A stretch of 63,940 bases of DNA, the filler included, from Craspedostauros australis (taxonomy: Eukaryota), in assembly GCA_030167865.1 (NCBI GenBank). It is 6 parts of 6 records of this genome, joined end to end, with 100 filler letters (N's around TTAATTAATTAA, not from the genome) between each part and the next. Parts side by side here need not be neighbours in the genome. Positions count along the whole stretch, not along the records: positions 42,353 to 54,993 come from JALAGF010002855.1; 5 more parts are not named here. One strand, written 5' to 3'. Position numbers and translations under genes: made by a program. Under the pieces are notes generated by a model that was not told where the DNA came from, did not search any database, and saw only the letters and a list, made by a program, of their open reading frames with translations. Shown one piece after another: positions 1 through 63,940 of this stretch; the stretch's first letter is position 1, and each line of letters opens with the position of its first letter.

Positions 1-100
1 CTGTTTGTTGGTCTGTTTCCATTTCATCAATCGTGACGTGGCAAGAGCTTTGCTTAGTCGATCTAGTCAGTTGAGCCAAGTGGCATGTCCCGTGAAACAA

Positions 101-283
101 ATCGAATGACTTCTAAATAAATCGAATGACGTCTAAATATATCTAATGACGACTATTTATTTCTAATGACGNNNNNNNNNNNNNNNNNNNNNNNNNNNNN
201 NNNNNNNNNNNNNNNNNNNNNNNNNNNNNNNNNNNNNNNNNNNNNNNNNNNNCTATTTAATTCGAATGACGTCTAAATAAATC
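101..283. repeat. ~20-bp AT-rich tandem repeat (consensus ATCGAATGACGTCTAAATAA) spanning an N gap
   Basis: Units atcgaatgacttctaaataa / atcgaatgacgtctaaatat / atctaatgacgactatttat / ttctaatgacg before the gap (172-252), and ttcgaatgacgtctaaataa after it. Confidence 0.85.
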
Positions 284-842
284 AAGGGTTTGGTGTTGGC
301 ACGATTGCTCGGGATTTAACCAAGGCAAACTTAGCGAGGGTCATTCTCGGAGTTTCTTCCCATGTGCCCCATAAATGAAATTGGCGTCTGTGACCCGCAA
401 AGAGTTCCCGAGAACACCAGTTTGAATCGAGAACTTTCTTCTCGGGAAAACAGTTGTCATCGCCAATACAGAAAGCTCTGATTGGCTGGGTCAGTCACAT
501 CGCAGATTGACTAATTCGACCCATTTTGCCGGGTGTCCCAGAAGTTGAAGAGAACACGTTGTGATCACAGTTGTAGTAGTACTGCTTTGGATCCACGCAT
601 TTTTGATCGCAGGCTTCGTCGGCTTTGGGAACGCTCTGGCGACAGGCAGAAGAACATTCGATCGGAACAGTCTCCCAAGTCCAAACAGAGCAAGGTTGGA
701 GAAAGAAGTCGGGAACACATCATCTCTTTTTACTCACAAATCGGAGATGCACATAACCCCTCCCAACCACCACAAGAGAGCAAATCCGAAGTCCACGCGA
801 AAGCCAAGAAACAAATAAGATCGGCATACTCCTCCCAACACC

Positions 843-3800
843 ATGACGAAAGATAGCAACCTCAGAAGTGATGCCAACGATGCCAACGGTGGCGTCGCAC
901 TCCCTTACTCTGGCGAGGAGCAAGCGTTCGGCGGGGAAGAGCGAAATGGCGACGATGATCTTCACCCAGTGCAAGCGGCGGTGCGAACGATGGCAGGGCT
1001 TAGTGTGCCCGATGCCGATGCCGACGTCGGCACCAGCAACGGAAACGGAAACACCACAGGAGACAGCACCATGGGAGATGGTCGCAGTCCCCCAACACAA
1101 GAGTCTTCCGATGTCACTGCAAGCGCTGATGGCGTCGCAGGAATCGCAACGGCTTTCGCTGGCACCTCCGCAAACATAGGCGAATTTCACACCATTTCCC
1201 CCACTTGTGCCATCACCGCAACTGCGACCAGCCATGCTGACATCTCGTCACACATCACCAACCACAACGACGAGATTGGCCACGCCGCATCCAGCAACCT
1301 GCGACGCAACGCAGCACCCGCAGCAAACCTGGAAACAGTGCGCTCGGTGGCATTATCTAACGATGAGAATACCCAGACAGGATCAGACTGTCTCGAATCA
1401 GCACTGCCGGCGAGAACAGGGGAGACGAGGTTGGCCAATTCGTGCTCCACCAAACCCAGCACGAAATTTGGTCGCAGGTTCCAGCGCAAACGGGCAGCTG
1501 CAAAGACCGATGGCAATCTTGACGGAGCCAAGGCTGTCTTGACGCCGATGCGCGTTCAAACGATAGCAGCAGGATCCATGCAACAAATGCCACTGAAGGC
1601 TGACGCCAAAGCAGACGAAGTGAGCGACATGAGCGACACTGCAGATGGCAAATGGAATAGACAGGTCTCGACGATGCTAGATCGCCTGGAACAAGGAGAA
1701 TGTCAAACGAGGTCTGGTGACTCTTCCCTGGACATGGCAGATACGCGCATCGGACTTCCGAATGAAGAGCGGCCGGAACATCAACATCGCCAGCAAGCAA
1801 CGCAACAAGCCAGAACAACAATGCATGGAGCCGTCCACGTTATGCCGTCAACCATGTCCGTCGCACCAGCAGTGCCCTCGTCACCAGCGGTGCCACCTTT
1901 GTCGTTGCCGACACCATCTGCACCGACCGACGGAAATGCAGGATTGCAGCCACCGCCAAGACCTGTCGTTGCGGAGCTGGCACGAGTCCAAGAAGACCTG
2001 GACGTTTTGGTGAACGAGCAGCTCCAACGTGAATACGACGAACACATGGAAAAAGACCTTCGCGAACGAATTATTGCGCAACATGGTATTGCTGATGCAG
2101 AACCAGTCTCCGAGGTTGCTGTCATTGAGACGCAGCTCGAAACAGAGGCAAAGCGCAAGAGACAGTGCATAATTCTGTCCGTGGCACTGTGCGTCATCGT
2201 GGCAACGATCGCCATCGCCGTGGGAGTGCTGGTGCCACAAACCAGCACCGGCACAAAAACACTCAGGATTACCAATTCTCCAACCATGTGGCCAAGCCTG
2301 GCACCCTCCATCTCGGTATCACCGTCGCTCTCACCTTCAACGTCAACCTCCCCATCAGTCACACCAACCAACTCGCTGGTGCCATCGGTTTCTCCATCCG
2401 AATCGATGGCGCCATCGACTGCACCGACTTTGTCCACCGCACCGTCCACATTGCCTTCTGCTTTGCCATCCGTACAGCCAAGCAATGTACCTTCCATGTC
2501 TGCGTCGCCAACGATCGACCCGCTCTTCCTGCAATACATCGACATCCTTGCGCCGATCTTGCAGGCAGAGCCAAGCCTCACCAATCGGTCTGTCTTCGAG
2601 GACCCAACCAGCCCTGAATCTCAAGCGATACGTTGGCTGGCGGAGAACCACGAAATCTCAGGCTCGGACCAGCAGACGTTCAGCAATGCCAGAAGTCAAA
2701 CATTGGCCCACCACGACAATGGCGATGTCACAAGCCCCCGCAACGAAAGTGCTCTCAACATAGATGCATCCGATCTCAACCAGCTCCTGGAAAAGTATGT
2801 GCTTGTGCTGCTATACTTCAAGATGAACAACAAAAGATGGGCTTCCCTCTACGACTACCTTGAGCCACACCTCCATCACTGCCAATGGCATAAGCCTGGC
2901 GAGTCGTCAGGCATCTTCTGCAATGAAGATTTTGAAGTGATCACGATTTCGTTGGGCGACCATTTCATCAGTGGGACCATACCAGATGAACTGTATTTCC
3001 TTACGAATTTGCAGATCATGGATTTTGGTTCATGCACCTACATCGACGGCACGATCTCGACCCATATCGGGCGCTTGACTAACCTGTTGGAGGTGGGGTT
3101 GGAATTGACAACGATGCACGGAGAGTTTCCAAGCGAGATTGGACTGCTGACCGGGCTGAAATCTTGGCAGTCTTACTACTCCTATTTTAGTGGGAGCCTA
3201 CCAACCGAAATCGGAAATATGACCAGCCTTGAATATTTAGATGTGACGGAAACAGTCATGACCGGGTCTCTCCCAACCGAACTTGGGAACTTGGTCAACC
3301 TGGAGTACGCCTACATGTACGACAATTCATTCGCTGGCCTTCTCCCAACGGAGATAGGCTCGATGGAGAGTCTGGAGGTGTTCTACGTCGAGAACTGTCA
3401 ATTCCATGGACATATCCCATCCGAGGTTGGCCAGCTGGCCAATCTACGAAAATTGTACCTCCATGGCAACAAGCACCTCAACGGCACTCTTCCATCAGAA
3501 ATATCCAATCTCAGCAACCTCGAGGAGCTCTCCATCGGTGGCACAAGCATCGTCGGCAACCTGGACCCAATCCTCTGCCTTGCGGACAATATGCCAGACT
3601 ACATCTGGGCGGACTGCGCTTCACCGCCTGGAGACAGCGTTCTCTCACAAGTCACATGCTCGTGCTGCAGCGAATGCTGTTACACCGACGATCATTCTGG
3701 AGATGTGGAGTGCGAAGAGAAGAGTAACCCAGCGCACACCATGTGCTACAACAACGAATGCACATCATGCGGCAACGAGCGATTTGTTTCGTCATGCGCT

Positions 3801-3959
3801 GGTTGCATCGATCGCAACATTTCGTCGTTGGGGATACCGCCAAAGTGGATTGATTTTGATGCGCTGACGAGCATGGAGCTCTGTTCCGGATCATGCGTGT
3901 TGGAGGAGACATCTGGGATGTGCAAGACAAGAAACTTCACAGCCAGTCATCTTGGATGA
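843..3959 (+). CDS. Type II membrane leucine-rich-repeat receptor-like protein (no kinase domain)
   Basis: 1038-aa ORF: low-complexity N-terminus, single TM (CIILSVALCVIVATIAIAVGVLV), PS/T-rich stalk (PSLAPSISVSPS...), N-cap (SPESQAIRWL, LLEKYVLVLLYF), plant-type LRRs (SGSLPTEIGNMTSLEYLDV), Cys cap (ADC...VTCSCCSEC). Confidence 0.93.
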   Translation: MTKDSNLRSDANDANGGVALPYSGEEQAFGGEERNGDDDLHPVQAAVRTMAGLSVPDADADVGTSNGNGNTTGDSTMGDGRSPPTQESSDVTASADGVAGIATAFAGTSANIGEFHTISPTCAITATATSHADISSHITNHNDEIGHAASSNLRRNAAPAANLETVRSVALSNDENTQTGSDCLESALPARTGETRLANSCSTKPSTKFGRRFQRKRAAAKTDGNLDGAKAVLTPMRVQTIAAGSMQQMPLKADAKADEVSDMSDTADGKWNRQVSTMLDRLEQGECQTRSGDSSLDMADTRIGLPNEERPEHQHRQQATQQARTTMHGAVHVMPSTMSVAPAVPSSPAVPPLSLPTPSAPTDGNAGLQPPPRPVVAELARVQEDLDVLVNEQLQREYDEHMEKDLRERIIAQHGIADAEPVSEVAVIETQLETEAKRKRQCIILSVALCVIVATIAIAVGVLVPQTSTGTKTLRITNSPTMWPSLAPSISVSPSLSPSTSTSPSVTPTNSLVPSVSPSESMAPSTAPTLSTAPSTLPSALPSVQPSNVPSMSASPTIDPLFLQYIDILAPILQAEPSLTNRSVFEDPTSPESQAIRWLAENHEISGSDQQTFSNARSQTLAHHDNGDVTSPRNESALNIDASDLNQLLEKYVLVLLYFKMNNKRWASLYDYLEPHLHHCQWHKPGESSGIFCNEDFEVITISLGDHFISGTIPDELYFLTNLQIMDFGSCTYIDGTISTHIGRLTNLLEVGLELTTMHGEFPSEIGLLTGLKSWQSYYSYFSGSLPTEIGNMTSLEYLDVTETVMTGSLPTELGNLVNLEYAYMYDNSFAGLLPTEIGSMESLEVFYVENCQFHGHIPSEVGQLANLRKLYLHGNKHLNGTLPSEISNLSNLEELSIGGTSIVGNLDPILCLADNMPDYIWADCASPPGDSVLSQVTCSCCSECCYTDDHSGDVECEEKSNPAHTMCYNNECTSCGNERFVSSCAGCIDRNISSLGIPPKWIDFDALTSMELCSGSCVLEETSGMCKTRNFTASHLG

Positions 3960-5031
3960 TAAGAATACGAGTCGAGAGGAACGTCTCCCAATGTGACGGG
4001 CGGTGGAGTTGATCTGGTGAGCATCTTATTCGCAAGTTGCTCGCACATAACCAATAACTCCAGATCTTGTGTAAATAGTATCTTGTCGGCGAATTGGCTG
4101 ATGGCATCACCAATGCCCCAGACAAACACGCCAGCACACCTCTTCTGCTTGCTGGTGTACAGATGGCCGTGCCATCGGATGTACATGCGGTCGAGTGCGC
4201 CCTTCGCTCCCGTCACATGTGCATGTCCAACAAGTACCAACTATGCTAACCAGATGGTGCGTTCTTTGCCGCAAAAGCGTGGACATGCACTTGTAATGGT
4301 TGTATTGGAGTTGCATCGCCTGCTTGATGTGGCTCACGGCCATCATGCTGCTTCGGCTCTGCCTCGCGATGAGCGTCCGCAGCCACTGCATCATTTGCTA
4401 TGGCAGACGAGAGGTTGGAGATGAGGGCCCATGATCTGTCAAAAGTGGGGAATGCGCGATGCGCTCCAACAGTCCGCGCTTCTTCGTCGAGGTCGAGGAA
4501 TGCCCGTCACGATTGGAGGCACGTCGTCGAGTGAGTTCATCGTGACGTGATGTAACGTCCCCAAACGGCGGAATCTGCTTCATTCATTTATCCACGACTC
4601 CGTATCTTGTTCTCACAGAAAAGGATCCTGTCTCTTCTGCGCTTGCGCGAGTATCTCCGAAGAACTCCAACGGCAGCGACGACAGCGGTGTTGAACGGTT
4701 GTTGGCAGCAGCAGCGTCGATGGACATGCATTGAGGGACACCATTCCTCATCTCTGCACGTCTCCGGTTGTCAAGGATCTTATGGACTCTGGTCAGGCCT
4801 GGTCTCTCTGGCGACGCAAGGAATGAATGCAGCAACTGCATCATGGATGGAAGATGAAGGATGAAGGGAACAGCACATGCAAATAACGTAATGCCACAGA
4901 CACAGACATCGACATCGACACCGACAACAACGAAGACAAAGATACATCGACGCAAAAGAGACGGATAGATTCAAAGCCACAGTAGAGTATTGGTCGAGCG
5001 TTGCACCATTCTCTCTCTCTTCCTCTCACTG

Positions 5032-5067
5032 TCAACGCAACGCAACGCAACGCAACGCAACGCAACG
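5032..5067. repeat. (CAACG)n microsatellite upstream of the K+ channel gene
   Basis: Seven tandem caacg units read directly. Confidence 0.85.
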
Positions 5068-5123
5068 CCCACCAACAACAGCCAACCTGCAGACACTCGT
5101 GTGAATACGGGCCTGGCTGAAAC

Positions 5124-6804
5124 ATGACGGAGTCATCACCGTTGATGCACAGTGCCAAGCTCACGAACTCGTTAGAGGCTGCGCAGGGCTGTCTACCAAG
5201 TTCGCCGAGGACAGGGAAGATCGTTGACCAATCATGGCCGTCACATGAGCACCACCGCAGCAACGACTTCGACGGCAACACCTGTATCGCTGGATATGAT
5301 GGCGGCGAAGACGAGGCAATCTCAGCATCACAAACACAACGATCATCATGTGCAAGGGAAGAGCAACGGCAGATGCGGCGCCACTTCGGGTGGAAGATCC
5401 GTCGGCGTTGCTTCCTCATCCTCACAGAGCCCGATGCCTCCATCGCGTCGCGTCTCGCTTTCGGCTTCATCATCGTCGTCATCACGGCCAGCAACATTAT
5501 CAACGTGATACAGACCATGTCAATGTACCAGTCAACTCCTGCATCATGTGCTTTCTGTAATGCGTTCGGGAGCACAGCATTCACTGTAACTCCAGAACGA
5601 ATGACGACGACCATGGCTGCGGCCGATGATGCCGACGGGTCACAGTATCCCTGCGTCTGTCCACCGGTACCACTGCCATGGACGGATCAACTGCTGCATC
5701 ATCTGATGGTCATCTTGGCGATCGAGTGGATCCTCCGGGTGCTCGTCTTCACGATGGAAGCACCAGCGCAATCGGCTCGTGAAGCGATCACACAGTGGCT
5801 CAGCTTTCTCTTCATCAATCCCAACACCATTCTGGACGCGCTGGCGACGTTTCCGTACTTCCTCGAAACAATCGATACAAATGGGCTCGTTTCGCTGCGT
5901 CTGCTGCGGCTCTTCCGCATCCTGCAGGTTTTCCGTCTCAGCCAGTACCACAGGACATTCCAAAGCCTCGTGAACGTGCTGCACAAGAGCGTTCCCTACT
6001 TGCAGCTGCTGCTGATGGTGCTTGTATTTGGTGCCATGGTGTTTGGATCCATCCTCTATTGGTTGGAGCGCGGAACGTGGAAGTACCACGAACCATCCCA
6101 AACGTACCAATACGTCCGCATCGCGGTCGATGGCATCAGCGAAGAGATCAGTCCCTTTCGGTCCATCCCAGCCGCGTTTTGGTGGTTCATCGTGACATCC
6201 ACGACGGTTGGATACGGAGGTACGTTGATCATGAGCTAATGCCGTGTGACAGAGTGTGGCGGAGTCAAAGGGGTTCGATTGGACAGCAGCGCACGTTGCT
6301 GGGTTGTATCGTGTCTACGTCAGGTCTACGTCATGCCTGCACCGTGTCGTTCCACTCTCTCAACCCGTCCATCGTACTCATTTACATTGCTTTCAACCAC
6401 TCGATCACACAAACGATCAACGACGAAGAGCAGACTACTACCCAACGTCATCCATGGGCCAATGGTGCTCCTGTGTGGCGATGTTGCTGGGCGTGCTGGT
6501 GATCGCATTTCCCGTGTCTGTGTTCTCCGATTTGTGGTCGGAAGAGATCAACAGTGAACCCGACGTTACGCCACACGATGCAAACAGACGCATGCTCGAC
6601 GCCACACAGTCACTTGATTCAAGTCACTCAAACCGTTCAAGCCCTCAAGCAAATCGTGGTGGATCCATTTCTTTGATGATGGATGTGGACGATGTGCGCG
6701 AGTTACAGGCTGTCTTGCAAACTCTCCAAGCAAATGAACAACGACTCCGTACTATCCTGCAGAAGTATGAAGCGGGCAGCACGCCACGAGGGGCAATCCC
6801 ATGA
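5124..6804 (+). CDS. Voltage-gated K+ channel (Kv, 6TM); exons 5124-6219 and 6434-6804, ~488 aa
   Basis: S4 (SLRLLRLFRILQVFRL), pore helix AFWWFIVTSTTVGYG. A GTACGT...CAG intron (6220-6433) restores TVGYGDYYP and S6 (LLGVLVIAFPV). Confidence 0.93.
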
Positions 6805-7266
6805 TGCATGGCACACATGCGAGCGCACCATACGCTGTGCCGTACCGTGTCATGCCGTACGACGATACCGCCGGTCTGAAACTAACGTGCAAAGCCATCA
6901 TGCTCGCACAAGTACGACGACGCGTGATTGCCAGGGACACCACTACGCTGGATTATGGACCATCACGATCGCCAACAAAGCCCAGCGCATAGTACGGGAG
7001 TACGACTATGCGTTGCTATGCTATGCTGGCACAATACTCGTTGTTCCAACTTGATCCTGCCGGTAGAAGAGAAAACGGCCTGGAGACATTCATTTCCACT
7101 CGAGTTGCTAAGGGATCTCGAGTGGTTTGATGGCGAATAATCTTGATAGCACGGATTGTAATCTCATCTTGCGCAAAGAGCTTGTGTTGCCCCGCCTTAT
7201 CCTATGTCGCCTCCCACAGTACACCCAACGACATTTGTGACACCGTATCATGGAGTCACTGTGGGA

Positions 7267-10200
7267 TCATGTTGCTGGGCTGTTGCTCTTCGCATCAACC
7301 GATACCGAGTGCTGGATGTCTGTGATATTCCGCCCGGCCGGATCTCCAAATCCAAAGAAGTGGATGGCGATGCGATGGCCAGCTTCGCCACCGGCAAACC
7401 CAGGCGAGTCCGTTGCTGCCGGAATTGACACTTCGACGTCGCAATGGGTGCCTGCTTCCTGATCCTCCTGGTGCTGTCGTGATTGTTCTCTCGTCGTTGT
7501 ATTCAAACATTGCCATCCTGTGGCACAGCTTCCCTGAGCTATGGATACCGAGAAGTACACTTGTGTATGTTGGAGCCGTGAAATGGCTTCGTTTGCAAGC
7601 GATGGGAGGCAGATGGCGTTCGATACCGTTGATACAAGTGCCATGATGGACGCATCTTGCTCTCCAAGCATGGCTGGTTCGTATTCGTAGAAGTAGGTCT
7701 TCCACAATCGAAACTCACCCAATGCATCACGTCCACTACCATCCGTTTCCTCTTTGTCACTGATGTTGCTGCCGATGCTGTGATTGCGCCAGTCTCCGTT
7801 GCAGCTTTCCAACATCGATTGGCCAGGATTTTCCGAGGACCTTGCATCTTCAGCGTTCGTCGCTTCAATGTGCAGGGAGCTCGTGTTCAGAGTGACCTGG
7901 ACATCGTCGCTGTGGACGTCCAATGGCATTGCTCCGATACAGCTGTGGCCATCATACACACCGACATCAAGTTGGAACGGCAGCCCAAAGCTCCGTACTA
8001 CCGCATGGTACGTCTTGCCCTTCACTGCGTACCACGAGACTGTGTTATGTAGTCCGCATGCCACAGACTCAACTGATGATAGGGGATGCAAGCCATCACA
8101 GTCGGTGAGATTCGAAGGTGGCGTGACGATCGATGGCTCATGGATCAACACGTTCGTGGTTGACGGTGTTGCCGTTGATGCTGCCACTGATAAAGATGTA
8201 TAACACGTTGAGGCAAACATCGGTTGCCCAACACCCTTGATCTCGTACCACACAGCTGGGCTGGAATCGAACAAGTACCTTTCAAATTCAATTTCCTGGG
8301 GCTGGGCACCTTCGGTTGTGCCTTCTATCGTCACTGTGCGGTATGCTCCATCCTCCAATGGTGGTTGAACATCGATCCATGTGGCCCAGTTGCATCGCTC
8401 GTTGGAAGGCGCAACGCGGAAGTCGACCACGCCGTAGTCTTTTTCGACATCATAGCCCGCGATTCGGATAAAGTACAGCGCATCCTTCCTAGATTTCCAT
8501 CGCATGTAGCCTCCTCGAGTTTGTGCGATGGGGTTGAATAAAGGATTCTTGCTCAGAATGGCATCGTGACATGTGCTCACCACAATGCTTACTTCCTCAT
8601 TCCCACTCACATCCCCATCCATCGAGTCTGCACATGCCAATGAATGGCACTCGTCACCAGTGTAGAGCGACAGTCTGGTGGGAAACTGTGTGTATAAGGA
8701 GCACGTGGACGCAACCAGCTCATAACCGTTTCCAAGCACAGTGAACCATGCGTCGCGCCCATTTGCTGGTCGATGAATGATGCCATTCACGGTCGTGCCA
8801 TCACCCACACTGTCTCCCCAGGTGGCATGGCCATCGCCGCCATAGCTGTTGCTGCCGTTGCCACTGTTGTTAGTGTTGCTGTTGTGATGACAATGTGAAG
8901 AGCTGTACAAGTGAGGATTCGTGCTGTAGTCTTGCGGATCTGTTGCAAAGCTTGACCCGTCAACAGAGGAACTCGATGTGGCGCTTCTCGTTGTGAAGTG
9001 TCGAGAGTTCCCATCCAGTGGGACAGGACCGATCGCTGACTGGCAATTGTCATTGAGAACGACAGGCTCAACGGTCAAAGCGAAGCTCTTCACATCATTG
9101 TTGGTGTTGTTTCCATCAGTACTGTTTGGCTCAGTGGAGTACTTCGCAAAGGACTGACCAGAGCGGGCATCGGCTTCCGCTGCCATTGCTGTTGGATCCT
9201 GTAGTACGTGCATCTGAACCATCAACCGGTACGTTTCGCCGGCGATTGACTGCCATGTGGTTGACATGTGACCTTGGCATGGTATTTCGGTTACTTCGTT
9301 CCGTGATAGGCACTGTAGATCATTGCACGAGTCGGTGGTTGTAGCGAGGACCGTGATGGCGGTGGCTGTGGATTCATCTCGCTTGGATCCAGGGTGGCAG
9401 GTGGAAGCAGTCATCCGTTGCCCATCTCCGACCAGCGAGTACCAGAACAGCCGGTAAGACGATTGTGAGTCTGCACCATCAGCCGATTCGCTGAGACACG
9501 GAATGCCAGCAGCTTCACTTTGGCTGCCGGGTGTGCCTGTGACGGAAGATAAGACATCTCGGGATGTGCCGATCACAGCGGTGTCATCGATGGGCATGGG
9601 TCGAGATTTTTCGCATGTTGTTGCTGCACCCAAGGCTGGCTCCACCTCATCTAACGAAACAACAACGGTAGCATCCACCCCAGAAGACTTGGGGATGGGC
9701 ATGTGGGCTGTGATTGGGCAGGGCGGGATTAAATTGCGTTTCAATGCATTCCATTGAACAGAAGCGAGGATTGAGTGGGCTTGATCGCAAATGCAAGCAT
9801 CACAGCACCCAGTCCTTGATGACGGCATTCACTCTTCGTTGCACTTTGACAAGCGACTCACCAAGAACATGATATCCAACACCAGACTCTGCGAACCATT
9901 CCACAGTACTGCAGCTGGTCGAGGTCGCATCATCCAACACCGAAGCTGTGACATTGAAGGTCTGCGATCGGTCGTCGTTGGCATCGATGCAACGCAAGTT
10001 TGCGCATCGGCCAGTCAGGATACTGATGCGCGTATCGACGCCTGTTCCAAGGTTGCAGGTCGAAGCTCGAAGCACGGTCCCCATCCCTGTGGTATTGAAC
10101 CATGCCCCGCGGTAGATGGATATTGCTTCTCCTTTCGTTTCGATGATGGCATCGTTCCCACAAGATGCGACCGGGTCAACCTCCGTGGTGAGACCGAACA

Positions 10201-12856
10201 TGAACTCCTTCGCTCTGGAACCAACTGGCAAGCTCCTTGCATCCTCGCAGAGCTTGTCAGGCGGTGGCGGTGGGTCTCCCGTGTTTGGGAACCCAAAATC
10301 GATCGAGAAGTCGCCCACGCTGTGTCCGGGTCCATGCACCAAAACGTAGTATGTCGCTCCGGCAGTGATCTGGAAGATGAGCTGAGGTGAATCAGATCCA
10401 ATGCAGACCAACTCTCCGCAGTTGTTGCCCAGGTACACATTCACGTATGGGAGGAATCCTCCTGCGATAGGCTGGGCGAAGAAGGAGAACGGAAGACCGC
10501 TGGGATAGGTAAAACCAACGTCCAACTTGTACCACACCCCTGGTGCGGTCGAGGTGAAGCCTAGGCAAGTACCAAGCGCAGATGGTGCCACGTTTGCGCC
10601 TTTTGTCGATCCAACGGCAGATCGCGTGGAGGTGATGTCGATCGCATTTCGGCAGTCTACGTTGTCGGGCATCTCCGATATCTCCAACGAGAATGTTCCG
10701 TGAGATGATCGGAAGCCGTGCACGTACACGTAGTACGTCGTTTGTTGATCCAGAACAAACACTGCTTGGCTGCGGTCGTCACAATCTCCCCCACCTTGAT
10801 CGTTGCCTGCAATGCAACTCAGCCGGTCGCAGCGGTCGCCGGAGAAGATGGAGAGCTGGGAATCGTAGTCAGTTTCGATGCTGATGGTCTGGTTGGTGCG
10901 ATCGATCGCGAAGGATGACCCGCACAGCGATGCCATCATGCGTCGGTTAATGCTGCTCGGTACATTGCTGGAGGAGGACGAAGAGGAGGACATTGAGAGT
11001 AGCGACAACGACTTATTCCGTGTGGCCTGGTTTCCCGTATCTGAGTTGTCTGCCATTTGGACTCGATACCACACACCCATACCATTTCTGGTGATCCCAT
11101 CGCAGGTGTTGACGGGATCGATTCCGGCCTTCGCTGTGCTGCCCCAAAGAGATGTGCTGATGTTGCCAAGCTCGATGTCGCGCGCACACTCACATCTGTT
11201 ATTGGACGGACATGGATCCTGGAACGCGGTTGGTTGGTCTGTGTAGAGGGGATGGAGCTTGATTGTGGGCGTTGGTGGATTGGACTTGACCTGTATTGAC
11301 GATGGAGCGTGGGTTGGAGCAATACCAGATCCACTGTTGTTGTTCGCAGAGCTTGAAGGAGACGATGAATTAGAGGAATCATTCAACAAGCCAAACACGA
11401 GCCCGACGATCACAGCCACAATGATGGAGAGCACCGCGCAGCTGGTAAGCATGAAAATCAGCATCCTTCGTCTGCGATCATCGGAATGGCCTTGCTGGAT
11501 GTTGCCATTCTCACCATCGTGATCGTCGTAGGTGTATCCACCATTTCTATTTCTACCATTCCCGCCGTGGCTGTCTTTGTTTGCATCGAGATGATGGGCC
11601 CGAGTTGCAACGGCCTCAATTGCCTCCAATCTCATCCGTGTGCGCGCTTCTGCTTCCTCTCGGATGGCCTGTCTTTCAACGTCTGTGATGGTGGGATGGG
11701 ATTGAGGCGTGGTCGAGCTTGCGCTGTCGATGATCTGTGCCTGTGGCAGCTGAGATAGTTGCTGCTGCTGTTCAGGAAGATGTGGCGATCGGCCATCGGC
11801 TGCGCTCGTGTTGGCGGCTGAAGTTACCTCATCGTGAGATGTCACCGTATTCCACGGAGATGGTGAGTCACTGTGGAGCCCGTCGACGGGCTGAAGAAGT
11901 TGCGCAGGCGGCGTGCCAGCTGTGCTGTCCACGCCGCCCATGTCGTCCATGTCCTCGCTGATGCCTGAGACGAGTCGAGGTATTGGATTGCCCAGCGCAT
12001 GTGGCTGATCTGTCCCAACCAGGCTTCCACCATCAAGTTCGACAGCCATCTGATGTTGTTCCTTGTCCGCTTGTTGCTGCGTCGCTAACTTGCTGCTGCC
12101 ACCGTGCGAAATTAGTGTCGATTTGGAGCTCCTCTTTGTGGACCCCGACGTCACACATGCCATCGCGTTGCTCTTCGCATCTTTTTCATTGTCTTCTGGA
12201 TCGAGTAGGCTGGTGTCTCTCGATGGATCTGTGGATGCTTTGGAAGATGAAGCTGACGTGCGCTGCGTCGGCTTGTCCGAAAGCCGTGTGGATTCGCTGT
12301 TGATCATGTCATCCTTTGCTTGCAGCCGCTCGTAGTACGAAGAAGGCTCGTTGTTTTGAGGAGACGATAACCTGAGAGACAGCTGACGCGATGGACGAGA
12401 GAGCATGGATGATTTGCGACGTGCTGCAAAGTAGCTTGCTCTTGAGCTTGATGTGCCAATATGTGTCATCATCCTGTTTCCGTTGCTACCGCTGGTACTT
12501 TTAGCACCATTACCAGTACTACTGCGGCGGTTGATATTGTTGACGCCCACTTCATCGCTTTGGAGCGCGAGAGCTGCCTTGCTTTGACGACTTCGGCTAG
12601 GGCTTCGGCTTCGACTATGGGATCGTTGAAGCTGGACATGGGGTTGGTGTGAGGGGGCGGCCATTCCTGTGCGACTGCGGCCCGAGCTCTGGACATCCCC
12701 TTGTGAAGATGGTTCTGGAGAGGGCGTCACAGCGATGGCTCCGACCATGGGTCGATCATCCTCTATATCTCGGCCAGAAGCAGCAACAGCGGAAGCGGCG
12801 GCGGCGGCGGCGCCACTGTCGGAGTCCACGTCGCTGTTTCTGTCTGCTTCACTCAT
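7267..12856 (-). CDS. Large type II membrane protein with ~7 repeated Cys-containing extracellular modules; exons 12856-9862 and 9707-7267, ~1811 aa
   Basis: Two long ORFs join in frame through a GTGAGT...CAG intron (9861-9708). TM MLIFMLTSCAVLSIIVAVIVGLVFGLL. Recurring C..A, GVWY/AWF, ASTC, G..C..L.C, W....G.TY motifs. Start codon uncertain (the ORF extends to 13360). Confidence 0.82.
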
Positions 12857-14460
12857 TGCTGTTGTCTCTCTCTCTGATACTGGTGTGGCATCCATCCACC
12901 ACGTATGCGCTTGCCGTTGACGTTCAAATGAATGTGCGATTGTTGTCTTGTTTCTGGCAAAGTGGGTCTTGTTGTGGTATCCATGCCACCTCTCCGATAC
13001 TTGTCGCCTTGCTCTTCCGATTTGTCCTTGTTTGTGTTGTTGGCCCCTTTGTTGGGTGGATGGTTGGCGCCCGTTGTCGGAATTCCTGTTGGACAAGGAA
13101 GCGTCAAGGATGTCAGGGGGACGTTCGGGGAGAACGACAGAGGCGAACCACTCTTTGTCACGATGACGTCCGTGAGGAATGGAGGGGCTCAATTTGTTTT
13201 GATAACTATTTGCTGCCGCACATCCCATAGTACCACAACGACGAAATACAACCAACGTGTGTTCGTGGCTCTCTATACTAGCTTTCAGCCTATCCTGCCT
13301 GTGTGCTGAAATCTGGTCTGTTGGACATCCGGGGTTATGGTTGTAGAATAGTAATCTCAACTGTTATTGGATTGTACCGTTTTAGAACTGTGAGCTCAGT
13401 CTCATCCTCTCTTTCGGTTTCAGTTCCATTGCAGGCATATTCCGTAGTAGCATCATGAGATTCTGCTGTATTCATAGTTGCTCTCCCTTGTGATCATCAT
13501 GCCTTGCCTCATACATCCTCGGGTGCATCTCATCGTGTCTTCTTCTCGATATCTCATTGTGCGTATCTGCACACTCGCTTTCGTCTACATTCATGCGACA
13601 CGTTTCTGCAGTCTTGCATCCATCTCGTCACAGGCTTCGCCTCGATCCTGTGACATCTTGATTGCACCTGTTTTACAATTGGTGACATCTTGATTGCTTT
13701 TCTGAATCATTCTGATTGCCCAATCATACGAATGATCTTGTCCATCGGAGACATGTGTTACATCCTCCAGACGTAGGTTTCTGTTTCTCAGATGGGATGC
13801 AACTCCTACTCATTGCCCTGCAATTCTTCTCCTATGACGTCGATAACTGAGTTGTTGCATTGTCTGTTTAACGTCGGGACATCCTGTCTTGCGTCGTCGT
13901 GGCTTTTCTTGTTGGAGAAGGACAGGCTGTTTTTTTTGGTAAGACTGAGATCAGTCATGTTTGCGCTGGGTCAAGGGTATAATCAACAAGAGTCGATTTG
14001 GTCAGTCGTGATCGAGAACTTTGAGAGGTGCGGCAATCATGTATATAATGACAAAGTTGTACCCTCGATTCCTAACGGGATTCCAGCAGGAGATCGATCA
14101 TCAGGAAGAGAGAGAGAGAGAGAGAGCAATGAAGAGCCCTCAGTTCAGAGAAGCAGATCCTAACAAACGATTAGCACTCTACTACTATCACCACCCCAGA
14201 TTTCCAACAGACCATTGCTTGCCATTGCACAGACAACAACACCAGCACCAACACCAGCACCAACACCAGCAATAACGAGATATTTGGCACCAAGACAATA
14301 TCTTTGACTCGATTAGTGACTGAGATAGTGTAGAAGACACAAGCGAAGCTAGAGTTGACATCATCGTCACAGAGTGCTCTGCTTTGCCAGCACAAAGCGG
14401 GAAAATGGCGGTAGAGTACGAGGAAGAGCATACTGGTATGTGTGGCTATGTATGCGATGA

Positions 14461-15766
14461 TTAGAGCACTTCACAGGCAGCTTGGGATGGGGTAGGGCAA
14501 TCCATCTCTGCGTCGTCGATTACGTACGTCTCTGCGGGTGATGTACACAATGATCCTTGGGCGCAACTGGTGCAGTTGGCGGCTGTCGTACACACTCCTG
14601 CTCTGATGATAATGTCATTGGTTGCACTGACACTTTGGCCAAGACGATTGCACGTGCTCTCGCCCGAGCAGGCACCGTCCTCGATGATCACGCTTCCTGG
14701 AAATCTGAACGACGCTGGAACATGATGCAATTCAAAGCAAGAGGATCTCCCCTTGCACGCATTCTTTCCGATGAAGACATTTGCCACGATCGATGTGGTT
14801 GTAGACCCTTGAAAGCTGCGGGCAGCAATTCGCATGCATGACTCGATTGAATCACATGCTCCTTCTTCCACTCGTACATTGCCAAAGGCATGAAATCCAA
14901 CACCGGTGCAACTCTGATCTGCAAGGCAAGCTTTTGGTCCGATCACCCTGAAACCGACTTCGGCACCAGCAGCTGGCTGACCTTCCAAGAAAGAGCCCGC
15001 AGTAAAGCAAGAATAGCCTCCCTTGCAACTGTCAAGTATGATTGTGTTGGGATATGTGTTTCTGCAGGCGTTAAACCCGGTACATGCCCCTGAGCTCACC
15101 GTCATGACACCGCCATCAACAGAGCGAAAGGTGCAAGCATCACCACCACTGCAGCATGAGCCATTGCACGCAGTCGTCACCGCAGACGCGCTACCAGTGA
15201 AAAGCTTTGTTGCTGGTTCCTGTGCGGTCGCCAACAATGCTGTGGTCACACTCTCTTCGTTCTTGATCTTATCAAAGCGTTCCTGCGCCACCTCCAATGT
15301 CACGGGCTGTGGAGGATCTTCACCATTGCATCCAAAGATGCTCTTGATCATCTTACGCTTCCCCTCATCAGCTAGAGCGTCAACGTCGGAGACGAAGTCC
15401 GCGCATGTGCCTGTTACACCATCGCACAACACGTCACCAATGATGGCATTGAACGTTGATGTGTCGTCACCCGGCGTTGAGAGACATCCAACGGTGAAAG
15501 ATGCCGGGGTGAGAGTTGGATTTGAAGTTGGGGCTGACGTCGGAGCCGATGTGGGAGCCGATGTGGGAGTTGATGTCGGAGCTGAAGTTGGAGCTGAAGT
15601 TGGGGCTGACGTCGGAGCTGAAGTTGGAGCTGACGTTGGAGCCGATGTGGGAGCCGATGTGGGAGCCGATGTAGGAGCCGATGTGGGAGTTGATGTCGGA
15701 GCTGAAGTTGGAGCTGAAGTTGGGGCTGACGTCGGAGCCGATGTGGGAGCTGAAGTTGGAGTCGAT
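14461..15766 (-). CDS. Mucin-like PTSA-repeat protein with a C-terminal Cys-rich repeat domain; 5' end lost in the gap
   Basis: The minus frame reads (PTSA/PTST)n from the gap, then repeats such as SSGACTGFNAC, LDSCKGGYSC, IGPKACLADQSC, VEEGACDSIESC, IGKNACKGRSSC, IEDGACSGESTC. Confidence 0.85.
15526..15766. repeat. 12-bp coding tandem repeat encoding PTSA on the minus strand
   Basis: ggagccgatgtg / ggagctgaagtt / ggggctgacgtc units run into the assembly gap. Confidence 0.9.
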
Positions 15767-15866
15767 NNNNNNNNNNNNNNNNNNNNNNNNNNNNNNNNNN
15801 NNNNNNNNNNTTAATTAATTAANNNNNNNNNNNNNNNNNNNNNNNNNNNNNNNNNNNNNNNNNNNN
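15767..15866. other. 100-nt scaffold gap with artificial TTAATTAATTAA spacer (also 24615-24714, 42253-42352, 54994-55093, 62185-62284)
   Basis: The same N44-TTAATTAATTAA-N44 structure occurs five times; the spacer gives stop codons in all six frames. Confidence 0.95.
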
Positions 15867-15886
15867 TTGATGCCACAAGCAATGGA

Positions 15887-16831
15887 ATGATGGCTGACGC
15901 GCCACCCACCAAGCAAAGGAAGCTGAGCCACCCATCGATGATGACATCGTCCAAGTCTGTCTTTGCCGATTTCGAATGGCAGGATGATCGGCAAGCCGAT
16001 CATCAGTCTCAAGCCCAAACGCGAAGGCAAAGGCAGATGCAAAGCAATGAGGTCGAGATTGATATGGGTGGCTGCGACGGCAACGGCAACGACAATGGCA
16101 ACCGCATCCAACGCCAAGCATGCCATACCGCCAACACCAATACCGACACCAGTACAAGTACAAGTACAAACATCGATGCTATCATCGACACAGACATCGT
16201 GTGGGAGGACTATCCAGCCATGACATCGCGCAGCTCAGGAAGCAACACTCAGGCACTCGCAACCGCAACCGCAACCGAAGCTACTTCCGCATCCACATCC
16301 GCATCCACGCCCATCAAGTTCCGAAAATACCAGGCCAACCAATGGGAACAGCGGTACCATGAGCTCGTCCAGTACCAAAAGCAGCACGGGCACTGCCTCG
16401 TCGATCCAAACGACAGCAAAACGCTCTCGCACTGGATCAAGCGACAGCGCTTCCAGTACAAGCAGAAGATGGATGGCAACCATTCCACACTCACGGATGG
16501 CAGGCAGAGCAAGTTGCAGGCGCTCGGCTTCGTGTGGGACACTCATGAGGCCGCTTGGGAGTTCCATTTCCGAGAGCTCATCGACTTTCAGAAGGCGACA
16601 GGGCACACGAATGTCCCCACTCAGTATGCGCCAAACCCACCGCTCGGTATCTGGGTGAAGGGACAGCGCCGGCAATATCGGTTGCATTCAATTGGCAAGA
16701 AGTCGACACTGACCGCCGTGCGCGTCGAGCGCCTGAATGCGATGGGCTTCGTCTGGGCCATCCGCGCATCTCGCATGACTCGTTCATCATCTGGCTCGTC
16801 TGGATCTTCCAAGTCGTCGGGATCGTCGTAA
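15887..16831 (+). CDS. Helicase-associated (HA, PF03457-like) two-repeat protein, paralog 1
   Basis: KFRKYQANQWEQRYHELVQYQKQHGHCLV...HWIKRQR...LQALGFVW, then AWEFHFRELIDF...GHTNVP...LGIWVKGQRRQY...LNAMGFVW. Starts close to a gap. Confidence 0.9.
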   Translation: MMADAPPTKQRKLSHPSMMTSSKSVFADFEWQDDRQADHQSQAQTRRQRQMQSNEVEIDMGGCDGNGNDNGNRIQRQACHTANTNTDTSTSTSTNIDAIIDTDIVWEDYPAMTSRSSGSNTQALATATATEATSASTSASTPIKFRKYQANQWEQRYHELVQYQKQHGHCLVDPNDSKTLSHWIKRQRFQYKQKMDGNHSTLTDGRQSKLQALGFVWDTHEAAWEFHFRELIDFQKATGHTNVPTQYAPNPPLGIWVKGQRRQYRLHSIGKKSTLTAVRVERLNAMGFVWAIRASRMTRSSSGSSGSSKSSGSS

Positions 16832-17598
16832 AGCAACCGCTGAAGTGGCATTCCCATGTCGCTGGCGCTTGCGCTGACGGCGGCTGTGGCGGGAGACGAT
16901 GGCACCGGCACCTACACCGACACAACACAGCAGAACGGTGACCATGTCCGAGTACACAAATGGATTCAGACGTATGCAGACACATCCAGATACTCTACTC
17001 GACACTCTATATAGAACATCAATTTTGATTATATCCTCTCACTTGTCCACACAATCAAACGCGAGTGTAGACACTCATACACACAAGCTCATCTGTATGG
17101 TGTACGTATGCCACCTGTGGACGGTCACAGAGCGTGGCCTGTCCGGTACTTGTGCTGCTATCACCATCGTTACGTCGAGGTGCCGTGAATCAGCTACGCC
17201 GCCATGCTGTAGGTACCCTAATTTCTCTTCAGCTCCTCTCTCTCTCTCTCTCTTCTCTCCTTCCATCTCGTCTCGATCTCCGCGCTGCCACACCCTCGCT
17301 CCGCGTCCCTTCATTTCGATCGGAGCTGGTCCGCCCGTTCTCTCGTCGCTTGGCTCTGCCTCAATCTGCGGCGGATCCCTGGGTGATCCTACGGCAGACT
17401 TGCAGCAGAGCTCAGATGGGTTTGCGCTGGGTTGAGGCCACAGCGCAGCGACCACAACTCCGTGCCAGCTCACACGAGCACTCGTGGTCGTACCGTTTTG
17501 CGGAGAAGAATGGAGGTGGAAGGAGGAAAGCCAAACTCGCTTTTGGGACATGGATTCGCCATTCGCTTGTCGCTTTGTCCTCTTTGTTCGTTCTGTTG

Positions 17599-17630
<32 letters not shown>

Positions 17631-19631
17631 CCATCTGTTTAGCAGGCGGAAAACAGTCCACAGGATCTGCAAAAGGGACAGAAGGTTCACTTCGCCGGAG
17701 AAGGTCTTCTGTCTGCGTCATGTTTGTCGATGAGAACCACCGAGTTCGGCCACGTTTCAAGTTTCTGTTGTTCCCTTCTCGTTCGTTCCTGTTCGCATCC
17801 GTCCTTGTGCTCCCACGTTCGTACATGTCTGTGTGGTGTTGTGGCTTGCAGCTTCATGTCTGTGCAAGTACTGGTACGCACTCGCACATACTTGTACCGT
17901 ACGTGTCTGCGAGCAAACTGATGCGAAGTTGCCCCGCACAAGACCACAAATAGGAGAGAATGTCCGATCGCGGATTTCTGAGTTTGGGGACAAGTTGTGA
18001 TGCAGTTTGGGGACCAACAACACTGTCCCCATCACCACGTGCCATACCCGCATACTCAGTGGTAGCGACCGTAATCTAAGCTAATCACAAACGACGAACT
18101 GTTCTCCATGTGTGACAGAGAGCGCAAGTAAGAGTGACCTGCAAGCGACGAGGACTGCGGGTATACGAACACTCGTATGTGCAATGGAGTCCACTGGAGC
18201 AACAAGGATAACTGTAGACCAGAGAACATGGGATACTATGGAGTTCAACGAGAGTGGAGGAAACCTGACCTCGAGTCGAGTCGAGTGAAGTGGTGTAGAC
18301 GAGTGCTGCACGTTTGCTTGTCGAAGACTTGGAGTTGAGCAGAGTATCATCTTCGTGAGAGTACCTGTTGCTGTCTTTACCATCGTTGCTGTCGTTCTTG
18401 TCATTGCTGTGGCGGTCATTCGAGTTGGTAAGAGTGCGATTTGCAGCACATTGCAACTTCCGAGAGAAGAACGTCGACCAATCCACAGCATCTGCACTCA
18501 TCTGAGAAGACACCTGCCTCTTGGGGTGGCTGATGTGAGAACATCATCGACGACCGCCGTGTCCGCAGACGTGAGCATCGTCATCATTCTACAGACATCA
18601 GAAAGGGGACCTGCAGCTTCAGCTCCAGACCCAACCTCAGACTTGTGTCCAGACCCAAGCGCATCGGAGAGATCTCTTTGGTGGAGAAAGAGAAGGAGGA
18701 CGAAGAGAAGGACGAAGAGAACGATGAAGAGACGAGACCCGAAACAGCGGAGATGCGCGCAGACACATTGTTTCTGTTCACCTCTTGCAGTTCGGGTTGG
18801 ATCATTGGCTTGATGCTTTCCACGTCCCACAACAGCGTGTCGACAACAACGCTAGCAACAGCAGTGAGGCCGCACAGTATCTGCAAAGCGATGAACCCGG
18901 GTTGTGTTGTCTGGAATCTATCGGTCGAATAGTTGTTCGTGTCACTCCGATGACGAACGGCGTTGTGTCCGTACTACAACTCTTCGATGTTCTCCTCATG
19001 CGCAGGTGCAGCACTTGTATTGCAGTGGATTGCAGTTGGTCGTTTTGTTTCGCATTGTATTTGATTTCTACCTTTCGCTGGTATTACACTTATGACGATG
19101 CGTCACATGACCCCCAACACTTAATACCCAACACGGCATCGGGGCAACGTGGCATAAACAGAACCCTCATGTGACGTGGCGAATGGTAGCATCATCCTTC
19201 ACACACGCAACCACAACCACGTACATTCTCGTACCGCGAAAAAATACACACACACGATACGAGCACGAAGCACAACGGAGTTTTTGTGTGGCACAAAGGC
19301 CACTGCCGCCTTTCTCCCTGTTTCACCGATCACAGAACCATCACAGAACCATCACAGAACCACCACAGGACAACACAACAAGAGATCTCACAAAAAGACC
19401 CTCACCACAGGATTCTCACAATTTACAGACACATCACAGCATCACATCATCACATCACACCAAAACAGATCGCCACATCGGACCACCACGCACAACTAAT
19501 CACGTACTCACAATCGGCAACACCACGATTGCACCAGTATCCTGATCTTCCTGTCTCGTGACCGTGAAGACATGACCAAATACAGCATTGCTGTCAACAC
19601 CATCAAGCAGAACAAGTGAACGAACTCCAGC

Positions 19632-21248
19632 ATGGATGGCATGATGATCGGTGCAGTGGGCGACGGCGTGGTGGATATCAACATCGGTATCGCAACATAT
19701 CCAAACATCACTATGGACCTCGCTCTCGGCCGTGGTTCTCGATCTGGTATCGATATCGACGCCGACGTCGACACCAACACCGGCCCAACCAACAGCAGTG
19801 CAGTCGGCAGCAACCCATTGGAACCAGCGCCCATCGGCTGCAATTCCACCCGAGTGGTCCACTCCGTGGGGCTCATGGACACTTTCGCGAATCATGACCG
19901 CCATCATATCCAAGATATCCACCAGGTCCTCCGCCCATTTGATTGCTCCCAGCATCACACCGATGAGCCACCACAGCATGAGTGCGATTGGGAGAGGCAT
20001 TTCGAGTGCTCCATTTCAGCATCAACAATCGATGCGGATTTGGAGACGACGGAAATCGCAAGCAGAAACGGTGGCCAACACGAGAGCGAGGTTGATGGCC
20101 TATGCGCCATCATGGAGAGAGAGCCTATCAACGAAGCGGTCGGCATGAATGAGGCGTGCGATTTCGCTGGCGTGAGAGAACTCTTGGACGACTTCGGAGA
20201 CTTCGAGGACGAACTCAATGGAGACTTCGATGGAGGATTCGATGATGCATTGCTCCCTCATACATGTGGCAGCAATCGCGGCGATACCAACGACGCTGAC
20301 TCCATCGGTATCATCGACTTCGATGTCGACTTCGATATCGGCAGCATTTATGACACCAACCAATCCGTGACGAAGCACATGACGCCACATCAACACACGT
20401 CCACCGCAGTGCTTGAGATGTGCCGTCAACCAAACATGGAACCACATGCTGCAACGACTGCTGCTGCTCAATGCATTTGGACTTCACCGCGAATAGGATC
20501 GTCGATCACAGCACCAGCGGCGGTAGCCACAACAATGACGCACAGATCGCAGGCGAAGATAAGAGCAAGGACAGCCACAAGGCCGAAGACCAAAACGAGG
20601 GCCGCCAAGAACGTTTCCAAGACACCTCGAACAACCAAACACGCTCCGGGCAATGGCAGCAGCGGTATCAACGGCAGCAACAATAGCAACGGCAAGAACC
20701 TCGTCAAGTTCCGGCACTATCAGTCCAGCCAATGGAGCGTCAAGTACCAACAGCTCGTTCGCTTCCACAGGCAGCACAATCACTGCCTCGTCGAAGCGAA
20801 GGACGACAAGACTCTCTTTCACTGGGTCAAGCGCCAACGATGCCAGTACAAGCAGAAGCAGGAGGGGCGTCACTCCACTCTCACTGATGAACGACAAGGA
20901 AAGCTGCGGCAGCTCGGCTTTGTGTGGGACTCTCACGATGAGGCCTGGGAGAGGCGGTTCAGCGATCTCATGCTGTACAAGGCAAAGCACGGCCACACGA
21001 ATGTTCCCACGATGTACAGCGACAATCCTTCGTTGGGAATCTGGGCAAAGAGTCAACGCCGTCAGTACCGGCTGCATTGCAACGGGCAGAAGTCCACGAT
21101 GACCACCAAACGCATGGATCGACTGAATGCGGTTGGCTTTCCGTGGATGGTGCGTCCTACGCCGATGGGAGCCATCAAGGAGACATTTGGGTCGGCTGTT
21201 GTCGGCGATCTGGTGGGTTTGTATGGGACTGTCGGGCAGGCAAGGTAG
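19632..21248 (+). CDS. HA two-repeat protein, paralog 2
   Basis: 538-aa ORF: acidic N-terminus, then KFRHYQSSQWSVKYQQL...HCLV...WVKRQR...LGFVWDSHDEAWERRF...GHTNVP...LGIWAKSQRRQY. Confidence 0.92.
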   Translation: MDGMMIGAVGDGVVDINIGIATYPNITMDLALGRGSRSGIDIDADVDTNTGPTNSSAVGSNPLEPAPIGCNSTRVVHSVGLMDTFANHDRHHIQDIHQVLRPFDCSQHHTDEPPQHECDWERHFECSISASTIDADLETTEIASRNGGQHESEVDGLCAIMEREPINEAVGMNEACDFAGVRELLDDFGDFEDELNGDFDGGFDDALLPHTCGSNRGDTNDADSIGIIDFDVDFDIGSIYDTNQSVTKHMTPHQHTSTAVLEMCRQPNMEPHAATTAAAQCIWTSPRIGSSITAPAAVATTMTHRSQAKIRARTATRPKTKTRAAKNVSKTPRTTKHAPGNGSSGINGSNNSNGKNLVKFRHYQSSQWSVKYQQLVRFHRQHNHCLVEAKDDKTLFHWVKRQRCQYKQKQEGRHSTLTDERQGKLRQLGFVWDSHDEAWERRFSDLMLYKAKHGHTNVPTMYSDNPSLGIWAKSQRRQYRLHCNGQKSTMTTKRMDRLNAVGFPWMVRPTPMGAIKETFGSAVVGDLVGLYGTVGQAR

Positions 21249-23400
21249 GCACGGAGTCGACGAGCTGATCAACTGGCCAGCGCATGCATACATGCATGTA
21301 TGTACATGACCACAGCAACACGAATACATATTATACATAACGAAGTACCGACATAGCACTGCATAAATTCATGGAATAGAGTATTCGTGTGCTAGAGTTG
21401 AGTTGAGTGGAGTTGAGCGGAGTACGTAGAGTGGATGCGTCGATACTTGCGCAGGGATTGTGAGACTGGTTAGGGTAGTCCATGAATGCTGGTGAGGCGG
21501 AGAGATGAACAGGTCCAGGTAATACACGCGCCACGCGACCCGTCTGTAACCCATTGCGGTGGCGTGAATACGATGGTGACGATGGCGATGGGATAGGATC
21601 AAGGGAGGTCACACAGTATCGCACACTCAACAACGGCGATGTAGTGTGGCGCTATATCGCATTGCGCGTGGAACGGGGCGTGACTATGCACCAGGTCGAA
21701 TCGCATCGCATCACATTGCATCGCATCACATTGCATCGCATCGCACCGTCAAGTACCACATTGCACGTCACTGCACAGATTCAGAACGGCTGGCGAATCT
21801 GCGGTGTTTTTTGCGTTGCACTTCGGATGTGGGCGCTGCGGTTGTCGAGATTTATTCTTCTGCTCATGATCTCGATGGTATGTCTATGCCACCGTCAGTG
21901 AATAGTAGAGGATGGCCGCTTCGCACCTTGCGAAAGTTGGGCGCGATACGCAACCAACCCACTCGTTCTCACAGGTCCATCAATGGTGGAAATTATCGGC
22001 GGTAGTGTCACTATCATCGGTAACTCTTTGCGTATTCCATTCCGCTGCTATCGATGCCGACGCCGATGCCGACGTTGAACTGCCGCCCATCAGGATCTTG
22101 CTCCCATTCCTACTCTGCCCCGTCGTCGTATGCCACAACCACCATCGAGGAAATGCGATGCTGTGATGCTGCATTTCTGACGGCTGTCTGCGTCCACTCT
22201 GTTGCCGTCGGTTGGATTGACACGCTGATGCCAGTACGAGTAGAGTGTCGACCGTCATCGTTGGCTGCACGTCGCTTGTGCGCATGTTGGATTCGTCCCA
22301 TGCTTTCGCGCCGCATCGTAAGATCCATGGCATTGCGTTGCATCCCATTGCGTCTCATCCCGTCGCGTTGCGGTGCTTGTTCGGGCGTCTTCCCACCCAT
22401 CTAAAAATGTGAGGGAAAGTCATTTTCGAGGCGGAAATGGACCTTGGCGAAAGAAAGTGGTTTACGGGATCGGAGTTGGCGAGACACGCAACAACGCCGC
22501 AAAGTAGGGTTCTGGTTGGGTTCGGTGGGGACTGCGTGGTTGTGGGACTGTGTTGATACGTCAGATTGTGTTGTGAGGTGTCGGGGATGTTCGCAATCGT
22601 TATGCAATTCGATGCGTGGAACACAAAGAGCATACTCAGAGCAGATCAAGACGTGCAGAAGACGCTCTCAACGGAGATATCGAAGGCAGATGATGTTCGC
22701 CGGGCGGGGATCGGGTAGAGTTCGGGTTGCAGTTGATGGCTTTGTTGTGTGTAATTTCGCTGTCGTGTTGAGGTTGCTAAATGTTGAACACGTCTGAAGA
22801 GCAGATGGGTCATTGCGTTAAATACTATGTTGTCACATCGGATGATTTGTATGTTCTTTGGTTGCGTTTCGACTAGTCCAATGGGTCATATGTGTCGTTC
22901 CCGTGCTTCATTTATCCGAGTTCGTTGTTGCGGAGTCGGTTCTGTGGTGTTGGTTTGTTCGTTGATCCGTGTTGTGCGTTGGTGTGCTGTGTGATGTGTG
23001 TGATGTGTGTGATGTGTGTGATGGGCGGTCGTGCGAGTGCAAGCAAGAGCAAAATTACGCAGATTGATTGACGTGACTGGGGTCGCTTCCACATTTTGTT
23101 GGTCTGGTCACGCCGATCACAACCTGCTTTGGGCAGATGCCTCATTCCTCTGACACCTTCATGCTCACAATTTCAAATCCATCCGGATCCAAATCCAGCC
23201 CACAATCACACACAATCACCCCGCAAGCGCACTCCCCTATCGCTCACAGTCACGTAAGAAGCTCATCAGAACTGCACAGCGAAAACCAGAAGCGAAAGCA
23301 GAAAGTCGAAAACCGAGCAACCGCCAATTCCATCCACCCGACCTGCACCAACCCACATCAACCAACAGCAATCCACATCAACGACGACAACAACGCCGCC

Positions 23401-24614
23401 ATGATGATGTTCACACCAACTTCCACACAATACAAGCACAGCAACACCATAGTCACCACATCCGACAACGATGTCTTCTTTCCAGTCGACAGCGCAACCA
23501 TGACGATGAACATGACCACCGCCATGAACATGAACGGCATGGTGCGCAACCAGAAGAGGAAATCCCATCATGATCACGACGAGGATGTCGGCCCGGATCC
23601 CATCCAGTACACAGGAATGCGCATCGTCAACGAGGTTCGATTGGAGGACACGTTCGGCCAATGCCGCAACTCCAACGCCAACGCAGAAATCGGCGCCACC
23701 ATGGACAACGACTGCACGTGCGACGCTTCGTGCGGTTCGGCAGTCCCAATGCATGAAGTCGAGACCTTCCTGCGATCGCTGTTCCGAGAAGACGCGTACC
23801 ACCGCAGTCCCGCATCCGTTGCAACCGACGGGTCAACCAACACCAGCCCTCCGCAAGGTCGAAGCGTCCACGTCGAATGCAACAACGAGCCGATTGACGC
23901 ATTCACTGATGTCCGTCATTTCTTGGTGGACATGGAGGCGGGTGTCAACAGCAATGCCAGCAACATCAGCAGCAGCAGCAACAGCAGCAGCATCAGCAAC
24001 AGCGGAAACGACCATTGCCGTGACGGCGACGCGAGTCTGATCGGATTCCATGCCGACATGGACATGTTCAATTCCCATCATTCCTTGCTGTGCTCCACAT
24101 CTGCACCATCGTCGACTTCGATGACATCGGCGACATCCCCACCTCCATCCAAGATACGAAGAGTGATCAGCGACACGAGAATCTCGCCGACATCCACCAA
24201 GGCTGCGCCCTTTGCACCATTCCACAACCACCACAACGCAGCATCACCAATCAAATTCCGCAAGTACCAAGCTGACCAGTGGGAGGCACGATACCACGAG
24301 CTCATCCAGTACCGCGAGACGCACGGTCATTGCCTCGTCGATTCCAACACGGACCGCACCCTGTCCCACTGGATCAAGCGACAGCGTTGCCAGTACAAGC
24401 TGAAGCAGGACGGCAATCACACCACGCTGACCGACGAACGGCAGAGCAAGCTGGAGTCCCTGGGTTTCGTGTGGGATTCGCACGAGGTTGCCTGGGAGTA
24501 CCGGTACCAGGACCTGCTCGCCTTCAAGGCCAGAACCGGTCACACCAACGTGCCCACGGTGTACAGCAACAACCCGTCGCTGGGCATCTGGGTGAAGGGA
24601 CAGCGGCGGCAGTA
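23401..24614 (+). CDS. HA two-repeat protein, paralog 3 (3' end lost in the gap)
   Basis: KFRKYQADQWEARYHEL...GHCLV...HWIKRQR...LGFVWDSHEVAWEYRY...GHTNVP...LGIWVKGQRRQ. Start taken at MMMFTP; the ORF is open from 23137. Confidence 0.9.
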
Positions 24615-24993
24615 NNNNNNNNNNNNNNNNNNNNNNNNNNNNNNNNNNNNNNNNNNNNTTAATTAATTAANNNNNNNNNNNNNNNNNNNNNNNNNNNNNN
24701 NNNNNNNNNNNNNNACACAAACGCAAACGCATCCGCTAAGAAAAGACTGTAAAATAGACGTAGCCAAGCTTGTCGGACAGCAGACACACATTAGCATGGT
24801 TTTGTTGACGCAGAAGGCGACAAAACTAGAACAAGCAAGTACCACGATGCAAGTGGAGGTGCGCTAACACCCAGAACAAGCGCACAGAAAAGAACGAAGC
24901 AGATGGCGCCAGCCAACAACGCGATGAATTGTCGCGACACTCATAATTTGTGTCGTGGATACGTGTTCCAGCCAGTCAAACGCCAAAATTAAA

Positions 24994-25088
24994 TGTCCTG
25001 AGGAGGACAGATAAATTATCTGTCCTCCTCAGGACAGTTGTGGGAAAAACATCGACAGGAAGCGATAAATGTCCTCCTCAGGACAGTT
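24994..25088. repeat. Perfect 21-bp inverted repeat plus a third direct copy of a 16-bp unit (TGTCCTCCTCAGGACA)
   Basis: tgtcctgaggaggacagataa-a-ttatctgtcctcctcaggaca at 24994-25036; tgtcctcctcaggacagtt again at 25070-25088. Confidence 0.9.
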
Positions 25089-25531
25089 ACGAAAACGCCC
25101 GCACAAAATTTTCCTTACGGATATGAAGCGGTACGGCCAGAAAGGTGACGACTCATCAGCGCAATAAGTAGCAGCTGCTTCTGCTAGTGCCGGTGCCTGC
25201 TTTTCTCCGCCGTGATCATCGGGATGAAACGAAGAGATTGGGCATGGCGAGAGGGCATCAGAAAGCCACCAGCAGTGCTGCCTACGCAAACAGGGACAGG
25301 GGAACCGTGGGACTGTTTTCATGTACCATACGTACGTACATCCCAATTGGTGGCACAGTTGGTTGCATGGGGGATACACCAAGATGTAATTTCAACACTA
25401 GTTCCACTTTTATTCACGGTAGAGACTCCTAATACTCGTATCAGTCCACGCCATGCCATTCCTTTGCTTGTGCTTGTGATTGGCTTTTCGCTGCATTCCG
25501 CCTCATCCCTTCGTCTCTCTTTTGCTTTACC

Positions 25532-26593
25532 TCAGTTCGTCTTCTTGTTCGCTCCCCCAGCCCTTCCTGTTTGTTTGATCGGCAGTTTCCTCGATGACAC
25601 CACGTCCGCAGTGTACATCCACCGCAGAAAGAGATAGACGGCCACAAACACAAGATCGCACGCCAAGAAAGCGACGGAGGTGACGTAGAGCATGTCGTGA
25701 TAGTCGCCCGACTCGAACTGGACGAAGGCGCACAGCGAGTTGTCCATGAATATGCCGAGCGCCATGATGATGTAGGCCCACACCGTCAGGAAGACGGTCA
25801 GGATGGGGAACTTGAGTTGCTTGTTGCGCAGGATCAAGAATTCCGCCCAAAAGTGCCCAAACGCAAGGACGGGCAGCACGTACCATTGCTCCAGGAAGAT
25901 CGTGGCATACGCGGTGCCATTGGAATCCACCAAGGGCGTCGGCAAGAGGCCGTAATGCTCGCCGTAAAACACCGCCAGTGCCAGCAACCCCATGAGCTGA
26001 AGTGCCGCGTAGAGCCGAGACCACAGCGTCGACGATCGCGGATGCAGTTGATTGCAGAGGCCCAGCAAGAGGTTCATGCAGAATGCGCCGGTGGAGTACG
26101 TGTCCATCGCCCACCAATGCGGTGACACCGTGGGATACGGTAGGTCCGTGATGGCAGCCTCCCAGTTGTGCAGAAAGAAGGCGCTCATATTCATGCACCC
26201 GAACGCGAAGAAGGCCAGCGGCCAGCACCACGGGACCGGGTCCGCGAATTGCGCTGCTGCCGTTGTCATTGATTCCTGATCTGCTGCATTCCCCCCTTGC
26301 CTTGCATCGCGTTCCACCCGCCGCCGCCGTTGCTGCGACTGCAACCGCAGCAAGCTGAGCGAACCCACGAATCCAATCGCCGTGCCGACGATGGCGTAGA
26401 TGGCGAGGTAGGGACTGCGGATCGTGTGATCGACGCCCAGCAGATCGGACCGGAACGGCGATTGCACTTCGGGACACTGCTCCGCGGTCTTCTCCGTGAG
26501 GATGAGATCGAAGATGAGGCCAGCCAACGGCACGCGCTGCCTCACCATCTGCGTTGTGGCAGGCGCAAACGATTCCAATATCGCTCGGCTCAT
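25532..26593 (-). CDS. Multi-pass (~7 TM) membrane protein, possibly CREST superfamily
   Basis: 353-aa ORF with several hydrophobic helices, SAFFLH (SxxxH), WWAMD and DNSLC motifs. Confidence 0.75.
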   Translation of the reverse strand: MSRAILESFAPATTQMVRQRVPLAGLIFDLILTEKTAEQCPEVQSPFRSDLLGVDHTIRSPYLAIYAIVGTAIGFVGSLSLLRLQSQQRRRRVERDARQGGNAADQESMTTAAAQFADPVPWCWPLAFFAFGCMNMSAFFLHNWEAAITDLPYPTVSPHWWAMDTYSTGAFCMNLLLGLCNQLHPRSSTLWSRLYAALQLMGLLALAVFYGEHYGLLPTPLVDSNGTAYATIFLEQWYVLPVLAFGHFWAEFLILRNKQLKFPILTVFLTVWAYIIMALGIFMDNSLCAFVQFESGDYHDMLYVTSVAFLACDLVFVAVYLFLRWMYTADVVSSRKLPIKQTGRAGGANKKTN

Positions 26594-27628
26594 CGTGGAC
26601 GATTGATGGATGTCAGATGTACGTTTCGCCGCGCGGTACCGAACAGTACTGCTGTATCTGTAGTTGATCCTGTCCAGTTCCTCCGTTTGCTGAGTGGTAA
26701 TCAGATGCAGCTATGAATGTGGTCGAGACTGCGGCTGTGGCTCCGACTTTCGTGGAGGGACAGTTGCGAAACAGTGGAGATGGAGGCAGAACAATGGTTG
26801 ACGATGGCGCACACGCTGACATGATTGACACCATCTGGATGTTCGTCCACGATTTGGTGCCATTCGTGATGGCGCCATTTTTGGCGGCTCAGTTCTTGTT
26901 GTTGAGTTGTTTTCAAATTGGCATGTATTACGCCTGTACATCGACGGAGGGAATGACATTTTAGTCGATTGTGTCAAGGCGAAACGGTCGTGTGACGGCA
27001 TGAGAGAAAACCGCCTTGAATTGATAATTAAGTAGACACCCAAAGGGCAATTAGTCCTGTTTTCGCCGCGATTAGCGTCCGGTCATTCCTCCCATGGTAA
27101 TTTCAGCACCAAATGCACCTGTGATTCTTGTTGACTTTCTCGTTCTGTTATGCAGTTTGTGCGGTGTGGTGGTACACGAACTTCGCGAACGCACAAGTAC
27201 CCTGGGCTCGTTGCACGCGAAGCCTTCGTGACATCATGGTTGGCGCTGTGAAGGCGGTGACGAAAGCGGCAGAAGACACTCCCCAGAGCATCCAAGTTCT
27301 CGCACCAGGACGATCAACACCTCTCTCTGTCTCTGTCTCTGTTTCATCATTGTTGTTTGACAACAAACAGAACGCTAGTGCAGACTCAAGCAAACAGGGC
27401 AGCCGCAGCGCAGACTCCACCGCTTCGATAGACCAGAGCGCAACAACAACAGCAACAACAATCAAGACGAGAGCGCAGAGGCGGAAGCCAGAAGGGAAGA
27501 CAGAGATAGGCATACTGTGTGGTGCCATACTTGTAGCAAACTACTACTCGTAGAAGGACAGCCGGGGAATACGATCTGCTCGTAGCCGCAGCACTCTATT
27601 CTACTCGACCATACTATACTATATCATC

Positions 27629-30136
27629 ATGGAATCCGCACAAAGCGAGATGGTGGGCCTGCAAACCCGGGACAGCGGGATGGCGTCCGCGAGTCGAGCA
27701 TCGTCCCACTCCACCCCCTACCGCAAGTCGAGAGTGTCGCAGTCTGTCGCAGGCTCCAGGGGAGGGCGCTCGAGTCGCGTGAAAGCCAACGACTTCGACG
27801 GCAATGACTTCGATCTCGACGGCAACGACAATGGCAGCGGCAATGGCAGCGGCATGGGCTTGGACCCCAACAACGCAGACGATGTCTACGTCGACCTGGA
27901 TGCCACGTGGGGCGAGGTGTGGAACACCTGCTGCTGCTTCGCTTCGTCGTCGGGGTACCTCCGCATGATCAGCGGGGTCCTCGTCATCTTCTCCTGCCTC
28001 TTCCTCTTCGGGCTGGGCCTGGAGTTCCTGTCCAACGGCGCCAAGGTCATGGCTGGCTGCGCCGCCGGCCAGCTCTTCGGCAACGACACCAACAACCCCG
28101 TCACGGGCGTCATGATCGGCATCCTCGCCACCGTCATGCTGCAGTCCTCCTCCACCACGACGACCATCATCGTTTCCCTCGTCGGTGTGCAGGGGTCGGC
28201 GCTGTCCGTCCAGAATGCCATCTACATGGTCATGGGGGCCAACATCGGCACGGCCGTCACCAACACCTTCGTCTCGCTCAGCCACATCCGCGATCCGGAA
28301 CAGTTCGAGCTGGCATTCGCGGGCGCGACGTTGCATGACATGTTCAACTTCATGACGGTGGCGATCCTGCTGCCGGTCGAGGCCGCCACGGGATTCCTCG
28401 AGCGCGTGTCATCCTCTCTCACCAAGGGCGCCGACACCGAGGATGGCGACACATGGGAGGGACCCGTCAAGCGATTCATCACGCCCGTGGGCAAGAAGGT
28501 CATCGTGGCCAACAAGAAGGCCATCGAGCACGTCTCCAAGGGCGGGGATTGCAGCGACTTCTACCCCATCCGCTGCGACGACAACGACGATCCGACCTAC
28601 GGCACCTGCAAGGTCGGCATCCTCGCCTGCGACAAGACCTCGGGCGACTGCCCCGCCTTCTTCAGCCCCACGGCCGATCTGCGCGACGACAAGATCGCGG
28701 GTCTCTGCAGCGTCGTCATCGGCAGCTTCGTCATCTTCGTCTCCCTCTCGGTCCTCGTGTTCGTCGTGCAACGCTTGCTGCTCGGTTACTCCACGAGGGT
28801 CATCTACAAGGTCACCAAGCTCAATGGATACGTCCTCATTGCAATCGGCACAACCGCCACCATGCTTCTCCAAAGCTCCTCCACCACCACGTCCTTCCTC
28901 ACGCCCTTCGTGGGGATGAACGCCATCCCGGTCGAGCAGATGCTGCCCCTGACGATCGGGGCAAACCTGGGCACGACCATCACGGCGCTCTTCTCCGCCT
29001 TGGCCACCGATGGCAACCAGGCGCTGCAGGTGGCCGTGGCGCATCTCATGTTCAACCTCACGGGATTCATGATCTGGTATCCCATCCCCATCATCCGCAA
29101 CATCCCCATCGCTGCGGCCAACCGCCTCGGCATGTGGGTGCGCCTGTGGCGGCCGCTGGCCCTGCTGTACATTGGAACGCTCTTCATCGGTTTCCCGGCC
29201 ACGGTCCTGGGCCTCTCCGCGCTGTACAATCGAAGCCAAGCGGGTCTGCAAGCCATCGCGGGCGTCCTCACGGGCCTCATCGCCATCGGCGGCCTCGCCT
29301 TCCTGCGCTGGTTCTACTTCCGCGAAGGACGAGACATCACCATCGACTGGTTGTCGGAGAGTGGGCGCAAGATCGACGCCAAGTACAGGCTCGCTGATGA
29401 CATGAAGCGCGCCCAACACACGATCCACGCCCTGCGCGACTTCACGGGCCTCGGCCACGACGTCAACACCATCGACGGCTACGCCGACATGACGCGAATA
29501 GTTTCGAGGCGCGAAGCGCTCAACGACCTCGCGGACGACATGGAGTGGGTCGAGGAGAAGCTGGCGGCGCTCATCTACTACACCGGTCTGCCCGAGGAAT
29601 TCCTCGAACCATCCGAAGGCAACACCAGAAACACCGGCCGCAACATGGACACGGACTACGACAGCGACGATCCCGAGCGCCCTGACCGCCGCATCTCGCT
29701 GGAAGGCAGCGACGACGAGGACCAGCGCAGGTTCCGGCCGTCGTCGGTGTGGAACAACATACCGCGGTACTTCATCTGCATCGGCTTCGTCAGCATCCCC
29801 CTCGCCATCTGGGGCATCATCGCGCTGTGGAACGAGGATACGAAGGGCACGCGCGGATTCGCCTTGTTCTTCGCTTCGCTGCTCGTCGGATGGATGCTGT
29901 TCGTCGTCTGCTTCATTTTCTTCGGCACGAAGTACGTTCTCGATTACTTGGAGCACGTCAACCGCACGGACGCGGCGATCCAGTCCTTGCCGCAGGACAT
30001 TGCCTTCATCAAGTCCAACATCCGCGTGCTCTTCATGCATTCCAACGTGAAGATGGAGAACCTGAAGCAGCCACCTCGACGTCGTCGGCAGAACCGTCAT
30101 CGACGCAACGAATTCGATCAGAGCGACGAATTGTGA
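27629..30136 (+). CDS. Na+/phosphate cotransporter, SLC34/NptA family, with an extended C-terminus
   Basis: Two QSSS motifs (MLQSSSTTT, LLQSSSTTT), GANIGT and GANLGT, AFAGATLHDMFN, ALQVAVAHLMFN. Confidence 0.95.
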   Translation: MESAQSEMVGLQTRDSGMASASRASSHSTPYRKSRVSQSVAGSRGGRSSRVKANDFDGNDFDLDGNDNGSGNGSGMGLDPNNADDVYVDLDATWGEVWNTCCCFASSSGYLRMISGVLVIFSCLFLFGLGLEFLSNGAKVMAGCAAGQLFGNDTNNPVTGVMIGILATVMLQSSSTTTTIIVSLVGVQGSALSVQNAIYMVMGANIGTAVTNTFVSLSHIRDPEQFELAFAGATLHDMFNFMTVAILLPVEAATGFLERVSSSLTKGADTEDGDTWEGPVKRFITPVGKKVIVANKKAIEHVSKGGDCSDFYPIRCDDNDDPTYGTCKVGILACDKTSGDCPAFFSPTADLRDDKIAGLCSVVIGSFVIFVSLSVLVFVVQRLLLGYSTRVIYKVTKLNGYVLIAIGTTATMLLQSSSTTTSFLTPFVGMNAIPVEQMLPLTIGANLGTTITALFSALATDGNQALQVAVAHLMFNLTGFMIWYPIPIIRNIPIAAANRLGMWVRLWRPLALLYIGTLFIGFPATVLGLSALYNRSQAGLQAIAGVLTGLIAIGGLAFLRWFYFREGRDITIDWLSESGRKIDAKYRLADDMKRAQHTIHALRDFTGLGHDVNTIDGYADMTRIVSRREALNDLADDMEWVEEKLAALIYYTGLPEEFLEPSEGNTRNTGRNMDTDYDSDDPERPDRRISLEGSDDEDQRRFRPSSVWNNIPRYFICIGFVSIPLAIWGIIALWNEDTKGTRGFALFFASLLVGWMLFVVCFIFFGTKYVLDYLEHVNRTDAAIQSLPQDIAFIKSNIRVLFMHSNVKMENLKQPPRRRRQNRHRRNEFDQSDEL

Positions 30137-30593
30137 TGGCGCTGGTGATATCAACGGCAAGAAGAGGTTGGGGACGCAGAGATGATCATGTGGAGTAGAG
30201 TACACTGTATTTGCGCAGGTGTCACTCTTGACGAGTAGAGAGTTTGGAATGCAACGCGCAGCAGCGCAAGGGATTGATCCAGTGCAAGCACTTCGCTACG
30301 TTTAGAACAGTAAGTATCATACAGCTTTGCTTGTGACCGACCGATAAGCCAGTGTATGGTTGGAACAGCACACATTTTGAAAAAAGAAGAGATCGACACA
30401 GGTAGCACTGTTCCACTTCGTACCTATAATAACAAGGTGTGCTCGTAGAGAGTTGCTGTGCTTGCTATTACGTTTGGAAGTTCTATCGTAATGTTATTGT
30501 GACTGCTGCTGTTCTCGCTGCTGTCGACGGTGATGCTGTGCCATACTGTCATGCATCGTACAACATCATGCACCGGAGATGGAGCGCGATGGC

Positions 30594-31486
30594 TTAGCCT
30601 CCCTTGGTGACGGCAAAGATCTTTGGTGCGACGCACAGATCGACACAGTGGTGCAGTTCATAGTACCAGATTTCGCAGCTGACATTTTCCTTCCCCTTGA
30701 TACGGTCCTTGCAGGCCTCGTAGTTGGCCAGTGGTCCCGGGCATGTCTTGATGCAATCCTTTCGGATTTGCGGAAGCTGATCGACTGGCTCTTCGTCACT
30801 CTGCAACGGTAGTGCCGCAATGGGAATCGTTCGAGTTGCATGTTCCAATGCGCAACCATTCGTCGTATTTTGTCACATTTGTTCGGCATCATCATCGTCG
30901 TCATTGTTGCGGTGTTTGCCATGGTTGCATGTTGCACATCCCAAAGATGCCAATGGTACCGGTCACATCGCATCATATCACATCATAGGGCGTCGCAGTT
31001 GTGTTGAGGAGAGGCATGTCGTTCGCGGGAGCAGACATGAAGAGGGTTGATTGTGTGAGAAGGCTGGTCGCATGATGGCCAAATGTTGACGTTGACGTTG
31101 ATGTTCACTGCATTGCATTATCAATTCGGGAACCAACAGAGCTTGGTAGAGAAGTCGCTCCATCGCTGTTTGCCATCCGCTTTGCATCATCCATGTCATC
31201 GCCCATGATGTTGCCCTCCAATGCTCACTGCGTCTCATCCCATCTCGTATTCAGTTTGATTTGGAATGCTTTCGTGATCTGAGATTCATCGAGTCACGGG
31301 TTGCAAAGTCTCCACACGCCAACGCATCAGCAAGCACACAAGAGAGACAATGACGATGACTGGATCGTTGCGGATGAGGTCGCATTGCATCGCATCGCTG
31401 GACATCCCCATCTGATTATGTTCTCCACGAGACATCCATCCAAGATGCACTTGATCCGTCTTCCGATCCAAATGCCGACGCACCAT
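30594..31486 (-). CDS. QCR6: Cytochrome bc1 complex subunit 6 (hinge protein); exons 31486-31484 (ATG only) and 30800-30594, 69 aa
   Basis: SDEEPVDQLPQIRKDC...C......YEAC..RI......C...YYELHHCVDLCVAPKIF matches the hinge family. CAG acceptor at 30803-30801; upstream ACACC-ATG|GTGCGT donor. The first exon is inferred. Confidence 0.85.
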
Positions 31487-32531
31487 GGTGTTGATCTTTG
31501 CAGTGTGTATTTGTGTGTGGGCGTGTGTGGGCGTTGATGGAGGCGACAGCAACAACAGCGACAGCGGCGACAGCGATGGCGACGATGGTGGTAAACACGA
31601 CCGTGATGATGTAACCATCGCCGCCATTTCTCTTCGGTTTTTGGCGGTCTTCGTGTCGTTGCTGCTCGATCTTGGTTTGCTACGTACGAAGACAGACGAC
31701 GGCTATTAACCCACGTCACGAGCTGAAGAATTTCGGCGATGGGTCGATTCGTTGGACTATATATCCACGTCTCAAAGACACAAACCGCGAAATTTGTTGC
31801 GCGGAACGCATGGCGAGTTTGCGCAACGCGATGAAAACGAAGGCACAACAACAACGAACCAAGGCACACGACACACGCCAAACCAGTCCATCTCCCACGT
31901 CTCCGCTGTCCGTATTCGTGCTCTCCATCCGACTGTTGTTGTTGTTGTTGTTGTTGGCTGATGTCGTCAAGATACTCGATCTGCATCCTTCGCAGTTGTT
32001 GTGAACAATCGAGAAAGCTGCATTGCTGGTACAAAGACGACAAACACGGGAAGGAAGAGAGCAAAGAAGATTGTATCGTGGCTGTTCTGTTTCGCCCTGC
32101 GATCTGCTCCACGCGCTTCTGTTTTGAATCTGTCGTCTCCGATCGAATCTTGCATTGCATCGCATTGCTTCGCACGACACAATTCTGAGAGGAACAGGCA
32201 AAGCAGAAGCCGCACGGAAGCAAGGCTGTCGATACGCCCACAATACCACACAATACCACACAACACCACACAATACCACACAATACAAACGAGTGCATCA
32301 TCAGGCGTGTCAGGGACAAGTGGGAGTGCAAGAGCAGTTACCATCGCATTGCACACGTTGCACACATCGATGCAAGCCATCCATCGATCACACAGTTGCA
32401 CTCCATAACACGTCCCACTTCAGTCGGACGAGCGGAGCATTCAATCGCGGCATCACCAGTTCAACGACTCCACTATACTCCACTCTCTATTCTGTTCGGT
32501 TCTGCTTGGATCGCTCCAAGTGAATTCAAAG

Positions 32532-35033
32532 ATGATGCTCCCAATCAGGCACAATGGTCAACAGCAACAGCATGAACGGCAACGACAACGGCAACAACAG
32601 CAACAACAGACCCAAGAAATGCGACCACACGCGAAACGAACGAGAAGGCGGCAGAGGACACCAGAAGGCAACAGATGGATGAACCCCAGAACTCTCATTG
32701 CTCTCACCATGGTGGCTTGCAGCTTGGAGTGCGCGCCGATGTGGCAATCCACGATCACGAATACTCACACGAACGCTCGCTCCTCATTGGTACGAGCGCA
32801 GGAAGATCGCAGCTCCAATCACCACCGACACAATTCCAATGACAAGCACCGCGGCACGCGCAACCACGAGGAACCCAAGCTGCGCAAATCGCAAGATGCT
32901 GCGTTGCCTCCCGTTCGTATCCGACGCGGGGAGCCGCAACGGCAGAATCGCAATACTCCAACATCATCGAAGAGGCAGACGAAAGATGGACGTGCATCCA
33001 TGACCCACCACAATGATCCCTATGAGCGATCGACGCGCAATGGTGGCAAGGAGTTTCTGGCGTGGTGTCACAAAGCGTTGGGAATCGTCACGTCGCCATC
33101 GGTGCAGATACAAACGTTCGAGTATTACGATTACATGCGGGCCATGTCGGAAGGGACGGATGTATTTTGTCACGACGACGACGACGAAGACGACGAGGAC
33201 GATAATGACAACTACAACGAGGAGGACGGGCAACAAAGGGATGGCATTGAGAACAGCATCAACAACCACAGGAATGCATTTCACACCAACAGCGGTCACG
33301 GCGGAGACGGCAGCAATCATTTGCAAGGACGCAACCTTGCGCGCGCCGACACGAATGCCATGGACGACGAGACGCACTTCTTCTCACGCTTCAATAATCG
33401 CAAGACGCAGCACTACCGATCGCCCTGTTCCATCAGCGTCACGGAGTATCCCAAGACGCAGGTGCGCGGACTGGCGGCCAGCAAACCCATCGAGGCGGGC
33501 GAGACCATCATCCAGATACCCTACAAGGCCCTCTGGTCCATCGAGAACGTCATCGATCATGACCCCGTCCTCAGCAACGTCCTGGGACCCAAAATACGGT
33601 CGCAGTTCGGTTGGCAGGACGATCTGCAGTACTACGAACTGCCGTTGCTGGCCATCGCCGTGCTGCATCACATGCAGCTGGGACCGCATTCTCATTTCTG
33701 GCCCTACTGGGAACTCCTGCACGACGAGGCGCTGGATTTGCCCACGCTGTGGCAGGCGCACCGTCTCAAGACGGATGCCAGCATCGGCGTCAGGCGCATC
33801 GCGAAGGATATTCAGAAGGATATTCGCGAGATGTACGTGTCCGTCGTGCAGGTGCTCATCGACACGTATCCCGAGCAGTTCGGACCGTTGAACACGCCGA
33901 CGGATGACGCCATCATCGATGAAGACGGCATGATGGAAGACGACGGCGACGACGAAGACGAAGACCTGGACGAGGAAGGCCTGGAGGAGTGGATGTTTTC
34001 GTTTGAACGATTCGAATGGGCGTTCACCATCGTCAATTCGCGGCATTGGCATTTGACCGTGCCGTCCACGCAGGATGCTGCGACGGCGCGCGCGGAAGAA
34101 GCGACGCAGCAGCGCAATCGGGTTCTGAAGATGGCGCAGACGGATGGCGCCTTGGTGGATTCGAGCGATGATGCCGAAGACAAGAACGAGGGAGATTCAG
34201 CAACGGGGGCTGGATCGCCCAACGAAAATCAAGGCAACATCATGGACGCACCGCCGGCATCGGTACCGACCGACGAATGGGTGGAAATGCATGATCACGA
34301 TCTGCAAACGAATGAGCAGGGCGCATCATCCGATAGTAAGGGGGATGATGGAAGTATCACTGACCTTCAGGACGACAACTACGGATACACGAGCCATTCC
34401 TTCCTGGCACCCGTCGCCGATCTCATCAATTTCGGCCCGCCCTGCACGAGAGGGATTTACAATGCCGAGAATCAATCCTTCGACATCGTCGCCACATGTT
34501 CCTTCGTCCCAGGTCAAGAAATCACATTCTGGTACTCGGATGCCTGCCAAGACATCATCATTGCCAATTACGGATTCGCCTTCCCAACCATGATCCCCAA
34601 ATGCTTTGGCGCCAACGATTGGAAAGGGCATGCCCAAACGATGTCCAAGAAGAACCACGACTTGCAGCAGGAATTGCGAAACATGATAGAAGAGCTGGAT
34701 CGCATGGCACTGGCATTGGAATCGACGCAGCAAACTTTGGACGACTGCACCTGCTGTGACACCAAAACGGACAAGCCGCGTGTCAACAGCAATAGCAGCA
34801 AGCAACAGCAGCAACGCCGAATGCCGCCGCCGTCCTTGTTTCCAGCTCAATGGAAGCCATCGTCGTTGTTTGCCACGCCCACCAATCTGTTCGCGAATGA
34901 CGACAAGCACATGGGTATCAGCGGCGGGTCGGATTCGGATGACGGTCGGCTGAGGAATCATGGCACTCGCAACGTCCACGAACGTGATGAAGGCAACGGC
35001 GATTACAATCACGAAGATCACTCGTCGCTGTAG
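32532..35033 (+). CDS. SET-domain protein lysine methyltransferase (Rubisco-LSMT/SETD3-like) with a probable signal peptide
   Basis: EFLAWC, VRGLAASKPIEAGETIIQIP, SHFWPY, FEWAFTIVNSR, LAPVADLINFG, GQEITFWY, ANYGF. Hydrophobic leader MNPRTLIALTMVACSLECA (alternative start 32679). Confidence 0.88.
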   Translation: MMLPIRHNGQQQQHERQRQRQQQQQQTQEMRPHAKRTRRRQRTPEGNRWMNPRTLIALTMVACSLECAPMWQSTITNTHTNARSSLVRAQEDRSSNHHRHNSNDKHRGTRNHEEPKLRKSQDAALPPVRIRRGEPQRQNRNTPTSSKRQTKDGRASMTHHNDPYERSTRNGGKEFLAWCHKALGIVTSPSVQIQTFEYYDYMRAMSEGTDVFCHDDDDEDDEDDNDNYNEEDGQQRDGIENSINNHRNAFHTNSGHGGDGSNHLQGRNLARADTNAMDDETHFFSRFNNRKTQHYRSPCSISVTEYPKTQVRGLAASKPIEAGETIIQIPYKALWSIENVIDHDPVLSNVLGPKIRSQFGWQDDLQYYELPLLAIAVLHHMQLGPHSHFWPYWELLHDEALDLPTLWQAHRLKTDASIGVRRIAKDIQKDIREMYVSVVQVLIDTYPEQFGPLNTPTDDAIIDEDGMMEDDGDDEDEDLDEEGLEEWMFSFERFEWAFTIVNSRHWHLTVPSTQDAATARAEEATQQRNRVLKMAQTDGALVDSSDDAEDKNEGDSATGAGSPNENQGNIMDAPPASVPTDEWVEMHDHDLQTNEQGASSDSKGDDGSITDLQDDNYGYTSHSFLAPVADLINFGPPCTRGIYNAENQSFDIVATCSFVPGQEITFWYSDACQDIIIANYGFAFPTMIPKCFGANDWKGHAQTMSKKNHDLQQELRNMIEELDRMALALESTQQTLDDCTCCDTKTDKPRVNSNSSKQQQQRRMPPPSLFPAQWKPSSLFATPTNLFANDDKHMGISGGSDSDDGRLRNHGTRNVHERDEGNGDYNHEDHSSL

Positions 35034-35364
35034 AGTGGCTGATGGAGCACCGTGAGGTATGGAGTAGTTAAGCACTCTATGGCATTCCGCCAGTGGTAAC
35101 CGACGGTTCTCTTCCCTTCTCGTATGTAGAGACCATGTACTTGTGGAATATTGGTATGATGTCAAAGTTATTCGTAGCATAGCGTATCATGCTTCTCAAT
35201 CCAGTGCATGATTCCTTTAAGTTTCTACAGTACGACGAGTAATCGTAGCCATTACTCGAAAGAGCAAATTGTCCTCAAGATGTCCTTGCGCTTGTCCGCG
35301 TGTCTGCCGCCGCCGGTGCCACCATTGGCACTGCCGTCCGTACCATCGAAGGTAGCTCCATGTC

Positions 35365-38300
35365 TCATGACTTCGCGGTTTCATTCACAAACTGCAACGG
35401 CACCTCACCCGAGATGATGGAATCCGAGTTCAGCAGCGTATCAACGAGCTCATCCTCCATCTTGTACGTCTGCAAGTTATCGAGATCTTCAAACATTGGC
35501 CCAGCATCATTTCGTGAATCTGATGACGACGGCGACGGCGATCCAAGATCATCCTCCTCCACAATCGTTTGTGCCAAAGCCGCCACGTTCTTGGAGAGTC
35601 CGCGAGATCGTCGTGCACGCAGCTTGTTGCCCCAGGCGTGCGACGACGAAGGCGTCGGGTCTGTGGAATTGGTGTTGAACATCTCCGCCGCGAGCTTGTT
35701 GAGCTTGGAGAGGCCTTCGATGTTGAACACGCGTGCTTCAAGCTCCGCCAGGGAATGGTACAACGGGGCGTACATGGGGTTGACCTCGATGCCTTTCTCC
35801 AGAACCTGACGCGCGTCATTTACCTTGCCTTCCTGCAGCAAGTGGCTGCCCAGCTCCTTGTACAGCTCGGCGTCATCCGGCGCGCATTCGATGCCACGAC
35901 GCAGCAGCAGACCAGCCAGACCGTCATTGTCCAAGGCCTTCTCGATTGCGGCAGCGATCTGCCAGGCCTGTCCCAGTTGTTTGTCCAGCGTCAGCGCCTT
36001 CGAAATGAGCTTGCGAGCGAATTCGTTGTTGCCCATCCGCAGTTCCAGCGACGCCCAGCTTTGGTACAGGTCGGCGTTTTTGGGACACTTCTTGATGCCG
36101 CTGGCATACACCACCTGCGCGTTGTGGAGATGGCCTCTGCGGATCTCCATGACCGCGTAGGACTTCCACAAGGCGGCGTGCTGCGGCGAGCTCTTCATGC
36201 CTGTCTCGAGCAGCGTCTTGGCCGTGTCAAAGTTGCCTGCGCGCATCTCCATCACGCCCCATGCCTGCCAGGCCTGGGCGTGGGATTTGTCGCTGAGCAC
36301 GGAACGTTCGAACAGAACACGCGCATCGTCTTCCTTGCCCAACCGCACGTTGCATAGTGCCGCGCCCAACAGCAGCTGCGACGAGTTGCCGCATCGTTCA
36401 ATACCCGCGTCGAACACTTCCAATGCAATCCTGGGATTGTTGCTGTTGAGCTCCAGCGTTCCCAGCGTGTGGATCAGGAATTTGGCACGATCCCGTGTCG
36501 TCGTGTCCATCCCAATCTCGTTGCGTTCGATCTCTGCGAACCCTTGCATCAGAATTTCGCGCGCCTTGTCGACGTTGCCTAGGGACAGCTCCAGTTTGCC
36601 ATACCCATGATACAAGGACGCCGCATCCGATGTGCCTGCCTGCACCCCACGCTGGAAGATGGAGCGTGCTGCCTCCGTATCGCCGCGTCTCAATTCCGCC
36701 GTGCCGTACGCATTGTAGGCCGGACCGTGACGCGGATCCACCAGCAAGGCCTCCTCAAAGAAATGTTGCGCCAATGTGAAGTTAGAAACGCCGTCGGCCG
36801 ACTGCGGGTGTTTCAATTCGAGCATCGCCAGTGCCACCAGCGTTGGTGCGGTCGCTCGCAGTTTTCTGCTTTGTTCATAAAAATCTCGCGCGAAAGTGTA
36901 GTTACCCACCCTTTCTTCCACCTTGCCGGCGGCTTGCACAAGCTGTCCAGTGTAGCGCAAATAGTTGAGTGTGAACATAATAGAATAGAGTACAATAGAA
37001 TAAATGAGTTGTGGACGAACGGATGTGCAAGGTGAACATTGCATTGAAACGATACTTGCAAACACACCGCATACACGCATTCACTGATAAGCAGTACTGC
37101 ACTGTACCATGATACGTACCCAGTGATCGTTGGGATACACGTTCATCCCGCGCTGCAGGATATTCCTGGCCTTGCCGAACCGCTTCAGCTGCACTTCCAT
37201 CGACGCCCACGTATTGAACAACCGCCCATCCTGCGATCTGTGATGCTGCCGTTCCTTCTCGATCGTCTCGCAGGCCTGCGACAAGCGCTGGATCGTGGCC
37301 TTGACGCCGCCTTTGTGTTGCTGCATGCGCCCTTCCAACCGCGCCATGGCCACTTGGGCCAGGCCGGATGTGGGGCATTCCTGCAAGGCCAACGAGATGA
37401 ATTGCCGCGCGCGTTTGTAGTTGACGTAGTAGCGTTCCTGCAACCACGCGGACGCCAGGTAGACCTCCGTCTTGTCCTTCTCCGTCGTCATGTGCATGAG
37501 GTGTCGCGAGTAGAGATCCTGCGCCGTGTCGTAGTCCCGATGGGCGATGTGGATCTCGCCCAGGGAGCAGACGAGCGCCGCTGTCGGTTCGATCTCGAGA
37601 GCCTGTTCGAAGAGTTCCTCAGCATGCTGGATGTTGCCCAGCTTCTTCTGCATCAGACCGAAGGCGTGGCAGACGTAGGGATTGCGCGGGTCGAGGCGCA
37701 GGGCCTTTTCGAACAATTGCGTGGCCGTGTCGGTGTGTCCGCAGGCTTCCTCGTAGACGGCAAAGGCCTGGTGCAGATGCACGCTGTGCGGACATGCGTC
37801 GATGCCGCGTTGGAAGGCCTTGCGTGCTTCGAGTTCTGGGCGTTGGCTGTCGTCGCCATTGTAGTGGCCGCTGTGGCCGTGCGATCGACGACCGTGGTAC
37901 TTGATCTGATTGTTGCGTTCGCGTCGTGCTGCGAGCCTCGCGAGTGCCAGATGGGTGTGAGCATCCGCCGGGTCCATGGCCAGGATCTTGTGATAGAGAT
38001 CGACGGCGTCCCTCCATTTGCCACGACGTTCTAAGCCCTTGGCATTCTGGAACATGGAACGGATGGTGCGGCGGTTGTTGGATTGTTTCTTTGGCCGTGA
38101 TGGCAACGATGACTGCTGTCGTTTGTTGTGGTTGCCGTTGTTGTTGCTGTTGTGAGATCCTCGCTGTGGCTTGTGATCGCCTTTCACGGCATGTGCATGT
38201 GCGTGCTCCTGCTGCTTCTGTTCTTTGCTGCTGGTTGCCCCTGTCGTTGGTCGGTGATCCGGAAAGTCCGATTCTTCATTGGAAACCGAAGAAGCGCCAC

Positions 38301-38607
38301 TTTCGATGACCTGCGATGCCAGCTGGGTGCCTCTGCGGCCGGTTCTTGACGCAGCACCAAATGCTATTCTGGAAGAAGAAGAAGAGAATGTGAAGTGCCG
38401 CTGCTGAGGGTCCTGCCTGCCGAGCGCGGAGGATGCGATGGCCGGCACGCTGACGACAGTGGGAATAGAGGGCAACGACGAGTGGCCAACAGCTTTGCTT
38501 GTGCTGCTCCTGAGATCTGATCGATGCGTTGCGCTGGTGTCCATGGTTTGCAGGAAGGCCGCAGCCTGCTCAATCGAGCAGAACGCGATGCAGAGCACGC
38601 ACAGCAT
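35365..38607 (-). CDS. Plastid-targeted HAT/TPR RNA-maturation protein (HCF107/Mbb1-like); exons 38607-37120 and 36942-35365
   Basis: Many HAT repeats (HAQAWQAWGVMEMRAG, ADLYQSWASLELRMG). GTACGT...CAG intron 37119-36943 joins the ORFs in frame. Leader MLCVLCIAFCSIEQAAAF fits diatom signal + ASAFAP-type cleavage. Start uncertain. Confidence 0.85.
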
Positions 38608-38865
38608 CAGCCGGGAGACATGGCATTGGAGATGGCTTCGGTGATGGCATCTGGCGTCCTTGGCAGCGTCATTTGTGGCATTGTTCTGTTGCGGCTTCAG
38701 CGTCTGCTTGTGGCCGTGGAGACTGCAATGATGATGCCATCTCGCCGAGCGCTTCGGTGATGACAGCGACGATCTTGACGGAACAATGCAGATTCCTTGA
38801 TCCATTCCGGCCAATCTTCTTCTGCCTGACAATGACTGCATTCTGGCGACCTCGCTTGTTCCTTT

Positions 38866-38900
<35 letters not shown>

Positions 38901-39762
38901 CTGTTGATGTCGTCGTTGATGTACAATATCTGTTGATGTTCCTGTTGAGTCGAGAGATCGATGGAAGAACAGTAGTAGAGTAGAGTAGCATCCGTATGGT
39001 GGATGGTTGCGTTCTGTCAAACGATGGTGTACCGTGAATGTTGTGTTGTCTCTGGTCCGCCGCTCAACTCTTTGGCACCTCCCTCGCTCTCAAACGAACG
39101 AAGCGTGTGTGTGTGGGAGAACAAGATGAATAGGTTGTACGACTACGAGCTGGAGTACGTACGACGACGATCTATTCTACAACACCAATGGATCGCAGCA
39201 TCGGTAATACCTGCTCTTGATGCCAACCCTTTGATCTTTGGCGTCTGTTCCAACCTCCTGATTGATTCGGGAGGGAACAAAACCACACGTTGATGCGCGG
39301 CCATCACATCCCAAATCACCGATGTTCCGCCCAAAACCAATCAATCCTCCGTTCGGCACAACACGGTCCACTGACGCACGTCTATGCTTCCTCTACATTC
39401 GTTGTAGCCTCAACAAGAAATTGGGGACTGGCGTGGGCGCAATTCGGGACTCAAGTTCCAAACAAGAAACGTGGCACCAGTCCACCTTGGTGCCTTCCAC
39501 CGCGAAGTCACTCCCACCTTCCGATCCTCTCTGTCCGAGCACTTGGAGGTACCGGTATGGGTCGAGTCTACTCTGTCTGTCGGGCATGGTGGGACGGAGC
39601 GTCCATGACTGTCCTCGTACTTGCGATGCTGATATTGACACGAGATAGTTCAAAATGAGTGTGTTGTTATTAATGCTGTGGTGGAGTGATCCGCTCCATT
39701 CTATCTGTGCTTCCTGCGCATATGCTTCCCTTTTCGCCTGATGACTGCACAACCACCCCGCT

Positions 39763-40467
39763 CTACTCCAGGCTCGCGTCATCCGACGTGAATTGGAACA
39801 GTTGCTGGTAGTCCCACGCACCCACCGATGTATCGATGGAATCGCGAGCACACAGGATGTGGGTGGGAACGTAGCTGCCCAATCGTCGCTTCTTGCAAGG
39901 CTGCACCATCTCATCGTCGACGGTCGATGATTCGTCGTCGTCGTCGTCCTGGCTCCATGCCGGACTGCGGCTCAGCGTGGGATACTGGTCCGTTGTTGTG
40001 TCATGTTGTTGTTGCGACGTTGACGACCAGCTCCGCGTGGCGCGCTTGCGACTGTACATCTCCCATTCGTGCATGGGGCACGATGCCGTGCTGCTGTCGT
40101 CGTCTTCGGCATCGAAGGATGGTATGTACTGATGCATGGTTTGCTGGTCGATGCTGGACATGGGAATCTGGATCAGATCGCCCTTGCACGAGAAAGCGGA
40201 GGGCTTCGTGTCCTGTGTGAGATCGACGGCGGGTAGTGGTGTCGCGTCGTGTGGCAGCAGCAGGACGTTGGCCGAGGATGACAGCGAGAATGATGAGGAT
40301 GACGAGGCGTCGATCCAAGCGTCGAGCGGGATCTGGGTGGTGCTCGTGTTATTGGCGTTGCCATCAACTTCGTTCATGTTGGAATCATCGCAATCGTGCT
40401 GATCCGAAAGGACTCGGAACAGTCCGGATTGCGCATGCTCTTGGCGGTGATTGTGCTTGGCTCCCAT
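39763..40467 (-). CDS. Hypothetical acidic, Ser-rich protein with a putative NLS (PCKKRRL)
   Basis: ORF from MGAKHNHRQ preceded by a CA-rich UTR-like tract; no recognisable domain. Confidence 0.5.
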   Translation of the reverse strand: MGAKHNHRQEHAQSGLFRVLSDQHDCDDSNMNEVDGNANNTSTTQIPLDAWIDASSSSSFSLSSSANVLLLPHDATPLPAVDLTQDTKPSAFSCKGDLIQIPMSSIDQQTMHQYIPSFDAEDDDSSTASCPMHEWEMYSRKRATRSWSSTSQQQHDTTTDQYPTLSRSPAWSQDDDDDESSTVDDEMVQPCKKRRLGSYVPTHILCARDSIDTSVGAWDYQQLFQFTSDDASLE

Positions 40468-42352
40468 GATGCTTGTTGTTTGTGTTGTTGTTGATGTTGT
40501 TGCAGTTAGCGTTGCAGTTAGTGTTGGTATCGGTTGTGTGGATGTTGCTGTTGCTGTCGGTGGTATTGCAGATTTTATGAGCTGATGATGATGGACAGTG
40601 ACGTTGGTTCGAGTATTGTATGTGGACGATCTATGTGTATGTGTATGAGTGTTGTTGCGCGAGAGTGTATGGCAGTAATAACAGTCGAGAGCAGTGAGAA
40701 TGTGAGAGGGACGTTGCGATTGACGAAGCGTGAATTCAATTTTTGCGATGCAACGGACTCCATCCGCGAGGACACAGATTGCCAACAGCATCATCGTTAT
40801 CATCCATCCAATCGAATGCATGTCCAAATCGTGATGATGGTTTGCGTGACTGTTGGAGGGGGCACTGTCGGAGAGGATGTCATCGATGATGGGCGGGTCT
40901 CTCTCCGCCGTGTCCGCTCTTTGATTTCGAGACACAAACACAACGTTCCCCCGTCAAATTCTCAAAATGTGACGACACAGGAAGTCCGCGACCACGAACG
41001 TGGACGAAAATTGTCGCAACAGAAACTTTTCGCTTCAGTGTTAGTAACGCCAGATAACGTTTGTTCGACACACACGCCCGTAAATAAAGAATTTTCCTCA
41101 CCTAACTAAACCACATGCATCCATTCTGTCTGTCATCTTTCATGTGCCTCGCTGTCACCTCACATCTTTTGTTCAACACAAAGGTGGAGTTCTGCGTCGT
41201 CGTTGGCGAAAAATGTGGCGGACAAAATCAGTGGAAAGGTCACGATCTCAACGAGGTTGACTTGTCGTGTGCGACTCATTGAATTTGGCGTGACGAGGAG
41301 TCGATTTCGTGGGACAGCTGGCTGTGAAGAGAACGGAATGGAGACCAATAATGATGGGGAAGAACAGTCGCCCAAATTGGAAGCGTTATCGTTCAAACAA
41401 GCGTGGGTGTTGGTTGTTGAAGGATGTCCACACTTTTGTCCGTTTCTGTTGGGAGTCGAATCTGCCATGGGGGTTGAACGACGGCCAACGACAATCGTGA
41501 TGACATCCGCGATGGTCAGACATCGAGTTGGCGGGAGACATTGCCAGAGATGGTTCTCCAACAACGATGTCCTGCGGTATTGGGCGAGTGGAACCTTCCC
41601 CAGACTCATCCATCATCTCCGCCTCCGTTTCTGTTTCCATCTTGGGGCAATTCGGTCTTGGGCGAAACAAACCACAGAAGCAAGGAGATGGCGTGTACGG
41701 TAAGATCACGATTCTGTGAGGGACACCGCAATGTACTACTACTATTCTATTACGTATAGTATTATACTATACTTGTAGCGTAACACAGCAACGGCGTGCG
41801 CATTTCGAGGATGGGTCGTGTTCCATCAACACGCCGCCACACGGCGGAGACGGAGAACACAAGATCTTTGGGTTTTGGTTGGAGAGAAACAGTCGCCATC
41901 AAATGGCGTGAGCCCCATGCTCTCCTTTGTGTTCTTGTTGGATCATCGAGGAGGTTGCGGTATTGTTGGAAATCGCACCGCAGACTTCGGTGCGCACAAA
42001 AATCCGACGTATGCACGACAGACGACCAATGTCTACCCAAAGTAGACACAAAGTTAGACTTCTGAAAACGCAGTCCTGAGTTTGATTGGCACAATAGTGC
42101 ACATCATACTTAGGCACACACTCGGTTGCACTGTTCCAAGTTAAGGTCATACTTCTATCGCATGTTCTTCCACCATAAAATCACCTGAACTGCTTATTGT
42201 AGAGTATACTTGATGGCAAAGAGCATCAATGGCCTCCTTCTCGTTGCTACATNNNNNNNNNNNNNNNNNNNNNNNNNNNNNNNNNNNNNNNNNNNNTTAA
42301 TTAATTAANNNNNNNNNNNNNNNNNNNNNNNNNNNNNNNNNNNNNNNNNNNN

Positions 42353-42800
42353 CATGCATCATTCACAGGATTGGCAGCCGAGGTGAAGACGATGTTGTGG
42401 TGATTGGCGAAGCACTGTCGTCTGCGTCGTACAGATTGCCAATGCGCTTCGTTGTATTCCGAGACGATTGGATGTTGCTGGTTTCCATTGTGAGACTGGT
42501 CAACGTGGAGTGTTGTTGGCTGTCCTGGCCTGGCACATTCTGTTGTTGCCGCGCGCAGTCATCATCTTGTCTTGCGGAGGAAGAGTCACACGATGTCTCT
42601 TCCTCTGTTGTGACTCGTTTCTCATGACGTGGAATACGTTCCCTGTGACGTAGAAGACGGATCAGCGAGAGCAAACACNNNNNNNNNNNNNNTATCCAAT
42701 CGCCGTTTCTCCCAAAAGCAAGCAAACCAGTGACAACAAGGGGCCAAAACTCCACAACTAGTGTTATCGTGAGTGCATCAACTGCGACCTGGAGGTAGTA
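42353..42800. repeat. 448-bp segment duplicated at 55094-55541
   Basis: Near-identical sequence from catgcatcattcacagg to tggaggtagta; both copies start immediately after a scaffold gap. Confidence 0.92.
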
Positions 42801-43358
42801 CTCGTAACAACTTGTGTGCGAGAATTATGGAAGAGAAAAAGCAGAACCGCCTGATACGTTTGTACTCGTATGGTACGATTGCCTATCCCAGCTTGGCGTG
42901 CTGCAACTGTTTGGATTGTGGCCATCCCTCTCGTGACGGATCAATGTTCGATCGCTGACCACGACTAGTGAGTGAGCAACATCGAAACCTCAGGGGCGAC
43001 TGACGCCGGTTGCGATCGAAACCGGGTCGTACCATGTTCGTATTTCGCACCAACCCCTGCCAAATCCAGTCTTGATACGAGTAGACCTATCGGCATCAGT
43101 GTGTGCGCGCTGCGATACTTCCCCTCTGTTCGGATGCCCTCCAGAGAGAGCTCCGTCTCCGGAAAAGACCTCTTCCTATACTGAGTGTGAGTTGTGTGGC
43201 GGCAACACACCTGTTTGGATCTTGGTTGGTTCGACACCCATCAGCAGCGCGCACAAACGCGGGGTTGATGCCCACATACTGAAAGGGAACGAGATTTTGG
43301 AAACCATTGTCATAGTACTTTATGGGTACACTATCCCGAGACTTTGCTTTTATGTTCT

Positions 43359-46300
43359 TCATTCGTCGTCCTCGTCGTCATCATCATCGTCCTCCTCGTC
43401 TTCATCATCGTCAGCTTGGGCACTTTCAATTCCCTCTTCGCCCTCGTCATCATCTCCATCATCATTATCGTCCTCATGTTCGATTTCGATGAGAACGTCG
43501 ACATGATCGATATCGGATTGAAAATTGACGACGCGACCGATACCTCGGGGTTGGTCATCGCGCAGCGTCAGGGCGACGCTACCCTGGATCTTCTGAAAGA
43601 CGCTGATGAATTCGACTGCCACCTCTTCATCCTGATCGTACGAGAACAAGTTGATATCGAGATGCTTTCTTCCATCCCACACGAGCACAACGCTGCCTGC
43701 ATCGTAAAGGGACGTGATGACGCATCCCTCCATGTCCTCGTCCATCTGCGGAGTGAGCTTATCTCGTGCGCCCACGACGAAGAGCGATAATGCGATGGCC
43801 TCGGCGAGATAGAGCGGAACGATCGGTTCCCCATCCTCGGTTTGCTCCAGCTGGAAGATGCTCTGGCGACCGAACGGCTTCTGCTCTTCGTACTGCTTCA
43901 TCGCTGGCGTTGGATCGTACGCTTCTGGCAAGTATTCGCGTGGACTGAAGTTGTCGAACCACGCCCATTTGCCACCTTGGACCTTTTCAACCTTGGCATC
44001 CAGTCCCGTTGCTTCCTTCATGCTGAGAACCAGTTCACCGAGGTGCTTCGAGTATTGATAATCTCCGATGGACAGCACGCCCATTTCAACAGAACTGCCA
44101 CTGCTGTCACTGGAGAGCCTGACCTGTGCGCGGCTGCTTGGATCCATCGCTTCATCGCGACGCATCTTCTCGAGCAGTCCTCTTCGCCATATCTCCGACG
44201 TGTCCCTCATGAAGGAAACCACCATGTACGAATGGTCTTGGAGAAGCGTCTTGCGGTTTCTCGTGCTGCTCATGATGGAGAAGACGACCTTTGCTGTCTC
44301 GATCTCTGCGCTCTCGTCGACGATCATTGTGGAGATGAGAGATTCGCCAACATCGTTTCGCAGCTGCTTTGTGATGTCGTACTCACAAACGTACATGCTC
44401 GCGGATCTCACTTCCACCGATCCGGTGGTGTCAATTCCGTCGCAGGAGTACACCGCCACGACTTTCTTCACCCCTTCCTTCTGCTCCATCACTTCGCGGC
44501 TGGTACATAGCGCATCCTTGGCCCCGCATACAACGAGGGCCACGCCACCCTCCATCCACAGCATCTTGTCGATTGTGTGGCTCAGTGCCTTGTCGATGGT
44601 CTCCTTGTCGATGGGCTTGATCTCCTTCGCCGCCTCTTGCGCTACATCAGTGCCAACGTCACAATTGCGGCTCATGGCGTTCATCTGCGGACCCATGGTG
44701 CTCTGGTCCTTCTTCCACTCGGGGTATCCGAACATTCCACCGACCACAACGCGGTAGCTGGAATACGATCCCTTCGGGCTTCCCGAGAGCGCGATCAAAG
44801 CATCACGCAGCGCCTCGTACTTGCTGAAGGCACCCCACAAGTGAGCATCGAATGCAATGTAGTCACTGTCCTTCCAGAGTCGTGCCATGACGTATCCCTC
44901 CTTGAGCGTGATGATGAAGGCTTTTTCCGTGGTGGACTTGGCAACAGGTTCGACAGATGTCAGTCCAACCTCTTCAACCGCCTTGGTCACAGCATCCTTG
45001 ACGGCGGAAGTGGAAGATAGATCCATGGTGACCTTTTCAACGTTGAGGATCATGTGCTGTCCTGCTGCCTTGGTCTGCTCGACCAGTTCTGGCTGTGGTC
45101 GGGTCTTGCACTTGCCTTGTTCGGTGGCATTGTTCTTGCGAAAGTCATGGATGAGCCTGAGACGATCCAAGTCTTCCACGATTGGATCTATCAGCTTGTA
45201 TTCGACATCATGGTCCTTGGCGATGTGGTGGAAGAAATCCCTCTTGTTGCTGCCATATACCATGGCTTGTTTGCAAATAGTTGGGACATCATCGACATGA
45301 ATCTCGGCGGTGTAGTCGAAGATCTCGGCCATCTTGTTGTGGTAAAATTCGTTCTTTACCATCACGCCATCAGGCTTGAGGTAGAGGGACAGAGCCTCCA
45401 GGACATCGAGCTCGTCCGTCACGGTGAGAGAAGTGACTGTTTCGGAAAGATCGACAAGGACCATGTCGAAGGAGGCTGCGTAGTCCTCCGGAAGGAGCAC
45501 TAGACTCTTGGTAGCATCACCGTACCACCATTCGACGCGATCATCGTCAAAGTGTGGCTGCGTGTGCATGCGCTTGAAGACCTGCCGGGTGACCTGCTGA
45601 TCGATCTCCAGACCGACTACCAACTCGAGTTCTGGGTATTTGAGAACTTCGTGCAAGATCATGGAATCTCCGCCACCGATGAAGAGGACGCGCTTGACTT
45701 CATCAAGGTATCTGGCGGGATAGTCGACGATGTACTCGTGGTAGTGCGGGCGGTAATCAGAGCAGATCTGCACCGTCATATCGAGATCCATGCAGATATT
45801 CTTGTCTCTGCCACGCACCATGAATCGCATGTCCTGGTAGTGCGTCTCATGCCCTGCGAGGATATGGAATTCTCTGAATTCGAGGATCTCGTCAATATCG
45901 CATACGTTGGTGATGTAGTCGACATCGTCCTTGTCATCGTCGAGATCGTCGTAAGTGTCCTGCACGACGCACTTGTCATCGATGACCTTTCCGTCCAGGC
46001 AGGCCAGATCTTCGTCGCCATCGAAATGTGTGATGAGCGCAAGCTTCATGGCATTCATGATGGCAGCATGGTACTGCATGGCGGACTTCCATTCGTGTTC
46101 CGGAATGTGGCCATCCTCCTGCGTGTTCCATTCGATGTTGCCGATGCGTTGGAGGCGCTGCACGTGATGGCGCAGATACACGATATCCACGTCCTCGAGC
46201 TCCGCCATTGGTTCATCCAGTTGCATGTCGTAGAAAGTCACAGCGATGGTGCCATCTTCTTCGTCCTCGTCCAGATCGACGCGGAGATCCTGAATGTGGA

Positions 46301-47283
46301 ATCCCCAGCGTTGTGGGTAATCCTCGAGGATTCCCTGATCACGGAAGATTTCTGAAGTGATGATACCATGCGTGCGTGTACGTGTGCGTGTGTAAATGGG
46401 GAAGAGAAGTGTAAAGCGTGGAAGAATAGTATAGTATGTAGAGGATGGAATTGTGGTGAGGAATTTGTGTAGGTCCACGAGTGTACATCGCAACCCAAAG
46501 TTGGAAATGGTTGACATTGTCCAGATGCACTTGCCGCCAGTGGATCATGCACGTACCTGGCGTCCCGAACCTCGTCGTGCGATGATTGCAGGCCTTGCAA
46601 AGATTCTGACTGGCATGCAGCTGCTCGCCGGCCTTGATCTTGCGCGTGGCGTAGAAGGAACGCGATTCGCTGTCAGGTTTGACGCGGTGATCTACATTGT
46701 GGTCGACGCCGTTGGCATGCTCGTAGAAATCCAGGAACGGGATCATAGCCTCATCCTCGGAATGCGCCACGACCGCCAACGCCATGGTGCGCTCGACGGT
46801 GGAATTGCCACCACCGCACGTCGTCTCCCAATCATCCGTCAACCAGCCGACGGAATATCCCGGCGTGAGGCCGTCGGTGATTTCTTCGAAGAGGTACCGG
46901 CCGGCCTCGGACCAGGCGGACGGCACGGCGGTCGTCAATGTCGTGTCGAGCAGGTGCTGCACGTAGGCTGCGTGATCGGACGCCTCACCCTTTTCCACTT
47001 CCGCAATCAAGGCTCTCACGAGATTGCAATGCAGATCGTTGGAGGAACCCTCGCGCTCGGCCTCGATGGCGTACTGCGCTGGCACGGTGATGAGCGCTTC
47101 GCCCTTGGCAATGTCCTCGGTGGCGAAGACGCCATCTTCTCGGATCTCTTGCTTGGCGGAGAAGAAGCCGTCCTTGTGCTGCTGGATGGATGCGATGAGT
47201 TGGATGGTGGAATCCGATACTGCAACGGTTGGCGCTGCCGTCAGCGCGACCAGCAACAGCACGCGTGGCAATTGCAGCATCAT
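43359..47283 (-). CDS. Signal peptide - SET - aminopropyltransferase (spermidine-synthase-like) - 2x AdoMetDC-like fusion; candidate long-chain polyamine synthase; exons 47283-46557 and 46351-43359, ~1239 aa
   Basis: Leader MMLQLPRVLLLVALTAAPTVA. SET motifs GVFATEDIAKGEALITVP, MIPFLDFYEH, ATRKIKAGEQL. Intron 46556-46352 gives FGTPEIFRD. APT motifs VQIC...HYHE, KRVLFIGGGDSMILHEVLKY, GLEIDQQV, GDA, FDMVLVD. SpeD-like segments GQHMILNV...EGYVMARLWKDSDYIAFD and GRQSIFQL...GSVVLVWDGRKHLDINLF. Acidic tail. Confidence 0.88.
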
Positions 47284-47935
47284 GGTCAGGCAGCAATGTC
47301 GGTGTTGTTGTTCTGTGGAACCCACTGATGCGAACGCAGTTATGCTGAATGAATGAATGCTTGTGGTGAGTGAATGTGGATGTGAATGTGAATGTGAATG
47401 TGAATGTTGATGGCTATTGTAGCTTCAATGCTATTGTCGTTGTTGTCGTTGTTGCACACCAATTTGCCAAGCTCTTCTCATGCTTCTCTCGCATTGCATC
47501 ATGCGGTTGTGCATCATCTCGCAATGACAAGTGAGTATTGGATCTTTTGGCGGACGCGCAGCTCTACTGGAGGAAGCGCGCAGCACGAAGCCGCATTCAT
47601 GCGTTTGGTGACTTCGGTGCGCGATCCTGACTCGTGATTCACATTCCCATTCGAATCATGGATACGCTAGGCGAAGCCCAAATCATTCTCCCCAAATGAC
47701 CCAAACACGATCGCGGACTTCAACACATCAAGGGGAGAGGAGTGTCTGTTTCCATCGTCTCTCTCTATCGTGGTGTTGTTTGTGTTGTACGACTACTACT
47801 CTGGCTTGTGATCACTGCGGATGGCACCAGGAATGCCCACAACAATCGCAAGCGCAACAGAAGCAACAATACGAGCCAGCAATCGTGCGACCTGCAGTCC
47901 ACTCCCCCACACAAGACAGCAAGGCTCAAGTGACA

Positions 47936-49468
47936 ATGGGAAAGAAGAAGGGCGCAAAGAAGTCCAAGGCCAGCGCCGCCGATGCCAAAGATGTGAAGAA
48001 CACCAGCAGCAACTCGGATCTGGGATCCGCGGTCTCCATCGGCGTGGGCATCTGGGTCGCTGCCCTGGCGGCATTCGCGGCCGTCAAGGCGCCCGCCTTC
48101 TTCAGCCGCAATGGCGACTACGGCACCTTCAACCCACCGGTCGGTCCACCCAAATCCAGCCCGCCCGCGAACCAGCAGACGCCGCGCAATCTGGAGGCCG
48201 AGCGCAGGATCCAGGAGGCCAAGACCTTCGAAGTCTTCGACGCCGAGTACAAGTGCGATACGAAGACCCTGCTGCAGTTCTTGCACGTCAAGCCCGTGCC
48301 CGGCATGCACATGTTCTGCATCGAGACGGCCAGTCCGACGAAGCGCGTTCTCAACGTCTTTCAGGATGCAACGGCCAAGCAGAAGGCCAACGTCACGGAG
48401 GCGGATATCAGCAGGTTCGCGCCGTCCTACGTTGCCGAGATGGAGGCGTGGACGTGGGATACGCTCAAGATGGCATTCAACACCACGTTGGGATGGTCGG
48501 AAACTGGCAAGGACGCTGGCAGCACTGATCCAAGCGACAACCTTGGCGGAGATCACGAGAAGCAACCATGGGCCATCTTCTCACCGACGGGAAAGCGGTT
48601 GATGGATGCGAGCTGGGGTGGACCGGATGCTTCCACGCCTGCGGCAACGAAGAAGGAGGCGGATCGAATCGCCAGTCAGGAGCTGCCCAAGCTCGGCATC
48701 TTCTTCCTCATGGAAGGCGGGCAGTGGATTTGGCCTGGTGTAAGGAAAGGATTCCGACGCACCATCGCGCTCGATGATGCCAACGATGCGACGTTGGAAA
48801 CGCTCTCGCTCAAACCGCTGGTGTTCAGTGTGGAGGGATTCTTGACGGAGGATGAGTGCGACTTCATCCAGGAGGCCGCGGAACCAAACATGAAGTACTC
48901 CGCCGTCTCGCTCATGGACAAGGACAAGGGGCGTCCAAGCTCGGACTTCCGAACCTCCAAAAGTGCATTCGTCACGTCAAACAACAAGCCATGGTTGCGC
49001 ACGGTGGAGGACCGCACGGCCTCGTTGATCCGCACGCCGCGTCAGCACCAGGAGCACGCGCAGGTCTTGCAGTACGGCAACCAGGAGAAGTACGATTCGC
49101 ACTTGGATTACTTCGATCCGAACATGTACCGCAACGATCCTCGCACCATGGCGACCATCAAGCATGGACGTCGCAACCGCATGGCGACGGTCTTCTGGTA
49201 TTTGACCACCGTGGCGGATGGTGGCGAGACGGTCTTCCCACGCGCCGGTGGCCTGCCGCATCCAACTGACAACAACGTCTCAAAGGGTGGTTGCGACGTC
49301 GGGTTGAAGGTCAAGCCGCAGCGTGGCAAGGTCATCATCTTTTACAGCATGACGCCGGATGGCAACATGGACCCGTACTCGTTGCACGGTGCTTGTCCCG
49401 TCAAGGAAGGGGAAAAGTGGGCGGCCAACAAGTGGGTGTGGAACGAACCCATGACATACGTGGAGTGA
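47936..49468 (+). CDS. Prolyl 4-hydroxylase (2OG-Fe(II) dioxygenase), type II membrane-anchored
   Basis: N-terminal TM, then PLVFSVEGFLTEDECD, RTS, QVLQY...YDSHLD (HxD), RMATVFWYL, GGETVFP, SLHGACPVKEGEKWAANKW. Confidence 0.95.
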   Translation: MGKKKGAKKSKASAADAKDVKNTSSNSDLGSAVSIGVGIWVAALAAFAAVKAPAFFSRNGDYGTFNPPVGPPKSSPPANQQTPRNLEAERRIQEAKTFEVFDAEYKCDTKTLLQFLHVKPVPGMHMFCIETASPTKRVLNVFQDATAKQKANVTEADISRFAPSYVAEMEAWTWDTLKMAFNTTLGWSETGKDAGSTDPSDNLGGDHEKQPWAIFSPTGKRLMDASWGGPDASTPAATKKEADRIASQELPKLGIFFLMEGGQWIWPGVRKGFRRTIALDDANDATLETLSLKPLVFSVEGFLTEDECDFIQEAAEPNMKYSAVSLMDKDKGRPSSDFRTSKSAFVTSNNKPWLRTVEDRTASLIRTPRQHQEHAQVLQYGNQEKYDSHLDYFDPNMYRNDPRTMATIKHGRRNRMATVFWYLTTVADGGETVFPRAGGLPHPTDNNVSKGGCDVGLKVKPQRGKVIIFYSMTPDGNMDPYSLHGACPVKEGEKWAANKWVWNEPMTYVE

Positions 49469-49866
49469 GGTCATTCTCATGGCAGCCAGCACATATGGTA
49501 GCTTGGCTTGTCATGACTTAACTGACAGAAACTGAAACAGACCAGGAGAAATCCTGTGGGGTCAATGCCGAAGCAAGCTGCTCGTGTGAGAATTCTACTC
49601 TATTCCTCTTCTTAACGCATGCTTCATACTGAATTCTTGATGCAAACAAACATTGACGACTCCACTCTACTCTACGTGAAAGTGTAATGGTGAATGCCTC
49701 GCATGGTACAGAGAGTGCGGTTGGTCAATCACTCTCTGGAGATTACCAGCACTCCTCATACTAATCTGATATTACGTTCATATCTATGCATGTATGTCAA
49801 CATTAATGAATCATGTTCAATTACTTGACTGAATGGATGCAAAACTCTTCAACTTCATCTGACTGT

Positions 49867-51639
49867 CTAGTCGTTGTACTCGCCAGGATAGGCCATGCGC
49901 CAGGACTCGCGCATGCGTTGCGACAGCTGCGGGTGGTTGACTTGGAATTCGTTGGGTGCCTCGGCGAAGCACACGATCACGGTGTTGACTGCGCTGGAGA
50001 TGATGCCAAACAGGATCGTGGAGACGACGAAGCCCAGGAAGAGACCGAAGACGAAGCCGATTGCCATGAGGGTGCCCACAGAATCGGTGCCGGCGCCTGC
50101 CAGTCCGGCGACGATGAGTCCGATGATCCCCGTCAGCACACCGACTCCGACGCTGACCATGAAGAGGACTGTGTCAACCAGCACGTCCGCGATGATGGCA
50201 GTCCATCCGCGCTGCGAGAACAGCTGCATGACGTTCTTGCCAGCATCGATGAAGGAGTATCCGTAGAGTCCGACGTACACGAAGGCCCACTTGTTGAAAT
50301 ACTCGATGAGCGCTTCGATGCAACCGACGACGCATTCCAGGAGCGCGAGAAGGACGGAACCACCATCCTGCTGCTCTCTAGCGCCGTGGACCATCTCTTT
50401 GATGGCCTGGATGATGGCGACGATCAGGGAACCGAAGCAGATGGAACCGAAAGACGTCGTGATTGATCTCCAATACGATTCGCGTACGGCCTGAGAGCAG
50501 CATCCGTTGGCTTCGTGCGGGACGAACCACCATGTTCCCACGGTGCCGGCCACCGTACAATGCACCACGTTCTTCAGGACTTCTCCAACCCAGTAGTAGC
50601 TGATGAAGAAAAGGAAGATGACGAACGAACCAGCGGCTCCGTCGTTGGAGCATTCTCCTGAAGCATCGCATCCGTTGAGAACATAGATGGCCCCGACAGC
50701 GGATACCATCCACAAGATGGACCACAGAAAGCTCAGCGCGAGGTTGAGGTAGGCGAAGAACGTGAGGCCAATGTTGGCACGCACGGCCTGGATGGCCGTG
50801 ACCAGGTTGGAGGCGGCGAACGGAATGCGGTTCCACACGGAGTACGCGTACCAGGCGGAGAAGGCGCAACCCAAACCACCCATCAAGGCACCTTCTACGG
50901 AGCCAGATCCGAGAGCCGCCAGCGCCATGAATCCGAACAGGATGATGTTGAACCACAGCGCGGCCTTGATGAGACCGCCTGCGCATGACATCATGAGGGA
51001 CATCCCGAGAGATGACACGATGAAGGCCCCGGCGCCCGTGGTAGCCATGACGACGAAGAGGGCTTCGACGGAGATGTCGAGATCGAGCTCCTCGTCGTTC
51101 CCACCATTGCCGTCAGCGTAGCCGTTGTTGTAATCGGCTTCCTGGTAGTTGCCTTGCCAACCGTTCTGGTTGCCATCACCATCACCTGCGCCATCTCCGT
51201 AGTCATACACGTCCTCCGCGTTGTATTGTTCCAAGAAACGTCTTGACGACGCGTTGAGGCTGCTCATCAACCGGCGTCCGTTGTTCTCGTTGGCGGCATT
51301 TTCCGCAACGTCGCTGGCGAACTGCGGGAAGAAGGTGACGGCGCAGAACACCATGATGGCCAGGTGAACGTAGAAGAGGATGGCCCAGAAGGCATCCTTG
51401 CAGGTGCCATTGTCCTTGAAGGCTTCTGGATGACGCTCCTCCTTGTTCCAGGTCGCGTTGCCCCCCGCCGTCGTCATGCCTGTGATGGTGGCATTGTTGT
51501 ACGTGCTGGCCGGGATCAAGCTGGCCTGGTTGCCCTGCTGCTGCTGCGGTGGTGACACCACCGTTCCTTGCACGACCTGGCCCTGGACCACAACCGGGGC
51601 GCCGTTGTTCGACCCTGCGCTGTAGTAAGGAGTGGACAT
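49867..51639 (-). CDS. Choline-transporter-like protein (CTL/SLC44/PNS1 family)
   Basis: CKDAFWAILF, RIPFA, NVVHCTVAGTVGTWWF, TTSFGSICFGSLIVAII, YFNKWAFVYVGLYGYSFIDAG, TVIVCFAE. Confidence 0.93.
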   Translation of the reverse strand: MSTPYYSAGSNNGAPVVVQGQVVQGTVVSPPQQQQGNQASLIPASTYNNATITGMTTAGGNATWNKEERHPEAFKDNGTCKDAFWAILFYVHLAIMVFCAVTFFPQFASDVAENAANENNGRRLMSSLNASSRRFLEQYNAEDVYDYGDGAGDGDGNQNGWQGNYQEADYNNGYADGNGGNDEELDLDISVEALFVVMATTGAGAFIVSSLGMSLMMSCAGGLIKAALWFNIILFGFMALAALGSGSVEGALMGGLGCAFSAWYAYSVWNRIPFAASNLVTAIQAVRANIGLTFFAYLNLALSFLWSILWMVSAVGAIYVLNGCDASGECSNDGAAGSFVIFLFFISYYWVGEVLKNVVHCTVAGTVGTWWFVPHEANGCCSQAVRESYWRSITTSFGSICFGSLIVAIIQAIKEMVHGAREQQDGGSVLLALLECVVGCIEALIEYFNKWAFVYVGLYGYSFIDAGKNVMQLFSQRGWTAIIADVLVDTVLFMVSVGVGVLTGIIGLIVAGLAGAGTDSVGTLMAIGFVFGLFLGFVVSTILFGIISSAVNTVIVCFAEAPNEFQVNHPQLSQRMRESWRMAYPGEYND

Positions 51640-52538
51640 GGTTGTTGTCTACTCGTGCGCGGAGAGTAGTAATACCCTACCCAATACTCTCTCGTGGTGT
51701 CTGGACAGCTGCAAACTCTTGACGTTGCCCTTCTTGGATGGAATCTGGGTGGACTCGAGGAGATTTGGATGTGTGTATGTGTGTGTGTGGATCAATGGTG
51801 GTGGCGGTTGGGACTTGAATAGAAGAGTGCATGGCAGAGGAGATTGTACGTGCGACTACTCATGGCATTGCTCTCCCAAAGTTGAGACTTGGGCTGCCGT
51901 GATGTTGTTTCGAAACTGTTTCGCTCTGCCACAACGAGTGCGCAAAGGGGCCGTTTTTGTGAAGACAACGGGCGAATCACCCTTTCCGCAACCATATTGG
52001 CGATGGATGTCGTTAAAGACGTTAATTATGAACACTTTAAAATATGTTGAAGTAGTCGACTGTGTCCAACAACAACAAGACCACCCGCTCACACAGGACT
52101 CAAGATCCACTTGAGTCACGATTTAGAACAGAAGGCGTCAGACGTGGAAGTGTCGTATTCGGCCTTGGTGCTCGCCTCTGGCGAGGTCGCAATCAGTGCC
52201 TGTTCATGTGATGTTCTCCTGCGATGTTAGTGTCAAGGGCACAAGGCACCACACGAGGAGAGATGGACGATTTCACTGTCCATGGGTATGAGGAGAGCAA
52301 CATCGTCAATGCCAGAAGAGTAACGTGGTTGCGAGTGGCTCGCACGAGTATTACATGACACAAGGACCAGCAACACGCACAGTAGTTGCAGCAGCCTCTC
52401 CATTCGTACCCTCATTGAGGGATACGACGAGCTCACAAATCAACAGAAGGATCAATGCAAAAAGACCAAGTGCAAACCCAAAGAACAAGGCACAACCGCA
52501 TTCGTCCATCTCCGATCGCTTGAGATCCACCCCTCGCA

Positions 52539-54714
52539 ATGGCGCAAGATCCCACCCCTGGTGGAGGCAACGCCAAAGATCCGCTCCCAAATCATTGCAA
52601 GCGCGACTATGACTTCAGCGTTGATCTGATCAGCAATGCCTCCGACCACATCGGCTTCCTCAGAGGCTTGCATGCGAACGGCATCACGCTGCAACGCCCA
52701 ACCGAACGCTCTGCCCACCGGTACAAGCTCTGGTTGGATATGGTGCGCGCCATCCACGAAGACTGCGCACGACCAGGCCAAACAAGAGAGCCGCCTAAGC
52801 TCATCCCGCCTGCCGATGTGGCGTGGCTGTGGCACTGCCATCGGTTGGCGCCAATGAGGTACGTTGAATATCTCAAGGAACGCTACGGATCCAGCGGCTT
52901 CATCTTGCTCGAGGCCAATCCACCATTCGACTTTCAGACCGAGAATGGCACGGATGGTGCGCAATCGGCCGCCACCGTCGATGATGACGAGAACACGCGG
53001 CAGCTGTGGAACAGACACCATCCAACCGAGCCGTTCTTCCTTTCGGAATCATCGTGGTCTCATGCCAACGAGTCGCAGATCATGGAAAGGGGACCGGAGA
53101 GTCCCAGCACCCCGACCTCCCTGCTATCGGGCTTTGATGTCATTGAGAGCGCGGAGCGTCAATCCACGTTCCTCTGGCAAGTCTCGCAACCGAACTTCTT
53201 CAAGGATGGATTCCTGCGACAAGGACTGGCGCAGTACACCAAGTTCCTGCAGCTCCGCCGCATTGCCAACACCAAGCAAGTCACAATCGTCCCAACCTAC
53301 CAGATCGACTTGTTCTGGCACACGCACATCCTCGCCAACATGCAGGGATACTTCGACGACTGCAAGCAGCTGTTGGGCTACATCCTGCATCACGATGACT
53401 CGCTGACCGATCGTTCCGAAGGTGGCGTGCTGGACACGTCGTTCCGCGAAACTCAAGAGCTGTGGCAGGAGCACTACGGCGAAGCATACAAGTGCCCCGG
53501 AGGCATGTACCGCGGGGAGCCGCCCAAGACATTCTACCATGCCCATTGGCCGCAGCAGCTCCGTGAACAGATCGAGTGGGAGCAAGGTGTCGGTCCCTAC
53601 ATCAACATGATCCATGTGCAGGGTGCGACCTCCACCAACCCTGACTCCAAATTCAACACGAGCAACGCCCTTCCCGTTTGGCAGTACAAGTCTGACGGCG
53701 GCGTCTGGATGGACTATGGTGCCGCGGAACGTGACAACATCAATGCTGCCTACAGCACAAACCCAACCGACCAGTCCTTCCATTTGGAGACGGATCGTCA
53801 CACGCTCATCATCGACTTCGAACAAAATGTGCAAGTCAACCACAGCACACAAAAGAGGAACACCATCCGACGTCAGCATGTGCTGTGGCAGCACCAACGA
53901 GACGGAACCGACATCACGTGGGAGGACTACGCCATCGGCATCCAAGTACTCATCGAAGCCGCGCATCAAGAGCAAGACTTTTCCAAGAAAATCTTTGAGG
54001 CGAAGATCGGTTCGAAGACCTTCGCGATCGACACGTTGGGAATGACCCAGGTCGACCTGGGCCACAAGGATGCATCCCCATCCAAGATACGCCGTCAAAC
54101 CCAAGACACCGTTTCGGTTGCAACGAGCGAAGGATATGGTGGACTCGATCCATTGGCCACCGCAGGCGCACAGATTCCTGACACTGCTACCAGTCTCGCT
54201 CCTCAAGATGGCGCTATTGATTATACCGCCTCGTGGACCCCGGTGGACGGAACCACCAAGGATGGTAAGCCAGGCTTTGTGGCAGCCGGTCCAAAGACGA
54301 CACGCCCAGACCTTGGTAACCCACCCAGGGATGACTACATCTTCGACAACGGTAGTTTAGGTGTGGGATACTACCATCAAACGACCAACGATGCGCAATA
54401 CATCCTGCTGAAGCGGGTTTCCCAAAAGCGAGCCCGCCTGGAAGACGATCGAGGCACCATTATGTGCGTATCCATCCTTTGCTTATGTGGTCTGCCGCTT
54501 TGTCTTGGTGCCACAAAGGGCATATCTCAGGAGATTGCAGCGTTGGATGCACTTGCGACAGCCATTCGGGTCCGAGTGAAATCTGCTGGACCCAGTGCTC
54601 CCATCGCACTCCCTTCCAATGTCACAAGTCGACTCTACAAGGAAAATAGGGTCGATGTCATTGGTCAGGCGTACGACGCCAAGCGGTGGAACGCACTCTT
54701 CATGGGCGCTGCTG
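52539..54714 (+). CDS. DUF1399 (GRDP-like) protein with two tandem WWE domains; probably continues after an intron starting at 54715
   Basis: LIPPADVAWLWHCHRLAP.RY and IVPTYQIDLFWHTHIL...HDDSLTDRSEGG (DUF1399 halves). WQYKSDGGVWMDY...INAAY...IDFEQNVQVN...IRR and WQHQ...WEDY...IEAAH...IDTLGMTQV...IRR (WWE). G|GTAAGT donor at 54715. Confidence 0.82.
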
Positions 54715-54963
54715 GTAAGTTTTCGTATCCCTTCCATCTATCTTGGCACGCCCAACGATTTCTCGGTTCTCGACAAAGTCTGGTGGTGTCTCCGGTTGGT
54801 CGATTTGTGCAAATGGCTCGCGATATCGGTTGTGTTGCTCTGCCTCACCAAATGTGCAACGCCAGGAAATGAATATGAATCGAGTGGAACAGTGGTGCTC
54901 GATGCAATCTGCGGTGGTATAGTGGTACGTGTATGCATGCGTCTCAAGTCGGCGTCACTAACC

Positions 54964-54993
54964 TTCTTCTTCTTCTTCTTCTTCTTCTTCTTC
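54964..54993. repeat. (TTC)n microsatellite at a contig end
   Basis: Ten ttc units run into the gap. Confidence 0.9.
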
Positions 54994-55093
54994 NNNNNNN
55001 NNNNNNNNNNNNNNNNNNNNNNNNNNNNNNNNNNNNNTTAATTAATTAANNNNNNNNNNNNNNNNNNNNNNNNNNNNNNNNNNNNNNNNNNNN

Positions 55094-55541
55094 CATGCAT
55101 CATTCACAGGATTGGCAGCCGAGGTGAAGACGATGTTGTGGTGATTGGCGAAGCACTGTCGTCTGCGTCGTACAGATTGCCAATGCGCTTCGTTGTATTC
55201 CGAGACGATTGGATGTTGCTGGTTTCCATTGTGAGACTGGTCAACGTGGAGTGTTGTTGGCTGTCCTGGCCTGGCACATTCTGTTGTCGCCGCGCGCAGT
55301 CATCATCTTGTCTTGCGGAGGAAGAGTCACACGATGTCTCTTCCTCTGTTGTGACTCGTTTNTCATGACGTGGAATACGTTCCCTGTGACGTAGAAGACG
55401 GATCAGCGAGAGCAAACACNNAATAGCTNTAANTATCCAATCGCCGTTTCTCCCAAAAGCAAGCAAACCAGTGACAACAAGGGGCCAAAACTCCACAACT
55501 AGTGTTATCGTGAGTGCATCAACTGCGACCTGGAGGTAGTA
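55094..55541. repeat. Second copy of the 448-bp segment at 42353-42800
   Basis: Same length and sequence apart from one visible substitution and Ns. Confidence 0.92.
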
Positions 55542-57386
55542 GAGGAGAGGCAGGGACAGAACAAGAGAACAGGCCTCCGTTGCTGCCACTGCCACTGCCT
55601 CGGTCACCACATGGTCTGATCTGGGCAGAAATGGAACCCAGCAAGTACGGCACTCGCACGCGCACCCGCGCAGGAGTTCGAGTACGCAAGGCAATAGAGA
55701 ATGGGGATGCCCCCGTGCCGATGATCTCATCAGTTTTCGGATCGTGACGTGCCACAGGTCGTACTCCTCCAACAGCGCGCAGTTTGAGTGGTGCCAACAA
55801 GGGAACAAACCTTCTGTCCCAGACGACTGTTTGTTGTCTGCCTTTTGCATTCGCGATTGCCGTTTGCAAACTCCCAGCCATGCTTTTCTCCTCTGGCTTC
55901 GCAACCACTTCGTGTCGTTCCTCCACTGTTCCGATCAAGATCCACAGTGTTCGTTTTCCTTCAGTTGATTGGATGGTTCGGATCTGCGTTGAACGTGAAC
56001 TCTGTCTGCGCCTATCGCGCTGTGGCTCTCTCGTTCTCTTGTGTGTGCACTGACGACATTTCAGAACATCGGCCATCAACTTCTTCCAAAGTTCTCCCTC
56101 TCCTATTGACGTCTTCCTCCTTGCGATTCCTTCTTCCGTTGCTCGTACTTCGTCCACGCAACCGTTCATCGCTTCGCGCGCGGGTGGTGACACGACCTGT
56201 TCCCAAACACCCACCAACAACGCAAAAAGCACGTGTGTGTGGGGGAACACCTTCTCGTCGTGGTTGACATCCAACTCACGGCTTCTGAAAGATCGGAATC
56301 GTTCTTGTTGTCCGCTTTGCGTGACGGCGATTATGTGCGTAAATCGTTCAGCGTGTCTGTGTACCAGCTGGAAAGCGCATCAGTGTGACATCGTCCTACG
56401 TGAGTTTCTGTAAAGATGCGATTCGTTTGCCGAGTTCTGATTGGTGAGAAAAGAGACGGTGCAACTGGTGTTAAACAGATGACAATCCTCTTCCGAAGCC
56501 CACAGTCTCGTCTTTTCTCCCTCCGCCACACGCGAAAAAGACGAAAGCATCCTCTCTGTGTCTGCGCACGAGTCTTCTCTTTTCTTCTTCCTTGATTTGT
56601 TCCTTCTTGTTGTCGTGTCTCATCCATCCTCGTTTTCTTGTTCATTCTCCCTCTGTTTCTCGTCTCGTGCGCTCAGTTTGATCTGCGAGTGCTGCCATGC
56701 GAGTGTGTGGCTTTGTGCCCTCTCTGGTTGTGCCGCGCCATGTGTGGCATCACACCATGCCGCAGCGCGCAGGCGTGACATGACATGATGGGTGCTCTCG
56801 TAGCTCGTGTTGTATTCCACTGCCACCGACTGATCACATCAACCGCGCAGCCGCACCACACAGGCGTGTTCGCAGTTCTGTTTTCACCATCGGCCCAATC
56901 CACCTGCCAAAAGGTTCGACGCACACACAAATGCGCACAAATACACACACACACCCATCAACCAAATCAAATCAAAGAAAACCAAACCAGGGGCCACCAC
57001 CCATCAACTAGCCGATCTCCACCACAAAGCCAATCCATCGACAGAACAGAACGAATCAAACCAAGGACATCAAAGGCATCAAAGGCATTCCGAAACAAGC
57101 AAAGGTCCACACAACCACACAGATCAAAGGCATCATCAAACGTGTCTGCCTGTCATAAAATCTGCAACTCCAAGCAACGAAGAAAGAACAAAAGCAAAAG
57201 CCATCAACCTCCGATCCAAACATTCACACAATCCACGCAATCCACACAATCCACATAGTCCATTGTATCGCAATCAAACGCATACCCACTCTACACAGCA
57301 AGCGAAAGAACAAAGCAGCAGCCATTCCATCCATCCATACTCACATTCACACTCACATTCACACCCACAGAAACGAAAAGACGACA

Positions 57387-59218
57387 ATGAGCGCGGCAAG
57401 AATGATACACAGTGACTCCCCCATGTCACGACGCCCGGCCCATCAGAACAAGCACCATCTGCAGAGCAACCTCGGACAGAGCATGCCTGCGATTGGTCTG
57501 GTCACACCGGAGCAAACCAGCAAGAACCCGCCGTTCAATCTGCACGCGGAGCTCATGCGCCATCACAACCACCTCGTCATCCCCGAAGACTTGATGTCTC
57601 GATCTGCTCTGCATGCACATCAGCATGGTGTGCTGACGCCACGCATAGGTAAGAACGACGCAAAGAAGAAGAAGCAGCGAGCGAGCGCACGAGAGAGAGG
57701 GAGAGAAGATGAGTCTAGTTCGGCGTAGCTCCCCATGCTTGCTTGTTTCCGTGTCCGCGGAGGGAAGAACACACTGTGGCCATACCAATCGTAGACTCCT
57801 CTACGCTCTTGCGCCACAGCGCCATCAGCACCCTCTCTTCTTTTCCACTTCTCATTGCGACCAGAACCGTCGAAACTTCGCGATCATTTCCATTCATCCT
57901 TCGTGTTCTCACTTCGTCGTGTCGCCGCGTTTTTCTTCTGCACCGTTTCGCTCGGTCGATCCATCGCCCGCTGCCTGGTTGTATCCTTGCTCTTTGGCGC
58001 GCTGTGTCGTTCCGCTCTCGGCAATCGTCACAACCACCAAATCATTGTGCACGTTCTCGTCTGTGCTTTTTCTTCTTGTTCTCCTGCTGTACTCCCGCTT
58101 TATGCAACAACGCATCGCATCACTCCACTCAACACCACACTCTCGGCCGTGATCATCTACTGTACTATGCGCACTCCGATGGGTGCAGTACACAAACCAG
58201 TGGCAAGACCTCAACATGAGAGCACGACTGCGACACCTCCGTGCAATCACAGTCGCATCGAAGTCAGCCACGGCCAGGACCCCGCACCATGCCCGCCAAC
58301 ACGGCTCAACAAGTTCGTTCGCAGGCTGTACGACATGCTCAAGGGCGAGCAAGAGTCCGGCATTGTGGAGTGGCGACGAGGACTCCTCGTGCTACACTCC
58401 ACAGACGCATTCGCACATGCCGTCCTCCCCAAGTACTTCAAAACTCGAAACTTCAAGACATTCCGTCGCCAGGTACGTGCACTTGGAACGCAACGCGCCA
58501 TGTACCATCCATGCCTGGATACCAAGGCGTTCATGCTATTATATGAATCCTCATCTTCACATTGCGTCGCAAACTCACCATGTTCGAATCTTCATTCTTG
58601 AATCTCTTCGCCTCGGTGTCCTTTCACGGTCCCGCCGCTTCGACCCAATCCGATCCAATCCACACCATCTCACTCCGTCCACAGCTAAACTACTACGGCT
58701 TCGTGCACGTCCGATCCTTCAGCACGACAGGGTCAGCGACGACGGCGCTCTGGGTCAACCGCAGCCTGGCGCAGAAAGGCTCCGATGACATCTCCAGCGT
58801 CCTCATGCTCAAGCGCGTGGATCCGTGCGAAACCACGAAGACCGCCGAAGGCAGACGCCAGCGCAAGGAGGAGGCCATCCACACTGTCGAGGAAGACATC
58901 GGTGTGAGCCCCAAATCGCTGCAGCTCGAACAGATCCGAGCGCTGGCGATGAAGGGCCATGCTCAGCTTGCCTCTCACGACAATCACAGCACGCTGCCGT
59001 ACGCCAGCCACGACGAGCATATCCCTCAGACGTATGCCTGCTTGCCGACCATGCGAAAGGTTTCCAATGCAAGCGCGGCGCACTCTTCCTCATCCGAGAC
59101 ATCAATGGAAGACGATCATGATTCACACCATGGCCTCCATCATGACTCTCACCACATCACCTCCGATGACGAGAGCGTCGTTGCCGCGTCCGTGCTTCTG
59201 ATGCTGTCGCAAGCATGA
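57387..59218 (+). CDS. Heat-shock-factor (HSF) type transcription factor; exons 57387-57648, 58189-58472 and 58685-59218, ~359 aa
   Basis: KFVRRLYDML...IVEW...FAHAVLPKYFKTRNFKTFRRQ|LNYYGF is restored by intron 58473-58684. The upstream G|GTAAG...CAG intron (57649-58188) is phase-compatible but less certain. Confidence 0.88.
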
Positions 59219-60191
59219 GCACGCCACTGCAACCTCCTATTCAACCTTGGTCTGGGGGCAACTAATGGCAGCATGGCAAACTCGGGCATGGTTGAGACAT
59301 CTGCAGCATCGCGACGCCGATACCAAAACATCTTCACGAAGATTTATAGTTTGCTTTCATCAACTCGAAGCTGCCATCATTGACACCTTCCATTTTCTCG
59401 CTACATACAAATACATATTACTTTTACTCAACGTTTGCAATGGTATATAATAGAGCCCAAATGTAATGGCTGTGGTCTTTGTAGTAGTAGTAGTAGTTGT
59501 TGTTGTTGAAGGCAGAGGCTTGATTTCAAGCTGCCTGGACAAGAGTTCTTCTGTTCGCAAGAATAATAGTCAATTGGGAATACCCGAGTTGGTATTCCGT
59601 GTCTTTTGCACGTTGTCAGGAGGATGATCTGTCCTTCAACCGGTTTTGACGCCGTTTGATGTTGAGGACAAAGCTGTATCAGACGATGATGTAACTGTAG
59701 TAGACTCGGAAGTAAGCTGTAAAGATTGTTTCTGATTGCTTGTTTTATGTGTTAAGCTGACTATTGATAGGACGATCGAGTAAAAGGGGCAGGGGTTCAT
59801 GCTGTCGTGCTTCAGCCGTTCTTTGTTGCACAGCAACATGCCGTGGTGGTTCTGCACACATACAGTCGTCCAGTATCATCACCCATAGGGCAGCAGCTAA
59901 TCCATTCACATGGATATGCTTCAAGATGGGTGCAGGTTCTGCAAGATGGTTAGCTGGACAGGTGGCATGGGTGCATGAGCTGGAGGGTGAGCAGAGCATG
60001 GATCGTGGTTCAACTACACACCATGCGCGCGGTAGCCTTTCATTGCAGTATCGGTTTCGGATACCGGGTACCGTGTACATGACATGGACAATTGAGTCCC
60101 GGATAAGTCCCAGACCAAGTCTGTCCCAACTCACATCAACAAAGATCAGTACTCAAACTACAGCGATTTATGTGACACGAAATATACCGAC

Positions 60192-61960
60192 ATGACCATG
60201 AAGGCCACCAAACATGTTCGAATCGTAGACGACAAAGCCAACAACGGTGAGATGATGGAAGAGCAAGGACCAACTGTGCAAACAGCAGCTCCAAAGCCAC
60301 CTCCCAAGCCAAATCCGAGGGCAATCGAAGAAGAGGGAATGGAGAAATGGGGAGAAATAGCGACGACATGAAAAAATCCAAACACCGCGCATTGGAGAAA
60401 GCTTCACAACATGATCATTCAGCACGCCAAAGCTTTCCAGCCAGAAGAGAAGTACAGAGAAGAGGACAGAGCCCTGCACAACCAGGCAAAGAAGACTCTA
60501 GTCATGAAAGCAAGGTGGGAGAAGAGCGACATGTCAATGGTGTCAGCGTCCATGCCCACCATCAGCAAGATGACAGGTTTTTCAGACAGTGATGGACGAG
60601 CGCACAACCAAGTTGGGAAAAACAAAAGTGGCATTGGGCAATCCAGCGCAAGTTGCCATCAAACAACTCATGGCAGATTTGTCCCTCACCAATCCCATCC
60701 GATGCTTTGCCAATGCCCTCAAGCCAGGCAACACAACTATGGCAGCCAACCAGATGACCATACTATGGGCAGCAGATACAAACTATATGGGCTGTCAATA
60801 CATGGACAAGCAAGTGCCACCAGAAGTGGACAGCAACAATGAAAGCTACGATCTGGAAGCTCTCATGACAAAGAAGCCTCTGAGACAAGCCAACCTGACG
60901 GCATACACAGCAGTGACAAAAATCACATCACCAGCCCCACAAGATGCAGCAGGCAACCTTAAAGCAGTGCAAGCTCCAACAAAACAGGAACAGCAATTGG
61001 GAGACAACAATGCAGCAGGCAAAGGATGGACACTCCTACAAAAGAAGACCAACCTGCAGATGTCCAATCCCAAGCAACGGTACTACGAGCGGTTCTAAAT
61101 GAGATTGAAGATCCCAAAAGGCTCAAAAACACTGGTCAGAGATTTCCAAGAACACTGCCAGCAATGGTACGAGGAGGCTCTGGACATGGACAAAAGCCTG
61201 ATCATCAGCCCCTGGTACAAGAAAAACAAAGCCAAAGGCTGCATCGTCACAGCAGATGACATCCCAGCAGTGTGGAAGGACCTCCGATACTTCATTGGAA
61301 GAGCAAACCCAACATCCAAGAGCAAAGACGTCTATCTCCAGGTACTCCTATCTTCCAACATGGACATTCAAATGTTCACTAGTTGGAACACAGAGCTCAA
61401 AGGCGCGTACAATGAGGGGGAGTACTCATAGATCCAAGATCTGAAGAACGCAGAACATACTACAGAGATCGGATTCATGGCATACTCTGGTAACTTCACC
61501 AAGGCAAAGCAAGCCCTGGAGATTATCAATCAACTGTTGGAAGGAAAACAAGTGAAACTCAAAGTCAGAGGACGTGTGAAGTACATGGGAAAGGTGTCAG
61601 AGGAAGTGAAGGAACAGCATCTACGACTTGGAGGCACTTGGTACAACGCTCCGTGGATGGCCCAACATCTCCATGCAGATGTCAAAGACGCTTGCAGGGC
61701 CTCAAAATTGCTTGGTAAGATCTTCAACACCAAGGAAGGCGACCGGGGAGGACTCAACTACAGTTATGTTCCAAAGCCAGGGACATCGGTGATGGGGGCA
61801 AAGACAGCCGCAAAGGTGCAGGCGATGACAAGGAAACACCAAAGCTACGTCCACAGGCTCAAGTATGAGCAGCTCAAGGGCGGCGTTGCACTGGATGTCA
61901 AAGATCCGGAGACCCAGACAATCACACTTCAATAATTCCTCGCCAACCAAACCATCGATG
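60192..61960 (+). mobile_element. Decayed long ORF, probably ORF1 of a non-LTR retrotransposon
   Basis: Protein-like reading broken by in-frame stops (60369 TGA, 61096 TAA, 61429 TAG, 61933 TAA) and one frameshift near 60600. A-rich and CpG-poor, unlike the host genes. No RT motif is visible in the window. Confidence 0.55.
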
Positions 61961-62549
61961 GATGCCCAATGATTTGTCGAGATGTATATGTGAGTATACG
62001 TCAAGATGTACGTGTATATGTGCATCGTTCACCCGCTATTCTCTCATACGCACTTGGACGGTATAACTATACTCGTGTCGATAGTATACTGTGATTCGTT
62101 AGAATTACAGGGGAAATGGAACACACGAAAAGGGGCAAGATTTCTGGAGGAAATTTGCAAATAACGATTTCTGGGAGAATCAGANNNNNNNNNNNNNNNN
62201 NNNNNNNNNNNNNNNNNNNNNNNNNNNNTTAATTAATTAANNNNNNNNNNNNNNNNNNNNNNNNNNNNNNNNNNNNNNNNNNNNGTCATCGTTTGACCTG
62301 TTCGAACACATTTACCTAGCGAGTAACCGTTATTCCACGTTAACCTTCAACTTCAAATTTGACCCCGTCACATGTTGCAAATCTCCTCACATTTCGGCAC
62401 AGAAGCAACCTTTGGTTCTCTTCGGTGGTGTGCTGTGCTTGTTGCATGTTCACGCAGTGTTTGTATCATCACCTTCTTGCCCTCCAACTGCTCAGTTCAC
62501 TCCCATCACTAGTGGTCGTCTCCATCAACCCTTCAGTATCAATCAGCAT

Positions 62550-63202
62550 CATGCTCGTCTCTACCTCGAAAGCTGCGTCCAAGGACGCCAATCCTCCCCC
62601 CTCCAAGAAGCAACGTTTGCCATCCTCTCGATCCATGCGCTCCTTTCCATCCGATCCAATTGATTTCAAAGAACTGTTCGCACCATCTATTGTTGAGAAG
62701 TTGTTGCCTCCATTGGATATGGATGGTAAGCAGCACAATCGTAATTCTGCAACAGACAAGCTCCTCCCTCCTGTGCTCGAAGGCGTGACGTTCGACAACG
62801 AGTTCGACGTTGAAATCCTAACCAACAATGAACGGAATCGCACACTCCAGAAATAACACAACCAACACAATGAACATAACAATTACCAAACTACCGACGA
62901 ACGTAAACAACACTGATGCAGGAATCGTGCCTCCACAACAGACAACAGCAGAAGAGGAGGAAATCGCGCTGCAACGAGAAGAAACGAAGCATCCGAGCAA
63001 ATTGTGCAACACACAAATGATGAAGGAAAATACGGAATCTCCGGAGTTGGTGGAACAAAATGTGAGGACACATTGCTGCAACGAGTCAGAGCCGCAATGG
63101 GGGGGGGGGAGCTCAACAAATAGATTCGCGTTGGGGTTGACATCAACGATCTTGTTATTCGCGATATCGACCACGGTACGAACACACCACGTCTGGCCGT
63201 AG
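62550..63202 (+). pseudogene. Possible frameshifted hypothetical gene fragment
   Basis: Two overlapping protein-like ORFs (MLVSTSK...PPSKKQRL and ...EEEEIALQREE) in different frames; no recognisable domain. Confidence 0.25.
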
Positions 63203-63940
63203 TACGCTAGATTTGTATAGATGAACGTAAAATTGAAGAGTCCAAAAAACTGAAAATAAGGACTTAGAGCAAAATTAATGTCGGCTAAGCATCTTATAAT
63301 TGTATCTAGTTTATTATGATGTAAGTGGTTTGGTGAAATATCTGTATATTNCCACTACTCCAGGTCGGACTGCAGGTCCCATCACTCAACCGGGTCTTGT
63401 TCATTTTCATCTTGGGTCTTGAGGCTCTTGTTCTTGCGTTTGTCTCGGAATGATCTGTCACCAAGCCGTGTGTGGCAGAGAAGAATGGTTGTGATGGAAA
63501 GTCAGTGTGGGACTTTATTCACGAGTGATTGAGGCTGCTCCAATAGAACTGCGCTGGGCCCAATAACTCTTCATTTTTTGGAGCGAAACTCATTAATGAG
63601 AAACGCGTTTTCATTTACCATTTTATTTTACATTTTCGGGACTGGCTTTTCATTAATGAGAATATGAAAACCATTTTTTATTGTCCTTTTCATTTTTCTT
63701 TCCGGAGAGGTGTTGGGCGGGACTCGATAGCTTCAACAACAAATATCAATGTGCCTTGAATGTGTTTGATTAAATATCATTGGCATTTCGATGTTACCCA
63801 CTACTTAACCTATCATTCCCAACGCACTTCTGCAGTGGTGGAACTTCAAAATGATCACGAGACGCTGAGACTGAAGAAGAAGCGCGATGAGGTCGCACTA
63901 GTCGAATGTATGCTTGTTTGATGTATTTGCCGGGTGTCCC

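Follow-up and report, generated by a model that had tools for sequence, protein, structure and literature searches.

Diatom silica is shaped by long-chain polyamines (LCPAs) and by lysines modified with polyamines, and since 2011 fusions of SET, aminopropyltransferase (APT) and AdoMetDC-like domains have been the main candidate family for the enzymes that build them. Diatom proteins that join AdoMetDC, APT and SET domains were described by Michael (2011; FEBS Lett 585:2627), as cited in passages of PMC6356823, PMC12029483, PMC3820600 and PMC12803844. Review passages (PMC6356823, PMC12029483, PMC3820600) name as potential LCPA synthases AdoMetDC-APT fusions, some of which carry a histone N-methyltransferase domain, and one of them (PMC6356823) suggests that the diatom fusions might make norspermidine. 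Sections of a further paper (PMC12803844, JBC 2025) count 32 APT fusion proteins in Nitzschia inconspicua, state that the diatom fusion enzymes “require further study”, and report that human spermine synthase needs its dead class 1b AdoMetDC-like domain for dimerisation and activity. Our literature searches found no functional study of the fusion family. The original description of the diatom fusions reportedly sets apart, as a class, those whose AdoMetDC is catalytically dead and whose domains stand in an alternative order.

We analysed a locus of Craspedostauros australis that lies in a window of 63,940 nt, the whole stretch of DNA considered here. The gene is a new, somewhat degenerate member of this known candidate family.

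Gene structure and family membership

Read from its sequence, the locus is a single two-exon diatom gene of the SET / aminopropyltransferase / dead AdoMetDC-like family (Table 1). The start ATG (47283-47281) is the first Met in the open frame of exon 1, the splice donor follows 46557 (G/GTACGT), and the acceptor (TTCAG/A) stands ahead of 46351; the spliced CDS of 3720 nt encodes 1239 amino acids and has one terminal stop (43361-43359). The family consensus YGTxE(I/L)xRDYGFVExxPQRW continues without a break over the predicted junction, and 64 of the 72 related loci that hold both parts read through it in frame without interruption, which supports the splice. Eight related loci are interrupted at this position, seven of them by a GT..AG intron in the same codon that restores the family consensus; the clade would share an old intron within the SET flank. 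An earlier sequence-only reading had spliced the two ORFs into one gene, and was right to do so.

Table 1. Predicted features of the C. australis locus, in window positions
Feature	Position	Strand	Basis or detail
Exon 1	46557..47283	-	242 codons + first base of codon 243; sequence and translation
Intron	46352..46556	-	205 nt, GTACGT...TTCAG, phase 1
Exon 2, including stop codon	43359..46351	-	Sequence and translation
Signal-peptide-like N-terminus, ~residues 1-22 (putative cleavage between MMLQLPRVLLLVALTAAPTVAV and S)	47218..47283	-	Hydropathy
SET domain core, residues 51-223	46615..47133	-	Pfam PF00856, 3.3e-8
APT domain, exon-2 residues 147-405	45135..45911	-	Pfam PF01564, 1.5e-19; fold Z 24
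GGGD motif, dcAdoMet site, exon-2 residues 225-228	45666..45677	-	Aligned to GGGE / GGGD of solved APTs
D300-L-S-E303	45441..45452	-	Aligned to DSSD / DLTD catalytic motif of solved APTs
SpeD-like fold 1, predicted catalytically dead, exon-2 residues 429-540	44730..45065	-	Profile vs T. maritima AdoMetDC, 5e-5
Degenerate APT / class I methyltransferase-fold domain, exon-2 residues 582-792	43974..44606	-	AF2, Foldseek, VIA
SpeD-like fold 2, exon-2 residues 824-940	43530..43880	-	Beta-alpha-beta4-alpha-beta order as in fold 1 (model)
Poly-acidic disordered tail, last 40 residues	43362..43481	-	30/40 D or E; pLDDT <50 at residues 965-996

That the ORFs are instead two independent, unspliced genes, one for a small secreted SET protein and one for a cytosolic APT protein starting at an internal Met, is scarcely credible. 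In the one public run, the kind of which was guessed as RNA, contigs identical to 43338-44033 and 44041-44206 cover the 3′-end of the gene and none spans the junction, a coverage that bears on neither splicing nor expression. The SET part is absent from 54 of 120 database homologues, as two genes would have it. However, 26 of these 54 start no more than 40 residues from the junction motif and carry unrelated leading residues, so that they look like ORF calls truncated at an intron. Two genes would also have to be squared with the 64 continuous loci, with a post-SET flank of the SET domain that extends into exon 2, and with the 72 unrelated residues that exon 1 would gain if left unspliced. The 2OG-Fe(II) oxygenase that lies head-to-head with this gene was found in none of 80 related loci, which is weak evidence because most of these loci are only ~4 kb long.

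The family comprises 416 cluster representatives at E<=1e-30, and the named members found are all diatoms. Homologues from Nitzschia, Cylindrotheca, Pseudo-nitzschia, Phaeodactylum and Epithemia match 95% of exon 2 at 34-43% identity (E 1e-170 to 1e-224), and database searches found none more than 44% identical. The spliced model places three domain types in one polypeptide with full-length homology to named diatom members. Its assignment to the diatom fusions proposed for LCPA work, likewise made in the sequence-only reading, agrees with the relevant passages of the reviews and of PMC12803844.

A secretory-pathway, lumenal location of the protein, as proposed earlier, fits several features of the family. 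By hydropathy, the N-terminus reaches a maximal 10-residue Kyte-Doolittle mean of 2.83 (residues 8-17), and a similar hydrophobic N-terminus is found in 53 of the 64 full-length SET-bearing homologues that start with Met. Across 252 family proteins, 25 end in -EL where ~1.8 would be expected, eight of them in -DEL; the C. australis protein itself has no -EL end. At least 14 cysteines are conserved in the family.

The aminopropyltransferase and SET domains

Pfam places SET (PF00856; 34.3 bits against 22.4, E 3.3e-8) and Spermine_synth (PF01564; 70.7 bits against 22.9, E 1.5e-19) above their curated cut-offs and AdoMet_dc (PF02675; 19.9 bits, E 9.5e-4) under its 25-bit cut-off. The SET domain and the spermidine-synthase-type APT with an intact GGGD, both read from the sequence beforehand, are recovered, while the profile check suggested for the AdoMetDC part falls short.

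The APT domain looks catalytically intact, in that it retains all the donor-site and catalytic motifs examined. Among 121 sequences G225, G227, D228, D300 and E303 do not vary; YHE, E248 and GD278 are likewise invariant in the family, and all these motifs align to those of solved APTs. According to passages of PMC12812037, human spermidine synthase uses the motif Asp as its catalytic base; throughout the family, Glu takes the place of Asp as the second acidic residue of this motif. A phmmer search of the domain against PDB sequences gives the Thermus triamine/agmatine APT at 9e-12, and the AF2 model matches many spermidine synthases at Z 23-24, with 240-249 residues aligned and an rmsd of ~3.0. 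Over the APT and C-terminal domains the C. australis protein agrees with 93-100% of family-conserved columns, the figure for the APT being 93%, which speaks for selection on these domains.

The SET domain of this copy presents a different picture. Family SET profiles match SETD6, SETD3 and Rubisco LSMT (1e-4 to 7e-5), and these structures were reached by profiles only, exon 1 as a single phmmer query giving no match to PDB sequences. An LSMT-type helical substrate-binding lobe was not detected. The N-H motif and the active-site tyrosines are required for SET catalysis. When the active-site positions are mapped on LSMT, SETD3 and SETD6, the C. australis copy has neither: E188-H189 replaces N-H, Q226 the catalytic Tyr, F239 the second Tyr, and H174 a family Arg. 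At the same columns the family has the NH Asn in 49 of 70 sequences, the catalytic Tyr in 62 of 72 and the second Tyr in 66 of 72, and the C. australis domain ranks as the fourth most divergent of 66. With these three residues replaced, N-methylation by this protein is doubtful. The losses are newly described here.

AdoMetDC-like folds and the domain between them

The two SpeD-like folds that had been recognised in the C-terminal half are both found again, the first by sequence profile and both by fold in the AF2 model. A 12-sequence family profile of the first matches the Thermotoga maritima AdoMetDC (1tlu) at 5e-5. Searched by phmmer against the PDB, the C-terminal 580 residues give no match, and AdoMetDC structures were reached by profiles only. 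In the alignment to 1tlu, E62-S63 corresponds to E484-G485, H68 to R490 and C83 to W505, and G485, at the position of the pyruvoyl serine, is invariant in 121 sequences. A passage of PMC10407285 gives S63, H68 and C83 of the T. maritima enzyme as essential. Given Gly, Arg and Trp at these positions, the protein is predicted to be unable to make its own aminopropyl donor, which must then come from another source. The domain has the fold of a class 1b AdoMetDC, together with a profile score under the cut-off, and lacks the self-processing Ser as well as the essential His and Cys. This loss had not been noted in the sequence-only reading.

For the second SpeD-like fold, neither phmmer of the C-terminal 580 residues against the PDB nor hhalign against the first fold detected a significant sequence relation to AdoMetDC. 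In the AF2 model (pLDDT 85.8), which was made from the unspliced translation of the window, residues 424-946 superimpose on 1msv, the proenzyme of human AdoMetDC (Z 15.1, 225 residues, rmsd 3.8), and the two halves are modelled as one sandwich resembling eukaryotic AdoMetDC. The ESM Atlas gave no usable match for residues 425-950.

Between the two halves, the model places a degenerate APT/methyltransferase-fold domain that the sequence-only reading had not noted. Modelled with a pLDDT of 79.8, it gives spermidine synthases in all of the best ten Foldseek matches (E 1e-4 to 3e-4, TM 0.36-0.44); its best VIA match is 3gjy (Z 10.7), ahead of generic methyltransferases at Z 8-9.7. Its glycine-rich motif is gone (VVCGAKD). 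The folds, in the order APT, SpeD-like, APT-like and SpeD-like, suggest an internal duplication. The sequence does not show it: hhalign relates the inserted domain to the APT at E 0.13 and the second SpeD-like fold to the first at E 0.0031, against 0.0044 and 0.75 for the two mismatched control pairs.

The residues replaced in the first SpeD-like fold bear on the word “synthase” in the sequence-only reading, which implies self-sufficiency and is not supported. A protein that makes dcAdoMet in situ with its AdoMetDC-like part, polymerises with its APT and N-methylates with its SET domain, all in one polypeptide, would be a self-sufficient LCPA synthase. All three domain types are indeed present, and the review passages cited above name such fusions as potential LCPA synthases. 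We nevertheless regard this as very unlikely, given the replaced essential residues of the first SpeD-like fold (the Gly being invariant), a second fold whose sequence has no detectable relation to AdoMetDC, the sub-threshold Pfam score, and a SET domain in which both the NH Asn and the Tyr needed for catalysis are gone.

At the other extreme, the protein might catalyse nothing and serve as a pseudoenzyme or scaffold whose acidic tail and dead ligand pockets, for instance, would bind polyamines or the cationic domains of silaffins. Degeneracy affects three of the four domain types that it derives from enzymes, its SET domain is among the most divergent, and the poly-acidic tail noted earlier is real, with 30 D or E in the final 40 residues. 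The APT, on the other hand, keeps every motif examined and most family-conserved columns, as a dead domain would not be expected to do, and we consider a purely binding role unlikely.

Proposed function and comparison with known systems

The reading that we prefer, and to which we would give an even chance, is that of a diatom family enzyme of the secretory pathway in which the APT is the putative working part, supplied with dcAdoMet from outside, while the C-terminal module is non-catalytic. The protein would enter the ER, where its APT domain would use decarboxylated AdoMet made by another enzyme and move aminopropyl units onto an amine acceptor. This acceptor may be a growing oligo-propyleneamine chain, present either as a free long-chain polyamine or bound to lysines of silaffins. 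The C-terminal module could act as a scaffold or ligand holder, comparable to the dead AdoMetDC-like domain of human spermine synthase, and methylation would probably be left to other family members and not be done by this paralogue. We infer that aminopropylation is iterative, with a free polyamine or a silaffin lysine as acceptor. The role is probably the addition of aminopropyl groups to polyamine chains for silica wall formation, and it is plausible that the protein helps to modify long-chain polyamines or silaffins.

A more specific possibility, which we hold only tentatively and think unlikely as it stands, is that of a protein-lysine aminopropyltransferase. In the ER/Golgi lumen it would start oligo-propyleneamine chains on silaffin lysines and extend them processively. 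The growing cationic chain would be held by the dead AdoMetDC sandwich together with the second, degenerate APT-fold domain (the fossil of a second APT-AdoMetDC-like module), with help from the acidic tail. The family SET domain is closest to modifiers of protein side chains (LSMT, SETD6, SETD3), which points to a protein-bound and not a free acceptor. We know of no APT-fold enzyme that acts on protein lysine.

The APT may also serve a compartmentalised synthesis of ordinary or medium-length polyamines of the spermidine, norspermidine or thermospermine type, unrelated to silica. Its best solved sequence relative, the Thermus triamine/agmatine APT, has broad specificity, and norspermidine synthesis has been suggested for the diatom fusions in the passage of PMC6356823 cited above. 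Named members confined to diatoms, a strong expansion (the 32 proteins counted in N. inconspicua in PMC12803844 and the 416 cluster representatives) and secretory signals in the family would be unusual for housekeeping polyamine synthesis, and we see this as an outside possibility, if slightly less remote than catalytic inertness.

Under the preferred reading, in which the APT works on a donor supplied from elsewhere, the whole clade would be expected to make no donor of its own, to keep the order APT, SpeD-like, APT-like and SpeD-like, and to carry ER-type signals. This divergent member, whose APT is its one domain that looks catalytically intact, would offer a clean test of the APT part alone. 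For the specialist, the picture is unchanged by these results.

Several known proteins resemble parts of this one. The best solved sequence match of the APT, the Thermus thermophilus triamine/agmatine APT (1uir/3anx), shares the D-L-(S/T)-acidic motif but is a stand-alone cytosolic bacterial enzyme, unlike the fusion described here. Among solved structures, the family SET comes closest to Rubisco LSMT, SETD6 and SETD3, methyltransferases of Lys or His in proteins; the family consensus retains N-H and both tyrosines, whereas the C. australis copy has E-H, Gln and Phe. The class 1b AdoMetDCs (SpeD/SpeH, e.g., 1tlu) are like the first SpeD-like fold in structure and in the pattern ..E-x-..W-P-E..Y-A-x-D.., but S63, H68 and C83 are replaced here and the Pfam score stays under the gathering cut-off. 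Eukaryotic class 2 AdoMetDC (1msv) shares the arrangement of two halves in an alpha-beta-beta-alpha sandwich, at 9% identity; in the C. australis protein a domain of ~240 residues lies between the halves and the processing serine is missing.

Human-type spermine synthase likewise fuses an APT (3c6m, fold Z 18.8) to a non-catalytic AdoMetDC-derived domain. Its dead domain is N-terminal and single and mediates dimerisation, whereas here two halves C-terminal to the APT form, in the model, a single intramolecular sandwich into which a further domain is inserted, and a SET domain and a signal-peptide-like N-terminus are additional. With the fusions described by Michael (2011), the C. australis protein shares the three domain types, the diatom distribution and the many paralogues, and it differs from them in the degenerate residues of its SET domain.

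A two-exon gene and its splice junction

The gene for the SET-aminopropyltransferase (APT)-AdoMetDC-like fusion is read from two minus-strand open frames (46339-47424 and 43359-46544), the earliest Met of the upstream frame lying at 47283. A donor (..CCAG|GTACGT..) follows 46557 and an acceptor (..CACTTCAG|AAATC..) precedes 46351, and excision of 205 nt leaves a reading frame of 3720 nt (1239 codons, one terminal stop). The coordinates and the junction 46557/46351 given by the sequence-only reading were exact. Contigs of a small public run, its kind a guess, match 43338-44033 and 44041-44206 with zero mismatches, covering only the 3′-end of the gene; one contig stops 21 nt beyond the stop codon. 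No read of this organism spans the junction; support for the splice is comparative.

Across 120 aligned homologues, no gap breaks the consensus ..SYNxCxxCxxRxxxYGTxEIxRDYGFVExxPQRW.. at the predicted junction, where the window protein reads ..SQNLCKACNHRTTRFGTP|E|IFRDQGILEDYPQRW... Both parts are present in 72 of 80 related metagenome loci. The SET-side and APT-side parts are adjacent and in a single frame in 64 of the 72 (L050 and L052 among these are apparently one record filed twice), and lie 107-482 nt apart in the remaining eight. Seven of these eight regain YGTxE(I/L)FRDYGF on removal of a 101-155 nt GT..AG intron placed at the identical codon and phase (YGTx|E); in the eighth, L065, no restoring GT..AG intron was found at that codon. 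Paralogues or species share this intron position within the post-SET flank. Furthermore, 26 of 54 seemingly SET-less database homologues start within 40 residues of the junction motif with unrelated leading residues, the pattern that arises when ORF calling meets an intron. By the gapless consensus, contiguous loci, same-codon introns and ORF-caller pattern, the gene is one unit and the intron position old. With the joined frame and this comparative support, the gene first proposed is real and was correctly read.

Features of the fusion protein, its related loci and the window (residues in exon-2 numbering)
Feature	Position	Evidence or remark
SET (Pfam)		E 3.3e-8, 34.3 bits, cut-off 22.4
Spermine_synth (Pfam)		E 1.5e-19, 70.7 bits, cut-off 22.9
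AdoMet_dc (Pfam)		E 9.5e-4, 19.9 bits, cut-off 25, not reached
Beta/helical linker	residues 1-146	AlphaFold2 model
APT	residues 147-405	AlphaFold2 model
SpeD-like unit 1 (beta-alpha-beta4-alpha-beta)	residues 429-540	AlphaFold2 model
Disordered stretch	between residues 540 and 582	AlphaFold2 model
Middle alpha/beta domain	residues 582-792	AlphaFold2 model
SpeD-like unit 2 (beta-alpha-beta4-alpha-beta)	residues 824-940	AlphaFold2 model
Disordered tail	after residue 940	AlphaFold2 model
Intron at the window's intron codon	L004, L017, L018, L026, L036, L042, L080	GT..AG, phase 1
Open frames with two helicase-associated (HA) domains each	19620-21245 (+), 23077-24663 (+)	4e-35, 4e-31
Open frame, 874 aa	32409-35030 (+)	weak SET match, 5.8e-4, below cut-off
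2OG-Fe(II) oxygenase, 510 aa	47936-49468 (+)	PF13640, 1.3e-15; N-terminal segment hydrophobic
Filler between joined parts (44 N, 12 bases, 44 N)	15767-15866, 24615-24714, 42253-42352, 54994-55093, 62185-62284	third filler ~1 kb downstream of the SET-APT gene

Aminopropyltransferase and AdoMetDC-like domains

Among the domain families claimed from sequence, SET and Spermine_synth exceed their Pfam cut-offs and AdoMet_dc falls short. Exon 2 was modelled with AlphaFold2 from 65 aligned sequences (pLDDT 85.8, pTM 0.88). The APT model matches spermidine synthases at Z 23-24 across ~245 residues, and the domain looks intact. YHE (203-205), the GGGD already noted as intact (225-228), E248, G277-D278 and D300-L-S-E303 are invariant or near-invariant in 121 sequences and align to counterparts in the Thermus and Plasmodium enzymes. 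An Asp kept in GGGD favours decarboxylated AdoMet over AdoMet, which argues for decarboxylated AdoMet as the predicted substrate here. In human spermidine synthase, the Asp of the motif matching D300-L-S-E303, with which D300 is equated by motif rather than via a printed alignment, is described as the base deprotonating the attacking amine (PMC12812037).

A 12-sequence profile of SpeD-like unit 1 matches T. maritima AdoMetDC at 5e-5, with VVVISE-S-HLTIH-TWPE aligned on the family vvvvlkE-G-yvvaR-twpe; DVYTCG of the Aquifex enzyme aligns on the family DihlWg. By these alignments T. maritima S63, H68 and C83, described as essential for self-processing and catalysis (PMC10407285), correspond to G485, R490 and W505. 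G485 is invariant (121/121 sequences), so the whole clade would lack the pyruvoyl cofactor, and the AdoMetDC-like sandwich is probably dead. Sequence searches with unit 2 gave no significant relation to anything. Both SpeD-like folds that had been claimed are present in the model, and they jointly superpose on one human AdoMetDC proenzyme chain (Z 15.1, 225 residues, rmsd 3.8, model 424-946); they are thus modelled as the halves of one eukaryote-type sandwich. In homologue P0045 (Corethron per its source), the core of unit 1 is tandemly repeated internally (..KEGYVVSKIHP..YVAFDMSLW.. twice).

For the middle domain, folded separately with 13 sequences (pLDDT 79.8), the best 10 Foldseek rows are all spermidine synthases, weakly (E 1e-4 to 3e-4, TM 0.36-0.44). 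An exhaustive structural search ranks the probable spermidine synthase 3gjy first (Z 10.7, 180 residues), followed by many class I methyltransferases (Z 8-9.7). As modelled, the domain is a Rossmann-type methyltransferase/APT fold. Its glycine-rich motif is lost (VVCGAKD) and a D-x-S-A-P-like motif is kept at the D-S-S-D-P place of APTs; it is probably a degenerate APT-fold insert. Sequence comparison established no duplication, either between the middle domain and the APT (E 0.13) or between the SpeD-like units, where a mismatched control pair scored equally well.

SET domain and predicted location

Family SET profiles match SETD6, SETD3 and Rubisco LSMT with E-values between 7e-5 and 1e-4. 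The N-H of these three enzymes aligns on the family (N)HRNG, the Y following GEQ/GHE on S-Y-N, and the following Y-G on Y-G-T-P. The window protein has E-H, Q and F at these positions, where the family has N (49/70), Y (62/72) and Y (66/72). Its SET domain matches 80% of 54 family-conserved columns (median 96%; just 3 of 65 others are lower), against 93-100% for its APT, SpeD-like and middle domains, which suggests a SET domain that is decaying or of changed function in a protein otherwise under normal constraint. PMC11554505 cites Nemoto 2020 on diatom-specific SET proteins. The 874-aa frame, ~8 kb off along the joined stretch and in another record, may be a second SET-type gene.

The N-terminus is hydrophobic (Kyte-Doolittle 10-residue mean peaking at 2.83, residues 8-17), as in 53 of 64 Met-starting SET-bearing homologues. 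Of 252 family proteins (P0003-P0254), 25 end in -EL, eight of these in -DEL, where composition predicts ~1.8, and a further 15 have -WA at the C-terminus. ER-retention-type ends seem to occur in part of the family. The window protein is without an -EL end and has the poly-acidic tail that had been claimed (30 D/E in the last 40 residues). The family conserves at least 14 cysteines, which could form disulfides in an oxidising lumen. Hydrophobic N-termini, -EL ends and conserved cysteines point to a putative location in the ER and secretory pathway, the N-terminal signal being judged by hydropathy.

The 2OG-Fe(II) oxygenase gene is divergent from the SET-APT gene, their start codons 652 bp apart. 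Diatom wall proteins contain hydroxylated lysine and proline, which would lend interest to a promoter common to both genes; this pairing was found in none of 80 related loci, most of them short.

Family and proposed mechanism

The 120 listed homologues share 34-43% identity with exon 2, and the named sources among them are all diatoms. Among 1.84 billion cluster representatives, 1710 match at E<=1e-3, of which 416 reach E<=1e-30; identity nowhere exceeds 44%. The best diatom matches of a neighbouring choline-transporter-like gene are also just ~50% identical, which suggests a source diatom without close relatives in the searched collections. AdoMetDC-APT fusions, some with a histone N-methyltransferase domain, are reported from diatom genomes, with synthesis and methylation of long-chain polyamines as their proposed role and with Michael 2011 cited throughout (PMC6356823, PMC12029483, PMC3820600). 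Nitzschia inconspicua is credited with 32 APT fusion proteins in a December 2025 account, which states that the diatom fusions "require further study" (PMC12803844). Literature searches for a functional test of the diatom fusion family found none. The window protein is a new, partly degenerate member of this family already proposed for a long-chain-polyamine role.

In the window protein, secretory-type ends accompany an intact-looking APT, an apparently dead sandwich, a degenerate APT-fold insert and a degenerate SET. The label "synthase" in the sequence-only reading is too strong, because the protein, with the S63/H68/C83 counterparts replaced, would be unable to supply its own aminopropyl donor. 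A lumenal enzyme could instead take decarboxylated AdoMet produced elsewhere, its APT adding aminopropyl units to polyamine chains, either free or on silaffin lysines. By analogy with human spermine synthase, the C-terminal module may serve as a scaffold or chain holder.
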